A DNA stretch of 64,000 nt from Candidatus Babeliales bacterium (GTDB taxonomy: Bacteria > Babelota > Babeliae > Babelales > JACPOV01): assembly GCA_050250855.1 (NCBI GenBank), contig JBFWNW010000003.1:96001-160000 (forward strand), in the 5' to 3' direction. The notes below the pieces were generated by a model. It did not search any database, had not been told where the DNA came from, and worked only from the letters and a program-made list of their open reading frames with translations. The position numbers and the translations under genes are program-made. Below are positions 1 through 64,000 of the stretch, piece after piece. Position 1 is the first letter of the stretch. Every line of letters starts with the position of its first letter.

Positions 1-411
1 TGAAATTCTTTGCATACGAACTTCAGTATAACGCATTGCCGCTGCGTTATCACCATCTATAGAACCCCAGTTACCTTGACCATCTAGTAATGGATAACGT
101 TTTGAAAAATCCTGCACCATCCCAACCATAGTATTATAAACGGCTTGGTCACCATGTGGATGATATTTACCCATTACGTCCCCAACGATACGTACTGATT
201 TGTGATATGGTCTATTATAATAAAAACCAAGTTGGTCCATGGTGTATAAAATACGCCTGTGTACCGGCTTAAGCCCATCACGAATATCAGGAATAGCACG
301 ACTGACTACAACTGACATCGCATAATCAAGAAATGAACTTTTTAATTCATCTTCAATTAAAACAGGTTTTAAACTTCCATCATTTTTTTTAATATCATTG
401 GCCAATGCCAT
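1..411 (-). CDS. gyrA: DNA gyrase subunit A, N-terminal part (runs off window start)
   Basis: Manual translation of the minus strand from ATG at 411: MALANDIKK...[32 protein letters not shown]...[14 protein letters not shown]...[15 protein letters not shown]. Not in the ORF track. Confidence 0.95.
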
Positions 412-601
412 TTTTTTCCCTTTGCGCAATTTTTTTATGAAATCACACTGCTTAAAAAAATGGAGCGACTAGAAGCAGCTTTTCATTACATTTATAGAAT
501 ACCTTAAATTAATGTAATAAACAAGTTCACAAAAAAGCTACCCTCTTGTAATTTTTTTTACTTTTTTACTATGCTTATAAAAAACTAGAGAGGAGAACTT
601 T

Positions 602-1105
602 ATGAACTTAAAATACCTATTCTTATATTTAAGCTTTTCTTGTTCACTCGTCAATATAATCCTACCCACACCACCGACTGAGACAAAGTGCTCCTACTCT
701 CTCTTTGATTTTATTATAGGGCTGTTTACCCCTGAAGAATCAGAGAATCACAATTCAACACCTCTGCAATCCATTAATGCTCAAAAACCTTATACCTATT
801 ATGATCTTGATGCAAAAAATACGCGACGCTATTTAAAAACACTCGTACAAGATGCACAAAAAAATACCATAACAAATGAAGAAATTGAAAAGAGATTAGA
901 ACCTCTCATGAATTTTACGGCAAACTGGGCATTTTTACCGAGTATTCTTATGAAGATCATTATGAAAGAAGAAAATATAGAGAAATTTACCTTATTAGCT
1001 GACAGCAAAAACCCTACGGCTCAAAAGCTCAGTGCTGCCTATCGCACCACTGCTCTAAAGATTAATGAAAAACTGAAAAAGCACCAACCTATTCATTTTG
1101 ATTAA
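602..1105 (+). CDS. Hypothetical protein with hydrophobic N-terminus (possible signal peptide)
   Basis: 167-aa ORF with GGAG RBS upstream; no recognisable family. Confidence 0.6.
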   Translation: MNLKYLFLYLSFSCSLVNIILPTPPTETKCSYSLFDFIIGLFTPEESENHNSTPLQSINAQKPYTYYDLDAKNTRRYLKTLVQDAQKNTITNEEIEKRLEPLMNFTANWAFLPSILMKIIMKEENIEKFTLLADSKNPTAQKLSAAYRTTALKINEKLKKHQPIHFD

Positions 1106-1155
1106 GTAACAGAAACTCCTTGCTGAATTAAAAAATTTTATATACATTCTTGTGA

Positions 1156-1515
1156 AATATAAAAAATATCTCATCCGATGCCAAAGCGTCTCATAAGTTT
1201 ATACAAAAATTTCCATCAAACGAAGATATTGATGTAATAAAAAGTGTTCTATCTCATAAGGAACGTCATTATTTTAATAAAATTGAAAAAAAGGCAAAAA
1301 AATACAACCTCATACAACAATACTTACCCGCTCGTAAAAAAGAAAGATGTGCATATCTCATAGCAATTGCCAAATCTCCTCAAAAATGCTTAGCTTTTTT
1401 AGAACAATTTAAAACCACAAAAGAGCTAAAGCTTATAAAAAGCATGCTATCTAAAAAAGAACAAAAATTATTTGAAAAAATTGAACAACAAGCAAAACAA
1501 GCAGCACAACTATAG
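1156..1515 (+). pseudogene. Open frame of ~119 codons with no canonical start near its 5' end; possible gene remnant or ATA-initiated gene
   Basis: Reads NIKNISSDAKASHKF...EQQAKQAAQL* after an in-frame TGA at 1153-1155; contains an internal repeat; followed by a hairpin. Confidence 0.4.
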
Positions 1516-1528
1516 CACAAACTAGATT

Positions 1529-1561
1529 AGGGCTTAGAGATTATCTGTTTTTCTAAGCCCT
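1529..1561 (+). terminator. Hairpin, probable terminator
   Basis: AGGGCTTAGA...TCTAAGCCCT inverted repeat. Confidence 0.55.
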
Positions 1562-1688
1562 CTATAAAAAATAATCTACCTAGCCTCTTTTCCCATCTTG
1601 TCCAATCAAACGATACCCTTCATAAATTCTGGCACTATGCTATACTCTCTAGTACATACCTAATCCTTTACTAAATAAAGATATAATC

Positions 1689-3512
1689 ATGAGTTTTAAA
1701 AAGAATCTTGCCAATTTCACCCCTGATAAAATTAGAAATTTCTCTATTATTGCCCATATTGACCATGGTAAGTCAACCCTTTCAGATAGACTACTGGAAA
1801 CAACCGGCACATTAACAGATCGCACCAAAGCTGACCAGTTTTTAGACAAACTCCAGGTTGAAAAAGAACGCGGCATCACCGTAAAAGCACAAACTGCTTC
1901 CATGGTGTACACCTACAATGGCCACGATTACCTCCTTAATTTAATTGACACTCCGGGACATGTAGATTTTAGCTATGAAGTTTCTCGTTCTTTATACGCC
2001 TGCCAAGGAGCTTTATTGCTTACTGATGCATCCCAAGGCGTTGAAGCACAAACAATGGCAAACTTCTTTTTGGCATTCGAACAAGATTTAACTATCATTC
2101 CTGTTATTAATAAAATCGATTTACCAACGGCTGACGCTGAAAAAGTTCAGAAAGAGCTGAAATCTCTTTTTGATTTTTCTCCTGAAGAAACAGTACTTGC
2201 TTCTGCTAAAGCTGGCTTAGGTATTGATGACATTTTACAAGCTATTATTAAACGCATTCCAGCACCACAAGGAAGTACTGAAAAACCACTCAAGGCTCTT
2301 CTTTTTGACTCGTGGTATGATGAATATAAAGGTGTTATGTGTCTTATCGCCCTTGAAGATGGTGCATTAAAAAAAGGTGATAGCGTTAGCCTTGCACAAA
2401 CTGGTGAAAGTTATGAAGTTTTAGAACTCGGCCTTATGTACCCTAATGAAACCCCAACTGATGAACTCTATGCAGGTCAAGTAGGTTACGTGGTGACCGG
2501 TATGAAAACCGTTAAAGAAGCACGCGTTGGAGATACCATGTTTCACACCAAACAACCAGTCAAACCATTTCCTGGTTTTAAACCGGCAAAACCGATGGTT
2601 TTTGCAGGAATTTATCCTATTGATAACTCTGAATTTGAGCAACTGCGTACGGCAATAGAAAAACTAACGCTTAATGATGCCAGTGTAACGGTAGAAAAAA
2701 AGTCATCTACTGCTTTAGGTTTAGGTTTTCGTTGTGGCTTTTTAGGCCTTTTGCATATGGAAGTATTTAAACAACGCCTTGAGCAAGAATATGATATTAC
2801 CGCCATTGTTACCGCACCAAGTGTGCTCTATAAAATAAAAATTAAAAATTCTGAAGAAATTTTAAATGTGGAAAGCCCTTCAGACTTTCCCGATCCTAAT
2901 ATTATAGAAGAAATACGCGAGCCTATGATTAATGCCACCATAATTCTACCAAAAGAATATTTGGGGGCCATTTTAAAATTATGCCAAGAAAAGCGTGGTC
3001 AACAAAAGGATATGCGTTTCTTGACTGAAGATCGTGTTATTTTAAATTACCTTTTGCCGTTAACGGAAGTTGCTACCGATTTTTATGATCAATTAAAATC
3101 GATCAGTTCAGGGTATGCAAGCTTTGACTATGAAGAATCTGGCTACCAGCCTTCAGATTTAGTCAAGATGGATATTCTGCTCAATGGTAAACCAATTGAT
3201 GCACTTTCTTTAATTGTTCATAGAGATAAGGCGTATTATATCGGCCGCGAATTGGTAGAACGCCTTAAAAACGTTATAAAAAAGCAACTTTTTGAAGTTG
3301 TGATTCAAGCTGCTATCGGTTCAAAAATCATTGCCCGCGAAACAATTTCTGCTTACCGCAAGCAGGTAATTGCTAAATGTTATGGTGGTGATATTACCCG
3401 AAAACGTAAGCTTTTAGAAAAGCAAAAAGAAGGTAAAAAGAAGATGAAGCAGCTTGGTTCTGTTGAAGTTCCGCATGATGCTTTCTTGGCAATCCTCAAG
3501 AAAACTGAATAA
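1689..3512 (+). CDS. lepA: Elongation factor 4 (LepA/GUF1)
   Basis: IRNFSIIAHIDHGKSTLSDRL, DTPGHVDF, GFRCGFLGLLH and KCYGGDITRKRKLLEKQKEGKK motifs. Confidence 0.98.
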   Translation: MSFKKNLANFTPDKIRNFSIIAHIDHGKSTLSDRLLETTGTLTDRTKADQFLDKLQVEKERGITVKAQTASMVYTYNGHDYLLNLIDTPGHVDFSYEVSRSLYACQGALLLTDASQGVEAQTMANFFLAFEQDLTIIPVINKIDLPTADAEKVQKELKSLFDFSPEETVLASAKAGLGIDDILQAIIKRIPAPQGSTEKPLKALLFDSWYDEYKGVMCLIALEDGALKKGDSVSLAQTGESYEVLELGLMYPNETPTDELYAGQVGYVVTGMKTVKEARVGDTMFHTKQPVKPFPGFKPAKPMVFAGIYPIDNSEFEQLRTAIEKLTLNDASVTVEKKSSTALGLGFRCGFLGLLHMEVFKQRLEQEYDITAIVTAPSVLYKIKIKNSEEILNVESPSDFPDPNIIEEIREPMINATIILPKEYLGAILKLCQEKRGQQKDMRFLTEDRVILNYLLPLTEVATDFYDQLKSISSGYASFDYEESGYQPSDLVKMDILLNGKPIDALSLIVHRDKAYYIGRELVERLKNVIKKQLFEVVIQAAIGSKIIARETISAYRKQVIAKCYGGDITRKRKLLEKQKEGKKKMKQLGSVEVPHDAFLAILKKTE

Positions 3513-3594
3513 GCTCGATTCTTGAAAAAAAGAATGCATATTGTTTACACTAAAAAAAAGAGCCTCGGCACAAACGTTAACATGTGGAGAAATC

Positions 3595-4707
3595 ATGGCA
3601 GAATCTGAGAATAAACAAGGTAGCTTGGTGCTCAACCAACCCTTGGAATTTTCTGGTAATATTTTTATCTATTACGCCTTTGATATAGGTGATGATATCA
3701 ATTTGGAAAAAATTGAAACCTTACCAGGAATTATTGCGCGCCCTTTAAAGATCTCTAAACATTTTAAGGGATACCATGTTCCTCTTGCCATTGATTTACC
3801 GCATCCTCATTCAAGCTCTCGTTGCATAGGGGTAAAAATCTATAATTTTGGTGTTATATCCCTTATTTATCAAATACCATTTTCTCAGACAACCCTCTTG
3901 AATTTAAGAACTAATTTAAGTTTACTTGATTCTGAATTTAGCGAACAAAGTGTTGAAGATGCGCATTCTGTCTTCAAACAAATAAAAAATCATATAAAAC
4001 AAGCGCGTTTTTTCCATTTACGCACCTCATACTTTGTAGTCCAAGTTGATCAACAGCCAGAACTTGTTACCGTTTCTGACCTTAAAAAGAATAATGGTGG
4101 CGTTATAGCTTCTTTACTTAGATTTGAAACAGAAAGTTTATCTGAGTACCAGAAAAATGAAATTCTAGATTCTGCTATGGGGTATTATCGTGGGGATTTA
4201 ATTATTATCGATACTGATAGCGCCTTCGTTTACGATGATGAATATACAGAAATTTTGGACCTCTTTGAGTTTGCTAATATTCAGCATGTTGAGCTACAAT
4301 ATTATGACCGCGTCCTTGATCAGCAGCTTAATAAAGTATATCAACGCGAGCTAGGAGCTCCAGCACTCAAATCTTATATTCCTCTGCTGAGTATTTTCAC
4401 TAAAGATCCCGTTACCGCATTAGGACTCTTGCGCGTAGAAATTTCTGTTATTATTGAGCGCTTGGAAAGCACGTTAAAAGCAACTGCTGAAGCTTACGTT
4501 ACTGAAACCTATGATTTATTGGCAGAAAAGCTTGAGCTGAAAAGCTGGAAAGATTCTATTGATAAAAAATTAGAAATTATCAAAGATATTTATCAAGTTC
4601 ATCAAAATAAGATCGATGTTAACAAAGAAGATTTACTCTCTGTGCTGATTATTATTCTTATTTTCATTGAGCTCATTATTGGTATTTTGAGTTATATGAA
4701 GGGATAA
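3595..4707 (+). CDS. Conserved hypothetical protein with C-terminal TM helix (RMD1/DUF155-like)
   Basis: ATG at 3595 after GGAGA. YAFDIG, IYNFGVISL and the C-terminal LLSVLIIILIFIELII resemble the RMD1/YagE architecture. Confidence 0.55.
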   Translation: MAESENKQGSLVLNQPLEFSGNIFIYYAFDIGDDINLEKIETLPGIIARPLKISKHFKGYHVPLAIDLPHPHSSSRCIGVKIYNFGVISLIYQIPFSQTTLLNLRTNLSLLDSEFSEQSVEDAHSVFKQIKNHIKQARFFHLRTSYFVVQVDQQPELVTVSDLKKNNGGVIASLLRFETESLSEYQKNEILDSAMGYYRGDLIIIDTDSAFVYDDEYTEILDLFEFANIQHVELQYYDRVLDQQLNKVYQRELGAPALKSYIPLLSIFTKDPVTALGLLRVEISVIIERLESTLKATAEAYVTETYDLLAEKLELKSWKDSIDKKLEIIKDIYQVHQNKIDVNKEDLLSVLIIILIFIELIIGILSYMKG

Positions 4708-4732
4708 AAATAATCTTTAAAAAAGGAGAACC

Positions 4733-5506
4733 ATGAATAAACTTTCAATACTTGTAGGTGCCTGCTTTGTATGCACTGCATACTCTAGTGAGCTCTCTAA
4801 TGAGTTATCGCAGCTTAATCAGCAGCTTACGCAGCTTACTGAGCAACTCGAAGATATAGAGATGGCTCCTCTTAGGGAAGAAATAATGCCATTTATTTTT
4901 CAAAAACAACCAATCCCGCAAGAGCTCATAACTAAAATCAAAAATACTGGTCTTTACAATGAACTCGAGATCGCTCTTTTAGAGGGAAACACGCAAACTG
5001 TTAAAGATCTTATTGCAAAAACACCAACCATGGTTAATACACCAGGTGATAAAGGCGGAACACCCTTAATGCTTGCAGCAGTATTAGGTAATCTAGAAAT
5101 GGTCAATTTGCTCATTGCAAACAAGGCTGACGTTAATGCTACAAGTGGGGATGGCATGACAGCATTACTGGCGGCTACTTGGCTAAATCATAATGATATA
5201 GTTAAGATTCTTCTTACTGCAGGCGCAGACCCTAATATACAATCTGGGGGCATGACAGCATTACTGGTAGCAAGCTTCACGATAAACCTTGAAGGAGTTA
5301 AAACTCTTCTTGAGCATAACGCCGACCCTTCCCTAAAAAACAACAATGAATATACAGCTCTTGATCTTGTGCAAGATGATGCTACAAAGCAAAAAAAGGA
5401 ACTAACAAATATGGGGCTACCTGCAGAAGAAGTAGAAAAAAGAATACAAAACAAACCAGAAATAATTAAGCTCTTGCAAGAAGCTCTGCAAAAGCACCAG
5501 AAATAA
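4733..5506 (+). CDS. Secreted ankyrin-repeat protein
   Basis: Signal peptide, coiled-coil, then GGTPLMLAA, GMTALLAA, GMTALLVA and YTALDL ankyrin repeats. Confidence 0.9.
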   Translation: MNKLSILVGACFVCTAYSSELSNELSQLNQQLTQLTEQLEDIEMAPLREEIMPFIFQKQPIPQELITKIKNTGLYNELEIALLEGNTQTVKDLIAKTPTMVNTPGDKGGTPLMLAAVLGNLEMVNLLIANKADVNATSGDGMTALLAATWLNHNDIVKILLTAGADPNIQSGGMTALLVASFTINLEGVKTLLEHNADPSLKNNNEYTALDLVQDDATKQKKELTNMGLPAEEVEKRIQNKPEIIKLLQEALQKHQK

Positions 5507-5510
5507 TTAG

Positions 5511-5528
5511 AGGGCCCTTTGGGGCCCT
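5511..5528. terminator. Hairpin between convergent genes
   Basis: AGGGCCC-TTTG-GGGCCCT. Confidence 0.6.
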
Positions 5529-5537
5529 TCTTATAAT

Positions 5538-6053
5538 CTAATAAGCAACCGCCACTTTTGCAGGACGCAGAACTTGGCCATTCAAAAGATACCCTTTTTG
5601 CAATACCTCAACAATGGTTCCTGGCTGGCGGCCTTCTGCTTGCACCTGCATAACTGCTTCATGAAGTTCAGGATCAAAGGTTGTACCCGCTTGAATTTCT
5701 GAAACGCCATGTTTTTCTAAAAACTTATAAAGCTCTTTTGCTATCATTGAAACGCCTTGGCGCAACGTTTGGCACGTAGCATCTTCTTGTTCACTCTCTA
5801 ATGCTCTTTCAAGGTTATCAATAATAGGTAAAAGATCGTATAAAATATCCGTTTTTACCATTCTATTCAGGTGAGCGCTATCCTTTTCTATCCTTTTTTT
5901 GTAATTCTGCAAATCAGCAATAGAACGCATATATTTATCTTTCCATTCTGCTGATTCTTGCTCACATTTTTTTAACGCTTCCTGAGCATCGGCTTGCTGG
6001 CCTTGCGCTTGCATTGCCACTTCTTCTGAAATATTTTTTTCTTGATTTTGCAT
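5538..6053 (-). CDS. grpE: Nucleotide exchange factor GrpE
   Basis: ADLQNYKKR, LLPIIDNLERAL, FDPELHEAV and QKGYLLNGQVLRPAKV; ATG at 6053 with GAGG RBS. Confidence 0.96.
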   Translation of the reverse strand: MQNQEKNISEEVAMQAQGQQADAQEALKKCEQESAEWKDKYMRSIADLQNYKKRIEKDSAHLNRMVKTDILYDLLPIIDNLERALESEQEDATCQTLRQGVSMIAKELYKFLEKHGVSEIQAGTTFDPELHEAVMQVQAEGRQPGTIVEVLQKGYLLNGQVLRPAKVAVAY

Positions 6054-6221
6054 GTAAAACCTCAAGTAGTCTGCTTTTTAATTAATCTATATCTGTTTTT
6101 TTTAGTATACCATATGGGCATGCGCTGACAACCAAATAACAACCTTTACTTGCCCAGAAAGAAAAAGTCGTTGTACACTAGAAAGAAAATTTATCTCATC
6201 TTCCCGTCAAAAAGGTATAGC

Positions 6222-7484
6222 ATGAAGCGTTTTAAAATTTTTTTAATATTGACAGCAACAATCCAGATTTCGTTGGCCATAGACAATCCTCATTTCTATA
6301 GAGCGCTCTACTTTTGGGGTGAACCACGCCTTGAATTTCCATGGCTTGCCAGCTTTGATATTTCTTTAGGAGGTGGCAATACCCATACAGCACGTAATAG
6401 TAATGGCAAAAAAACACCGCTTTTGAATATCTATGGGCCGCACAATATGCACAAACTTGGTGCTGATGTTCCTGGCTTGAATCCTGCAAATCCTTTAGAT
6501 GCTATTCTTATAAATCTTGATGCCATTCCAGATCGTCCAGGATTTGGGCAGCTTTTATTTTCTGGTAAATTTCAGATTATTGAAAGCTATTTAAATGTTT
6601 ATCAAAACTTAATCAATGGCTTTTTCTTACAGGCAAATATACCCATTCGTAAATTAAAAATAACCCAAATCGCGTATGAAGATCTTTCGCCCGATGATAC
6701 AATATTTCCTAATAAAAATACCCCTGTTTGGCAGGAATTCTTAGCAAATTTTAATGCTATTTTGAACCAATTTGACCTCAAACTTAAAGGCGCTGACCGC
6801 ACTGACGTTGGCGATTTAGCCATTCTTGGCGGATGGACAACTAATTATGAAAACACTAAACATCTTGATTATATTGATGTTACGGCAAAATTGGGAGTGC
6901 TCTTTCCAACAGGAAAACGAAAAAAGCTCTCAAGACCCTTTGATATTCCTCAAGGATATGATGGATTTTATGGAGTTCCCTTAAAATTTGATATTTCTCT
7001 GGGTGCTCTTGAATGGTTAACGCTCGGATCGCACCTTGGTGCGCTTTTTTTTATTGAACGAGGCAGTAAAAATATCCGCATGAGAACCAATGAACAACAA
7101 AATGGTTTTATTAAACTTACGTATGGTGATGCAAAAATTGACCAGGGAACCATTTGGGATTATTCGGGTTATATTAAAGCAGATCATGTTATACGCGGAC
7201 TTTCTTTCCTGTGCGGCTATTCCTACAACAAAAAAGATCGCGATTGCTTAGAACCAAAAAACAGTATGGTCTTTGATCCCCTTGTTGTCAATAAAGATCG
7301 GGAATATCTAAGCTGGCGCATGCATACCATGCATTTTATTATTGAATATGATTTTGCCCAAAAGCCAACCCAGCCTGGTTTGCGGATAGCATTTTTCCAC
7401 AACCGCATTGTTGGCGGCAAACGTATTTTTGATACCAATGTTTACGCGATAAATACTGGTGTTGATGTGGTATGGTGTTTTTAA
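6222..7484 (+). CDS. Secreted protein, putative outer-membrane beta-barrel
   Basis: ATG at 6222 with signal peptide MKRFKIFLILTATIQISLA; amphipathic strands; C-terminal GVDVVWCF resembles a beta-signal. Confidence 0.6.
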   Translation: MKRFKIFLILTATIQISLAIDNPHFYRALYFWGEPRLEFPWLASFDISLGGGNTHTARNSNGKKTPLLNIYGPHNMHKLGADVPGLNPANPLDAILINLDAIPDRPGFGQLLFSGKFQIIESYLNVYQNLINGFFLQANIPIRKLKITQIAYEDLSPDDTIFPNKNTPVWQEFLANFNAILNQFDLKLKGADRTDVGDLAILGGWTTNYENTKHLDYIDVTAKLGVLFPTGKRKKLSRPFDIPQGYDGFYGVPLKFDISLGALEWLTLGSHLGALFFIERGSKNIRMRTNEQQNGFIKLTYGDAKIDQGTIWDYSGYIKADHVIRGLSFLCGYSYNKKDRDCLEPKNSMVFDPLVVNKDREYLSWRMHTMHFIIEYDFAQKPTQPGLRIAFFHNRIVGGKRIFDTNVYAINTGVDVVWCF

Positions 7485-7966
7485 CAATCTTTTATTTCTA
7501 AGTTGCAGGCAAGGACCTTCTCTAAGGCCTTTTTAGTGTCCTCAACCATAGCACAGAACTCTGTTGCAAGCTGAGGTTCAGAGACTTCTATAAGTGTTAT
7601 TAAAATCAAATTTTTTTGATGTATATGCTCAACAATATCAAGCAAATAGGTAATATCTTCAGGCAGGTAATTATAAGCCTCTTGTTCATTGCAAGCAAGA
7701 ACCTCTGCCGCTCGATATATTTTAGTATAAAGATCCTTTAGATAGTTTGTTTGCAAAGCATCATCCAGCACTTGATTATTTGAAAGTATAAAGTCAAGAT
7801 CGTGGCACAGTTCCTTTGCAAGAACTTCTACGCGATAAAAGCAGGTCTGAGGATATAAATAATCAAGCGAAAAAAGATAGTTTTCACTCGAAAAATTAGT
7901 ATGCTCAAGGCCTAGGCTACAAAGCAATAGATAAAGCTTTTTTTTAAAATTTTTAATCACCAGCAC
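7481..7966 (-). CDS. Hypothetical protein
   Basis: 161-aa ORF, GTG start with GAGG upstream. Confidence 0.55.
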   Translation of the reverse strand: MLVIKNFKKKLYLLLCSLGLEHTNFSSENYLFSLDYLYPQTCFYRVEVLAKELCHDLDFILSNNQVLDDALQTNYLKDLYTKIYRAAEVLACNEQEAYNYLPEDITYLLDIVEHIHQKNLILITLIEVSEPQLATEFCAMVEDTKKALEKVLACNLEIKDC

Positions 7967-8124
7967 ACCTCACGTTTGTATCATGCTTTCTATATCTAGT
8001 CTCTCAATTATCTTTTCAGGTTGTCAATAATTGATGCGTAAATAAGTAGAAATTGTTACAAATTGAAAGGCTTGTGGCGTAAAAGTTAAAGTAAAGCTTT
8101 ATGCTGCAGGGAATCTAAAATTAC

Positions 8125-8391
8125 CTACTTGTCACATAGGTGAGGAAAACAACAGGTCAAAAAGCAAAAAAAACAGCATGCTGCCCTGCGTTTTTCATTC
8201 TGCATCCTTGTATGTGCAGATTCTATCATTTGAGCATTTTGCTTAAGCTGCTCTGTCTTTTGCTCTACAGACTGTAAGTTGTCCGTCTGCTCAATAAAGT
8301 CACGTAAATTCTGATGCTGTTGACCTTTATCCATGCTCTGTAATGATATAAAAGACGACTGCACTAATAAAAAAATAATTATTTTTTTCAC
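8125..8391 (-). CDS. Small secreted protein with Cys-rich C-terminal tail (paralog 1)
   Basis: Signal peptide ...ISLQS-MDK; ends CCFFCFLTCCFPHLCDK. Confidence 0.75.
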   Translation of the reverse strand: MKKIIIFLLVQSSFISLQSMDKGQQHQNLRDFIEQTDNLQSVEQKTEQLKQNAQMIESAHTRMQNEKRRAACCFFCFLTCCFPHLCDK

Positions 8392-8409
8392 AATATTTCC
8401 TTTATCTGT

Positions 8410-8643
8410 TTACTCATCACACAAATGAGGAAAACAACAGGTTAGAAAACACCAATAGCAAAAAACTTCTCTGCGCTCTTCGCCTATTAAAGCTTGCATT
8501 ACATACTGCTCAGCTGAAGAAGTTATAAGATATGTCGGAGGAGTCTTTTTTTCTGCTATAGCAAGCATAAGCAATGGTGTCTGGTCCATACTCTGCAATG
8601 ATATAAAAAATCCTGGTACTACTAAGAAAAACCTTTTTTTCAT
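8410..8643 (-). CDS. Small secreted protein with Cys-rich C-terminal tail (paralog 2)
   Basis: AGGAG RBS; ...ISLQS-MDQ; ends FCYWCFLTCCFPHLCDE. Confidence 0.75.
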   Translation of the reverse strand: MKKRFFLVVPGFFISLQSMDQTPLLMLAIAEKKTPPTYLITSSAEQYVMQALIGEERREVFCYWCFLTCCFPHLCDE

Positions 8644-8692
8644 GCATACTCTCCTTTTTTACTATGCTATGAAAAAGTATCTTAATACGTTC

Positions 8693-9247
8693 TTAAAATG
8701 GTAATTCATCAGGAAAAGGAGGTTCATCTTTAAAATTAACTTCTCCGCTTACCTGAGAACCAGATGCCGCATCATCAAAATCTTCATCTGATTGCACTAC
8801 TTCTTTTTTTTCAGCTTTTTTTGCTTTAGGTTTTGGCGCTTGTGATGCACCTAAAAACTCTTTTTCTAATTCTGAAGAAGCTGCTGCTTTATCTGCACCT
8901 TCTTCATCAGCTTGTGCTGAAGAAAGAAAGACTACACGATCAGCGACAATAGAATGTTTGCTGCGCTTTTGGCCTTCAGGGCTATCCCACATATCAAATT
9001 TCAAACGCCCTTCTACTAAAACTGGTCTTCCTTTTTGCAAATACTGGTGACAACTTTCTGCTTGTGGCCCAAAAACATCAACGTCAACAAAACATACTTC
9101 TTGCACCATAGAGCCTGTTTGCTTATTGCGATATTGACGATTTGAAGCAAGCCCCAACTGGCAAACTCCTTGGCCAGAAGGCAACTGTCTGTATTCTGGA
9201 TCACGCGTTAAATTACCAACCATTACTATGCGATTATAGCTTGCCAT
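8693..9247 (-). CDS. ssb: Single-stranded DNA-binding protein
   Basis: NRIVMVGNLTRDPE OB-fold start; acidic tail ending DELPF. Confidence 0.97.
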   Translation of the reverse strand: MASYNRIVMVGNLTRDPEYRQLPSGQGVCQLGLASNRQYRNKQTGSMVQEVCFVDVDVFGPQAESCHQYLQKGRPVLVEGRLKFDMWDSPEGQKRSKHSIVADRVVFLSSAQADEEGADKAAASSELEKEFLGASQAPKPKAKKAEKKEVVQSDEDFDDAASGSQVSGEVNFKDEPPFPDELPF

Positions 9248-9323
9248 AGTGTAATACCTTTCGTTTACGTTAAATTTTTCATGTTCGTATTATAGTACAA
9301 AAAGCCTTTGATTAAAGCAAAAT

Positions 9324-9698
9324 TTACTGAAGAACTGCTTGTACTTTGTTATAAGCTTGCATTATTTTCTTCTGACAATCAGTAAAAACTTCTTTAAATT
9401 CATGCAAAGCCGCATCATACTCTTGTAATTTTTTACCTTCTGCCTTAGCAAAAAAGCTATCCGCGCATTGTTCCAATAACTCTGTTGTCATTTTTATTGC
9501 TTGCTTTTGCATGAGAGCGTTATTTTTTATTGCATCATTATGGAGGACAATAACATCTGCAAGACAAGGTGCTATATTTTTTTCTTTAATAGCAGTATTA
9601 GAAACCTTTTTTGCTTTTTTTGGTACAATAAATGGTTCTGTTGCCCATAAAGCTATGCTACTGCATAAAAAAACACCTAAAGCTATTTTATAATTCAT
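9324..9698 (-). CDS. Hypothetical secreted protein
   Basis: Probable start MNYKIALGVFLCSSIALWA at 9698, overlapping the pgsA stop codon. Confidence 0.6.
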   Translation of the reverse strand: MNYKIALGVFLCSSIALWATEPFIVPKKAKKVSNTAIKEKNIAPCLADVIVLHNDAIKNNALMQKQAIKMTTELLEQCADSFFAKAEGKKLQEYDAALHEFKEVFTDCQKKIMQAYNKVQAVLQ

Positions 9699-10300
9699 AC
9701 TTTTGTTCTCTGCGTTGAAACTATATAACGAATGCCAAGCCATATATAATGCGCTAACGATGCTAAGGCACAAAAAATCATAATGCCTAGCATGGTGTAA
9801 TACGTTTTTACCGGAACCCATGCAAAAAAGTAGCATGCAAAAAGCCACGTAATAAAAGCAATTTGCATAAACATGGTAAATTTGCCAAGCAATGAAGGAT
9901 GAATTTCAAGGCTACCCGTTTTATAGTAAATAATAAAAGCACCACCTATCAGTATCAATTCCTTTAAAAAAACAATCGCTACAAACCATAAAGGAATATG
10001 AAATAAAGGGGATTGTGCAAAAGCTAGCGTAAAAAAAACTGACAACACTAAAAATTTATCTGCTATAGGGTCAAGACACGCTCCTAGCTTTGTTTTCTGA
10101 TTACAAAAACGAGCAATGGAGCCATCAAGCATATCAGTTGCTGCTGCTATTAAAAATAATATGCATGCTGCTGGCCAATAATGCATAAGCATGGCGCCAA
10201 CAACAAACAATGCTAAAACTATACGAAATAGTGTCAATATTGTTGGAATAGTCAGCCATTTTTCATGTGCTGAAAGTGATGAAAAAAACGGTTTAAACAT
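9695..10300 (-). CDS. pgsA: CDP-alcohol phosphatidyltransferase (PgsA-like)
   Basis: TIPTILTLFRI and D-xx-DG-xx-AR...G-xxx-D-xxx-D motif (TDMLDGSIARFCNQKTKLGACLDPIADK). Start could be 10333. Confidence 0.85.
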   Translation of the reverse strand: MFKPFFSSLSAHEKWLTIPTILTLFRIVLALFVVGAMLMHYWPAACILFLIAAATDMLDGSIARFCNQKTKLGACLDPIADKFLVLSVFFTLAFAQSPLFHIPLWFVAIVFLKELILIGGAFIIYYKTGSLEIHPSLLGKFTMFMQIAFITWLFACYFFAWVPVKTYYTMLGIMIFCALASLAHYIWLGIRYIVSTQRTKV

Positions 10301-10387
10301 TATCTTTCTTTTGACTAACAAAGAACTAACCATTGCAAAGTATTACTATGATGTTACTGATAATCTATATTTTTGCTAGTGCTTACT

Positions 10388-11446
10388 TTAAAAAGATTGA
10401 ATAATACCACTACCAAGACACTGATCACCATCATAAAAAGCAGCAAACTGTCCTGCTGCAATACCTTGATCGTGTTCACGCAACTGCAAAGAAAGAGATC
10501 CATCAGCATTATAGCCTATAGAACAAGGGTATTTTTTTGCACCATGGCGCAACTTAACAAAAAGCTCATCTTTTTGTGGAGCTTTTCCAGAAATCCAATT
10601 GCACTCGCTCACTAGCAATGCATCACGCTTTTTTTCTTCTGAATAGTAATGACGAGAAATGTATACAATGTTGGCATTTGCGTCTTTACCCACAACGTAC
10701 CAGGGCCCTCCTGCAAGGCGAATGCCTCTGCGTTGCCCAATAGTATAAAACCAAAAACCGTTATGTTTACCAACAACAGTACCTGTTTCTTGTTCTATAA
10801 GATTGCCTTCTTGAATCCCTAAATGATGTTGCAAAAATTCATCAAAAGAAATTTTACCCAAAAAGCATATCCCTTGGCTATCTTTGCGATCTTTATTGGG
10901 CAAATTATATTCTTGCGCCAAAGCACGAACCTGCTGTTTATCTAAGTGCCCTATGGGAAACATAAGGCGCGATAACTGTTCTTGGCTCAAATAAGAAAGA
11001 AAATATGTTTGGTCTTTAATAAGATCTGGCGCTGTTTGCAAAACAGCTTTGCCATCTTGATGAATAACTTGCGCATAATGACCCGAAGCAATTTTATCAA
11101 AACTTGCATCAATATGATCTAAAAAGGCACCAAACTTAACCTGTTGATTGCAGAGCATATCAGGATTTGGGGTTTTACCCTTTTTTACCTGGGCAATAGT
11201 ATAGCTTACCACACGATCCCAATATTCTTTTTGCAAAGAAACAACGTTAAGGGGAACCTGTAGTTGCTCACATACTGCCTTGACGTAGGCAAGGTCAGTC
11301 TCCCAAGGACAGTCGCCCATATAGGCCAATTCGTCCTCAAGCCAAATTTTAAGGTAAAAAGCGGTGACAGTATGCCCCTGATCCTTTAAAAGTTTAAGGG
11401 CCAGAGAGCTATCAACCCCACCAGAAACCAATACTGCTATGTTCAT
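10388..11446 (-). CDS. mnmA: tRNA 2-thiouridine(34) synthase
   Basis: SGGVDSS, TPNPDMLCN, SGHYA, KDQTYFL and DSQGICF motifs. Confidence 0.97.
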   Translation of the reverse strand: MNIAVLVSGGVDSSLALKLLKDQGHTVTAFYLKIWLEDELAYMGDCPWETDLAYVKAVCEQLQVPLNVVSLQKEYWDRVVSYTIAQVKKGKTPNPDMLCNQQVKFGAFLDHIDASFDKIASGHYAQVIHQDGKAVLQTAPDLIKDQTYFLSYLSQEQLSRLMFPIGHLDKQQVRALAQEYNLPNKDRKDSQGICFLGKISFDEFLQHHLGIQEGNLIEQETGTVVGKHNGFWFYTIGQRRGIRLAGGPWYVVGKDANANIVYISRHYYSEEKKRDALLVSECNWISGKAPQKDELFVKLRHGAKKYPCSIGYNADGSLSLQLREHDQGIAAGQFAAFYDGDQCLGSGIIQSF

Positions 11447-11612
11447 AAAAATACCTTTGTAAAGATTTACTGTACCTATTTTAGCATATTTTTAACCTGA
11501 ACCCAACTCTACTTTAATGAATCTTTGATCCTCAAAGTATTGCTTTACAAGCCAATTCTTTGATAAAATTACAAATAGATATATTTTAAATATAAAATAT
11601 TGAGAAATAATT

Positions 11613-12410
11613 ATGAAGATCGTACGTTTTTTAACATATATAGCTATTTTAGCCCCTGTGTTCTTGGCTTATAGTCAAGACAGAGGTAAAAGCTTTTTTG
11701 AAAGACTTTCAACGTTTTTTGAGGAAGATGACCAGCGCCCAGATATGAAAGAAGAGCGCATTCCTGATCGACCCATAGAGCTCACTGACCTAGAACCAGA
11801 TCAAATTGGAGTATTGCTCAAAATAAAGTCTGATCAAGAAAAAAAACCTCTACTCCCGCCAAAAAAGCCGGTAACGTCTCATCGATCTAAACATTCTAAG
11901 CATTTTGACACAATACCAACCAAGGAAGAATTTGAAAAATTCTTGCGTGAAGAAGAAGAAAAGAAAAAAGAAAAAAGTTCTCTTTTGCAAGAAAAAGTAA
12001 AACCTGAAGAACAACGAAATTCATCTATACCCTACAACAATATTCCAACGCTGCAGGAAGCATTTATTGCATTAAACAATTTCCACCCAACTAAAACAGT
12101 GGTGGAGAAAAAGACAATAACCGTTATAAATTACACTCCTCTTGCAGTGTATCTTAATATCACCGATTATAATCAAGCGCCACAGGTTTATGAAATACCA
12201 GGAAATTCACAAAAAGAATTAACGCTACAATTTTATACCACTAACAAAGATTTTGATTTCAAACTCTATGGCTCTCAAGAACAGCTCTTTGCAAAAAAAT
12301 CAACCGCTACCAAAAATGCACAGATTTCAAAAAGAGTTAACACCATTTATATCTTTGTAGATAATGGAAAAATCTCTATTCAGGCAGACTTTAAAACGAA
12401 CAACCAATAA
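11613..12410 (+). CDS. Secreted hypothetical protein, paralog of 12426-13100; Pro-rich motif
   Basis: Signal peptide MKIVRFLT...; KPLLPPKKP; C-terminal domain shared with the downstream ORF. Confidence 0.7.
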   Translation: MKIVRFLTYIAILAPVFLAYSQDRGKSFFERLSTFFEEDDQRPDMKEERIPDRPIELTDLEPDQIGVLLKIKSDQEKKPLLPPKKPVTSHRSKHSKHFDTIPTKEEFEKFLREEEEKKKEKSSLLQEKVKPEEQRNSSIPYNNIPTLQEAFIALNNFHPTKTVVEKKTITVINYTPLAVYLNITDYNQAPQVYEIPGNSQKELTLQFYTTNKDFDFKLYGSQEQLFAKKSTATKNAQISKRVNTIYIFVDNGKISIQADFKTNNQ

Positions 12411-12425
12411 AAAAAGGAAAAAAAT

Positions 12426-13100
12426 ATGAAAATTATACGATTTTTAACACTAATAACTATCTATGCAACTATTTCTTGCACGCTCTACGGAGCACAAGAA
12501 AAGCAATACAGAGGCAAAATTCCTACCCAACAAGAAGCACAAAAAATTAATGCAGAATTAGAAAAACAAAGCACAACGGTTTATGAAAAAATTCCAACTT
12601 CTGAAAAAAGCGTTTATGACAAAATTCCTTTGGAAAAACCTTATGCAAAAACACCCGCTAGTAGCCCATCTTCAAGAAATGAATATGCAAAAACACCTAT
12701 AGCCGTAAAAGATCCTGTTGTATATAACATCCCTAGACCAGAAAAAGAAGAATGCATTTACAATAATATTGGAAATGCTGGTCCTAGCAATGCCCCTAAT
12801 GCCCCTGCCTCTAAAGTGCAAAATGTGGTATTAAAATCAATTACTATACAGAATAATACCGGCAAGAAAGTCTATGTCGAGATTGCTCTTAGGAAAAAAA
12901 TGTTTTCTAAAATATATATAGTTGAAGACTCCTCTCAGAAGGAAGCCCAGATAATACCAGGCTTAGGTATATTTACCGTTAATGTTTATACCGATGCAAA
13001 ACAAATCCCTATGAAAAAGACTATAATATCAAAAGAATTTGATCCCGTTAGCACTAATAAAATCTTAATTAATAAAAGCGGGATTGAATTTCAAAAATAA
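12426..13100 (+). CDS. Secreted protein with repeated tyrosine motifs
   Basis: Signal peptide MKIIRFLT...; VYEKIP, VYDKIP, PYAKTP, EYAKTP, VYNIP, IYNNI. Confidence 0.7.
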   Translation: MKIIRFLTLITIYATISCTLYGAQEKQYRGKIPTQQEAQKINAELEKQSTTVYEKIPTSEKSVYDKIPLEKPYAKTPASSPSSRNEYAKTPIAVKDPVVYNIPRPEKEECIYNNIGNAGPSNAPNAPASKVQNVVLKSITIQNNTGKKVYVEIALRKKMFSKIYIVEDSSQKEAQIIPGLGIFTVNVYTDAKQIPMKKTIISKEFDPVSTNKILINKSGIEFQK

Positions 13101-13218
13101 TAACCAGAAAGTAAAAAGAGTAAAAATAGCAAGGCTTTGCCTAGAAAATCAAAAAAAGCTATACTGCAAAATATAACGATTCATATTTTATAGTTTTAAC
13201 AGGTATAGTGACTTTTTT

Positions 13219-14868
13219 ATGAAACATGCTCTTGAGTCCTTAAAGCACTCTTTTTTTGATCATCTTGTAAAAATATTTCCTGATGCCAGAGAAAACCTTC
13301 ATGCTATTACGTTGGATATAAATACCGATGAACACAAGCAAGCATTTGGTGATATAACTTCTAATGCTGCGCTTATTCTTGGCAAAGCATTGGGTAAAAA
13401 CCCTCGTGAAGTTGCTACCTCTCTAGCCCAACAGTTCAAAAGTACGCAAGTCAAAAATATAGAAATTGCAGGACCTGGATTTTTAAACTTTTTTCTTGAG
13501 CATGCAACCTTTGTTGAACTTACCTGCAATCTTTTTAAAGAGCCTCGTGAATTTTTTGTTCCTGATGATATCACCAAACATCGCTATTCTGTTGAATTTG
13601 TCAGCGCAAACCCTACAGGGCCTTTGCATTTAGGGCACGGACGTGGCGGCATTATTGGTGACGTTCTGAGTAATGTTTTAACCTTCATAGGACACACGGT
13701 TACCAAAGAATATTATATTAATGACGCTGGCTCTCAAATACAAAAATTAGGAACCTCTTTTAAAGTACGTTATTTACAAGAACTTGGCATAGAAGCTGAG
13801 CTACCAGAAGAAGGCTACCGTGGCGATTATTTAATTGATCTTGCAAAAAAATGCATTAAGGAACATGGTAAAAAAGTTGCAGAAAAACCTGATACATTTT
13901 TTGAGCAATATGCCAAAGAACATATGCTCGAGCAGATAAAAGAAACTCTCAAAGAATACGGCATTACCTTTGATCTCTGGTTTTCAGAAAAAACATTGCA
14001 TGATGATGGTTCTGTAGAAAAAGCGCTTGAGATTTTAAAAAAGCGAAATTTTACCTATGAACATGATGGTGCTTTATGGTTCAAGGCAACAGCATTTGGT
14101 GACGATAAAGATCGCGTATTGCGCAAACAAAGTGGTGAATTAACCTACATTTCTGGCGATATTGCGTATACAGAAAATAAATTCGAACGCTGTGACCGCG
14201 CAATTATGATTTTAGGCCAAGATCATCACAGCTATGTTGTGCGCTTAAAAGGAATTGCCGCTGCACTTGGCTACAACCCAGATTATCTTGATGTCATTTT
14301 GTATCAATTAGTAACACTCAAAGAATCTGGCGAGCTTTTGCGTATGTCAAAACGTGCTGGCACTATGGTAACGCTAGAAGATGTTATTGAAGCGGTTGGC
14401 AAAGATGTTGCACGCTTTTTCTTTTTAAATCGTAAAGCTGATGCGCATTTAGAATTTGATTTGGCGCTTGCACTCAAAAAAACTGAAGAAAATCCTGTAT
14501 ACTATATTCAATATGCTTACGTGCGTACTAAAAGTATTTTAGACAAAGCATTAGAAAAAGATGAGCTTGAAGGTCTTTGCACTGAAGATGCTGCCATGGT
14601 CGGCCAAGCAGAACATCTTTTACTTAAAAAAATCTGCGTCCTCAAAGAACTTTTGGTTAATATTTCTCATAATCACCAAAGCCATTTATTGACCTATTAC
14701 GTTCTTGAATTGGCAAAACTATTCCATGCTTATTATGCAAAAAATAAAGTTATCGATATGGATAATATTCCGCAAAGCCGTGCACGCTTGCTGCTTATTG
14801 CTATTCTCAAACAAAGCTTTGAACTCTGTTTAGATTTGTTAGGATTAGAAAAACCGGAAAAGATGTAA
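13219..14868 (+). CDS. argS: Arginine--tRNA ligase
   Basis: EFVSANPTGPLHLGHGRG (HIGH), MSKRAG, NPVYYIQYAY, C-terminal PEKM. Confidence 0.98.
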   Translation: MKHALESLKHSFFDHLVKIFPDARENLHAITLDINTDEHKQAFGDITSNAALILGKALGKNPREVATSLAQQFKSTQVKNIEIAGPGFLNFFLEHATFVELTCNLFKEPREFFVPDDITKHRYSVEFVSANPTGPLHLGHGRGGIIGDVLSNVLTFIGHTVTKEYYINDAGSQIQKLGTSFKVRYLQELGIEAELPEEGYRGDYLIDLAKKCIKEHGKKVAEKPDTFFEQYAKEHMLEQIKETLKEYGITFDLWFSEKTLHDDGSVEKALEILKKRNFTYEHDGALWFKATAFGDDKDRVLRKQSGELTYISGDIAYTENKFERCDRAIMILGQDHHSYVVRLKGIAAALGYNPDYLDVILYQLVTLKESGELLRMSKRAGTMVTLEDVIEAVGKDVARFFFLNRKADAHLEFDLALALKKTEENPVYYIQYAYVRTKSILDKALEKDELEGLCTEDAAMVGQAEHLLLKKICVLKELLVNISHNHQSHLLTYYVLELAKLFHAYYAKNKVIDMDNIPQSRARLLLIAILKQSFELCLDLLGLEKPEKM

Positions 14869-15831
14869 ATGATTTTACAATTTGCTTATACGAACTTCTT
14901 TAATCCACCGATTCTTTTTTTCTTTCTTGGCATGATTGCTACGTTTTTAAAAGTAGACCTCAATATCCCAAATCCTTTGCCAAAATTTATTGCACTCTAT
15001 TTGCTTATTGCAATCGGCTTTGAAGGTGGCGTACAGTTAAGCATGGCAGGATTAAATTTTTATACGTTGGTAATTCTTGTTGCCTGCATAGGCTCAAGTA
15101 TTATCGTAAGTTTGTACAGTTTTTTTATCTTGCGCTATGGCGTTGATACATATAACGCTGCTGCAATTGCTGCTTCATACGGCTCTGTAAGCGCAGTTAC
15201 TTTTATTACGGCAACAACACTACTCAAAGCAATTTCTATTCCATTTAGTGGCACCATGGTTGCTGCATTGGCGCTCATGGAATCACCAGCTATTATTGTT
15301 GGCTTATATTTAGTACAAAAATATGCCGCTGAAAATAATGGCGAACAGAACTCTATGCTCCGTGAAGCATTTCTTAATAACTCAGTATTTTTACTCTTAG
15401 GCTCTATGCTCATAGGCTTTATAGCAGAACCTTCAACACGCATCACTCTGCAGCCATTTTTACATGATATTTTTAAAGGAATGCTCTGCCTCTTTTTACT
15501 TGATATGGGCCTTTTGACAGCCCGCCGCATGGCAGATATTAAAAAAAATGGCATATTTTTATGCAGTTTTGCTCTGCTTATGCCGTTAGTAAATGCATGC
15601 GTAGCAATCATCATTGGCTCCTGCATTAACTTGCATCATGGCGATCTTCTTTTATTTACGGTACTTTCTGCAAGCGCTTCTTACATTGCGGTACCTGCTG
15701 CATTGCGTATGGCAATTCCCCAAGCAAATCCAAGCCTTTATCTTTCTATGGCGCTTGGTATTACGTTCCCCTTTAATATCCTCATAGGACTTCCGCTCTA
15801 TTTACACCTTATAACCTTTCTTAAAGGATAA
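14869..15831 (+). CDS. sbtA: Sodium-dependent bicarbonate transporter family permease (SbtA)
   Basis: PPILFFFLG, YGSVSAVTF, MESPAIIVG, FLLDMG, SASYIAVPAALR and GITFPFNI motifs. Confidence 0.9.
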   Translation: MILQFAYTNFFNPPILFFFLGMIATFLKVDLNIPNPLPKFIALYLLIAIGFEGGVQLSMAGLNFYTLVILVACIGSSIIVSLYSFFILRYGVDTYNAAAIAASYGSVSAVTFITATTLLKAISIPFSGTMVAALALMESPAIIVGLYLVQKYAAENNGEQNSMLREAFLNNSVFLLLGSMLIGFIAEPSTRITLQPFLHDIFKGMLCLFLLDMGLLTARRMADIKKNGIFLCSFALLMPLVNACVAIIIGSCINLHHGDLLLFTVLSASASYIAVPAALRMAIPQANPSLYLSMALGITFPFNILIGLPLYLHLITFLKG

Positions 15832-15833
15832 GT

Positions 15834-16127
15834 ATGATTCCTGCTTTAAAAGTAGAAATTATTGTCGAGGCTGTAAGCCAACCAAAAATTATTGCGTTGC
15901 TTGATAAACTCCAGATTAATGGGTACAGCATAATTAAAGACGTTACAGGCCGAGGAACTCATGGCACCTGTGATGCCGAAGAAATTTCTGATATTTTTAA
16001 AAACATTTATATTATTGTCATTTGCACGCAAGAACAAAGTACACCATTGCTTGAAGGAATGCGCCCATTAATTAAAAAATATGGCGGTATTGTTTTCACT
16101 TCAACCGTTTCTGTTCTAAAAAAGTGA
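15834..16127 (+). CDS. sbtB: PII-like regulator (SbtB-like)
   Basis: KVEIIVE...GYSIIKDVTGRG...KKYGGI; lies directly after sbtA. Confidence 0.82.
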   Translation: MIPALKVEIIVEAVSQPKIIALLDKLQINGYSIIKDVTGRGTHGTCDAEEISDIFKNIYIIVICTQEQSTPLLEGMRPLIKKYGGIVFTSTVSVLKK

Positions 16128-16228
16128 CCTTTTAATTCATTTTGAAAAAAAACAAGAATTCTTATTGATTTTGCAGCAAAAATAATTACACTATTCATGT
16201 AATTATACATCAATCTATAAGGATTCTT

Positions 16229-17011
16229 ATGAAATACGCATCATATGCACAGCTTTTATGCATTTTCTTCTCTTGCGCAGCACTAACACAAGCATCAGAA
16301 GATGCTCCACAGTTCAATCAAGAAACTATTAGGCAAGAAGGTCAAAGATTAGGCTCTCAAGCATTCACTATTGCTGAACATCTTGCTGGGTTAACACAAA
16401 AAACCCCAACTGTATTTTCTCTTGATAAGCAACAAACACTTCAGGAACTTGAACAAGCAAAAAATACCATCGATCTTTTAAAGCAAAGCAATGAATCTTT
16501 GGAGCAAGAAAAACAAAAAAACATCGGTGTACAAAAATCTTTTGAACATGAATTAGACCTAGTAAAGAAAATTGATCTTGAAAAAACAACGCTCGACAGT
16601 AGAAAAGCTGAAATTCGTAAAAAGCTTGATAACGATATTCAAGCAATAAAACAGGAAAAAATTCGAGAGCTAGCAAAAGAAGTATTGATAGGACTTTTAA
16701 GAAATGAAGTCAAAGAGATTGTGAAGCCTGAATACATCAGTGCTCTTATTCAGCAAAAACTTGCAGCATTTGATAATAAAACCATTATCGACAGACTCTA
16801 TTACTATCAAAAAGAATACAAAGCTTTAGGCATGGAAACCGAATATAAAGCAATAACTACTACGCTGCTCAAGGTTCAAGCCTACAGTTCTCAAAAATCA
16901 GAATCATTTGCTAAGGAAATTCTTGTACCAGGACTTAAGCAAGGGTGTAAGCTTTTAATTGGCGAAATCCGTAATTTATGGCACACTAAAGAGCAATCAA
17001 CTGAAAATTAG
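16229..17011 (+). CDS. Secreted coiled-coil hypothetical protein
   Basis: Signal peptide followed by Q/E/K-rich helical sequence. Confidence 0.7.
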   Translation: MKYASYAQLLCIFFSCAALTQASEDAPQFNQETIRQEGQRLGSQAFTIAEHLAGLTQKTPTVFSLDKQQTLQELEQAKNTIDLLKQSNESLEQEKQKNIGVQKSFEHELDLVKKIDLEKTTLDSRKAEIRKKLDNDIQAIKQEKIRELAKEVLIGLLRNEVKEIVKPEYISALIQQKLAAFDNKTIIDRLYYYQKEYKALGMETEYKAITTTLLKVQAYSSQKSESFAKEILVPGLKQGCKLLIGEIRNLWHTKEQSTEN

Positions 17012-17039
17012 CCAAAAACATAGTGATTAAGGAGCTTTC

Positions 17040-17636
17040 ATGGCAAAAATAGATAAAGATTTAATACAAGATTTAAGAAATAGAACCGGTTGCGGTATGA
17101 TGGACTGCAAAAAAGCCCTAGAAGAAACTGGCGGCGACATTGATAAGTCTATCGAAATTCTACGCAAAAAAGGTGCTTCTATCGCTGAAAAGCGTTCTGG
17201 CAACAAAACAGCAGAAGGCATTATTGAGGCCTATATTCACCCTGGCAATCAAGTAGGTGTTTTAATCGAACTTAATTGCGAAACAGACTTTGTTGCCCGC
17301 ACTGCAGCTATGCATCAGTTTGCAAAAGACGTTGCTATGCACATTGCTGCATTACGTCCTGAATACCTCAAACCTGAAGATGCTGATCCTAAATTTGTTG
17401 AAAATGAGCTTCGCATCATTCATGAGCAACTAACAGAAGAAAAAAAGCCTGAGAAAATGATTGCTCAGATTGCTCAAGGAAAACTTAAAAAAATCTTGAC
17501 AGAAAAATGCCTTCTTGAGCAACCATTTGTAAAAAATGACAAAATAACAGTACATGATGCTCTTAAAGAGCTTATTGCAAAACTTGGTGAAAATATTGTT
17601 ATCAAACGCTTCTGCCGTTTTGAAATAGGTGCGTAA
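17040..17636 (+). CDS. tsf: Elongation factor Ts (short form)
   Basis: LRNRTGCGMMDCKKAL, ELNCETDFVA and LGENIVIKRF motifs. Confidence 0.97.
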   Translation: MAKIDKDLIQDLRNRTGCGMMDCKKALEETGGDIDKSIEILRKKGASIAEKRSGNKTAEGIIEAYIHPGNQVGVLIELNCETDFVARTAAMHQFAKDVAMHIAALRPEYLKPEDADPKFVENELRIIHEQLTEEKKPEKMIAQIAQGKLKKILTEKCLLEQPFVKNDKITVHDALKELIAKLGENIVIKRFCRFEIGA

Positions 17637-17642
17637 GAGAAC

Positions 17643-18353
17643 ATGAGCAAAAAAATAGTTCTGCTGAAAATAACCGGAGAAATTTTGGTCGGCCAGGACA
17701 ACCATTCATTGGATAAAAGAATGGTATGTACTATTGCCGACCAGATTAAAGCTCTGGCGGATAGCTATTATTTTGGCATTGTTATTGGTGGTGGCAACTT
17801 CTTTCGTGGCTCACGACAAGGAAAACAGCTAGGTTTAACACCCTCCGTTGGCCATCAAGTTGGTATGCTCGCAACCATGATGAATGGGCTTATTGTTAAA
17901 GACATTTTTGAATCCCATGGATTACCATCTTCATTATTCTGTGCTGTACCAGCTCCTGAAATTGGCGCTCCTGTTTCTCATCAAGCAATTAATTCTGCTT
18001 TAGCAAAAGGACAATGCCTCATTTTTAGTGGTGGTACGGGAAATCCTTTCTTTTCAACAGATACCACAGCAGTATTACGTGCATTGCAAATTGAAGCTCA
18101 TGAAGTATGGAAAGGAACACTCGTTGATGGCGTTTATGCTGATGACCCACGCAAAAAACCTGATGTAAAGCGCTTTGAGCATATAAGCTATAAAGAGGTA
18201 CTTGATAAAGAATTAGGTATCATGGATTTACCTGCCATTGCATTAGCACAACAGCATCGATTACCTATTCGCGTATTTGATATCTTTAAAAAAGATGCTC
18301 TTTTGCTCGCTGCCTCAGATCCATTATTTGGTAGCACCATTAATTCATATTAG
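17643..18353 (+). CDS. pyrH: Uridylate kinase
   Basis: LLKITGE, GGGNFFRG, GTGNPFFSTDT and VDGVYADDP motifs. Confidence 0.96.
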   Translation: MSKKIVLLKITGEILVGQDNHSLDKRMVCTIADQIKALADSYYFGIVIGGGNFFRGSRQGKQLGLTPSVGHQVGMLATMMNGLIVKDIFESHGLPSSLFCAVPAPEIGAPVSHQAINSALAKGQCLIFSGGTGNPFFSTDTTAVLRALQIEAHEVWKGTLVDGVYADDPRKKPDVKRFEHISYKEVLDKELGIMDLPAIALAQQHRLPIRVFDIFKKDALLLAASDPLFGSTINSY

Positions 18354-18368
18354 ATTAAAAGGATTATT

Positions 18369-18956
18369 ATGATTGAACTACGATTAACTGATCAAAATCA
18401 AAAAGAATTTGAAAAAGCCGTTCAACAAGAAATGGAAAAATCGATCAAACATTTTGAACGTGAACTGATTACTATTCGTACAGGGCGCGCTCACCCTTCT
18501 TTGGTTGAAGATATTCAAATTATTTGTTACGGCAACACGCCTATGCGCATTAAAGAAACGGCATCTATTGCGACACCTGAGGCACGACTCATTACTATTA
18601 CCCCTTGGGATAAATCTATTTTAGGCGATATAGAAAAAGGAATCCAACAATCAGACCTTGGTGTAACACCGGTCAATGATGGAACTATTATTCGTATTTC
18701 TTTGCCTGAGATGTCTACGCAACGCCGTGAAGAATTGGCAAAAGTTCTTGGTAAAAAACTTGAAGAAACCAAAGTGAGCATCCGTAACACCCGCAAAGAT
18801 TTTCATAATTTGGTAAGAGACTCTCAGAAAAATAAGCATATTTCTGAAGATCATGAACGCCGTTTAAATGACGCTCTTCAAAAACTAACCGATTCCTTCA
18901 TTACCAAATGCGACGAAATGGCTGAGCGTAAAAAGAAAGAGATTACCTCTGTTTAA
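18369..18956 (+). CDS. frr: Ribosome recycling factor
   Basis: IRTGRAHP, ITPWD, DLGVTPVNDG and RRE motifs; follows pyrH. Confidence 0.96.
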   Translation: MIELRLTDQNQKEFEKAVQQEMEKSIKHFERELITIRTGRAHPSLVEDIQIICYGNTPMRIKETASIATPEARLITITPWDKSILGDIEKGIQQSDLGVTPVNDGTIIRISLPEMSTQRREELAKVLGKKLEETKVSIRNTRKDFHNLVRDSQKNKHISEDHERRLNDALQKLTDSFITKCDEMAERKKKEITSV

Positions 18957-19040
18957 AATTAGCTTCCTTTTTTCCTTTTTTATGCTATGCTTACAGGCAT
19001 GAGTTACTTACCTATTTTTTTGAAATATCTGAAGGCTTAA

Positions 19041-19116
19041 GGGCCGCTAGCTCAATTGGTAGAGCAACAGACTCTTAATCTGTGGGTTATTGGTTCGATT
19101 CCAATGCGGCCCACCA
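19041..19116 (+). tRNA. tRNA-Lys(CTT)
   Basis: GGGCCGC acceptor stem; anticodon arm ACAGA-CTCTTAA-TCTGT; GGTTCGA T-loop; 3' CCA. Confidence 0.95.
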
Positions 19117-19224
19117 TCTGTTGTTAAGAGGCTTGAGGCTTTCTGGCAAAATAAAATAGATCCTTATAAAGTTAATCGGTTTCTTCCTTTTAGGGGAATA
19201 TTAAGATAATCTTTGAAAAAACGT

Positions 19225-19309
19225 GCAAGAGTGGCGGAATTGGTAGACGCACTGGATTTAGGATCCAGCGCCGAAAGGCATGGGGGTTCGAGTCCCTTCT
19301 CTTGCACCA
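19225..19309 (+). tRNA. tRNA-Leu(TAG)
   Basis: GCAAGAG acceptor stem; anticodon arm CTGGA-TTTAGGA-TCCAG; long variable arm; GGTTCGAG; 3' CCA. Confidence 0.95.
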
Positions 19310-19329
19310 TAAAAAAGGAGATATAGGTA

Positions 19330-20622
19330 ATGACTCATCCCATCAAATGTTCTATTAAAGAAGAAAATCCACAGTTTTGCCATTTAACGGTGGATATTCC
19401 CTGCCCTATCGTTAACGAACTGTATCAAGAAATTGCTCTCGCACAAAAAAGTGAAATACAAACGGTAGGATTTAGTAAGTATTCAACTCCTCTCTCTTAC
19501 ATCCAGCAACACTATAAAAATAGTATAACTGATCACATCAAAGAATTTTTATTCAAATTTTTTTTAATTAATTATCTTCAAGAATTTTTGCATCAAAAAA
19601 AATTACGCCTTTTTGGTGAGCCTCGTATTCTAGATATACATGTTGAGCCAGAACAAGATGCTATTTTTGAATTTGAACTTTCTCTTTCAAAACCAATAGA
19701 TTTTCGTGAATGGAAAAGCTTTCCTTTCAAAGCACCAAAAAGAAAAAATTACAAAGATATTGATCGCCAAGTTGAATCATTCATAAAACAAGAACATGAT
19801 GCAAAAAAGCAAATTACGGATGAAAATATCACTGTTGGAGATTGGGTTTGCTTTGATATTGGCCTTTGTTCAGCTAGTAATATTCCTTTGCTTAATAATC
19901 ATCATGAAAGTGCTTGGATTAAAATTGGTAGTGAAGAAGCTGATATACCCTTCCAAGAGCTTTTTGTAGGAAAAAAAAGAGGAGACTCGTTCTGCACAGA
20001 TCACCACTGCCTGCAAGAATATTTCAGCACTTCTATTAATACTCGTTATAACTTTTCTTTAAGCATCCAAGAAATTGTTCCCCATGCTTATTTTTGCTTT
20101 GATGATTTTAAACATCATTTTCGTCTTAAAAGCAATAAAGATGTTCATGAAAAATTAATTGAAATATTTTCTTATCGTGATGATCTTTCTCAACGCAGAG
20201 GAATAGTAGAAGAAGCGCTCAAACTTCTCATATCTAAACATCATATTGAAACGCCACATTATCTTATTTTGCGCCAACAAAAATTAGTTCTTGAAGCGGT
20301 ACAATCAAACCCGGATTATCAAGTATACAAAACAGAACCAACCTTCAAAGATTTTATTCGTCAACTTGCCACCAAACAAGTCAGAGAAATGATTTTAATT
20401 GATCAACTTGCTGTTGATGAAAATATTAAAATTAATAATCAAGATTTAAAAGCTTATCTTAATTTACTCAAACGGGCACGCACTAAAGAGTTCATCTATT
20501 TTACGCCGCCTCCAACAAAAATTGAAGGACAAGAAATGCCTATTCCAAGCGGTTTACTTAAGCGCACCTGCCTTCGTGAAAAAACATTAAATCATGTAAT
20601 TCATCATCTAACAAGGAAGTAA
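19330..20622 (+). CDS. Trigger factor-like protein (divergent)
   Basis: 430 aa directly after tRNA-Leu (the usual tig context); GFSKYSTP in place of GFRxGxxP; GDWVCFDI FKBP-like start. Confidence 0.7.
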   Translation: MTHPIKCSIKEENPQFCHLTVDIPCPIVNELYQEIALAQKSEIQTVGFSKYSTPLSYIQQHYKNSITDHIKEFLFKFFLINYLQEFLHQKKLRLFGEPRILDIHVEPEQDAIFEFELSLSKPIDFREWKSFPFKAPKRKNYKDIDRQVESFIKQEHDAKKQITDENITVGDWVCFDIGLCSASNIPLLNNHHESAWIKIGSEEADIPFQELFVGKKRGDSFCTDHHCLQEYFSTSINTRYNFSLSIQEIVPHAYFCFDDFKHHFRLKSNKDVHEKLIEIFSYRDDLSQRRGIVEEALKLLISKHHIETPHYLILRQQKLVLEAVQSNPDYQVYKTEPTFKDFIRQLATKQVREMILIDQLAVDENIKINNQDLKAYLNLLKRARTKEFIYFTPPPTKIEGQEMPIPSGLLKRTCLREKTLNHVIHHLTRK

Positions 20623-21546
20623 ATGAACCAAAAGATACATAACGTTATTATTATAGGATCTGGCCCAGCAGGACTTACTGCAGGAGTTTATACGTCACGC
20701 GCAAATTTAGAGCCACTTATTATTGAAGGCGGAGAACCTGGCGGGCAGCTCATGGGAACAACGTATGTAGAAAACTGGCCAGGAGAAAAAAGTATCTTAG
20801 GTCCTACACTGATGAAAAATATGAGAGAGCACGCTCAACACACCGGCTGCACCTTTAAATCTGGCACGATAGAACGTGTTGATTTTTCACAACGCCCTTT
20901 CAAACTTATTACCAACAAACAAGAAGAACTTTTTGCTCACACTGTTATCATTGCAACGGGCGCTACGCCAAAACGCCTTGGTGTTCCTGGTGAAGAACAA
21001 CATTGGGGAAAAGGGGTCACTACGTGCGCTGTATGCGATGGTGCTTTTTATAAAGATAAACCAGTACTAATTGTCGGCGGTGGCGACACCGCTATGGAAG
21101 ACGCTTCATTCATGCTGCGCTATACCAATAACATTACTATAGTACAAATATCCGATTCATTAACGGCATCTGCCGCTATGCAAAAAAAAGTTGTTGGAAA
21201 ACCTGGCATTACGATCTTGTATAATAGTACCGTAAAGAAAATTATAGGCGATGGCTCATCAGTTAGCGGTGCTGTGGTTGTTGATAATGCAACAAAAAAA
21301 GAAAAAATGTTTGATGTCAATGCTGTATTTGTTGCTATCGGCTTACATCCTAATACGGCACCATTTAAAGATCATCTTGCCTTAGAAAAAAATGGTTACA
21401 TCAAAGTATCCGATCACACAAAAACATCTGTTGAGGGGGTTTTTGTTGCGGGCGATGTTGCTGATTATCGTTATCGCCAAGCTATTACCTCTGCAGGTGT
21501 TGGATGCATGGCCGCCCTTGATGCACAACGTTTCTTGGAAGAGTAA
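20623..21546 (+). CDS. trxB: Thioredoxin reductase
   Basis: GSGPAG, CAVCDG, GGGDTAMEDA and YRQAITSAG motifs. Confidence 0.97.
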   Translation: MNQKIHNVIIIGSGPAGLTAGVYTSRANLEPLIIEGGEPGGQLMGTTYVENWPGEKSILGPTLMKNMREHAQHTGCTFKSGTIERVDFSQRPFKLITNKQEELFAHTVIIATGATPKRLGVPGEEQHWGKGVTTCAVCDGAFYKDKPVLIVGGGDTAMEDASFMLRYTNNITIVQISDSLTASAAMQKKVVGKPGITILYNSTVKKIIGDGSSVSGAVVVDNATKKEKMFDVNAVFVAIGLHPNTAPFKDHLALEKNGYIKVSDHTKTSVEGVFVAGDVADYRYRQAITSAGVGCMAALDAQRFLEE

Positions 21547-21573
21547 TAAATAATACTATAAAAGGAGAGTATT

Positions 21574-22065
21574 ATGTTTGAAGAAGTAAGTCTGTTTATT
21601 GAATCAATTTTTGGCAAAGATCCTGATACGCTAAGCATGTGGCATATGTCCTTACGAGCTCTTGCTGTATATCTACTGGGTATAATTTTATTGCGCATCA
21701 ACAAACGGTTCATGAATGTGCGCACTGTTTATAACTTTTTTTTATATATTCTCATGGGATCAATCCTTGCCGGTACCATCGTTGGCATAACAGATTTTTT
21801 TGATTCATTGGCAACTATTGTTATCATTATGATGCTCAACGTTCTTATGAACTTTTTAGTCTTTTATTCTCCGTTCTTTGAAAAATTAATTAAAGGAGAA
21901 AGAGTTTTATTGGTAGAACATGGTACTATACGCTGGCAAAACATGAAAAAAGTACTTATTACACAAAACGAATTGTTAGAAGCTGCTCATCGTGCTAAAC
22001 TTGAAAACATTAGTCAGATAAAAAAAGCATATTTTGAAACAAATGGCGAAATCACCGTTATATGA
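21574..22065 (+). CDS. YetF/DUF421-like membrane protein
   Basis: N-terminal TM helices; LIKGERVLLVEHG...AYFETNGEITV. Confidence 0.8.
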   Translation: MFEEVSLFIESIFGKDPDTLSMWHMSLRALAVYLLGIILLRINKRFMNVRTVYNFFLYILMGSILAGTIVGITDFFDSLATIVIIMMLNVLMNFLVFYSPFFEKLIKGERVLLVEHGTIRWQNMKKVLITQNELLEAAHRAKLENISQIKKAYFETNGEITVI

Positions 22066-22952
22066 ACATAAAAAATAGTATACAAACCTTTCTTTCTATT
22101 CTACTGGTGAGCTTAACGTTTATTTTAGGCAAAACATTAGAACATGTTTCTTCGCCATCATTACTATCCTTTTTACGATTTGCAACATCTTCTTTGTGCT
22201 TTCTCCCGTTTGTAAATTACGTATCGCTGAGAGCTATTTCATTAAAAAATTTCATTTTAATGGCTATAGCAAGTCTTTTTGGGATTGTCGCTTTTAATGT
22301 TTTCTTTTTCTCTGCCGTAAAATATACCTCTGCTATTAATATAGCACTGTTAAATGCCTTGGTTCCCTTGCTTACCGTTATTACCTCTATATTTATAAAA
22401 AAAACGTTCCCTTCTTTTAAAACAATCTTTCTCTTTCTTCTTTCATTTGCAGGATTAATGCTCCTGATAACAAAAGGAGATATCAGTATACTTTTTGCAC
22501 AAAGCTTCAAAGGTGAATTTTTAATGCTTTTGGGTTCCATAAGCTGGGTAATCTACGGCTATATTATAGAACGTATTAAATCTCGGTGCTCTATGATTGA
22601 TATTACCTTTGTAATAGGATTAATTGGTAGCTTAATTCTTGCGCTAATAACTTATTTTTCAGGAAGCCTAACGCTTCATGCTTTTAGTGCAATAACAACC
22701 TATGAATGGATTGCCATAATGTGCATAGGTGCTTTTGGCACTTCACTATCATTCTTTTTCTATAATACCATTATTCAAACGCTCAGCCCTAATAAAGCTA
22801 ATTTATTAGTGTTTACTCTTTCTCCGGTTGTTGTTGCATTGTATGCGGTGGTAGTAGAAAAACAAACATTAAATAGCTGGCAACTTCTTGGCATCATATG
22901 TATTCTTGCAAGTATTGTTCCACCGTTCATCAGCAAGGGCAAAAAATTATAA
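22062..22952 (+). CDS. DMT/EamA family transporter (copy 1)
   Basis: 10-TM pattern; AVKYTSAINIALLNALVP. Confidence 0.88.
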   Translation: MNIKNSIQTFLSILLVSLTFILGKTLEHVSSPSLLSFLRFATSSLCFLPFVNYVSLRAISLKNFILMAIASLFGIVAFNVFFFSAVKYTSAINIALLNALVPLLTVITSIFIKKTFPSFKTIFLFLLSFAGLMLLITKGDISILFAQSFKGEFLMLLGSISWVIYGYIIERIKSRCSMIDITFVIGLIGSLILALITYFSGSLTLHAFSAITTYEWIAIMCIGAFGTSLSFFFYNTIIQTLSPNKANLLVFTLSPVVVALYAVVVEKQTLNSWQLLGIICILASIVPPFISKGKKL

Positions 22953-22965
22953 TCTTGAGAATTCA

Positions 22966-23844
22966 ATGAAAATAAAAGACATACTACTTTTTAGCGTCTG
23001 CATATTTTTTATAAGTTTAAATTATATCTCTGGCAAATTTCTTTCTGAAGTACCATGCCCTGCAGCTATAGTTCTTCTTCGCTTTTTAATTTCTTCTCTA
23101 TTATTTCTCCCTTTTGTATCATTTTCTTCGGTCAAAGAAATTACGCGCAAAGATTTCCTTCTTATTATAGTAAGTAGCTTTTTTGGCGTTTTTGCTTACA
23201 ATTACCTTTTTTTTATGGCAGTAAAATGTACCCTCCCTATTAATATTTCACTCGTAAATGCCCTTATTCCTTTTCTCACCCTTATATATTCAGCATTCAT
23301 ATTTAACACAAAACCTACCTGGAAAGAAATCGTGCTCTTTTGTATGTCGCTGATAGGTATTGTTTTTGTTATCACCAAAGGAAATTTTAATCTTTCCTTA
23401 TTTAAAACATTTAAAGGTGAACTGTACATGCTTGCAGGCGCTTCATGCTGGGTCTTTTATGGTTTTGTTATTAGAGCAATCAGTAAAACTATTCCTACTA
23501 TGACCATCACCTTTTTAACAGGGCTTTCTGGCTTAGTTTTTCTTGCATTATTTAGTCTTGTTGGCAATATTCCGCTTTTTACTATTCCAGTTTTGAAAAA
23601 ATCTGAATGGCTTGCCATAGCATATATTGGTAGCTTTGGCACTGCTGGCGTATTTTTTCTTTACAATCTTATTTTAAAATATTTCACAAGCAAAAAAACT
23701 AATCTGATTGTTTTCTCTTCTGTACCTATTACCGTTGCGTGCATATCAGCAGCCCTTCTTAATCAAACGCTCAATGAATGGCAATTAAGCGGCGGTGTAT
23801 TAATTCTTGCAAGTATACTCCCTATGGTTCTTCAAAAAGATTAA
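22966..23844 (+). CDS. DMT/EamA family transporter (copy 2, tandem paralog)
   Basis: Probable ATG at 22966; AVKCTLPINISLVNALIP and FKGE motifs shared with copy 1. Confidence 0.88.
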   Translation: MKIKDILLFSVCIFFISLNYISGKFLSEVPCPAAIVLLRFLISSLLFLPFVSFSSVKEITRKDFLLIIVSSFFGVFAYNYLFFMAVKCTLPINISLVNALIPFLTLIYSAFIFNTKPTWKEIVLFCMSLIGIVFVITKGNFNLSLFKTFKGELYMLAGASCWVFYGFVIRAISKTIPTMTITFLTGLSGLVFLALFSLVGNIPLFTIPVLKKSEWLAIAYIGSFGTAGVFFLYNLILKYFTSKKTNLIVFSSVPITVACISAALLNQTLNEWQLSGGVLILASILPMVLQKD

Positions 23845-23900
23845 CTTTACTTTTTTCTCCGTTAGTTTTATGAATGAATATAAGAATTATTGTAATAAGC

Positions 23901-24053
23901 GTTCGAATGCTTCGACGAGCTCAGCACGAACGGTTGTAACCATTTTTTTATTCCGTTCGCCCTGACCCCTCGTCAGCTTAATAGCTGCTCGGGACTAAAG
24001 GCTATTCGAGGGGGCCTGCCCTGAGCTTGTCGAATGGGTCGAAGGGTACGAAC
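23901..24053. repeat. GC-rich composite palindromic (REP-like) element
   Basis: TTCGACGAGCTCAGCACGAACGG...CCGTTCGCCCTGA...CCCTGAGCTTGTCGAATGGGTCGAAGGG with nested hairpins, in an AT-rich intergenic gap. Confidence 0.7.
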
Positions 24054-24071
24054 TCAAAAAAAGGAGTCCTA

Positions 24072-25655
24072 ATGAATAAAAAGTTTTCCGCTTTACTTTT
24101 ATTTGCAGCATTATCCATCTCTCAAACTAACTATTCAAGAACGGTTAATCTTGCTATTTCTCTTGATGACAACATTTCAAACTGGCCCATTAGCGGACTT
24201 ACCTTTTATTCTGAACGTCCTGTTTTTCGTTCCGCCTCACCAGAAAAAACTGTTCTTTTTCGAGATAGAGCTCTTGCACGCGAGTGTGGCCTTAGCGGTG
24301 CATTTCAAGTAGTACCGCTTGGAGGCCGTTCTGGAAAACGTGGTCGCCTTAATGAATGGTTCACGTTTAATAACCTTGAGACGGTCATTGTTGCTGAAGA
24401 TGCTGCTCCTGGATTTTTGGTAAATGGTGTACTTGACCCTAATTTTCGCAATGTCAATGCTTTACACTTTAACATTCAAACCGTTGGTAGAGATTTCAAA
24501 AGTGCCTTTATCTTTCAACCGCGCCATTCATTTGCCGGTGTAGGTATTGATCATAAACAATATCTTCATAGCAGAGATGCCTGTGAAAAAAAATGGTGGT
24601 TTGAATGGTCAACGCCAATAATTTGGGTACAGCATGATATGAACATTACTGAGTCTATTTTAAATCAAGGTACACCACTTAATGATAATGTTAATACCAG
24701 CATAAAAGAAGCTTTCAAAGGACAAAAAGGTTATTATAATGCAAATACAGGATTAGTTACTGGTGAAAAATGGCACTACGGCAAAATTAATGGCACACGA
24801 GAACGTGTATTCTTTGGCGATTTTGAAGTAAAACTTGGCTACGATTTTGTATGTGAGGAAGATTGCCATGCTGATGGCTATATCGGTGGCATTATTCCTG
24901 CCAGCACAAAGCCAGATTCAGAGTATGTTTTTGAACCGCTTACGGGTAATGGCAACCATGCTGGCGTTATGTTCGGTGGCTCTGCTGGTTGGGAATATTG
25001 GTCACGTTGCGAGCATCATTTGGCTATAGAGGCAGAATTCAACTGGCGTTATTTGTTTAAAAATACACAACGCCGCACTATAGAGTTCCAAAAAAAACCA
25101 TGGAGCCGTTATATGCTTATCTTTAAAAACTTTGAAGACACACAAAATAATATAGCTACCAATGCTATTAATGAATTTAGCCCTAAAGTTGAGGTGCGCC
25201 CGCGCTTTAATGCAGACGTCAACCTTGGCTTCCTCTATACTCGCTGCAACCTTGAGCTAGAAGCTGGCTACAACGTTTGGTTCAGACAGTCTGAGAAGGT
25301 ATCAGCAAAAGAATTTAATACTGAAGCTGCCTTTGCCGCTGTGCCAGCAGGAATTACGATTGCCAATAGAATCAACAGAGCTATAACGATTGGAGAAAAC
25401 TTTGATAGTGCTTTCATAAACGTTATTAATCAAGCAACCTATGAAGCAAACCGCATATACAACAGCAACATGAATTTTGGTATTGCATCCCACCCAACAA
25501 CTATTGCTCATACTATATATAGCTCAATTGGTGGACGCTGGGATCACCTCTGTTTCCCTGTAGCAAGTGGCATCGGTGCTTCTTATTCATTCTCATCGAA
25601 TGGCAGCACGCTAAATAAGTGGATGCTCTGGGGCAAACTAGCAGTTTCTGTATAA
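24072..25655 (+). CDS. Secreted protein, putative outer-membrane beta-barrel
   Basis: AGGAG RBS and ATG at 24072; signal peptide; C-terminal strand WMLWGKLAVSV. Confidence 0.65.
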   Translation: MNKKFSALLLFAALSISQTNYSRTVNLAISLDDNISNWPISGLTFYSERPVFRSASPEKTVLFRDRALARECGLSGAFQVVPLGGRSGKRGRLNEWFTFNNLETVIVAEDAAPGFLVNGVLDPNFRNVNALHFNIQTVGRDFKSAFIFQPRHSFAGVGIDHKQYLHSRDACEKKWWFEWSTPIIWVQHDMNITESILNQGTPLNDNVNTSIKEAFKGQKGYYNANTGLVTGEKWHYGKINGTRERVFFGDFEVKLGYDFVCEEDCHADGYIGGIIPASTKPDSEYVFEPLTGNGNHAGVMFGGSAGWEYWSRCEHHLAIEAEFNWRYLFKNTQRRTIEFQKKPWSRYMLIFKNFEDTQNNIATNAINEFSPKVEVRPRFNADVNLGFLYTRCNLELEAGYNVWFRQSEKVSAKEFNTEAAFAAVPAGITIANRINRAITIGENFDSAFINVINQATYEANRIYNSNMNFGIASHPTTIAHTIYSSIGGRWDHLCFPVASGIGASYSFSSNGSTLNKWMLWGKLAVSV

Positions 25656-25681
25656 TACGTCCTATACCTGCTTTGAACCTT

Positions 25682-25713
25682 AAGGGGAGCTCAAAAAGCT
25701 CCCCTTCTTTTTT
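25682..25713 (+). terminator. Rho-independent terminator
   Basis: AAGGGGAGCT-CAAAA-AGCTCCCCTT followed by a T-run. Confidence 0.8.
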
Positions 25714-25788
25714 GATTTGAAAAATCTATTATTTTGCCGTATACTAGGACGTATCTAGAGAAAATAACGTCAAGAAAGAAGGCACATT

Positions 25789-25941
25789 ATGTCAATAACC
25801 TATAAACCAAGTCGTAAAAAACGTAATAGAAAACACGGTTTTCGCAAACGTATGAAAACCAAAGATGGCCGCAAAGTATTAGCTCGCCGCCGTGGCAAAG
25901 GCAGAAAACGCCTAGCAGTTCGCTCTCGCAAAACACGCTAA
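25789..25941 (+). CDS. rpmH: 50S ribosomal protein L34
   Basis: [42 protein letters not shown]...; below the ORF-track size cutoff; precedes rnpA. Confidence 0.96.
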
Positions 25942-25943
25942 TC

Positions 25944-26273
25944 ATGCCCTCATTTGTTCGTTCTTTAAGCCAGTTTTTACCTCACGAGCTGAGAAATCTC
26001 TTTAAAACAGCACAAACTACGCTTATAGAGAACGGATTGACTATAAAGTTAGCGCCTAAATCAAAAGAATTTGGGCGCATTTTAATAGTAACTCCCCGAA
26101 AAAGTGGTAATGCTGTACAGCGAAACCGCATAAGACGACGTCTTAAATCAATCTTCTATCAAGAAAAGCTGTTTGAGCGCGGCTCAGACTGCATTGTATT
26201 TGTCGGAGCACAAGCACCATTGCTTGCTTTTGATGATCTAAAAAATTTATTACTTAAAGCATTTTCTGTATAG
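25944..26273 (+). CDS. rnpA: Ribonuclease P protein component
   Basis: RKSGNAVQRNRIRRRLK (RNR motif); follows rpmH. Confidence 0.93.
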   Translation: MPSFVRSLSQFLPHELRNLFKTAQTTLIENGLTIKLAPKSKEFGRILIVTPRKSGNAVQRNRIRRRLKSIFYQEKLFERGSDCIVFVGAQAPLLAFDDLKNLLLKAFSV

Positions 26274-26294
26274 TTAGAATAGCCAAGGATTATT

Positions 26295-27650
26295 ATGAAC
26301 AACATTGAGCACATACAACCAGCCTATGTCTTTACCCAACCAAATAAACCATTACTTGCATTGCCTGTTGAAGGAACAACCTCAAGCAAAGTTATTGATT
26401 TAGTCAAAAAAGGGGTTAATCAATATGAACACCATAATTTTGACATGGCAACCATGTATTTCAAACAAGCACTTAAACTTGATGCTCTTCCTGTTATAGC
26501 AAACAATCTTGCCTGCATTGCGCTTATACAAAACAATCAAGAAAAAGCTAAAACCTATTTGGTCAATGCACCGGGCAACACACTCTTAAGCTACAACTTA
26601 GCAATAATTCATTATCAAGAAAATAATATACCAGAAGCTGAGCGTCTCCTTACGGAAATAACTACTCAGCCGCTTGCTTTTAAAGCACAACTCTTTTTGA
26701 GCTTTATACAGTATGAACATAAAAATTTTCAAAAAGCTTTAGAGGTACTTGAGACCATAGTTCCTACTGAAAATAATCCTTATGAACAAGAAATTATACA
26801 GTATCATAAAATAGCAGTTCATGCTGCTTTGCAAAACTATGCCGCAGCAACTGCCGTAGCGCCAACTTCTTTATTAGAAGAAAATCCATCGCAAGAAAAA
26901 AGTGGCGCAGAACCGTTCTTTGCTGAAACGTACAATAATCTTGGCTGCACGTATCTTGATCAAAAGCAATATGCACCAGCACTTAAATGCTTAACGCATG
27001 GCTTCATGATTAATAAACTTATGGGGCAACCTGCTCTTAATACCACGCTTGCTTTTAATATCGGCCAAGCAGTATATGAACAAAATAAAAATAGCCAAAA
27101 ACCAGATGCATCTGATGAAAAAAAATATACGGTCAAAACAATACGCTTTAACAATAAATTTCTTGCTTATGCACTACCAGAAGAAGATGGTGCTTTGAGA
27201 CAGCTTCTCATGACTTCATTTACTCATATAGATCAAAGAAATTTCAAGGCAGTATTAAAAGGTATGCAAGATGCTCTTGACCTTTTTCCCGATTCATTTG
27301 CGGTGTATAACAATTATGTTGTTGCTTTGTATGTAACCCATGCGCTGCAGCCGCACCTTGTTTCTGCGCAAGATATGAATAAAAAATTTGTTGCTTATAT
27401 GATTAAAACAAAAGAGTTAGCAGTCACTAAACAAGAACTAGGCATTATGCTTAATAACCTTGCATGCACTATGCCAGAAAAAGAATCTGCGCAAGCACTT
27501 GCTATGCAACATGCTGCTATTGCACATGATGCGCACAAAGAATATCTTATCAATTTAGGATTCTTGGCTATGAAGCCGCTAGAAAAAGAACTCCAAGCTT
27601 CTTTGCACCATAATAAACAAGAAAAAGTACAAGAAGCACAATCTGCTTAG
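26295..27650 (+). CDS. Tetratricopeptide-repeat protein
   Basis: Repeated NNLA/YNLA/YNNLG TPR helices. Confidence 0.8.
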   Translation: MNNIEHIQPAYVFTQPNKPLLALPVEGTTSSKVIDLVKKGVNQYEHHNFDMATMYFKQALKLDALPVIANNLACIALIQNNQEKAKTYLVNAPGNTLLSYNLAIIHYQENNIPEAERLLTEITTQPLAFKAQLFLSFIQYEHKNFQKALEVLETIVPTENNPYEQEIIQYHKIAVHAALQNYAAATAVAPTSLLEENPSQEKSGAEPFFAETYNNLGCTYLDQKQYAPALKCLTHGFMINKLMGQPALNTTLAFNIGQAVYEQNKNSQKPDASDEKKYTVKTIRFNNKFLAYALPEEDGALRQLLMTSFTHIDQRNFKAVLKGMQDALDLFPDSFAVYNNYVVALYVTHALQPHLVSAQDMNKKFVAYMIKTKELAVTKQELGIMLNNLACTMPEKESAQALAMQHAAIAHDAHKEYLINLGFLAMKPLEKELQASLHHNKQEKVQEAQSA

Positions 27651-27661
27651 TATATAAAAAT

Positions 27662-27693
27662 AAAAAGGCGCTTGTATTTCAAAGCGCCTTTTT
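27662..27693. terminator. Bidirectional terminator
   Basis: AAAAAGGCGCTT...AAGCGCCTTTTT between convergent genes. Confidence 0.8.
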
Positions 27694-27710
27694 GTCTTCT
27701 TTTTCAGTCT

Positions 27711-29138
27711 TTACTTCACAAGCCCCTTCTGTTGAAGATCTGAGTACTTAATTGATCCATACTTTTCTAAAGTATCTTTTAAAGTAGGTTCTTGATAAAT
27801 ACCCTCGAACTTAAGATAAGGAATTAAATCTAGATTCACTAACCATGATTCAGGATTTCTCCTCAATTGCAACGTATGACCAAAATAGTACATTTTATTT
27901 GCAAATGATTTAAGTTCTTGCTGCAACTTTTTATCTTTAACTTTTTCTATAAGTTTCTGCAATGGTGAGTTCCTGCTTTCATACCACTCAAATAATGGAA
28001 TATTAAATAAGTTCTCAAGTCCAGCCGATTGCGTTGGATACCTAATAAACCATCGGAATAACTGTATAAATCCTTGATATGTTAATTCTACACTAGCATC
28101 ACCCTGCTGCATAATCTGACGCAATTCAGATTCTGAAACATCGCTCTTTTCAAGCAAGGTCTTAATATGTTTTGCAAAGTTTTCATGTTCTTTATTTCGT
28201 TGTTTAATGAGCGTTTCAAGATCATTATAAGATATATTTTGAGGCAAACGTTGCTCACGCACAAAAGGAACGCCACCAAGCTTAGATGAAGGTGCCTCTA
28301 CAGGAATTTCTTTTTGACTCGTAGGTCTAGCTGGCTCAAACTGCTGAGGTGCTTGCTGTGTCATGTGCTGAGAAAAACTTTGCATAAGTTTAAGCACCTC
28401 TTCATATTCTTTTTGATAACGTGTATCATGCAATTTAGAGAGTAAAGATTGTCCATAAATACCCTCAAATTGAAAATTCGGTATCATATTTATAAATGAC
28501 GTATTATATAAGTAAGTTAAAGGATTTCTAAAAAAATAAAGATCTCCAGCATTTTGTAAATCTTCTGCGACCTTTTTAGCTTCTTCATTGGTTAGAAGTT
28601 TTACAAAGTCTCTAAATTTACTAGCTTCTGGTGCAGAGCCATAACTCACATATATATTAGATCCAATTAACTTGTTTAATTCATCAAAACTATACTCATC
28701 ACGAATCCACAAACGCCATCCTTCAATAAATGCCCGATACTGCGAATCGATAAGCTTACGGCCTAAGGCAGCAAAAATTTTCTGTTTTTGTACATCAATG
28801 GACTTCTCTTTTACTAATTCCTCCATAAACTTTTTGAGGCTTTCTTGCTCTTCGTTACGCATTGCAATTAAATTTTTGAAGCCCTCTTTGTCAATATGCT
28901 TAAAGCCACGATAGACAATAGGCTTTTCGCGTGCAAAAAGAAGCTGCCCAAAAGAAGGCTCAGTTTGTGGCGGTGGTGATGGTGGAAAAACAACTGGTCG
29001 TGCACCCTCCGCTCTATTCAAGAGTTCTTGCAAACGCTGCAGCTCCCCTTCAAGAATTCTCAGTTCCTGTGTTAATTGCTGCTCTGCAGCACAGCAAAGA
29101 GCATTCCACAGAAAAATAGTTAATAGTTTTTTATACAT
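27711..29138 (-). CDS. Secreted hypothetical protein with two tandem copies of an unknown domain
   Basis: Signal peptide, coiled-coil, PPSPPP; repeated motifs YRAFIEGWRLWIR/YQGFIQLFRWFIR and IPNFQFEGIY/IPYLKFEGIY. Confidence 0.75.
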   Translation of the reverse strand: MYKKLLTIFLWNALCCAAEQQLTQELRILEGELQRLQELLNRAEGARPVVFPPSPPPQTEPSFGQLLFAREKPIVYRGFKHIDKEGFKNLIAMRNEEQESLKKFMEELVKEKSIDVQKQKIFAALGRKLIDSQYRAFIEGWRLWIRDEYSFDELNKLIGSNIYVSYGSAPEASKFRDFVKLLTNEEAKKVAEDLQNAGDLYFFRNPLTYLYNTSFINMIPNFQFEGIYGQSLLSKLHDTRYQKEYEEVLKLMQSFSQHMTQQAPQQFEPARPTSQKEIPVEAPSSKLGGVPFVREQRLPQNISYNDLETLIKQRNKEHENFAKHIKTLLEKSDVSESELRQIMQQGDASVELTYQGFIQLFRWFIRYPTQSAGLENLFNIPLFEWYESRNSPLQKLIEKVKDKKLQQELKSFANKMYYFGHTLQLRRNPESWLVNLDLIPYLKFEGIYQEPTLKDTLEKYGSIKYSDLQQKGLVK

Positions 29139-29151
29139 AGTAATTCCTTTT

Positions 29152-30564
29152 TTACCAAACTTCGCTCACCATTCTGCTCAGTTCGCTACGTTCACTGCTT
29201 TCTAGGAACACGGTGCCAAACAGTCTTTGTCCTTTAAATTTGTTACTGGCAACAATTAATCCGTTACTACTAAAATCAAGATACGGTGAATCAATTTGGT
29301 AAGGATCTCCTGCTAAAATTATTTTACTCCCCTCACCAACACGTGAAATTAAGGTCTTAACTTCATGTGGCGTTAAGTTCTGTACTTCATCAATTAAAAT
29401 AAATTGATAAGGAATAGAACGACCACGCATATAGGTAATTGCTTCTAAACTTATTTTTCCTTTTTTAATAAGATCTGCTACCGGATCCATTTTGCGATCT
29501 TGATGATGATGTTCTTTGCCTTTCTTTTTGCGCGATCCTCGGTGTCCTTCATACCGTTCTTCATGCCGTTGCGTTTCATAGGCAGAAGCATCGCGACGAC
29601 CAACATTAATAGCATGCGCAATAAATTCCATATTATCGTATACTGGCTGCATCCAACTATGTAACTTCTCTTCTATGGTACCGGGCAGATAACCAATATC
29701 AGGACCTAAAGGAATTACCGGACGAGAAATTAACATTTTTTCAAACGTCTCGCTTACTAATACTTGATACATACCGGCCAAAAGAGCCAGGAATGTTTTA
29801 CCCGTACCAGCTGGTCCAATTAAATTAATAAGTTGAATTGAATCATCAAATAAAAGATTCAGCGCCATGAGCTGCTGAGGATTTTTTGCCTCAAGCGGCC
29901 ATTTAATGGCAGGTGCAACAACTGCTATAAACTTTTTGTTGCCAGCATAGCGAAACACTTTGTAATTATAAGGATTGTTCCTGCTTGAAACCCATACAAA
30001 TTCATTAAGCGTCATTTCTCGCTCTTCCACTAAGTCTTGCAGCTCGGGAGGAAATTCACTTTTTAATGAATTAGCGGGTACTTGTACGTGAATCCATCCT
30101 TGATAAAACCGCTCGGGCGTAACATGACCTTTTAAATAATCTTGTGATGCTATGCCTAACGCATCTGCTTTTACGCGAGCATTTAAATCTTTTGAAATAA
30201 ATTGGACATCTTGTCCTCGGTTCTTTAAATCCAGCGCTGATAATAAAATTAAATTATCTGCCAAATTTAAACTTAACGAAATAGGAAGCTCGTGTTTTTT
30301 TTCTGGTAAAAAAACAACTTTTACAATCGACCCATTATCAAGTTTTACTCCTTCTCGTAATGAGCCTCGTGCTCGTAATGCATCAAGATGACGAATTGTT
30401 TGACGTGCATTATGTCCCCGATCTGTCGTTTCACCTTTAAACGTATCAAGCTCTTCAAGAACCATGATAGGAATTCCTATGGTAGCTCCCTTAAAGCTAA
30501 AAAGTGCTTCAGGATCGTGAATTAATACGTTAGTATCTAATAAATATATGCGATTTCCAGCCAT
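29152..30564 (-). CDS. PIN-PhoH family ATPase (PhoH2/YlaK-like)
   Basis: LLDTNVLIHDP PIN motif; GPAGTGKT, IGYLPG, YMRGRS and DEVQNLT; probable ATG at 30564. Confidence 0.93.
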   Translation of the reverse strand: MAGNRIYLLDTNVLIHDPEALFSFKGATIGIPIMVLEELDTFKGETTDRGHNARQTIRHLDALRARGSLREGVKLDNGSIVKVVFLPEKKHELPISLSLNLADNLILLSALDLKNRGQDVQFISKDLNARVKADALGIASQDYLKGHVTPERFYQGWIHVQVPANSLKSEFPPELQDLVEEREMTLNEFVWVSSRNNPYNYKVFRYAGNKKFIAVVAPAIKWPLEAKNPQQLMALNLLFDDSIQLINLIGPAGTGKTFLALLAGMYQVLVSETFEKMLISRPVIPLGPDIGYLPGTIEEKLHSWMQPVYDNMEFIAHAINVGRRDASAYETQRHEERYEGHRGSRKKKGKEHHHQDRKMDPVADLIKKGKISLEAITYMRGRSIPYQFILIDEVQNLTPHEVKTLISRVGEGSKIILAGDPYQIDSPYLDFSSNGLIVASNKFKGQRLFGTVFLESSERSELSRMVSEVW

Positions 30565-30764
30565 ATGCTCCCTCACGTTACTCAAACCTTTTTTATTGTT
30601 TCTTCCACCCTTGGTATACTAAACCAAATTTTTTCGTTGCAACAGATAACTTATTTATACCAAAAAAGGTGCTTTGTAGCACTATAAAAAAACTCTTTTT
30701 TGCGCTATACTACGTCTAGTGAAACACCGTGTACGATAGTATCCACGATAATAAGGAATAAATC

Positions 30765-32468
30765 ATGCATACAAAAAAAGAGTTAGAAACATTACGTCAT
30801 TCAGCAGCCCATTTACTTGCACAAGCTGTACTCGAACTTTATCCTTCTACTCTTTTGACCATCGGGCCGGCGACCCAAGAAGGATTTTTTTATGATTTTT
30901 TACCTGAAAAAAATTTCAAGGAAGAAGATCTTCCTCTATTAGAAGCTAAGATGCTTGAACTTGCTGAAAAAAATTATCCCATTACCCACAAAGAAATTTC
31001 TAAAAAAGAGGCACGCAAAATATTTGCTGGCAATAAATTTAAAGAAGAGCTTATTGACCTTATACCAGGAGACACCGTTGGTCTTTCTGAGCAAGGACCT
31101 TTTAAAGATCTTTGTAAAGGTGGCCACGTAGCATCAACAGGGCAACTCAAACATATAAAATTATTAGGAATATCAGGTTCCTACTGGCGTGCAGATAAAA
31201 ACAAAGACCAATTACAGCGCATATCGGGTACCGCATTCTTTACCCAACAAGAGCTTGAGGATTATTTAAAACATAAAGAAGAAGCAGCTCAGTATGATCA
31301 TCGCAGACTTGGCAAAATGCTTGATCTCTTTTCGTTTCATCAAGAAGGTCCTGGGTTCCCTTTCTTTCACCCCAAGGGTAAACTGGTTATTAATCTTCTT
31401 ATTGCTTATTTAAGAACATTACAAACTAAGCTCGGCTATCAAGAAATAGAAACGCCTCTGTTATTAACCGATCAACTGTGGCGCCAATCTGGCCATTATG
31501 ATCACTATAAAGATAATATGTATTTTCTTGATATTGAAGGCGAGCCATTTGCCCTCAAGCCAATGAACTGCCCTGGAGCTTTCGTTTTATACAATGAACG
31601 TCCTCATTCGTATCGCGAGCTGCCGTTACGCTTAGCAGAATTTGGCAAAGTTCACCGTCATGAGCTCTCTGGCGTTTTACATGGCCTTATGCGCGTGCGC
31701 AGCTTTACCATTGATGATGCTCACCTTATCTGTACATTAGATCAGCTTGAACAAGAAATTAAAAATACTATACAGCTTGCCTATGAGGTATATAAACATT
31801 TTGGCTTTGAAAAAATAAAGGTAGCACTCTCAACTAAACCTGAAAATGCTATGGGCTCAGATAAGGAATGGCAAAAAGCCCAGCAGGCACTCAAAAACGC
31901 CCTTGATGCAAGCAATATACCCTATACTATCCAGGAAGGAGAAGGCGCTTTCTATGGCCCTAAAATTGAGTTTAAAATACTTGATTCTATGGGGCGAGAA
32001 TGGCAATGCGGCACTATCCAGGTAGATTTCTTCTTGCCAGAACGCTTTAACCTGGAATATGTAGCCTCTAGTGGCAAAAAAGAACGCCCTGTTGTTGTTC
32101 ATCGCGCTATTTACGGGTCTTTAGAGCGCTTCCTTGCTATTATCTTGGAACACTTTAAGGGGAAATTGCCCTTCTGGCTTGCCCCCGTTCAGGTGAAAAT
32201 CCTTACCATAACGGACGATCAAAAGCCGTATGCACAAGCAGTTCTAGACTTTTTACACCAGCATAATGTTCGAGCGATCATGGATGAAAGTTCAGACCAA
32301 ATTTCAGCAAAAATAAAGACTGCGCAGCTTGAATATGTGCCATGGATGGTAGTTATTGGCAAAAAAGAACAAGAAAACAATACCGTGACCATTCGTTATC
32401 TTGATGGAAAGCAAGAATTTGGGCTCTCCCTTGAGGAGCTTTTGGCAAAACTTGAAAAAAATCGATAG
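30765..32468 (+). CDS. thrS: Threonine--tRNA ligase (no N-terminal TGS domain)
   Basis: RHSAAHL, DLCKGGH, KPMNCP, WQCGTIQVD and HRAIYGSLERF motifs. Confidence 0.98.
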   Translation: MHTKKELETLRHSAAHLLAQAVLELYPSTLLTIGPATQEGFFYDFLPEKNFKEEDLPLLEAKMLELAEKNYPITHKEISKKEARKIFAGNKFKEELIDLIPGDTVGLSEQGPFKDLCKGGHVASTGQLKHIKLLGISGSYWRADKNKDQLQRISGTAFFTQQELEDYLKHKEEAAQYDHRRLGKMLDLFSFHQEGPGFPFFHPKGKLVINLLIAYLRTLQTKLGYQEIETPLLLTDQLWRQSGHYDHYKDNMYFLDIEGEPFALKPMNCPGAFVLYNERPHSYRELPLRLAEFGKVHRHELSGVLHGLMRVRSFTIDDAHLICTLDQLEQEIKNTIQLAYEVYKHFGFEKIKVALSTKPENAMGSDKEWQKAQQALKNALDASNIPYTIQEGEGAFYGPKIEFKILDSMGREWQCGTIQVDFFLPERFNLEYVASSGKKERPVVVHRAIYGSLERFLAIILEHFKGKLPFWLAPVQVKILTITDDQKPYAQAVLDFLHQHNVRAIMDESSDQISAKIKTAQLEYVPWMVVIGKKEQENNTVTIRYLDGKQEFGLSLEELLAKLEKNR

Positions 32469-32532
32469 AATTTTTATCAAAATTGAGTTTTTTTGCTAAA
32501 ATTTTAAAAAAAAATTATATAGCAGCAAATAT

Positions 32533-32576
32533 GGCCCCAAATATGGGATTTAAACCTGTATTTGGGGCCCCTTTTT
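32533..32576 (+). terminator. Terminator after thrS
   Basis: GGCCCCAAATATGGG...CCTGTATTTGGGGCC plus T-run. Confidence 0.7.
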
Positions 32577-32719
32577 ATGTGCAAAGAATCAATAATGAGC
32601 ATAATTTTTTTAAAAAAAATAAAAAATGTTGCATATTTTATTGACTTTGCAAAATTATAATCGGTATCCTGAAATTAAGTAGTAGTGAAATTTGTTCATC
32701 CTTAAAAAGGAGAAAGACG

Positions 32720-32884
32720 ATGGCAAAGAAAAGAAAGACAGCTAAAAAAGCTGTAGCAAAACGTAAAACTGCTAAGCGTAAAACTGCAAAACGTAAAGTT
32801 GCTAAAAAAGCTACTAAGCGTAAAACTGCAAAACGCAAAACAGCAAAACGTAAAGTTGCTAAAAAAGCTGCTAAAAGAAAGTAA
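32720..32884 (+). CDS. Small basic histone H1-like protein (HctB/Hc2-like pentapeptide repeats)
   Basis: AGGAG RBS; MAKKRKTAKKAVAKRKTAKRKTAKRKVAKKATKRKTAKRKTAKRKVAKKAAKRK* (54 aa, 31 K/R); downstream terminator; missing from the ORF track. Confidence 0.85.
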   Translation: MAKKRKTAKKAVAKRKTAKRKTAKRKVAKKATKRKTAKRKTAKRKVAKKAAKRK

Positions 32885-32900
32885 GCTTTTTTCACAAGCT

Positions 32901-32936
32901 AAAAAACGCTGTGTACTCAGTATACAGCGTTTTTTT
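32901..32936. terminator. Bidirectional terminator
   Basis: AAAAAACGCTGTGTACT-C-AGTATACAGCGTTTTTT. Confidence 0.8.
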
Positions 32937-33615
32937 ATGCTCTTTTTTTAACACCTACTCTCTGGCATTCATCGTAAATGGCGCAGCGTGAACAGGCTGG
33001 TACCACAGGAAGGCACACATTTTGCCCCCACATGACCAGTAAACGGTTCCATTCGGACCAGTATTCCTTGGGAAGTATCTTTTCTAGGGCTTTTTCTGTC
33101 TGCTCAGGCGTTTTTGTCTTTACCAAGCCTAGCCTATTAGAGATACGGTGAACATGGGTATCCACACAAATGGCAGGAATGCCATAGCTTTCAGCTAATA
33201 CCAAGCTTGCTGTTTTTGGCCCCACGCCAGGCAAAGAAAGCAGTTCTTCTCGTGTCCTTGGCACTTTACCGCCAAAATGTTCTAGGAGTTCCTCACTTAC
33301 TATTTTAAGACCGAGGGCTTTTTTGCGATAAAATCCGAGCTTATAAAGAATTTTTTCAAGATCTTTTAAAGGAATAGCAAGAATTTGCTGAGGTGTTTTT
33401 GCATGAGAAAAAAGATTCTGACAAACCGGTAAGGTCACGGTATCCTTGGCGCGTAAACTTAAAAGACAGCTTACTAAAACAAGAAAAGGATCGTTGCCAT
33501 ACTGGTCTATAATAGAAGAAACCATAGGTTTCACAAATGATTTTGTATTTTTTTTCAAAATAGCAATTATCTTAACAGCTCGCTCGCGCTGTCGCAAAAC
33601 CCATGGTTCTATCAT
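32935..33615 (-). CDS. nth: Endonuclease III
   Basis: HhH motif LPGVGPKTA, VDTHVHRISNRLG, and Fe-S motif C-x6-C-x2-C-x5-C. Confidence 0.95.
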   Translation of the reverse strand: MIEPWVLRQRERAVKIIAILKKNTKSFVKPMVSSIIDQYGNDPFLVLVSCLLSLRAKDTVTLPVCQNLFSHAKTPQQILAIPLKDLEKILYKLGFYRKKALGLKIVSEELLEHFGGKVPRTREELLSLPGVGPKTASLVLAESYGIPAICVDTHVHRISNRLGLVKTKTPEQTEKALEKILPKEYWSEWNRLLVMWGQNVCLPVVPACSRCAIYDECQRVGVKKRA

Positions 33616-33679
33616 ATACTCATTACTAACATTAGCTCCAGTTTGAAGAAAGAACTAATTTATGCTAAGATTTTAAATA

Positions 33680-33763
33680 TTAGCATGCAGGAGGAAATTC
33701 GGCTGCAATAAGTATAACAACCAAAATAACCTTACTTAATTTTTTGAAAAAATTAATGTTCAT
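33680..33763 (-). CDS. Small peptide (27 aa), putative signalling-peptide precursor
   Basis: AAGGAGG 6 nt before the ATG; MNINFFKKLSKVILVVILIAAEFPPAC*; divergent from the membrane regulator gene. Confidence 0.6.
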   Translation of the reverse strand: MNINFFKKLSKVILVVILIAAEFPPAC

Positions 33764-33842
33764 AAACAGCCTCCTTGTAAGGATGAAGTAAAATTAACCT
33801 GAAATAAGTATACCGATACACCAATTTAAATTCAAGAGAATA

Positions 33843-36566
33843 ATGCTTAATGTATTAGATTTTTTTCAAAATATCATAAATGGACTGCCACTCTTATTTA
33901 TTGTTCAATCAGTTTCTCTTTTTTTAAAAACTAGTCTTTTATTGATTGTTATTTTTAATGGATTACGATCACCAAAATTACAAAGGCCTTGGTTCTTTTT
34001 GCTAATTATTTTAATTGGTTCTATTTTTTCTAGTATCGCATGGATAGCTTCTATTGCTCAAAAAAAATTTCTAACTTCTGTCGATTACAGATTTATTCTT
34101 TTTATAATTCGTATATCTTGGGCCATAACCATGCTTCAGTATCAATCTCTTGCATTTTTTATGGAAAGTTTAATAGAAAAAGACTATACAATACCCAAAT
34201 ATCAAAAATTATTTACCCTGATTAGTCTTTCAATGTTTTCTATGTACTTATATTTAGCTTTCTTTAAATTTAGTTCTTCAACAATTAGACCTCCTATAGA
34301 ATATACTTTGCTTAATATAAGTTCAGCTTATGCCCTTATTCCTGTAATAATAAGCTTATTCATAGCTCTAAAAAAAATGCGCCAAAAAGGCAGGAACTTA
34401 CCTAAAATTTTAAAAAAACAGGCAAAAGTACTTATTCAAGGTTTTTTAGCGCCCACATTAATCCTTGATTTTCTACAGGTTTATCCTTTTAACTTCGTCC
34501 CGTCACTCATAGCAAGTAACTACGCTGTTGTAACCGTCTCAACTGGCCTTTTAACGTTTGCTTTCTATTTTTGTGCGCGTAAAATGATGGGATTACGCTT
34601 CTTGAATTTTAATAATCACGTACAATCGCCAAAAACTTATAATTTTATAGACGATTTTAAAGATGTTCTTGAACAACTTGGTCATGTAAGCAGTACAAAA
34701 GAGCTCAGCCACATTAGCCAGGCCTTTTTTAAAGGCGCGTTTAACATTCAACCAAGCAGAGTTAGCTTGTATATCAGAAAGCTTCAAGCTACAGAAAATG
34801 ATCAGACATCTGAAAGCGAACAGCTACCAAGTTCTTCAATAGAAACTGTTGTAGAAGCATTTATCAGCAGGCATGAATCGTGCAACATTGCTCCCTTCTT
34901 GCGCCAAACAAAAATTTTAATTACTGATGAGATAGCATTTAGTAATTTTTATGATGAAACAAGCATAACAAAAGAAGTTTTACAGTTTTTATATGATATT
35001 AATGCGGATATCTTTTTACCTATTTATGAAAAAAATACTATCATCGCTTATATTCTTATAGAGCGTGATGCACGCATTAATGAATTTTACAGTAATCTAG
35101 AGCGTGATGAAATGGTGGTATTTGCAAGTTACCTTGCCAATATTATTAACCTTCTCCAGAATAAAAATGTTCACATCATTATTCAAAAAGATAAAGAACT
35201 GCGCGAAGAGCTGTATCGTAAACATCAAGAAATTAATCAGTATAAAGAAAGTATACGCTCCTTTTTACATGATTCCAAGCAGCGCCAGATTGGTATTTTA
35301 TTTTATAAAAATCGCCGTTTCCATTACGGCAATCAAGCAGCTAAAGAGCTTATAAAAATAAATCTTCACACGCAAGAAGGACATCCTCTTTCTAAATCGT
35401 TGTATCAACTTGCGCATCAAGTGGACGACTATAAAGTAAGCCAAACTCATTTTGCAAAAGATATCCACGGCAATCGCTTGGTTATTGCTGGTATTCCTAA
35501 TCTTGAAAAAAATAACGTTATTATTGCCGTCTACTATCCTGAAGTTTCTGACATTATAAAAAATCAAATTGAACATTTAAAAGATCCGAGCGAGTGGGAC
35601 TATTTGCTTTACCTAGAAACAACACAATCTGGCAAACTTATCAAACAACTTATTCCCGGCTCTGGCGAACAACTTCTTAACTTTAAAATTGAACTTTTAA
35701 AAACTTCATTAAGCAAAAAAGCCCTGCTGCTTGAAGTTCCTGATGAAGATTTTTCATCTATCGTTGAACTTTTACATCACATAAGTTTGCGCGAAAAATT
35801 GCACACCCTCAAATTATCGTCTCATGAAAAAAACTTTGAAACGGCCATTAAACTCTTTGGCATTAATAGCATTTATGGCATCAATCAAGAGCAAGCAATT
35901 CTTGAAAAATTGAATAATATTGGCACACTCTGCATACAAAATATTCATTTCCTTGATCTTGAAACGCAGCACTACTTGGCAGAATTCATTCGTTATGGTT
36001 TTTACAGAGTGTTTAAAAGTGATCAAAAAGTTATTAGTAATGTACGCATTATTTGTTCAACAAACCAAAACTTGCAAACGTTGGTACAAGAAGGTAAGTT
36101 TTCTCGCGCTTTATATAATGAGCTGAATCAAACAACCCTTGCAATGCCACCACTTATTTCATTGCCAAAAGAAGAATTAAGCAATTTGGCAGAAGGTTAC
36201 ACGGAACAGGCAGTCCAAAGCCAAGCATTTACTAATTTACTGGCTTTAACAGAAAAAGAAAAAACAAGACTCATTAATTCATGCCCGGTCAGTTTGCAAG
36301 AGTTTAAAACAAAAGTACAACAAATGCTGGTTAAAAAATCGCAGAAAAATAATATTTATGAAGAAACTCTGTTTGATCCTGCATATAATGTAACTGATCC
36401 AGAATTAGTACAAGCAGCGCGCTTAGGCAAAAAGGCACTTAAAGATCCAAAAACTTTAGCTCTTTTAATGGATAAATTTAAAAATCAAAACAAAATTGCA
36501 AAATTCTTGGGTGTTAATCGTTCTTCTGTTAACCGCCGTTGTAAAGATTATAATATTAGTGAATAA
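33843..36566 (+). CDS. Membrane-bound regulator: ~7TM domain, GAF/PAS-like region, degenerate sigma54-activator-like AAA+ domain, Fis-type HTH
   Basis: About 250 hydrophobic N-terminal residues; VRIICSTNQNLQTLVQEGKFSRALY (cf. VRIIAATNRDL...G.FR.DLY); C-terminal NQNKIAKFLGVNRSSVNRR. Confidence 0.8.
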   Translation: MLNVLDFFQNIINGLPLLFIVQSVSLFLKTSLLLIVIFNGLRSPKLQRPWFFLLIILIGSIFSSIAWIASIAQKKFLTSVDYRFILFIIRISWAITMLQYQSLAFFMESLIEKDYTIPKYQKLFTLISLSMFSMYLYLAFFKFSSSTIRPPIEYTLLNISSAYALIPVIISLFIALKKMRQKGRNLPKILKKQAKVLIQGFLAPTLILDFLQVYPFNFVPSLIASNYAVVTVSTGLLTFAFYFCARKMMGLRFLNFNNHVQSPKTYNFIDDFKDVLEQLGHVSSTKELSHISQAFFKGAFNIQPSRVSLYIRKLQATENDQTSESEQLPSSSIETVVEAFISRHESCNIAPFLRQTKILITDEIAFSNFYDETSITKEVLQFLYDINADIFLPIYEKNTIIAYILIERDARINEFYSNLERDEMVVFASYLANIINLLQNKNVHIIIQKDKELREELYRKHQEINQYKESIRSFLHDSKQRQIGILFYKNRRFHYGNQAAKELIKINLHTQEGHPLSKSLYQLAHQVDDYKVSQTHFAKDIHGNRLVIAGIPNLEKNNVIIAVYYPEVSDIIKNQIEHLKDPSEWDYLLYLETTQSGKLIKQLIPGSGEQLLNFKIELLKTSLSKKALLLEVPDEDFSSIVELLHHISLREKLHTLKLSSHEKNFETAIKLFGINSIYGINQEQAILEKLNNIGTLCIQNIHFLDLETQHYLAEFIRYGFYRVFKSDQKVISNVRIICSTNQNLQTLVQEGKFSRALYNELNQTTLAMPPLISLPKEELSNLAEGYTEQAVQSQAFTNLLALTEKEKTRLINSCPVSLQEFKTKVQQMLVKKSQKNNIYEETLFDPAYNVTDPELVQAARLGKKALKDPKTLALLMDKFKNQNKIAKFLGVNRSSVNRRCKDYNISE

Positions 36567-36591
36567 ATTTTAATAACAAAAGGAGAACACA

Positions 36592-37260
36592 ATGTTTTTT
36601 TATATTTATTCGGCCATAGCCTGTTTACAATCTATACTTTCCTTTACGGTTTATAGAAATATGCTCAATGCACCTACAAAAAAATTATGGATCTTTCTTT
36701 CGGTTATAGCTACAGCAAACCTTCTTACTTCTACTGCCTACGCTATTCTCTTTCTAGAAACAGTTCCTCATCACCTTAAAATGCCCTTTTTTATGTTCTG
36801 CTGGGGAGTAACAATGCTTTCTTTACAATCTTTCATATTTCTGCTCGAATACATAACAAAAATACCTAACAAGCTACCTAAAATATTTTTGCCTCTTAAT
36901 GTAATGCTCAGCTTATATTTTTTTTATATAGCATTTACCAATAACTACCCTGCTCATAAAGATACTTTTTTCTTAATTGTAGGTCTTTACTTACCAAGCT
37001 CTGTTATGTTCTGGACTATTTATGGCATTAAAAGAATAGCCCTAAATAGTTATACCTCTTCACTCAAAAGAAAAATTACACATATGTTACTTTATGGAGC
37101 TTTACCTGCAGCATCTCTAGAATTCTTAATACTATTAATAAAACATATACATGTTAATAGTTTTTTATTAATAGTTATCTATGCTCTTATTAGCATTGAA
37201 CTGCTTTTTTGGGCATATACTATCTTCCTACTGCAATCAATAATAAAAGAGATTTCATAA
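36592..37260 (+). CDS. Membrane protein, stand-alone paralog of the upstream regulator's TM domain
   Basis: FCWGVTMLSLQSFIFLLEYI vs ISWAITMLQYQSLAFFMESL; KLWIFLSVIATANLL vs RPWFFLLIILIGSIF; AGGAG RBS. Confidence 0.7.
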   Translation: MFFYIYSAIACLQSILSFTVYRNMLNAPTKKLWIFLSVIATANLLTSTAYAILFLETVPHHLKMPFFMFCWGVTMLSLQSFIFLLEYITKIPNKLPKIFLPLNVMLSLYFFYIAFTNNYPAHKDTFFLIVGLYLPSSVMFWTIYGIKRIALNSYTSSLKRKITHMLLYGALPAASLEFLILLIKHIHVNSFLLIVIYALISIELLFWAYTIFLLQSIIKEIS

Positions 37261-37343
37261 ATAAATTTCATGATTAAAAAAGATAAATTCTTGAAAAAAA
37301 CCTCCTCTTGCCTTACTTTAAAAGCACACATAAGAGGAGAATT

Positions 37344-38273
37344 ATGGATTTCAAACAGTTCAAACAAAAAAAAGAAGAATTTATCACGTACCTTGATGTA
37401 GAAAAAAATCTTTCCATTAATACGCGCAGAGCATACAAAACAGATCTTGATCAATTTATTACGTTTTGGTTTGAGCATACCAATAGAAATAAGATCGAAC
37501 TTCCTTTACGCCAAATTATCGAGCGCTTCTTAGTTGCCTTGTATGCAAAAAAAATTGATAAAACATCTATTGCGCGCAAAATATCATGCTTTACTTCGTT
37601 TGCACGCTTTATGCAAGCACAAGGAGTTAAATTAACGCTCAAATTAACACGCCCGCGCCTTGATAAAAAGTTACCTATCTATTTGAGCATGGATGAAGTT
37701 TCTTATTTGCTTGATACTATAAAACCAGACGATCTTCCAAGCAAACGCCCATTCCGCGACAAAGCAATTTTTGAATTACTCTATGCAACCGGCATTCGTT
37801 GCTCAGAGCTTGTTGCCATAACGTTTGAACAAATAGATTTTATCAGTAGAACTATTAGAATTATTGGTAAGGGAAATAAAGAGCGTTTTGTGCTGTTTGG
37901 TTCAAAAGCAGAAGAATCACTAAAAAACTACCTAAAAGAAGAACGTCCTGAGCCAGATGATCGCCAAGCAAAACTGTTTTTAAATAATCGTAGCGAGCCT
38001 CTTACCGTGCGTTCTGTGCAGCGTATTTGTGAAATGTTTCGCCAGTTTTTAAAAATACGTAAAAAAATAACACCGCACAAATTGCGCCATTCGTTTGCTA
38101 CACACCTTTTAAATCAAGGGACTGATCTGCGTGTTGTGCAAGAATTGTTAGGACACAGCTCATTAAGTAGTACAGAAAAATATACGCATGTAACTACCAA
38201 ACAGTTAAGTGATATGTGCAACAGTTTGCATCCCTACAACACCATGAATACCAAGAAAGAAAATGATTCTTAA
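37344..38273 (+). CDS. xerC: Tyrosine recombinase XerC/XerD family
   Basis: ELLYATGIRCSEL, GKGNKER, TPHKLRHSFATHLL and QELLGH...TEKYT; ATG at 37344 after GAGGAG. xerC vs xerD is not distinguishable by eye. Confidence 0.85.
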   Translation: MDFKQFKQKKEEFITYLDVEKNLSINTRRAYKTDLDQFITFWFEHTNRNKIELPLRQIIERFLVALYAKKIDKTSIARKISCFTSFARFMQAQGVKLTLKLTRPRLDKKLPIYLSMDEVSYLLDTIKPDDLPSKRPFRDKAIFELLYATGIRCSELVAITFEQIDFISRTIRIIGKGNKERFVLFGSKAEESLKNYLKEERPEPDDRQAKLFLNNRSEPLTVRSVQRICEMFRQFLKIRKKITPHKLRHSFATHLLNQGTDLRVVQELLGHSSLSSTEKYTHVTTKQLSDMCNSLHPYNTMNTKKENDS

Positions 38274-47650: not shown

Positions 47651-48748
47651 ATGCCGATAAAATTTTCACCCCACTATACTATTACCCCAAAAATAGCCAA
47701 AAATCTTATGCGCATTGAAGCTGCGCGAGAACAAGTTCTCAGTTTACCTTTAACCCCCATGGTACTCGCATCTTTACGCGAGACCGCTCGTTTGTATACC
47801 ACGCATTACTCAACTATGATTGAAGGTAACCGCCTTAATCCAGATCAAATTAAAGAAGTCATAGAACATAAAGGCCATTTTCCTGGCCGCGAACGGGATG
47901 AGCATGAAGTTAAAGCATATTATGCTGCTCTTACGCAGGTTGAACAATGGGCGGCACAAGGATTACCAATAACAGAAAAAATGATTCAAACATTACATGC
48001 ACTTGTTATTGGCAATGGAAAAAGCAAGGTCAAACCAACAGCTTATCGTGACGGACAAAATGTTATTCGTGATGCACGAACTCGTGCAATTGTCTATTTA
48101 CCACCAGAAGCCCATGATGTTCCTAGTCTTATGAAAGGGATGGTACATTGGATTAATAAAAATAGCACAATTCCTTGCCCTCTTATTGCCGGTATTGCGC
48201 ATTATCAATTTGCCACCATACATCCCTATTACGACGGGAATGGTCGCACAGCACGACTTTTAACAACACTTATTCTTCATTTGGGTGGCTATGATTTAAA
48301 AGGACTCTACTCTCTGGAAGAATATTATGCCAGAAACCTTGATGCCTACTATACTGCAATCAGCATTGGTGATTCTCATAATTATTATGAGGGACGCGCT
48401 AGCGCAGATATTACCAAATGGGTTGAATACTTTATTGAAGGAATGGCAGTGGCCTTTGAAAATGTTCTTAAACGAATGCAAGAAGCTGAATATAAAGGCC
48501 TACGTGATCAAAGTGATGAAATAAAAAAACTTGATCCAAAACAACGCAAAGCTCTAGAATTATTTCAAGAATTCCAAGTGGTTACCGCTCGACAGATTGG
48601 CGCACTTTTTGGCTTCAAACCTCGTACCAGTGCACAACTTTGTAAAAATTGGGTTGAAACTGGCTTTTTAGAAATTGTAGATTTTTCCAATAAGGGCAGA
48701 AAATACACGCTTTCTAAGCATTATAAAAAACTACAAGAAAAAAAGTAA
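47651..48748 (+). CDS. Fic family protein with C-terminal HTH
   Basis: HPYYDGNGRTAR Fic motif; STMIEGN inhibitory-helix-like motif; C-terminal wHTH-like segment. Confidence 0.92.
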   Translation: MPIKFSPHYTITPKIAKNLMRIEAAREQVLSLPLTPMVLASLRETARLYTTHYSTMIEGNRLNPDQIKEVIEHKGHFPGRERDEHEVKAYYAALTQVEQWAAQGLPITEKMIQTLHALVIGNGKSKVKPTAYRDGQNVIRDARTRAIVYLPPEAHDVPSLMKGMVHWINKNSTIPCPLIAGIAHYQFATIHPYYDGNGRTARLLTTLILHLGGYDLKGLYSLEEYYARNLDAYYTAISIGDSHNYYEGRASADITKWVEYFIEGMAVAFENVLKRMQEAEYKGLRDQSDEIKKLDPKQRKALELFQEFQVVTARQIGALFGFKPRTSAQLCKNWVETGFLEIVDFSNKGRKYTLSKHYKKLQEKK

Positions 48749-48759
48749 AAGAGATCATT

Positions 48760-49209
48760 ATGACAACTCCCTGCTTGAGTTGCGCATTAACTCATGGCAC
48801 TAAGGATACAATAGGCGGCGTAGTTACCCAAAGCAGTAATTTCCAAATCAGGCAAGACTATAGCGTTCCAATTTCAGGCTTTATGATCCTTGCAACAAAA
48901 CGTCACATTAAAAGCATAGATGAATTTACTAAAGAAGAACGTCTAGAATTTATTGAATTGCTTTATAATACCAGACAAAAAATGAAAACAGTTTTAGGAA
49001 TTGAGACCATCTATCTAATCCAAGAAGAAGATTCTGCTCATTTTCATCTTTGGTTATTCCCAAGATATTCCTGGATGGAAAACTTAGGCCAAAAGCTAAA
49101 ATCAGTGAAACCTATAATGGAATGGGCGCAGCAAAATTTGCAAACATCTGAGAATATAAAAGAAGTAAAGCATACCGTTGAAAAACTAAAAAAGTCATTT
49201 GAAATTTAA
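48760..49209 (+). CDS. HIT family hydrolase
   Basis: CLSC, KRHI and AHFHLWLFPR motifs. Confidence 0.85.
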   Translation: MTTPCLSCALTHGTKDTIGGVVTQSSNFQIRQDYSVPISGFMILATKRHIKSIDEFTKEERLEFIELLYNTRQKMKTVLGIETIYLIQEEDSAHFHLWLFPRYSWMENLGQKLKSVKPIMEWAQQNLQTSENIKEVKHTVEKLKKSFEI

Positions 49210-49251
49210 CGTAAATTCAGCTTTAATGATTTAAGCTCAAAACCTAGAAAG

Positions 49252-49305
49252 ATCGCTCGTGGTGAGTGATTTCAAAGAAATCGTATCGAACCATACGAAC
49301 GCGAT
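49252..49305. repeat. REP-like palindromic element between convergent genes
   Basis: ATCGCTCGTGGTGAGT-GATTTC-AAA-GAAATC-GTATCGAACCATACGAACGCGAT. Confidence 0.55.
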
Positions 49306-49331
49306 ATCTAAAATTTTTTGAGTTTATTGAT

Positions 49332-49814
49332 TCATGAAAATTGCGACAAAGATTTTTTCATAGTATTAATCACAAACGTCATCCCTTTATACTCTTTTTC
49401 TTGTGTATCAACCAACGCATAACCATGTGCTTTAAAAAATGGCAGCGCGGTAATGCTACTTTCTGTAGTAAGCTGCTTCAAGCCCATTGAACGCGCTTCA
49501 TCTTCTAGAGCTTTTAATAGCTTCGAACCTATTTTTTGTCCTTGAAAATCTTTATGTACATACAGGTGATAAACAACACCTTCTGGTGTCATACTACCAA
49601 AACCAACAAGTTGATTATTTTTTTGTGCAATAAAACATACACGCGACATTAAATTAGAAAGCCATTTTTCTTTATCAAATTTTTCAGGAATCCATACTGC
49701 AATCTGTTCAGGTGAATAATCACGAATATTGATAGTATTAACGGTGTGCCGATAGAGCTCTAAAAGCTCATCTAAGTCTTCAGATTTAAAATTACGTACT
49801 ATTATTTTTTCCAT
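49332..49814 (-). CDS. GNAT N-acetyltransferase (YafP-like)
   Basis: DYSPEQIAVW, LYVHKDFQGQKIG and SITALPFF motifs. Confidence 0.9.
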   Translation of the reverse strand: MEKIIVRNFKSEDLDELLELYRHTVNTINIRDYSPEQIAVWIPEKFDKEKWLSNLMSRVCFIAQKNNQLVGFGSMTPEGVVYHLYVHKDFQGQKIGSKLLKALEDEARSMGLKQLTTESSITALPFFKAHGYALVDTQEKEYKGMTFVINTMKKSLSQFS

Positions 49815-49829
49815 GAAGGTATCCTAAAG

Positions 49830-50564
49830 TTATTGAATACTATTTTTAGTAAACGCTGCCTTTAAAAAAACATCCATGACTCCTTGTCTTTCTACCGCAT
49901 AGCCAACAGGCAAATTTCCTTTATTATTTTTTACAGCACATGCTTTAGGACAGTAGCTCAAAACCTCTTGCAGAATAACTGCATCCTCCTCTTTGAACGA
50001 TGTTACTAAATTAGCTACCACATAATGCAAAAGAGTATCACCTTGAGTATCCTGGGCCAAAAACAATTTTTGTATACGATCCCTATATAATTTCTCTTTA
50101 TGTCGTGATAAAAAAATCCACTTTTTTTCAGCTTTTGTTAAGAATGGCTTAAGCTCTTTCCATCTACTATGCAAAACGGCATAATGCAAGGCATTCATCT
50201 GATTACTATTTTTTTGGGCTAAATGCTTTGACCAATCAAAACCAAATCTTGAATGTTCAATTTTTTGTATCAAAAAATGTGTTATATACTTGTCAGCTGA
50301 AAACAATAACTGCAACAATCCATCCTCATACTCACCTTTAGAAATAACATCAAAAAAATCAATTCCTTTTTGGCTAAGCCGTTCAAACCTTCTCTCTTTT
50401 AGAATTTCAATAAATTCCGATCGCATACGCGCTTCTTCTTTTTTTCGTTGTTCTTCTTGAGCTTTAAAGAGAGAACTATTATCATCTTCTCCAAATATGG
50501 GAACAAATCCATAAGAGATAAAAAATTGGTTTAAAAAACAGAAAACTAATAAATATTTTTTCAT
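49830..50564 (-). CDS. Secreted ankyrin-like repeat protein
   Basis: Signal peptide from ATG at 50564; MNALHYAV, GDTLLHYV and NNKGNLP. Confidence 0.7.
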   Translation of the reverse strand: MKKYLLVFCFLNQFFISYGFVPIFGEDDNSSLFKAQEEQRKKEEARMRSEFIEILKERRFERLSQKGIDFFDVISKGEYEDGLLQLLFSADKYITHFLIQKIEHSRFGFDWSKHLAQKNSNQMNALHYAVLHSRWKELKPFLTKAEKKWIFLSRHKEKLYRDRIQKLFLAQDTQGDTLLHYVVANLVTSFKEEDAVILQEVLSYCPKACAVKNNKGNLPVGYAVERQGVMDVFLKAAFTKNSIQ

Positions 50565-50588
50565 AATTACATTTCCCCTAAAACACAC

Positions 50589-50627
50589 TCCCCTTGCTGC
50601 GCTAAACGGTATTTCGCAGCAAGGGGA
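50589..50627 (-). terminator. Hairpin downstream of the translocase gene
   Basis: TCCCCTTGCTGCG...CGCAGCAAGGGGA. Confidence 0.65.
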
Positions 50628-50642
50628 TTTTCTTATCTTTAA

Positions 50643-51995
50643 TTAACAAACAACTGTTTTTTCTTTGATTGCCTTATTGTAGGTGTTGGCAAGGAAGATT
50701 GCAATAAAGAACCATGCCGCCACAAGACCCAAAGAAAAATATACCGCCAAGCTAAGATAAAGCTCAAAGCCAAAAAAGCCCTTAGTTAAATTAGCAAAGG
50801 AAGCAGAAGCTTTTGCTGTTCTTGAACCAAATGTTTCAATCCACGCTTGTGATTTATATTTAACTTCATGTGATGTAGGAACATAAAGCTGCTTAATACA
50901 AGGCCCGTTCAAGGCATAGTTAATAGCTTTTGCGCCGACCATTAAATAAAAAAGCACATCAATCAACGGAAATAATTTAAAGGTCAATACAGCGCCACCA
51001 ATAATAAGAGGTACTAAGCATAATGCTGTTCGCAAACCAAGAAAGCGCTGAATATTATTAATACCAAAAAACAAACATAAAAATGCAACCAAATTCACCG
51101 AAGATGCATAACTTGCAAAATATTCTGAAGCTTGTGCGCAATCAGGAAAATAAGCAAAAGTCATCGTTTTAAAGTTGAAGTCAATCACCGTAACAATAAA
51201 TTCAAAGAATGCTAGAATGCCAAAAATACCAAGAAGATAATTATGTGAAAGCATAATTTTTAAACCCTCAAGAAACCCTGGTTCTTCTTCATGTTTCTTT
51301 TCTTGTGCTTGATAGCCAACGAGTTCTTTTTGCGGCGTAACTTTAAAGAAAACCCACATAAGAACCGCGGTAATTAATACCAATAACCCACAAACACCAA
51401 CAACTAATGCCAGTGAAGTATTAAACAGTTTTGGCAATTTCATTAAATACTTTGGCCCTAAAATGCCACCAATTTGACCAATCATTACGATGAGTGCAAA
51501 TCCATGCTTTGAGGATTTGGTTGTTGAAATATCAACCACCAGCGCCCAAAAAAGTGCAATTACTAAGGAGCCAAAACTCTCTACAAATGCATACCAGAAC
51601 CATCCAGAAAGCCGCCATGGGCTTGCTGCCGTATTTGCCAAACCATACGTTGGGTTAGCAAAGAAAAAGGTCCAAAGAGCAAGTATTACTACATATAAGC
51701 AGGCCATTGTATAAAAAAGATTGGTCTTTTTAAGTTTATCCACCATTTTCCCGTAAAGCATAACAATGGGAAAAAGAACAACAAGTGAAAAAACTTTCGC
51801 CCAGGCAAGATAAATATCACGAGAGCCAGCTTTACCAAAGCCAACAATCATATTCGCAAAAATTGAATCTTTTAAGGGACGAAGCGTCCAGTAGACGCCA
51901 ATGATGAGGGAAAAAATCAAACCTAAAAAAAGATATTTTTTAAGTTCTTCTCGTTCAAAGTCGCCAAACCAGACTTTGAATAAACGTGTAAGCAT
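50643..51995 (-). CDS. ADP/ATP (nucleotide) translocase, Npt/TLC family
   Basis: YWTLRPLKDS, ESFGSLVIALFW and LYVPTSHEVKYKSQAWIETFGSR motifs; 12-TM pattern. Confidence 0.9.
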   Translation of the reverse strand: MLTRLFKVWFGDFEREELKKYLFLGLIFSLIIGVYWTLRPLKDSIFANMIVGFGKAGSRDIYLAWAKVFSLVVLFPIVMLYGKMVDKLKKTNLFYTMACLYVVILALWTFFFANPTYGLANTAASPWRLSGWFWYAFVESFGSLVIALFWALVVDISTTKSSKHGFALIVMIGQIGGILGPKYLMKLPKLFNTSLALVVGVCGLLVLITAVLMWVFFKVTPQKELVGYQAQEKKHEEEPGFLEGLKIMLSHNYLLGIFGILAFFEFIVTVIDFNFKTMTFAYFPDCAQASEYFASYASSVNLVAFLCLFFGINNIQRFLGLRTALCLVPLIIGGAVLTFKLFPLIDVLFYLMVGAKAINYALNGPCIKQLYVPTSHEVKYKSQAWIETFGSRTAKASASFANLTKGFFGFELYLSLAVYFSLGLVAAWFFIAIFLANTYNKAIKEKTVVC

Positions 51996-52223
51996 ACAAT
52001 GCTCCTATCAGAGTTTAAAAAGGTATTAAATAACCGCTTGTAAAAATCTGAGCTCAGAGGCATTTACAATCTAATTATGCCAGAACTAGCAAAAATTGCA
52101 AAAAAAATATCTACCAAGCTCTAAACCTGAAAAAGCTAATATTTCTACCAGAATTGAGAATAACTCTTAATTTTTTAGCTAAACGGAGCTACACTAAAAT
52201 AAGATATTAAGTAAGGAACACTC

Positions 52224-52727
52224 ATGAGCATTGATATTCATCCTTTTTTTCCATCTGACTTAAGCCCTTTGCAAAAGCTTTTTATTGCCCTTAATAAATC
52301 ACAATCAACATTAGATTCTTACCTTGAAGAACATCAACAGGAAAAGCGGGAGCTCTTGGTTGCGTATAAAAACAATATCTTGGCAGGCTATCTGACCATC
52401 ACATGGCATTCTCTTTATCCATTTTTTAATAATAACAGTATCCCAGAAATTATGGATTTTAATGTACTTCCTGAATTTCGCAAGCAAGGAATTGGCTCCA
52501 ACCTTCTTGCCGCTGCAGAACAACTAGTACAAGAAAAAGGTTTTGATACTGTGGGCATTGGGGTAGGGCTCTATGCCGATTACGGACCGGCACAAAAATT
52601 ATATGTAAAAAAAGGTTATATTCCTGATGGAAATGGTGTAACCTATAGGTATAAATATAGTACACCTGGATCCTCTGTTTGTTTGGATGATGATCTTATT
52701 CTTTGGTTTACAAAAAAATTATTATGA
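52224..52727 (+). CDS. GNAT N-acetyltransferase
   Basis: PEIMDFNVLPEFRKQGIG and GVGLYADYGPAQKLYVKKGYIPDG motifs. Confidence 0.92.
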   Translation: MSIDIHPFFPSDLSPLQKLFIALNKSQSTLDSYLEEHQQEKRELLVAYKNNILAGYLTITWHSLYPFFNNNSIPEIMDFNVLPEFRKQGIGSNLLAAAEQLVQEKGFDTVGIGVGLYADYGPAQKLYVKKGYIPDGNGVTYRYKYSTPGSSVCLDDDLILWFTKKLL

Positions 52728-54502
52728 AAATAAACCTTATTTCTATCAACTTTACTAAACCATGGTGGCAGCTTATTATCAATCAAAAACTGCTTGCTGC
52801 TTCAGTTTTTTCAACAGTTATTATACGCGACGTATTTTGGTCATTAAACCCCTTTCTAATAACCTTTGCACTAGAGAAAAGTAACTGGTACTTTTTTGCA
52901 ATAACATGTTTTATATGGGGCTTGGCTGAACTAAATAATCTTTTACAACCTCTTGCAAATACTAAATTTCAATTGCAATGTATTCACAGCATCTTTTATA
53001 ATGCCCACCAATTCTTGCTTGCCATAGATCCTCAATATCATATTAAACGCTCAAGCGGGGTTGTATTGGCAAAAATTGACCGGGCCGCCCGTGGGTATGA
53101 AGAGTTACTCGACCAAATTACCTTTGAATTCGCGCCATTGATTATCGGTACTCTAACCATGCTCATTGTTTTAAGTCAGTACTCTCTTCTTTTAACACTT
53201 GTACTTTGTATTTGCTTGTTCACTATGGTCGGATGTGGTTATTATTTCGTGCAACATGCTTGTCAAAAATGGGAAAATGAATTTATTAAAACTGATGATA
53301 ACTTTCATGCTGTCGCCTTTGAAAATTTAGCACAAATACATTTAATCCGTGCAACCTTTGCAACTGATTATATGCAGCACAAGCTTACCAAAGAAATTTC
53401 GATTAATGCTGCGACTGAAAAAAAGCTTTGGCTTGCCTATGCTTTTACCTCAAGAGTACTTTCCGTTATTTATGCATTTTCAATCTTAGTTTTACTCGGG
53501 TATCTGGTCCATTGTATTCAAATCAATTGCATGTCACTCCCTTTTGCCATAGGTCTTATGATTGCGTATATACAAAGCACCAAACAAATTGTAAAAATTG
53601 TTCAGCCATTACGCCGATACATGAAGGGGTTTGCTGCCGTTAAAGATTTATTTGAATTTATCCCTCAATTTGGCAAGCAAACCTTCCCTGTTTTCAAGGA
53701 AGAGCATGCTCCTATCAGCCTAGGAAAAAAAGAATATACCCTTGTTGCTCAAAACATTTATTTTGGTTATTCAGCGGCAAGAATTTTTGATAATCATTCA
53801 TTGCACATTAAAACACCCAACAACCAACCTAATAAATTATATGGTATTATTGGACCTTCGGGTATCGGCAAAACTACGCTCATTTCCATATTAGGTGGCC
53901 AATTAAAGCCACAATCAGGAAGCATTCTGATTAATGAAATTGATATTTATGCAATATCAGATGACATACGCAGACAATTAATTACACTCCAAGGTCAAGT
54001 GGCAACAACCGTAAAAGGCACCGTACGTTACAATCTTCTTTTTGGGTTGCCTGAACACCATGATTACTCTGATGAATATTTATGTGATATTATCAAACGC
54101 GTAGGACTTGATCCCATTTTACGTGAACATCAAGGACTTGATACGCGCTTAGGCGAAGGCGCTTTAAATATTTCTGGCGGTCAGCGACAACGCCTTAATT
54201 TTGCAGCATTATATTTGCGTGCACGTTATTATAAACCAGTTTTAATTCTTATTGATGAACCTACAAGTAGTCTTGATGAAATTAGTGAACAAGCAATAAC
54301 AAGTATGATTCAAGAATTGGCCTCTTCGGCAATCACGCTTGTGATCGCTCATCGCTTAAAAACACTCAGGGATGCGGCTGGTCTTATAGATTTATCGCTT
54401 TTAAAACAATCAAAGGAAATAAAAATATACTCCTCAGAGCAATTAAAAGAACAGTCCATTTATTATCAAAAGCTTTTAGAAGAAAAAAATGAGCTGGCAT
54501 AA
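52724..54502 (+). CDS. ABC transporter, fused TMD+NBD exporter
   Basis: GPSGIGKT, ISGGQRQR, LIDEPTS and IAHRL; probable ATG at 52724. Confidence 0.92.
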   Translation: MKINLISINFTKPWWQLIINQKLLAASVFSTVIIRDVFWSLNPFLITFALEKSNWYFFAITCFIWGLAELNNLLQPLANTKFQLQCIHSIFYNAHQFLLAIDPQYHIKRSSGVVLAKIDRAARGYEELLDQITFEFAPLIIGTLTMLIVLSQYSLLLTLVLCICLFTMVGCGYYFVQHACQKWENEFIKTDDNFHAVAFENLAQIHLIRATFATDYMQHKLTKEISINAATEKKLWLAYAFTSRVLSVIYAFSILVLLGYLVHCIQINCMSLPFAIGLMIAYIQSTKQIVKIVQPLRRYMKGFAAVKDLFEFIPQFGKQTFPVFKEEHAPISLGKKEYTLVAQNIYFGYSAARIFDNHSLHIKTPNNQPNKLYGIIGPSGIGKTTLISILGGQLKPQSGSILINEIDIYAISDDIRRQLITLQGQVATTVKGTVRYNLLFGLPEHHDYSDEYLCDIIKRVGLDPILREHQGLDTRLGEGALNISGGQRQRLNFAALYLRARYYKPVLILIDEPTSSLDEISEQAITSMIQELASSAITLVIAHRLKTLRDAAGLIDLSLLKQSKEIKIYSSEQLKEQSIYYQKLLEEKNELA

Positions 54503-55025
54503 AAATATAAAAAAAATAGCAATCGTCGGTAATGCCGGCTCGGGCAAATCAACGCTGGCACTCCAACTTTCTAAAATACTCGGCCTACCGCTTTACCACT
54601 TAGATCAATATTTTTGGCTACCCGGTTGGGTTGAACCAGATCGTGCTGATTTTGAAAAAATTCACAAAAAATTATGTGACCAAAATAGCTGGATTTTGGA
54701 AGGATGCGCCATAAGGCTTTTTGACTACCGCATCCAGCAAGCAGATTGTGTTATTTTTTTAGATATGCCAACCTCTCTATGTTTATATCGCATCTTAAAG
54801 CGTGCCTTTGTGCATTATGGCAGAGAACGTTTCTCCAGCGCTAAAGGCTGCCCCGAACGTGGACCAAGTTGGAAGTTTTTGAAGTTTATTTGGAACTTTA
54901 ATAGAGAACGTAAACCGATTATTCAAGAGCTTTTACAACAATATAAAGATACCAAGCAAATTTTTGTAGTTCACAACAAAGCTGAATTAGAAGGGTTATT
55001 AAAAAAAATCTTAGGAGCTCTATGA
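54489..55025 (+). CDS. P-loop kinase, topology modulation protein (FlaR)-like
   Basis: GNAGSGKSTLA, HLDQYFWLPGW and GCPER motifs. Confidence 0.88.
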   Translation: MSWHKNIKKIAIVGNAGSGKSTLALQLSKILGLPLYHLDQYFWLPGWVEPDRADFEKIHKKLCDQNSWILEGCAIRLFDYRIQQADCVIFLDMPTSLCLYRILKRAFVHYGRERFSSAKGCPERGPSWKFLKFIWNFNRERKPIIQELLQQYKDTKQIFVVHNKAELEGLLKKILGAL

Positions 55026-56608
55026 TTTCAAGTTTGAAAAACAAACGCTTTTTGATCTTAATAATTGCCGTAGCTTTTTTGTCATCATGTTTTTTCAAGC
55101 CTACGCCAGGAACTGTTATTATACTTATTGGCACTTCATCTGTAGGAAAAACATCACTTATTAATGAATTAAAACCACTGCTCAACAATTATGAAATTGT
55201 AGATATCGATAGTTTTACCACTTCATATTTAACAACTCATCCAATGCCAGAACAACCTGAGAATTTGGATGAAAAAACAAAAAAAGAATTTGGGCAACAT
55301 TATACAAAACAACTTGCTGAAAACTTCTATACTTTAATTAGAAATAAGGCATTACAAGGCTATAATGTTTTAGTTGATACGGTACCAATATTAGAAAGTG
55401 ATCTAGAATATAAGATAATTTCTCAAAGCTTAAAAAATATAAAAAATATTTCTATGGTACTCTATTGTCCTTTAGATATTACTATGGCAAGAGTTCAACA
55501 ACGTAATCTAACTGGTATACCAGAAGAACAAAGAAACATTGCTCTACCCTTTGGCCAATATTTGCTCCTCTACAAACCTCAAGATTCACCGAATGAACCT
55601 GTAGTTGAAACCCTCTCAAGCAGCGCTACTAAACAGGTCTTAAAATCTGCGATTAAACTGTTTATGGATGATTTACCGGAGGAACTTAAAAATAACCCAC
55701 AAATCGCTGCTGAAAGTTCTGAACATTTTTATAAAGATTTTGTACAACAATTTAAACTTGATCAATTGTCAACTATTTCTGTTGTACCAAAAATGCCTTA
55801 TGACCTCATACTTAATTGTAAAAACACACCTCAAGATCTTGCCAAAGAGGTTATGCAATTTTTAGAAAAATCGATTACAACCATCCACTCATTTAATGAC
55901 GTTAATTTTGATACTTTTACTAAAAATGATCTAGTCATATTTGACGTTGATGAAACATTAATCCAACCCAAGGATGCATTTGTTCTTAATGAACAAACAC
56001 CGCAAGCTGATGCGTTTCGTAAAAAACTTCTCCAAAAATATCCAACCGTAACTATTAAGGAATGGGAAAATATAGGAAGTCTTTTACTCTTGCAAGCGGA
56101 ACGGCCACTTTTAGAGCCTTCCGTCATTACAAAAATAGATACCTTACAAAAAAGAGGAATCCCCGTTATCGCATGCACCGGCATGAATACAGGAACATTA
56201 GGCCTTGTACCCAGTATGGAAGCATGGCGCTATAATCATTTAAAAAGTTTGGGATTTGAAGGTTCATTTAACAAGACAGAGCTAACATTCAAAACATTTA
56301 AACGCAAACCAGTGTTTTACCACGGCATTCTGGCAGCAGATACTGAACCAAAAGGTCCTGTTGTCGGCGCCTTTCTTGATGCCATGCAATTACATCCTAA
56401 AAAGATTATTATGTTTGATGATACCTTGGAATTTTTAGAATCAATGCAAGCAGAATGCAAAAAAAGAGGTATCGCCTTTCAAGGCTATGAATATAAAGGT
56501 GCTCACGAAAAACCGTGGGATGAAAAGCTCTTTGAGCAACAAGCCGATTATTTAATAAAGCACAAAACATGGCGCAGTGATGAGGCATTTCAAGGTGCAA
56601 GTATATGA
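55022..56608 (+). CDS. Putative lipoprotein: P-loop phosphotransferase fused to a DUF2608/HAD-like domain
   Basis: LSSC lipobox-like motif; GTSSVGKT Walker A; VIFDVDETL and IIMFDD HAD motifs. Confidence 0.75.
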   Translation: MISSLKNKRFLILIIAVAFLSSCFFKPTPGTVIILIGTSSVGKTSLINELKPLLNNYEIVDIDSFTTSYLTTHPMPEQPENLDEKTKKEFGQHYTKQLAENFYTLIRNKALQGYNVLVDTVPILESDLEYKIISQSLKNIKNISMVLYCPLDITMARVQQRNLTGIPEEQRNIALPFGQYLLLYKPQDSPNEPVVETLSSSATKQVLKSAIKLFMDDLPEELKNNPQIAAESSEHFYKDFVQQFKLDQLSTISVVPKMPYDLILNCKNTPQDLAKEVMQFLEKSITTIHSFNDVNFDTFTKNDLVIFDVDETLIQPKDAFVLNEQTPQADAFRKKLLQKYPTVTIKEWENIGSLLLLQAERPLLEPSVITKIDTLQKRGIPVIACTGMNTGTLGLVPSMEAWRYNHLKSLGFEGSFNKTELTFKTFKRKPVFYHGILAADTEPKGPVVGAFLDAMQLHPKKIIMFDDTLEFLESMQAECKKRGIAFQGYEYKGAHEKPWDEKLFEQQADYLIKHKTWRSDEAFQGASI

Positions 56609-57153
56609 ACTTTAGCAACCTACCAATCTTAAAAACCGAACGTTTATTATTACGCCCGGCAACTATCCAGGATGCTGCTGATATTTTTGCTTATGCATCA
56701 GACCCTGAAGTAAGCAAACTTTTGCATTGGTACCCAAGCACCACCATAGAAGAGACGTATGAAGTTATTAAGCAATGGCTTGCTGATTATAAGGCAAATA
56801 AACCAGCTCCCTGGGTTATTGTTGATGCAACGTCTCATAACGTTATTGGCACTATTGGGTTACACGAATATAATGCAGATAAAAAGTCTGCTCTTATTGG
56901 TTACTGCATTGCGCGTCACTACTGGGGCAAAGGATTAATACCAGAAGCACTACAGGCCGTCATTAACTATTTATTTTCACAAACTGAAACAACTGAAATT
57001 GTAGCTTTTTGTAGAGTTGATAACCCTCGCTCACAAAGAGTTCTTGAAAAATGTGGCTTTATAAAACAAGGCAGCAAGCAAGAAGAAGTTAAGGGTGTAA
57101 TGGCGATCTTTGATCGCTTTGTGCTGTATGATAAAAAAATTTTATTGACATAA
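56605..57153 (+). CDS. GNAT acetyltransferase, RimJ/RimL family
   Basis: LKTERLLLRP, IGYCIARHYWGKG and NPRSQRVLEKCGF motifs. Confidence 0.92.
   Translation: MNFSNLPILKTERLLLRPATIQDAADIFAYASDPEVSKLLHWYPSTTIEETYEVIKQWLADYKANKPAPWVIVDATSHNVIGTIGLHEYNADKKSALIGYCIARHYWGKGLIPEALQAVINYLFSQTETTEIVAFCRVDNPRSQRVLEKCGFIKQGSKQEEVKGVMAIFDRFVLYDKKILLT
56934..57122 (+). repeat. 189-bp direct repeat, copy 1 (3' part of the RimL-like gene)
   Basis: Matches 60081-60269 with 3 mismatches by manual comparison. Confidence 0.9.
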
Positions 57154-57225
57154 ACAGAGTTTTGTTTATCATTTCAACTGAAAATCGAGTGACTTATTCA
57201 AAGTACACGTTTAAGGAGAATTACT

Positions 57226-57480
57226 ATGAAAAAATTACTTATCATTGCAGCCCTTTTCACGCTTAATGCATATGCAGGAAAAAAAAGCTGCAAAACAGTT
57301 AATGAAGTATATAAGCCCAAAAAAGGCGGCTTATACTATACTCGAGAGTGTCCTGCAACACCAACACCAGAAAAGCCACAACAAGGATGCAAGGTTGTAG
57401 CTACTAATACACTTAAATTAGGCCGTGGGGAAAAAAGAGTTACAACCTACCATTGTCCTGAAAAAAAGCAAAAAGAATAG
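57226..57480 (+). CDS. Small secreted Cys-containing protein
   Basis: AGGAG RBS; signal peptide ending AYA; two CK...CP units. Confidence 0.75.
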   Translation: MKKLLIIAALFTLNAYAGKKSCKTVNEVYKPKKGGLYYTRECPATPTPEKPQQGCKVVATNTLKLGRGEKRVTTYHCPEKKQKE

Positions 57481-57529
57481 TAAAACAAAACAAACCTCCT
57501 AAAAAAAGGCAAATACATAAAGGGCTACC

Positions 57530-57796
57530 ATGAAAAAATCAATCATTCTTTCTTTTATTGGACTAACAATAGCATCTTCTTGGTCATATCTTTCTGCCTC
57601 AGACAAAACCCACACCGTCTATGAAAGTAATTCAACTACTGTTTATGGAAGCGCCAATAAAAGTGAAGTTTCTGTTGGTTTAGTGGTGACGACAAACAAA
57701 GATGTTTTAGGAAAAGCAGCAAAAAAAGCCAAAAAACTCAAAAAGATTAAAAAAGTTAAAAAACTTGGCAAGCATTTAAAGAAAATGAAATTTTAA
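57530..57796 (+). CDS. Small secreted protein with Lys-rich C-terminus
   Basis: Signal peptide; ends GKAAKKAKKLKKIKKVKKLGKHLKKMKF. Confidence 0.7.
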   Translation: MKKSIILSFIGLTIASSWSYLSASDKTHTVYESNSTTVYGSANKSEVSVGLVVTTNKDVLGKAAKKAKKLKKIKKVKKLGKHLKKMKF

Positions 57797-57814
57797 TAAC
57801 TGTAGCTAAAAATG

Positions 57815-57849
57815 GTTAAGGGGGCATGCATTGTAGTCATGCCCTTAAC
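57815..57849. terminator. Hairpin between convergent genes
   Basis: GTTAAGGGGGCATG...CATGCCCTTAAC. Confidence 0.55.
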
Positions 57850-57897
57850 TATTAAAAGATTTTAATTCTGCAATTTCATTTATTTTTCAATTTAAAA

Positions 57898-59241
57898 TTA
57901 GAGCCTCTGGATAAGTGAATTTAGCAATAATGCTAAAAAAACATTCTCTAAATTAGGAGTGATTTGTGCAACCTTGACTGGCTCACTAATTTCTCCTAAA
58001 GTTTTTTGTGTTTCTTGTAAAAGTTGCATAAAAGTATCGTCACTTTCATAGCTTTGGTTGGCAAAATAGTTAATAATATCTTGTAATCTATTTAATGGTA
58101 ACGGCAGCATAGATTTCATCACAGTATAAAACATATCATAATTTAAACTGTTTTCATGCAATAATGAATTTTCATCATACTCATTTGCCAAGCAAAGTAA
58201 TGCTTTGATCTTTTCATCAACATATTTAAGTGGATTTTTTATAATATCTTCAATAGCTGCTTGCAATTTTTTGTTAACAACTTCTTGATTAAAATAAAAC
58301 TGGCTACATGCATTGATATCAGAACCATGTACAAGAAGCAGTGCTATACAATCAATATTATTACTCACAAGAGCACTTACAAGCGGTGTGTAACCTAAAA
58401 TATCTTTTGCATCTATTTCAACTTTAGCATCAATAAGAAGTTTTAAACACTCTACGTGCCCATGCAGAGCAGCCACATGAAGTGGTGTTTCTACATTGTT
58501 ATCTGGCTTATGAATATCAGCACCATGTTTCATAAAAATCTTTGCGCAATCTTTATGACCTCCGCAAATAGCCGCACTAAAAGGTGTTTGACCAGTTGAT
58601 CCATTTATACTATCTATTTCAGCTTTAGAAGCAATGAGCAATTTAACGCAAGCTAAGTTTCCTTTTGCAGCTGCTTTATAAAGAGGAGTTTCTCTTTTTT
58701 CATCTTTGCTATTTACATTCTCATTATTATTCACCAGAAGCTCTAAACAATGGTCTTTCCCTTTTTCAGCAAACAAATGAAGAAGTTTGTTTTTATCTTT
58801 CTTATCAAGCTTTGCTCCATTTAGAAAAAGATATTCTGCACAATCAGCATCTTTTTGAAGAAAGGCTATATCAAGTGGTGTATTTTTAGACAGATCTTTT
58901 GCATCAACCTTAGCACCATTTTTAATAAGCAATTCAGCGCAATCTTTATATCCCTTTTGAACAGCACAATGAAGGGGACTGTTTCCCAAATAATTTGACT
59001 TATTCACATCAGCACCCTGTTGAATGCTTGTTTCAATTGCTTGCAAAATAATTTGATTATGGGTTAAACCCTTTTTCATACCACCAATAAGCCTAGAAAT
59101 ATCATTCTTATTGTGTGCAATAAAAGAAAAAAGATCATATATCTCTGGTCTCTTGAACGGATTATTTTCAACATCTTCTGCCGCGTACAGGGCCCCCGCA
59201 AGACTACAAGTTAGGGTAAAGATGGTAAGTAGTTTTTTCAT
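57898..59241 (-). CDS. Secreted ankyrin-repeat protein
   Basis: About 7 ankyrin repeats (GNSPLHCAV, ETPLYKAA, ETPLHVAA...); signal peptide. Confidence 0.92.
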   Translation of the reverse strand: MKKLLTIFTLTCSLAGALYAAEDVENNPFKRPEIYDLFSFIAHNKNDISRLIGGMKKGLTHNQIILQAIETSIQQGADVNKSNYLGNSPLHCAVQKGYKDCAELLIKNGAKVDAKDLSKNTPLDIAFLQKDADCAEYLFLNGAKLDKKDKNKLLHLFAEKGKDHCLELLVNNNENVNSKDEKRETPLYKAAAKGNLACVKLLIASKAEIDSINGSTGQTPFSAAICGGHKDCAKIFMKHGADIHKPDNNVETPLHVAALHGHVECLKLLIDAKVEIDAKDILGYTPLVSALVSNNIDCIALLLVHGSDINACSQFYFNQEVVNKKLQAAIEDIIKNPLKYVDEKIKALLCLANEYDENSLLHENSLNYDMFYTVMKSMLPLPLNRLQDIINYFANQSYESDDTFMQLLQETQKTLGEISEPVKVAQITPNLENVFLALLLNSLIQRL

Positions 59242-59446
59242 TAATGTAACTCAATTCTGGCTATTTTGGCTGTTTTAAACTTAACTATATTCTCATGGTA
59301 GACAATATTGCATATTTGTCAATGTTGAAAAACATGGCTTCATGCCACAAGCCTTTCGGAAAAATCAAAGCCTGCTACTTTACCATTAAAGAAAAAACAG
59401 TTACAATGACAAATTAATGAAACCATATTAAAGATTAGGATTCTCA

Positions 59447-60013
59447 ATGTCCACCTCAATTATTAAAAAATCATACCTTATCATTCTTCTTTTATGCTCT
59501 ATGCAAGGCATCAAAAGCTCTGAAAATACAGAAACTCCAGTAGTTGACTATCAACAAGCATCCAAAACTCTTACCTGCTTATCACAAAATCCCTTAACCT
59601 TTTTAAGCAATCTTTCAAATACATTAGATCTTAAAGCTATCTATCTATCCCCTCAAGAAAAAGAAGATCTCATAGAAAAGTTAAAAGGTTTAAAACAAGC
59701 TTTTTGCAATCGTTCAAAGCATTCAGTTTTGGTATTACCTCTTCTTGCAACAGTATGCTTGGGCCTTAAAACTCTTTTTGACTATGCTGCAGTAAACTAT
59801 AGTAAAGAGGTCTACAATTCATCATTTTTCTTGTCTGGCATTCATACAGAAAATGTTAATATTTTCATGACCAGTTTATGTCTTTTTATTGGCTGTTTGG
59901 GCTGTTCAATCTTGCTTGAAATGGAACATTCTGAATCTGTTTCTTCATTATTCAGCAAAGAAGAAAAACTTGAACAAAAAATTGATAAACTTATTACAAA
60001 GTTACAACAATAA
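59447..60013 (+). CDS. Hypothetical protein with signal peptide and two TM segments
   Basis: 188-aa ORF with AGGA RBS. Confidence 0.6.
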   Translation: MSTSIIKKSYLIILLLCSMQGIKSSENTETPVVDYQQASKTLTCLSQNPLTFLSNLSNTLDLKAIYLSPQEKEDLIEKLKGLKQAFCNRSKHSVLVLPLLATVCLGLKTLFDYAAVNYSKEVYNSSFFLSGIHTENVNIFMTSLCLFIGCLGCSILLEMEHSESVSSLFSKEEKLEQKIDKLITKLQQ

Positions 60014-60080
60014 ATAATTAACAAGAATTAAGCAATCTGTTTCTTGACAATTACAGGATCAACAATATCTTTTGTAAAAA

Positions 60081-60269
60081 ATTAATACCAGAAGCACTGC
60101 AAGCCGTCATTAACTATTTATTTTCACAAACTGAAACAACTGAAATTGTAGCTTTTTGTAGAGTTGATAACCCTCGCTCACAAAAAGTTCTTGAAAAATG
60201 TGGCTTTATAAAACAAGGCAGCAAGCAAGAAGAAGTTAAGGGTGTAATGGCGATCTTTGATCGCTTTGT
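60081..60269 (+). pseudogene. Duplicated 3' fragment of the RimL-like GNAT gene (direct repeat copy 2)
   Basis: Near-identical to 56934-57122; has no start codon or 5' part. Confidence 0.85.
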
Positions 60270-60509
60270 AAAATTGCAGCAATAAATGACTTGTAATAAA
60301 AATTAGTTTTTCTTTTTTGGTCTTAATAAAAGAGTATCGGTATCATAGGGATATCGAATATTCCACACTTTCGTATTATCTGAAAATGGACCGACAATAT
60401 ACCTTTTGAGCTCCTCTTACAGCACATACTTTTATAAATTTATTGACATTAAAAAAAATTATTTAATAAATTTATATCACGTAAATATTATATTAAAAGG
60501 GGGCCTTTA

Positions 60510-61871
60510 ATGCTGTTTTTTATTCTATTTATTATTTTTATTGCTATTAATGCATCATATCCAGAACTTGATACAAATTTTGGCCAAAATGGTAAAGTCA
60601 TAACTGATCTTGGCCGCAATACCGGTGGTGTTAATTGTTATCATCCATCAATGCATGTTGTAACTCAACCAGATGGAAAAATTATTATCGTTGCAGACAT
60701 TTATAGCAATAATATATTCGCTTCTACAGAAATTGTAGATTCTGATTTTCTTCTCATACGCTACAATCCCGACGGCTCACTTGATAAATCTTTTGGAAAT
60801 CAAGGAGTAGTTGCTCTTAAAATAAGTACAAGCGAAGATCCTGATGACTTTGCATTTGATATTGCTTTGCAAAAAAATGGAAAAATTATCGTTGTAGGCC
60901 AAACATGGCAACGAGGAGGAGGTCTTTCTGATGGTGTCTTACTAAGACTAAATCAAAATGGCTCATTAGACCAATCTTTTGGCAATCAAGGCATTATAAT
61001 AGAAAATTATTATGGCCATATTATTTCAGGCTTCTTTAGAGTTAAACTACAAGATGATGAAAAAATTATCGTTGTTGGTTCAGAAGGCCTTGGAGCACCA
61101 AATGCTGATCCAATAGAAAAAAGCTATCGCCAATTCTTCATTGCTCGCTATATAAAAGAAGGAAAAATTGATACTTCATTTGGTGAAAATGGTTATGCTT
61201 CATCACCATTGCAAGATTATGAGATGAGTTTTATTGATGCTATTCATATACAAAAAAATGGAATTATCCTTGTTGCCGGTGCAACCAATGACGTTCGCAC
61301 GGCAGATGAATGGAAAGAACCTTTAAAACATACTGGCGTCGTAAGATCATATCATCCAGATGGATCTCTTAATGAATCTTTTGGCACTAAAGGAACCGTT
61401 ATTTTACCAAATATGGCAATATTAGATATTATAGAACAAGAAGATGGTAAAATTTTAGCTGTAGGCTTTAGTTATAATGCTGGACATAACACACATTGTT
61501 GGAAGATTATTCAACTACTGCCAAATGGACAGCTAAACTATGATTTTAATAAGATATTCAACGAAAATAATCCTATTGAAGGAACTATTCAAAAATGTGC
61601 CGCAAAAAATATTATAGTTAGCTCAACTAATAAAATTCTTGTTACAGGTTATGCAGAACTTGATGGCAAAAACTGTTTTGCTGTTGCTTGCTATAATGAA
61701 GATGGTAGCCTGGATGAAAACTGGGGCAATGAAGGGAAATTATATACCACCTTCGATTCTTATCATGATAAAAGCCTAGCCCTATCACTTCAAGACAATA
61801 AATTAATAGTTGTTGGTGAAAGCTTTAATGGCACATATTTTAATATCGCTCTTGCACGTTTTTTGCTTTAA
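60510..61871 (+). CDS. Secreted delta-60 repeat beta-propeller protein
   Basis: Repeated Q.DGKI.V.G and RYNPDGSLDKSFGNQG units. Confidence 0.88.
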   Translation: MLFFILFIIFIAINASYPELDTNFGQNGKVITDLGRNTGGVNCYHPSMHVVTQPDGKIIIVADIYSNNIFASTEIVDSDFLLIRYNPDGSLDKSFGNQGVVALKISTSEDPDDFAFDIALQKNGKIIVVGQTWQRGGGLSDGVLLRLNQNGSLDQSFGNQGIIIENYYGHIISGFFRVKLQDDEKIIVVGSEGLGAPNADPIEKSYRQFFIARYIKEGKIDTSFGENGYASSPLQDYEMSFIDAIHIQKNGIILVAGATNDVRTADEWKEPLKHTGVVRSYHPDGSLNESFGTKGTVILPNMAILDIIEQEDGKILAVGFSYNAGHNTHCWKIIQLLPNGQLNYDFNKIFNENNPIEGTIQKCAAKNIIVSSTNKILVTGYAELDGKNCFAVACYNEDGSLDENWGNEGKLYTTFDSYHDKSLALSLQDNKLIVVGESFNGTYFNIALARFLL

Positions 61872-62004
61872 AAAGCAAAATGAAATCAGTCTTTCTTTTT
61901 TGCCATTAATGTAAGAGCATCCATATGCATGACCCATTGCCAGCATACATAAAAAAGCTATTATTTTTTTCATAGAAATTCCATAATTAAAATTATAGAG
62001 AAAC

Positions 62005-62466
62005 TTACTTACCAAAAAATAATTTCCAAATTTTATAAAGAAAGTAACCAGGAATATATTTTTCTGCAGAAGATTTTACTGGATACTGTTTTTTAATTAT
62101 CTTTGGATCTCCAGTACCAGCATAGGATGACAGAATAATATTTTTAGTATCTTCATCCATACTATTATTCTGCATCAAACCAAGCTTATGCAAATTATCT
62201 ACTTTTTCTTTACCAAGAATTTCTGTTGTTATAGATTTTCGCTCTTCTTGTGCATTAGACCACAAAGAGCCCTGAAAATTATAATTTTTTTTATCTGCTG
62301 CACTATAGCGCCATGTCCAATAATAATCTGAGGCTTCAACTTTTTCTAAGCTAGACCAAACTTTATCTATTTTTTCTTGCGGCACATCAACGCCATTGCG
62401 CAATACTGTTGCTTGTACCGATAAAACCATAAAACCAGTCAATAAACTCATCATTATTTTTTTCAT
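62005..62466 (-). CDS. Secreted hypothetical protein
   Basis: Signal peptide ending VQA; AAGGA RBS. Confidence 0.7.
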   Translation of the reverse strand: MKKIMMSLLTGFMVLSVQATVLRNGVDVPQEKIDKVWSSLEKVEASDYYWTWRYSAADKKNYNFQGSLWSNAQEERKSITTEILGKEKVDNLHKLGLMQNNSMDEDTKNIILSSYAGTGDPKIIKKQYPVKSSAEKYIPGYFLYKIWKLFFGK

Positions 62467-62482
62467 AAAATCCTTTATATAT

Positions 62483-62512
62483 AAAAAAAAGGCAGACTTT
62501 CATCTGCCTTTT
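62483..62512 (-). terminator. Rho-independent terminator after rpsT
   Basis: A8-GGCAGA-CTTTCA-TCTGCC-TTTT. Confidence 0.75.
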
Positions 62513-62540
62513 AAATTCTTTATAAAACTTTCAACTACGT

Positions 62541-62810
62541 TTAACGAGTAGCTGCAGCAACTTTTTTTGCAAGGTTGCTAATTTTGCGCTCTACGGTATT
62601 AGCGTGTAAAACGCCTTTACTTTTTGCGCGTGATAATTTTGCTTCTGCATCACGAAGTAACGTTTGCATTTCTTGTGCAGAAAGACCAGTTTCTAAAGCT
62701 GCCACAACTTTTTTTATTGCAGTCTTTATTGCTGTTTTACGCGTCAAGTTTTTTTGACGACGTCCAATATTTTGTTTTGCTCTTTTTTTGGATGACTTAA
62801 GTCTTGCCAT
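62541..62810 (-). CDS. rpsT: 30S ribosomal protein S20
   Basis: KSSKKRAKQ...KGVLHANTVERKISNL. Confidence 0.93.
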   Translation of the reverse strand: MARLKSSKKRAKQNIGRRQKNLTRKTAIKTAIKKVVAALETGLSAQEMQTLLRDAEAKLSRAKSKGVLHANTVERKISNLAKKVAAATR

Positions 62811-62825
62811 TAAAATACCTCTATC

Positions 62826-63026
62826 TTAAACAACTTTTTCAACTTTACCTGCTTTTACACATTTTGTGCAAACAGCACCACGTTTTACCTTGCCTGGCTC
62901 TGTATGTAACTTGAAGCGCATGGTGTGCACATTCGGGTAAAGCCAACGTTTTACACGATTATTAGCATGGCTCACTAAATTGCCAACGGAAGGTTTTTTA
63001 TTACAAACAGTACAAATTCGTGCCAT
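62826..63026 (-). CDS. rpmB: 50S ribosomal protein L28
   Basis: MARICTVCNKKPSVGNLVSHANNRVKRWLYPNV...CTKC. Confidence 0.95.
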   Translation of the reverse strand: MARICTVCNKKPSVGNLVSHANNRVKRWLYPNVHTMRFKLHTEPGKVKRGAVCTKCVKAGKVEKVV

Positions 63027-63092
63027 GATATATTAAATCCTTACTATAATTATGTCTTTAATACTATTACTTTACTAAAACTGATATATTTT

Positions 63093-63887
63093 TCAATCTA
63101 TTTTTACGTTCTGATCATGAAAAAAGCTTAAAAGCTTCCTATGCATGAGATCAGCCCCCGCTACATATGATCGATAACCAGGTATAACCGGCTTGCCTGT
63201 ATAGGTGGAAACTATACCGCCAGCCTCCTGAATTAGTATTAAACCAGCTGCCACATCCCACCACGATAAATCCTCAAAAAAGATACCATCTGCGCGGCCA
63301 CAGGCAACGTATGCCTGATCAAGCGCTATTGCTCCCAGGTGCCTAAATGCATAGGTGCGCGGCGAAATATCCTCAAGATGATGCAGCACACTCAAAAAAG
63401 CTTTACCTTTAGCATACGGAAACCCTACTAAAAAGAGAGAACGGTCCAATGAACGCTCTTTGGATACCGTAATTTTTTGGTCATTCAAAAATGCTCCTGC
63501 TCCCTTTTGAGCGTAAAAAAGCTCATCAAAAAGCGGTACATAGATCATGCCAAAAACCGGCTGCTGTTTGTAAGTCAATGCTACCGATATGCAAAAATAA
63601 GGAATACCAAACGCAAAGTTGGTGGTACCATCAAGGGGATCTATAACCCAACAATAATCCGCATCTTGATTGCCTCGCTTGCCCGATTCTTCAGCAAAAA
63701 ATGATGCTTCCGGCATCACATTGGCAAGCTCTTGCATTAAAAATGTCTCGCTTGCCAGATCAGCTTCGGTCACAAATCCCTGATCTTTTTTATCACGCCA
63801 GGTCATCTGCTTGTGATAATAGAAAAGAAGAATCTCTCCCGCTTTACGTATAATCGGCTCAACCTGTAGCTTAAGCTCTTTATGCAT
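63093..63887 (-). CDS. suhB: Inositol monophosphatase family protein
   Basis: VTEADLASE, WVIDPLDGTTNF and WDVAAG motifs; probable ATG at 63887. Confidence 0.9.
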   Translation of the reverse strand: MHKELKLQVEPIIRKAGEILLFYYHKQMTWRDKKDQGFVTEADLASETFLMQELANVMPEASFFAEESGKRGNQDADYCWVIDPLDGTTNFAFGIPYFCISVALTYKQQPVFGMIYVPLFDELFYAQKGAGAFLNDQKITVSKERSLDRSLFLVGFPYAKGKAFLSVLHHLEDISPRTYAFRHLGAIALDQAYVACGRADGIFFEDLSWWDVAAGLILIQEAGGIVSTYTGKPVIPGYRSYVAGADLMHRKLLSFFHDQNVKID

Positions 63888-64000
63888 CAGCAAGTGCCTT
63901 ATCTGTTAAACGAAAACTTTCACGCGGTTCAATACCCAAAAGCTTATAAATTTCATCAGCATACAATGTTTCTTTTTCAAGAAGTGTTTTTGCCAAGAGA
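63880..64000 (-). CDS. ftsH: C-terminal end of a probable FtsH protease (runs off window end)
   Basis: Minus strand reads LLAKTLLEKETLYADEIYKLLGIEPRES...ADA*, matching the FtsH C-terminal LA..LLE.ETL...EI pattern. Confidence 0.65.
   Translation of the reverse strand, partial: LLAKTLLEKETLYADEIYKLLGIEPRESFRLTDKALADA

Follow-up and report, generated by a model that had tools for sequence, protein, structure and literature searches.

Among described peptide-signalling systems, those closest to the locus reported here include the RRNPP-type pairs Rgg/SHP and ComR/ComS of streptococci. In these a very short, unannotated hydrophobic precursor is encoded beside, and often divergently from, a one-component receptor that doubles as the transcription factor; activity resides in the C-terminal tail, and paralogous pairs use distinct peptides. 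The tails of SHP and double-Trp ComS begin with an acidic residue or contain a conserved pair of residues. In the AgrC/AgrD and ComD/ComC systems a small precursor from the same locus yields a peptide that is sensed outside the cell by a polytopic domain (6–7 TM, HPK10), which diversifies together with the peptide; the receptor is a histidine kinase with a separate response regulator, and AgrB and ComAB are dedicated processing or export genes.

The present locus lies in a window of 64,000 nucleotides (the whole stretch of DNA that was analysed) from a Candidatus Babeliales bacterium. It shares with the RRNPP pairs the unannotated precursor divergent from a one-component regulator, the paralogous pairs with distinct peptides and, as we propose, the active C-terminal tail. 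However, RRNPP receptors are cytoplasmic TPR–HTH proteins of Firmicutes that bind re-imported peptide, whereas the protein described here is a 7TM membrane protein without TPR, for which reason sensing at the membrane without import is proposed, and its hosts form a diderm phylum of obligate intracellular parasites. As in the Agr and Com systems, the peptide would be sensed outside by a membrane domain that diversifies with it; in contrast to them, the HTH output is on the same chain, Pfam detects no kinase domain in the receptor and the ORFs of the window locus include no processing gene. Among the proteins encoded by this bacterium are signal peptidase I and two M50 site-2 proteases. We found no paper on the peptide–receptor system. 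A published analysis of the genome of one cultured member describes it as devoid of quorum-sensing mechanisms, a statement that reflects annotation and not a test (PMC6561590). The pair recurs as a unit across Dependentiae, which makes it a strong candidate for a novel type of peptide signalling in bacteria. The features of the locus are as follows.

32935..33615 (-), nth-like endonuclease III gene, conserved left flank (Pfam HhH-GPD, E 7.5e-23)
33680..33763 (-), peptide precursor gene, 27 codons plus stop, translation MNINFFKKLSKVILVVILIAAEFPPAC (ORF list)
33764..33842, divergent control region between the two start codons, 79 nt (sequence)
33770..33776 (-), Shine–Dalgarno AAGGAGG of the peptide gene, 6 nt before the ATG (+ strand reads cctcctt)
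33806-33813 (both strands), AAGTATAC, -10-like element, TATACC on + and TATACT on -
33843..36566 (+), putative receptor-regulator, 907 aa: 7TM, GAF-like, coiled coil, PAS-like, predicted dead AAA+, HTH
33843..34628 (+), sensor domain, aa 1-262, N-terminus outside and C-terminus inside in the model
34644..35537 (+), GAF-like (aa 268-440), coiled-coil (443-480) and PAS-like (484-565) regions, from model secondary structure
35724..36242 (+), degenerate AAA+ core, aa about 628-800, from alignment to NtrC1 chains
36399..36548 (+), C-terminal helix-turn-helix, aa about 853-902, from family conservation and the model
36592..37260 (+), 222-aa orphan membrane ORF, distant relative of the receptor TM domain only
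37308..38273 (+), XerC/D-like tyrosine recombinase gene, conserved right flank (Pfam Phage_integrase, E 4.5e-45)

The peptide gene and its pairing with the receptor gene

The 27-codon small ORF is a conserved protein-coding gene. A preliminary description of this DNA had reported a minus-strand ORF at 33763-33680 with AAGGAGG 6 nt upstream, encoding a basic N-region, a hydrophobic core and a polar tail with a terminal Cys, and had placed its ATG 79 bp from that of the divergent 907-residue protein. The letters and the ORF list bear out this account: the basic N-region of MNINFFKKLSKVILVVILIAAEFPPAC (K7, K8, K11) is followed by the hydrophobic core and by the tail EFPPAC, which carries the Pro-Pro that is invariant in the family, and the two start codons are separated by 79 nt. 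The peptide has no match in Pfam or NCBIfam. We regard the ORF as uncalled because the exact sequence is absent from a collection of 15 billion proteins.

The minus strand of the spacer holds a promoter-like TTGAAT-17-TATACT ending at 33807, a pattern no more frequent than in shuffled sequence (3 found versus 2.2 expected). In the homologous spacers, which have a median length of about 85 nt, GTATA occurs in 50 of 80, in most cases 32-36 nt upstream of the receptor start codon, and 48 of 80 contain AGTATA.

Conservation of the pair was surveyed at 70 loci picked from the receptor match list before any peptide was looked at; these hold 86 distinct receptor ORFs, or 85 after exclusion of L006 (a near-duplicate of L005). 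A divergent upstream mini-ORF with PP in its last 14 residues accompanies 80 of the 85 receptor genes, as the preliminary description had anticipated for a small, RBS-led ORF, and at 70 of the 85 it also contains a hydrophobic 11-mer; five receptors lack a PP ORF upstream. The rate in control regions is at most 9%: 8/85 on the same strand (2 hydrophobic), 22/425 in shuffled upstream regions (2 hydrophobic), and 16/255 (1 hydrophobic) and 9/255 (none hydrophobic) inside genes. A strict form of the motif fits 31 of the 2359 small ORFs in the first 30 loci, and 30 of these 31 precede a receptor gene. Shine–Dalgarno-like words stand before 75 of the 80 peptide ORFs, with a strong GGAG or GAGG before 44. 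Pro-Pro is encoded by 11 different codon pairs with synonymous variation, and P24 and P25 are the only invariant residues in an alignment of 57 peptides, which argues for selection at the protein level.

The peptide gene is gained and lost together with the receptor gene. It adjoins nth in nearly all loci. In receptor-less genomes xerC is directly divergent from nth in 20 of 24 nth loci; a PP-tail ORF is present in four of the 24 and is hydrophobic in one, where it lies antisense within the xerC-like gene region. At L008 a decayed receptor copy takes the place of nth, yet the peptide gene is still found beside the receptor. Divergent mini-ORFs of predicted exported type also accompany distant receptors (25-43% identity), with none evident for 5 of 17, and on the G015 branch PP is replaced by a different conserved tail, ending in EF and three further residues. 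Between the window and L002, from the same genus, the peptides are 46% and the receptors 72% identical. Loss of PP in the peptide, set against loss of conserved receptor residues, gives a mixed picture.

The putative receptor-regulator

The receptor was found in 189 of 261 phylum genomes, with 45-72% identity over the full length among the 150 matches listed; members are titled 'sigma 54-interacting transcriptional regulator [Candidatus Dependentiae/Babeliales]' at NCBI. In the AlphaFold2 model of the 907-residue protein (pLDDT 87.8) seven TM helices lead into a cytoplasmic alpha/beta region, which is followed by an AAA+ fold and, at the C-terminus, a helical HTH. This is the architecture given in the preliminary description, which did not foresee that the AAA+-like domain, its fold retained, has lost the ATPase motifs.

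The sensor domain (pLDDT 91.9, pTM 0.89) has modelled TM helices at residues 15-42, 48-75, 82-111, 119-141, 151-181, 188-213 and 227-250, with 11 Lys or Arg residues inside and five outside. Polar and aromatic positions conserved in the family are K29, D64, W67, R90, W93, E153 and Q193, of which D64 is a serine in the window. In a Pfam search extended to E ≤ 10, no family reaches its cut-off with this domain. A profile search with the TM domain returned about 403 representative clusters, the best 150 of which all match from about residue 1 and either share the architecture of the receptor or are shorter pieces. The TM domain is more variable than the whole protein, with mean column identities of 34 and 51%, respectively.

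In helix arrangement and in its outward N-terminus the modelled seven-helix bundle resembles eukaryotic peptide GPCRs such as Ste2, the yeast pheromone receptor; here, too, the proposed ligand is a short peptide. The 50 best entries in a wide VIA-align search were all GPCR-fold chains (Z 15.9-13.5, 211-252 residues aligned; Ste2, 7ad3_B, Z 15.4, 248 residues, rmsd 5.3), but such Z values are near what the arrangement of helical bundles alone can reach, and on the model the likeness is one of fold only. There is no sequence relationship to GPCRs (7-12% identity in VIA-align; no Pfam 7tm match at E ≤ 10), and in place of a G protein the output is a fused DNA-binding domain. The best Foldseek match of the sensor model has an E of 9.1e-4. 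A seven-helix N-terminal sensor fused to a cytoplasmic output is also found in HisKA_7TM (PF16927), 7TMR-DISM and 7TM-AraC proteins, and the nearest ESM Atlas structures include HisKA_7TM kinases and 7TM-AraC and 7TM-GGDEF clusters (TM 0.58-0.69); at the sequence level, the receptor TM domain matches none of these families. We know of no peptide partner for HisKA_7TM, 7TMR-DISM or 7TM-AraC modules.

The names GAF-like and PAS-like reflect our reading of the alpha/beta pattern in the model; no Pfam family matches this region at the cut-off, the nearest being MEKHLA (E 0.16). In the AAA+ core the Pfam alignment to the sigma-54 activator domain is confined to the second half of the profile (aa 670-766, positions 69-167 of 168, E 7.5e-11), and Foldseek retrieves NtrX, NtrC1 and PspF with E values of about 1e-9 to 1e-8. 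Aligned to NtrC1, with what we take to be the names and positions of its motifs, the core has Walker A replaced (EVPDEDFSS region), the Walker B DE changed to QN, the INSIYG region of LFGINSIYGIN in place of GAFTGA and the arginine finger gone. Judged by these residues, it is ATPase-dead. Sigma54_DBD is above cut-off in none of 261 phylum genomes, and the bacterium's own genome is likewise without a match.

TyrR, PhhR, NtrX, VpsR and HupR are atypical enhancer-binding relatives that act without sigma-54; they are soluble, and most keep nucleotide binding. The present protein shares with them a sigma-54-activator AAA+ core without a working GAFTGA and a C-terminal HTH, and its best partial NCBIfam matches include TyrR, NtrX and DhaR, but here Walker A, Walker B and the arginine finger have gone as well, and a 7TM sensor anchor and a paired peptide gene are added. 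An inactive AAA+ core, in a phylum that lacks sigma-54, is compatible with the sensing of a peptide. The HTH is the most conserved stretch of the family (invariant G862, A865, L866, L875, A886, L889, R893, S894, S895, R898 and R899); HTH_50 and HTH_24 match it weakly, below the cut-off, and the NCBIfam alignments to NtrX, TyrR and DhaR reach the C-termini of those families.

The complex of peptide and TM domain called for in the preliminary description was predicted with a score of 0.58 (runs 0.51, 0.58 and 0.58), compared with 0.00 for the best of three controls; at least 68% of contacts were common to the runs and the partner pLDDT was at least 54. The calibration, which covers neither a 27-residue chain nor our own alignments, places 116 of 157 solved complexes and 2 of 215 mismatched pairs at or above the mark. 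Scores reaching it at 0.60 or under comprise 18 of the 157 solved complexes and both mismatches, and in this band the tool grades a prediction as more often wrong than right unless the pairing is already likely. The prediction gives weak support to a contact, and may reflect unspecific docking of a hydrophobic helix on a membrane bundle.

Candidate mechanism and alternative roles of the peptide

Where receptor paralogues stand in tandem, each often has a peptide of its own that differs from that of its neighbour. Second copies have mini-ORFs with tails such as LRWPPTE, LRYPPNA and IRMPPSY, compared with TDGPPNT and DEFPPNR for first copies. Tails cluster by clade on the receptor tree, so that the suggested covariation of peptide and receptor is seen to the extent that tails follow receptor phylogeny, but this goes back essentially to one ancient duplication and is not independent evidence. 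The columns separating the acidic-tail from the basic-tail class fall mostly in predicted outward loops (aa 13-16, 142-150 and 209-226), with R149 in the former versus an inserted E and E/D in the latter. The precursors also vary. That of L051, MYNHKLRIRNLANALLVGMALFAFSNTFSIDITGQDDFPPMGIRSDDFPPMGCHDDEFPPMG, holds three copies of the tail, and those of L046, L032, L062, L068 and L030 hold two or three; in L048, L060 and L033 what looks like a classical signal peptide is followed by a long hydrophilic linker, with the tail at the far end. The peptide gene is tandemly duplicated in L017 and L052. The hydrophobic segment is slight or missing in several second-copy peptides (MFGWPPPAPAVSL, MKKNTMLVVKANTQLNWPPAD), with none at all at L037, L045 and L046, and in some the sole charge adjoins the tail; for such peptides Sec export with an outward tail is doubtful.

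In our view the odds lean slightly towards a two-gene peptide-signalling module, in which the exported peptide is the ligand of a one-component membrane transcription factor. This proposal of the preliminary description is partly supported, by the co-occurrence of the two genes as a unit and by paralogue-specific tails, together with the repeated tails, the signal-peptide variants and the complex prediction in its weak-support band; we infer the binding, export and processing of the peptide, and the direction of regulation, output and biological signal of the module. The N-region and hydrophobic core would insert the peptide into the inner membrane or carry it across, with the N-terminus inside and the C-terminus outside, exposing EFPPAC on the periplasmic side; the tail might be released by cleavage behind the small residues IAA, or it might remain tethered. 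The tail would bind the outward-facing side of the GPCR-like seven-helix bundle, and the signal would pass through the GAF-like and PAS-like domains and the apparently ATPase-dead AAA+ core, possibly retained as an oligomerization scaffold, to the HTH. As the phylum lacks sigma-54, the HTH would work at ordinary sigma-70 promoters; one likely target is the 79-nt spacer that the two genes share, in which case the circuit would be autoregulatory. Candidate signals are cell density, confinement in the host vacuole and autocrine feedback; the timing of a developmental switch, raised in the preliminary description, is speculative.

The short forms would leave only about six residues protruding from the membrane, which a tethered subunit fits as well as a free ligand. 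The small protein could be a permanent or regulated single-pass subunit of the receptor, serving same-cell feedback in place of a diffusible signal, its helix packed on the 7TM bundle and its Pro-Pro tail capping the outward face; MgrB/PhoQ and SafA are small-membrane-protein modulators of this type. We consider this unlikely, even though much about the peptides suits it. Most have 25-39 residues and a single, strongly hydrophobic segment (a 13-mer with hydropathy ≥ 2.0 in 68 of 80) that stops 2-3 residues short of PP, and the tail after PP is two residues long in 41 of 70 short peptides. A small residue (A, G or S) of signal-peptidase type stands at the putative cleavage position in only 31 of the 70, the basic-tail class having L or F there; moreover, the divergent arrangement suits a regulator-controlled partner, and the complex prediction cannot separate a docked helix from a ligand. 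Precursors with a signal peptide, linker and distal tail (L048, L060, L033), with repeated tails (L051, L046, L068) or with no hydrophobic segment (the second copies named above) do not fit a subunit that packs by a helix, however, and invariance is confined to the two prolines, which lie outside the helix.

Alternatively, the peptide could be the output of the regulator and not its input: an exported effector, antimicrobial or host-directed peptide, switched on by the receptor when the 7TM or GAF/PAS domains sense some other cue. Divergent promoters and strict co-occurrence suit such a dedicated regulator–target pair equally well, and rapid change (46% versus 72% identity, above) is also typical of effectors. 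We nevertheless hold this to be improbable: it would maintain, and co-duplicate, a regulator for a single 27-residue product in genomes of about 1 Mb, and the outward loops of the receptor diversify most, in step with the peptide tail, both of which recognition explains more simply; the complex prediction also weakly supports contact.

Very improbable is a regulatory leader whose peptide is itself functionless, an EF-P-dependent pause at Pro-Pro controlling downstream nth or local transcription of the divergent promoter. EF-P is encoded in the genome, the peptide ORF is co-directional with nth and 64 nt upstream of it, the sole invariant Pro-Pro lies 1-3 residues from the stop codon in 64 of the 70 short peptides, and SecM, MifM and the RAPP type are examples of Pro-rich arrest peptides that have a membrane segment at the N-terminus; yet receptor-less genomes keep nth but, with the one antisense exception noted above, have no such hydrophobic PP-tail ORF, second-copy and L008 peptide genes have no downstream gene to control, the G015 branch swapped PP for another conserved tail, stalling needs no tail repeats, signal peptides or paralogue-specific residues around PP, and the hydrophobic segment, ending 2-3 residues before PP, would still be in the ribosome tunnel at the pause, which would exclude force-sensing of the MifM/SecM type.

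The 222-residue ORF

The preliminary description had aligned the 222-residue protein with only the TM domain of the receptor. BLASTP against the 907-residue protein (E 6e-5, 28% identity, aa 39-140 against 23-115) agrees, as does hhalign against a profile of 85 receptor TM domains, in which the match to the regulator N-terminus is significant (probability 91.7%, E 7.7e-7, 197 columns). The further suggestion, that this protein belongs to the signalling system as a decoy or modulator, is unsupported, the ORF being unique to this genome. Since none of the 260 other phylum genomes has a match, the same-genus genome included, it lies outside the conserved module.

We doubt the reading in which the ORF acts on the receptor as a TM-only decoy or modulator. 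The ORF is intact, with 7-8 hydrophobic segments, AAGGAG 8 nt upstream and a GC3 of 0.25 (0.26 in the receptor); its profile similarity spans nearly the whole TM domain, and its start 25 nt behind the receptor gene makes cotranscription probable. Against this reading stand the missing matches, the position of xerC directly behind the receptor gene elsewhere and the loss of the invariant Q193 in the hhalign alignment. A truncated leftover of a receptor duplicate is the simpler origin, because full-length tandem duplicates and decaying copies are common in the receptor family.

The peptide gene and its link to the receptor gene

The genome that carries the window is 1.22 Mb in size and 95% complete, and in the databases the nearest relatives of the window proteins carry the label Candidatus Dependentiae or Babeliales. 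The locus is arranged as follows.

Features of the locus (positions within the window)
33763..33680, minus strand: peptide gene, encoding MNINFFKKLSKVILVVILIAAEFPPAC
6 nt ahead of the peptide ATG, minus strand: Shine–Dalgarno sequence AAGGAGG
33843..36566, plus strand: receptor gene (907 aa), divergent from the peptide gene
64 nt downstream of the peptide gene, minus strand: endonuclease-III-type gene, nth (HhH-GPD, E 7.5e-23)
36592..37260, plus strand: 222-aa ORF, 25 nt behind the receptor gene and followed by a XerC/D-like recombinase gene (xerC)

The preliminary description had noted an uncalled 27-codon ORF led by a ribosome-binding site, with 79 bp between its ATG and that of the divergent 907-aa protein, and both observations were confirmed. 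Ten peptides of this kind were checked against 15 billion predicted proteins; seven, including that of the window, were absent and the other three were unnamed. Pfam and NCBIfam searches with the peptide gave nothing at cut-off.

Receptor loci were sampled before their small ORFs were inspected and comprised the 30 best, 20 that hold tandem copies and another 20 that are more distant and have a single copy. They contain 86 distinct receptor ORFs, which were reduced to 85 by leaving out the near-duplicate L006. At 80 of the 85 receptor genes we found a divergent ORF that begins with ATG and encodes Pro-Pro within its last 14 residues, compared with at most about 9% in controls, and the conserved small ORF on which the preliminary description depended is therefore present upstream of the homologues. 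In 70 of the 85 the peptide additionally has a hydrophobic 11-mer, and 74 of the 80 ORFs begin 50–160 nt upstream of the receptor gene. Detections in the controls amounted to 8/85 on the opposite strand of these upstream regions (two of them hydrophobic), 16/255 and 9/255 inside receptor genes, and 22/425 in shuffled regions. A strict motif gave 31 matches in the 2359 small ORFs of the first 30 loci, 30 of which front a receptor gene, and the single other ORF in the window's own genome that fits the detector is an unrelated 59-aa membrane protein. The strand, in-gene and shuffled controls, together with the strict-motif count, rule out a chance ORF.

The only invariant residues in an alignment of 57 peptides are the two prolines. 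As 11 different codon pairs encode them, the constraint acts on the protein. Shine–Dalgarno-like words precede 75 of the 80 peptide ORFs; all 80 start with ATG, which is partly built in by a detector that favours this codon. Taken together, the sequence comparisons identify the small ORF as a conserved gene that goes with the receptor.

The receptor family is found in 189 of the 261 genomes of our survey of the phylum Dependentiae. It is absent from families f4 (0/3), f6 (0/7), f12 (0/1), f14 (0/6) and f15 (0/2) and nearly so from f17 (three weak matches in 35) and f18 (one in 12); whole families without a receptor make the module clade-restricted within the phylum. In receptor-less genomes we surveyed 24 nth loci. 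An ORF with a Pro-Pro tail lies upstream of nth in 4/24, and a hydrophobic one in 1/24, where it is antisense within the xerC-like gene region; in 20/24 the xerC-like gene is divergent from nth. This survey indicates that the peptide and receptor genes come or go together between nth and xerC.

Duplications give a similar picture of the module. The second of two tandem receptor genes often has its own mini-ORF in a gap of 250–420 nt with nothing downstream of it, and two loci with tandem gaps of about 90–100 nt (L044 and L048) have no mini-ORF in that gap. At locus L008 a decayed receptor copy stands in place of nth, and the peptide gene still fronts the intact receptor gene. A leader peptide of nth, which lies downstream on the same strand, was rejected because the peptide gene tracks the divergent receptor gene and not nth, and because no gene lies downstream of the peptide genes of second copies and of L008. 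The peptide gene is itself tandem-duplicated before a single receptor gene at L017 (1174–1431) and L052 (1203–1375). Decaying receptor copies with several in-frame stops were also seen beside intact ones (G121:C1:1509115-1511511, G194:C1:200319-202688, G253:C1:576712-579420, G025:C1:968484-971186 and G260:C1:233476-234777).

A scan of 33550–33950 returned three promoter-like sites where 2.2 were expected, which is no evidence of a promoter, and no terminator. The word GTATA, part of a −10-like word of the type AGTATAAT, is present in 50 of the 80 spacers between peptide and receptor genes, and AGTATA in 48, both usually some 33 nt ahead of the start codon of the receptor gene. The version in the window is AAGTATAC, which is readable both ways. 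We also note that the receptor genes do not have a Shine–Dalgarno sequence (window 33806–33842; spacers of L002–L070), and that a word of the ATCAATA or AGCAAGA type stands immediately before the receptor start codon. Candidate roles are a 5′ end, a translation signal or an operator.

The receptor

The 907-aa protein had been described as a membrane protein with a cytoplasmic region, an AAA+-like domain and a Fis-type HTH. The AlphaFold2 model (pLDDT 87.8, from an alignment of 85 homologues) begins with seven TM helices and bears out the first three parts; the HTH corresponds to a helical C-terminus, for which the Pfam matches are weak. The parts that follow the membrane domain in the model are listed below, the names GAF-like and PAS-like being read from topology.

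Modelled parts of the receptor behind the TM domain
aa 268–440: GAF-like alpha/beta domain
between the GAF-like and PAS-like domains: coiled coil
aa 484–565: PAS-like domain
aa about 628–800: AAA+ domain, then the helical C-terminus

Pfam searches with the 907-aa protein did not confirm the GAF and PAS assignments, and the middle region gave nothing at cut-off in either Pfam or NCBIfam. The Pfam match to the AAA+ part is to PF00158, covering only aa 670–766 (E 7.5e-11; profile positions 69–167 of 168), while the NCBIfam matches to PspF, NtrX, TyrR and DhaR are partial and far under their cut-offs. In Foldseek the AAA+ part hits NtrX, NtrC1 and PspF (E 1.7e-9 to 1e-8) as well as FlrC and LuxO. 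Pfam and Foldseek together establish that the AAA+ core is homologous to the Sigma54_activat domain.

The residues that define such domains have nevertheless been replaced. We aligned the receptor with NtrC1, using what we take to be the NtrC1 positions of Walker A, GAFTGA, the Walker B acidic pair and the arginine finger. The receptor has EVPDEDFSS at Walker A, QN in place of the Walker B DE, LFGINSIYGIN where the GAFTGA loop of NtrC1 reads LFGYEKGAFTGAV, and E/L at the arginine-finger position, and all four replacements recur in the family consensus. The DNA-binding domain of sigma-54 (Sigma54_DBD, PF04552), the one sigma-54 family searched for, had no match in the window's own genome (95% complete) and none above cut-off in any of the 261 phylum genomes, whereas control genomes gave matches. 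We found no Dependentiae paper that treats sigma-54. With the motifs replaced and this domain missing from the genomes, the database name 'sigma 54-interacting regulator' records ancestry and not function. Judged by its sequence, the receptor must work independently of sigma-54 and cannot depend on ATP hydrolysis.

Modelled alone, the TM domain forms a seven-helix bundle (pLDDT 91.9). Lysine and arginine residues are more numerous on the inner than on the outer side (11 versus 5 in the 907-aa protein; mean 8.7 versus 3.7 over 85 sequences), and this bias favours a topology with the N-terminus out and the C-terminus in. Foldseek against the PDB gave marginal matches to GPCRs (best E 9.1e-4, TM 0.5–0.6). 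In an exhaustive VIA-align search the best 50 entries were all chains of GPCR fold (Z 15.9–13.5; 211–252 residues aligned; rmsd 3.7–6.3), among them the yeast pheromone receptor Ste2 at Z 15.4. Helical bundles can reach such Z values through arrangement alone, and our claim is therefore limited to a GPCR-like arrangement and does not extend to homology. GPCR sequence families such as Pfam 7tm_1 did not match the TM domain even at E ≤ 10, and no Pfam or NCBIfam family did so at cut-off.

A look-up in the ESM Atlas yielded leads only. When 1.84 billion proteins were searched with a profile of the TM domain, 403 representative clusters matched; in the best 150 of these the domain is N-terminal, the proteins being about 900 aa long or shorter pieces. 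The TM domain is far less conserved than the receptor as a whole, with a mean column identity of 34% versus 51%, and a few residues within it are kept by 84–100% of the sequences (K29, D64, W67, R90, W93, E153 and Q193).

Peptide tails, their proposed recognition and comparison with known systems

In the window peptide three lysines precede an aliphatic core of ten residues, which is followed by glutamate; IAA stands before the tail EFPPAC. Lysines before the core and glutamate after it predict that the N-terminus is inside and the C-terminus outside. The Pro-Pro is followed by two residues in 41 of 70 short peptides and by one to three in 64. The position before the tail is Ala, Gly or Ser in only 31 of the 70, so that cleavage appears possible for the window peptide but not general in the family. 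Signal peptidase I and two M50 proteases, which are housekeeping enzymes, are encoded in the window's own genome. Some second-copy peptides are barely hydrophobic, or their only positive charge adjoins the tail.

Tails of first-copy peptides are mostly acidic or neutral two positions before Pro-Pro (TDGPPNT, DEFPPNR, GEWPPAK), while those of second copies mostly have Arg and an aromatic residue before it (LRWPPTE, LRYPPNA, FRFPPQG). They group by clade on the receptor tree, as in LIQPPC/LIQPPTN/IIQPPV, GQIPPVSGG (twice) and ADMPPYA/ADMPPLY. Certain precursors hold the tail more than once: that of L051 has three copies, in MYNHKLRIRNLANALLVGMALFAFSNTFSIDITGQDDFPPMGIRSDDFPPMGCHDDEFPPMG, that of L046 has SVFPPIS twice, and those of L032, L062, L068 and L030 have two or three. 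The precursors of L048 and L060 look like a signal peptide joined to the tail by a hydrophilic linker. From these features the peptide tails look like ligands.

Among 17 distant receptors (25–43% identity, by eye), six keep an ORF of the Pro-Pro type, six have other exported-looking mini-ORFs and for five none was seen. One genome (G015) has eight receptor matches, and five divergent signal-peptide ORFs in it share another tail (SEFSQN, VEFSQN, SEFNQK, AEFSRH and TEFLS). The loci concerned are L122, L128, L130 and L134 (also L114, L132 and L135), with endings such as CRGDTSEFSQN and CHADFAEFSRH. By sequence, these mini-ORFs are a second peptide family, belonging to a divergent receptor branch, in which the Pro-Pro is replaced. 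Loss of Pro-Pro in the peptide gave a mixed picture when set against receptors that had lost K29, W67 or W93.

Covariation of peptide and receptor is suggestive as far as tail charge and receptor loops are concerned. The columns that best split receptors with acidic tails from those with basic tails lie mostly in predicted outward loops, with R149 in the former and an inserted E and E/D in the latter. The basic-tail class is essentially one clade, and the contrast is thus not independent proof; the loop columns are consistent with recognition of the tail.

The proposed contact was modelled with the TM domain (85-row alignment) and the 27-aa peptide (57-row alignment). The predictions scored 0.51, 0.58 and 0.58, compared with 0.00 for the best of three controls, with at least 68% of contacts common to the runs and a partner pLDDT of at least 54. 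The mark for this score was attained in 116 of the 157 solved complexes and in 2 of the 215 mismatches of the calibration, yet scores at the mark of 0.60 or less come from only 18 of the 157 and from both mismatches, and a prediction from our own alignments with a chain under 30 residues falls outside the calibration. The verdict was weak support, with a score that stands clear of its control but lies in this low-score band.

In the mechanism that we propose, an exported Pro-Pro peptide would meet the outward face of the seven-helix bundle, and the signal would then pass through the GAF-like and PAS-like domains and a dead AAA+ scaffold to the HTH, which would act at sigma-70 promoters, probably including the shared control region. 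By analogy with proline-recognition domains, the prolines and the C-terminal carboxylate could conceivably be held by the pair of almost invariant tryptophans together with K29 and R90, which are buried.

An alternative role for a conserved Pro-Pro in a short peptide is ribosome arrest. The invariance of the motif in the 57-peptide alignment fits such a role, yet no RAPP-like context is kept around it and one branch is without it. Arrest leaders of the SecM, MifM or RAPP type sit upstream of the gene they control and are co-transcribed with it; the peptide gene co-occurs with the divergent receptor gene and not with nth. The module resembles Rgg/SHP and ComR/ComS in logic: a mini-gene stands beside a receptor of the one-component kind, the C-terminal tail would be the active part, and the pairs occur as paralogues. 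It shares with RRNPP cassettes the precursor gene beside a receptor-regulator (80/85 loci), but RRNPP receptors are cytoplasmic TPR proteins with an HTH, and no TPR was matched by Pfam in the 907-aa protein, nor do the modelled 7TM, GAF-like, PAS-like and AAA+ parts include one. As with AgrC and ComD the signal would be read by a polytopic membrane sensor, here of seven helices; the Agr and Com systems, however, use a histidine kinase and a separate response regulator. Pfam and NCBIfam found neither HisKA nor HATPase_c in the receptor, its gene neighbours are nth, the 222-aa ORF, xerC and a 568-aa ORF, and the module has no processing gene. Without TPR, kinase or processing gene it belongs to neither RRNPP nor Agr/Com. 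Its output part descends from enhancer-binding proteins but departs from them in four defining features, and its membrane part shares with the GPCR fold the seven helices, the predicted outer N-terminus and the packing, but not membership of a GPCR sequence family.

Dependentiae are widespread protist parasites whose genomes, at about 1 Mb, encode very few regulators. To our knowledge, peptide signals and seven-helix receptors have so far been kept apart in bacteria. The preliminary description knew of no system with this architecture, and the openly accessible literature that we covered yielded no paper on the module. The Chromulinavorax genome paper states that quorum-sensing mechanisms are absent (PMC6561590).

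We tentatively suggest, with rather less than even confidence, that the module represents an undescribed class of Dependentiae signalling, between cells or in response to confinement, in which Sec-exported mini-peptides with Pro-Pro or, in one branch, EF-x-x-x tails act at the membrane on a GPCR-like receptor that is itself the transcription factor, its sigma-54-activator core having lost the ATPase, in orthogonal paralogous pairs. If so, it would be the first peptide-pheromone system to come from a phylum that is both diderm and obligately intracellular, and no bacterial 7TM receptor before it would have had an encoded peptide as its ligand; it would unite seven-helix receptors with encoded peptide signals, so far of the Firmicutes RRNPP and Agr/Com types, and the parasite might sense crowding in the host vacuole. 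A phylum-wide unannotated peptide gene paired with the main membrane regulator is a testable candidate for the timing of infection, replication and exit. The receptor also illustrates what a sigma-54 activator can turn into once sigma-54 itself has gone from the lineage, and genes of 20–40 codons overlooked by gene callers can be found divergently upstream of orphan regulators.

The 222-aa ORF and neighbouring genes

The 222-aa ORF had been aligned by eye with the TM domain of the receptor and proposed as a third member of the module, a decoy or modulator of the receptor. The alignment is significant (BLASTP E 6e-5; hhalign against the receptor TM profile 91.7%, E 7.7e-7, 197 columns), and the ORF has a Shine–Dalgarno sequence and a receptor-like composition. 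Membership of the module was not upheld. The ORF matched nothing in the remaining 260 genomes, not even in its own genus, and nothing at cut-off in Pfam or NCBIfam, and at other loci xerC follows directly behind the receptor gene. Its orphan status, together with the frequent tandem duplication and decay in the family, leads us to read it as a young, truncated remnant of a duplicate; by comparison across genomes, it is not a conserved third part.

Several other ORFs lie near the module. A 568-aa ORF is, by eye, a putative penicillin-binding protein. On the plus strand at 32720–32884 a 54-aa ORF consists almost entirely of Lys/Ala/Arg/Thr repeats, with a composition like that of histone H1, and comparable Lys-rich ORFs adjoin nth at L003 and L059. 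The 85-aa minus-strand ORF at 32638–32895 is probably its antisense shadow. At 39981–40853 on the minus strand a 290-aa ORF has a hydrophobic N-terminus and, by eye, candidate ankyrin repeats.
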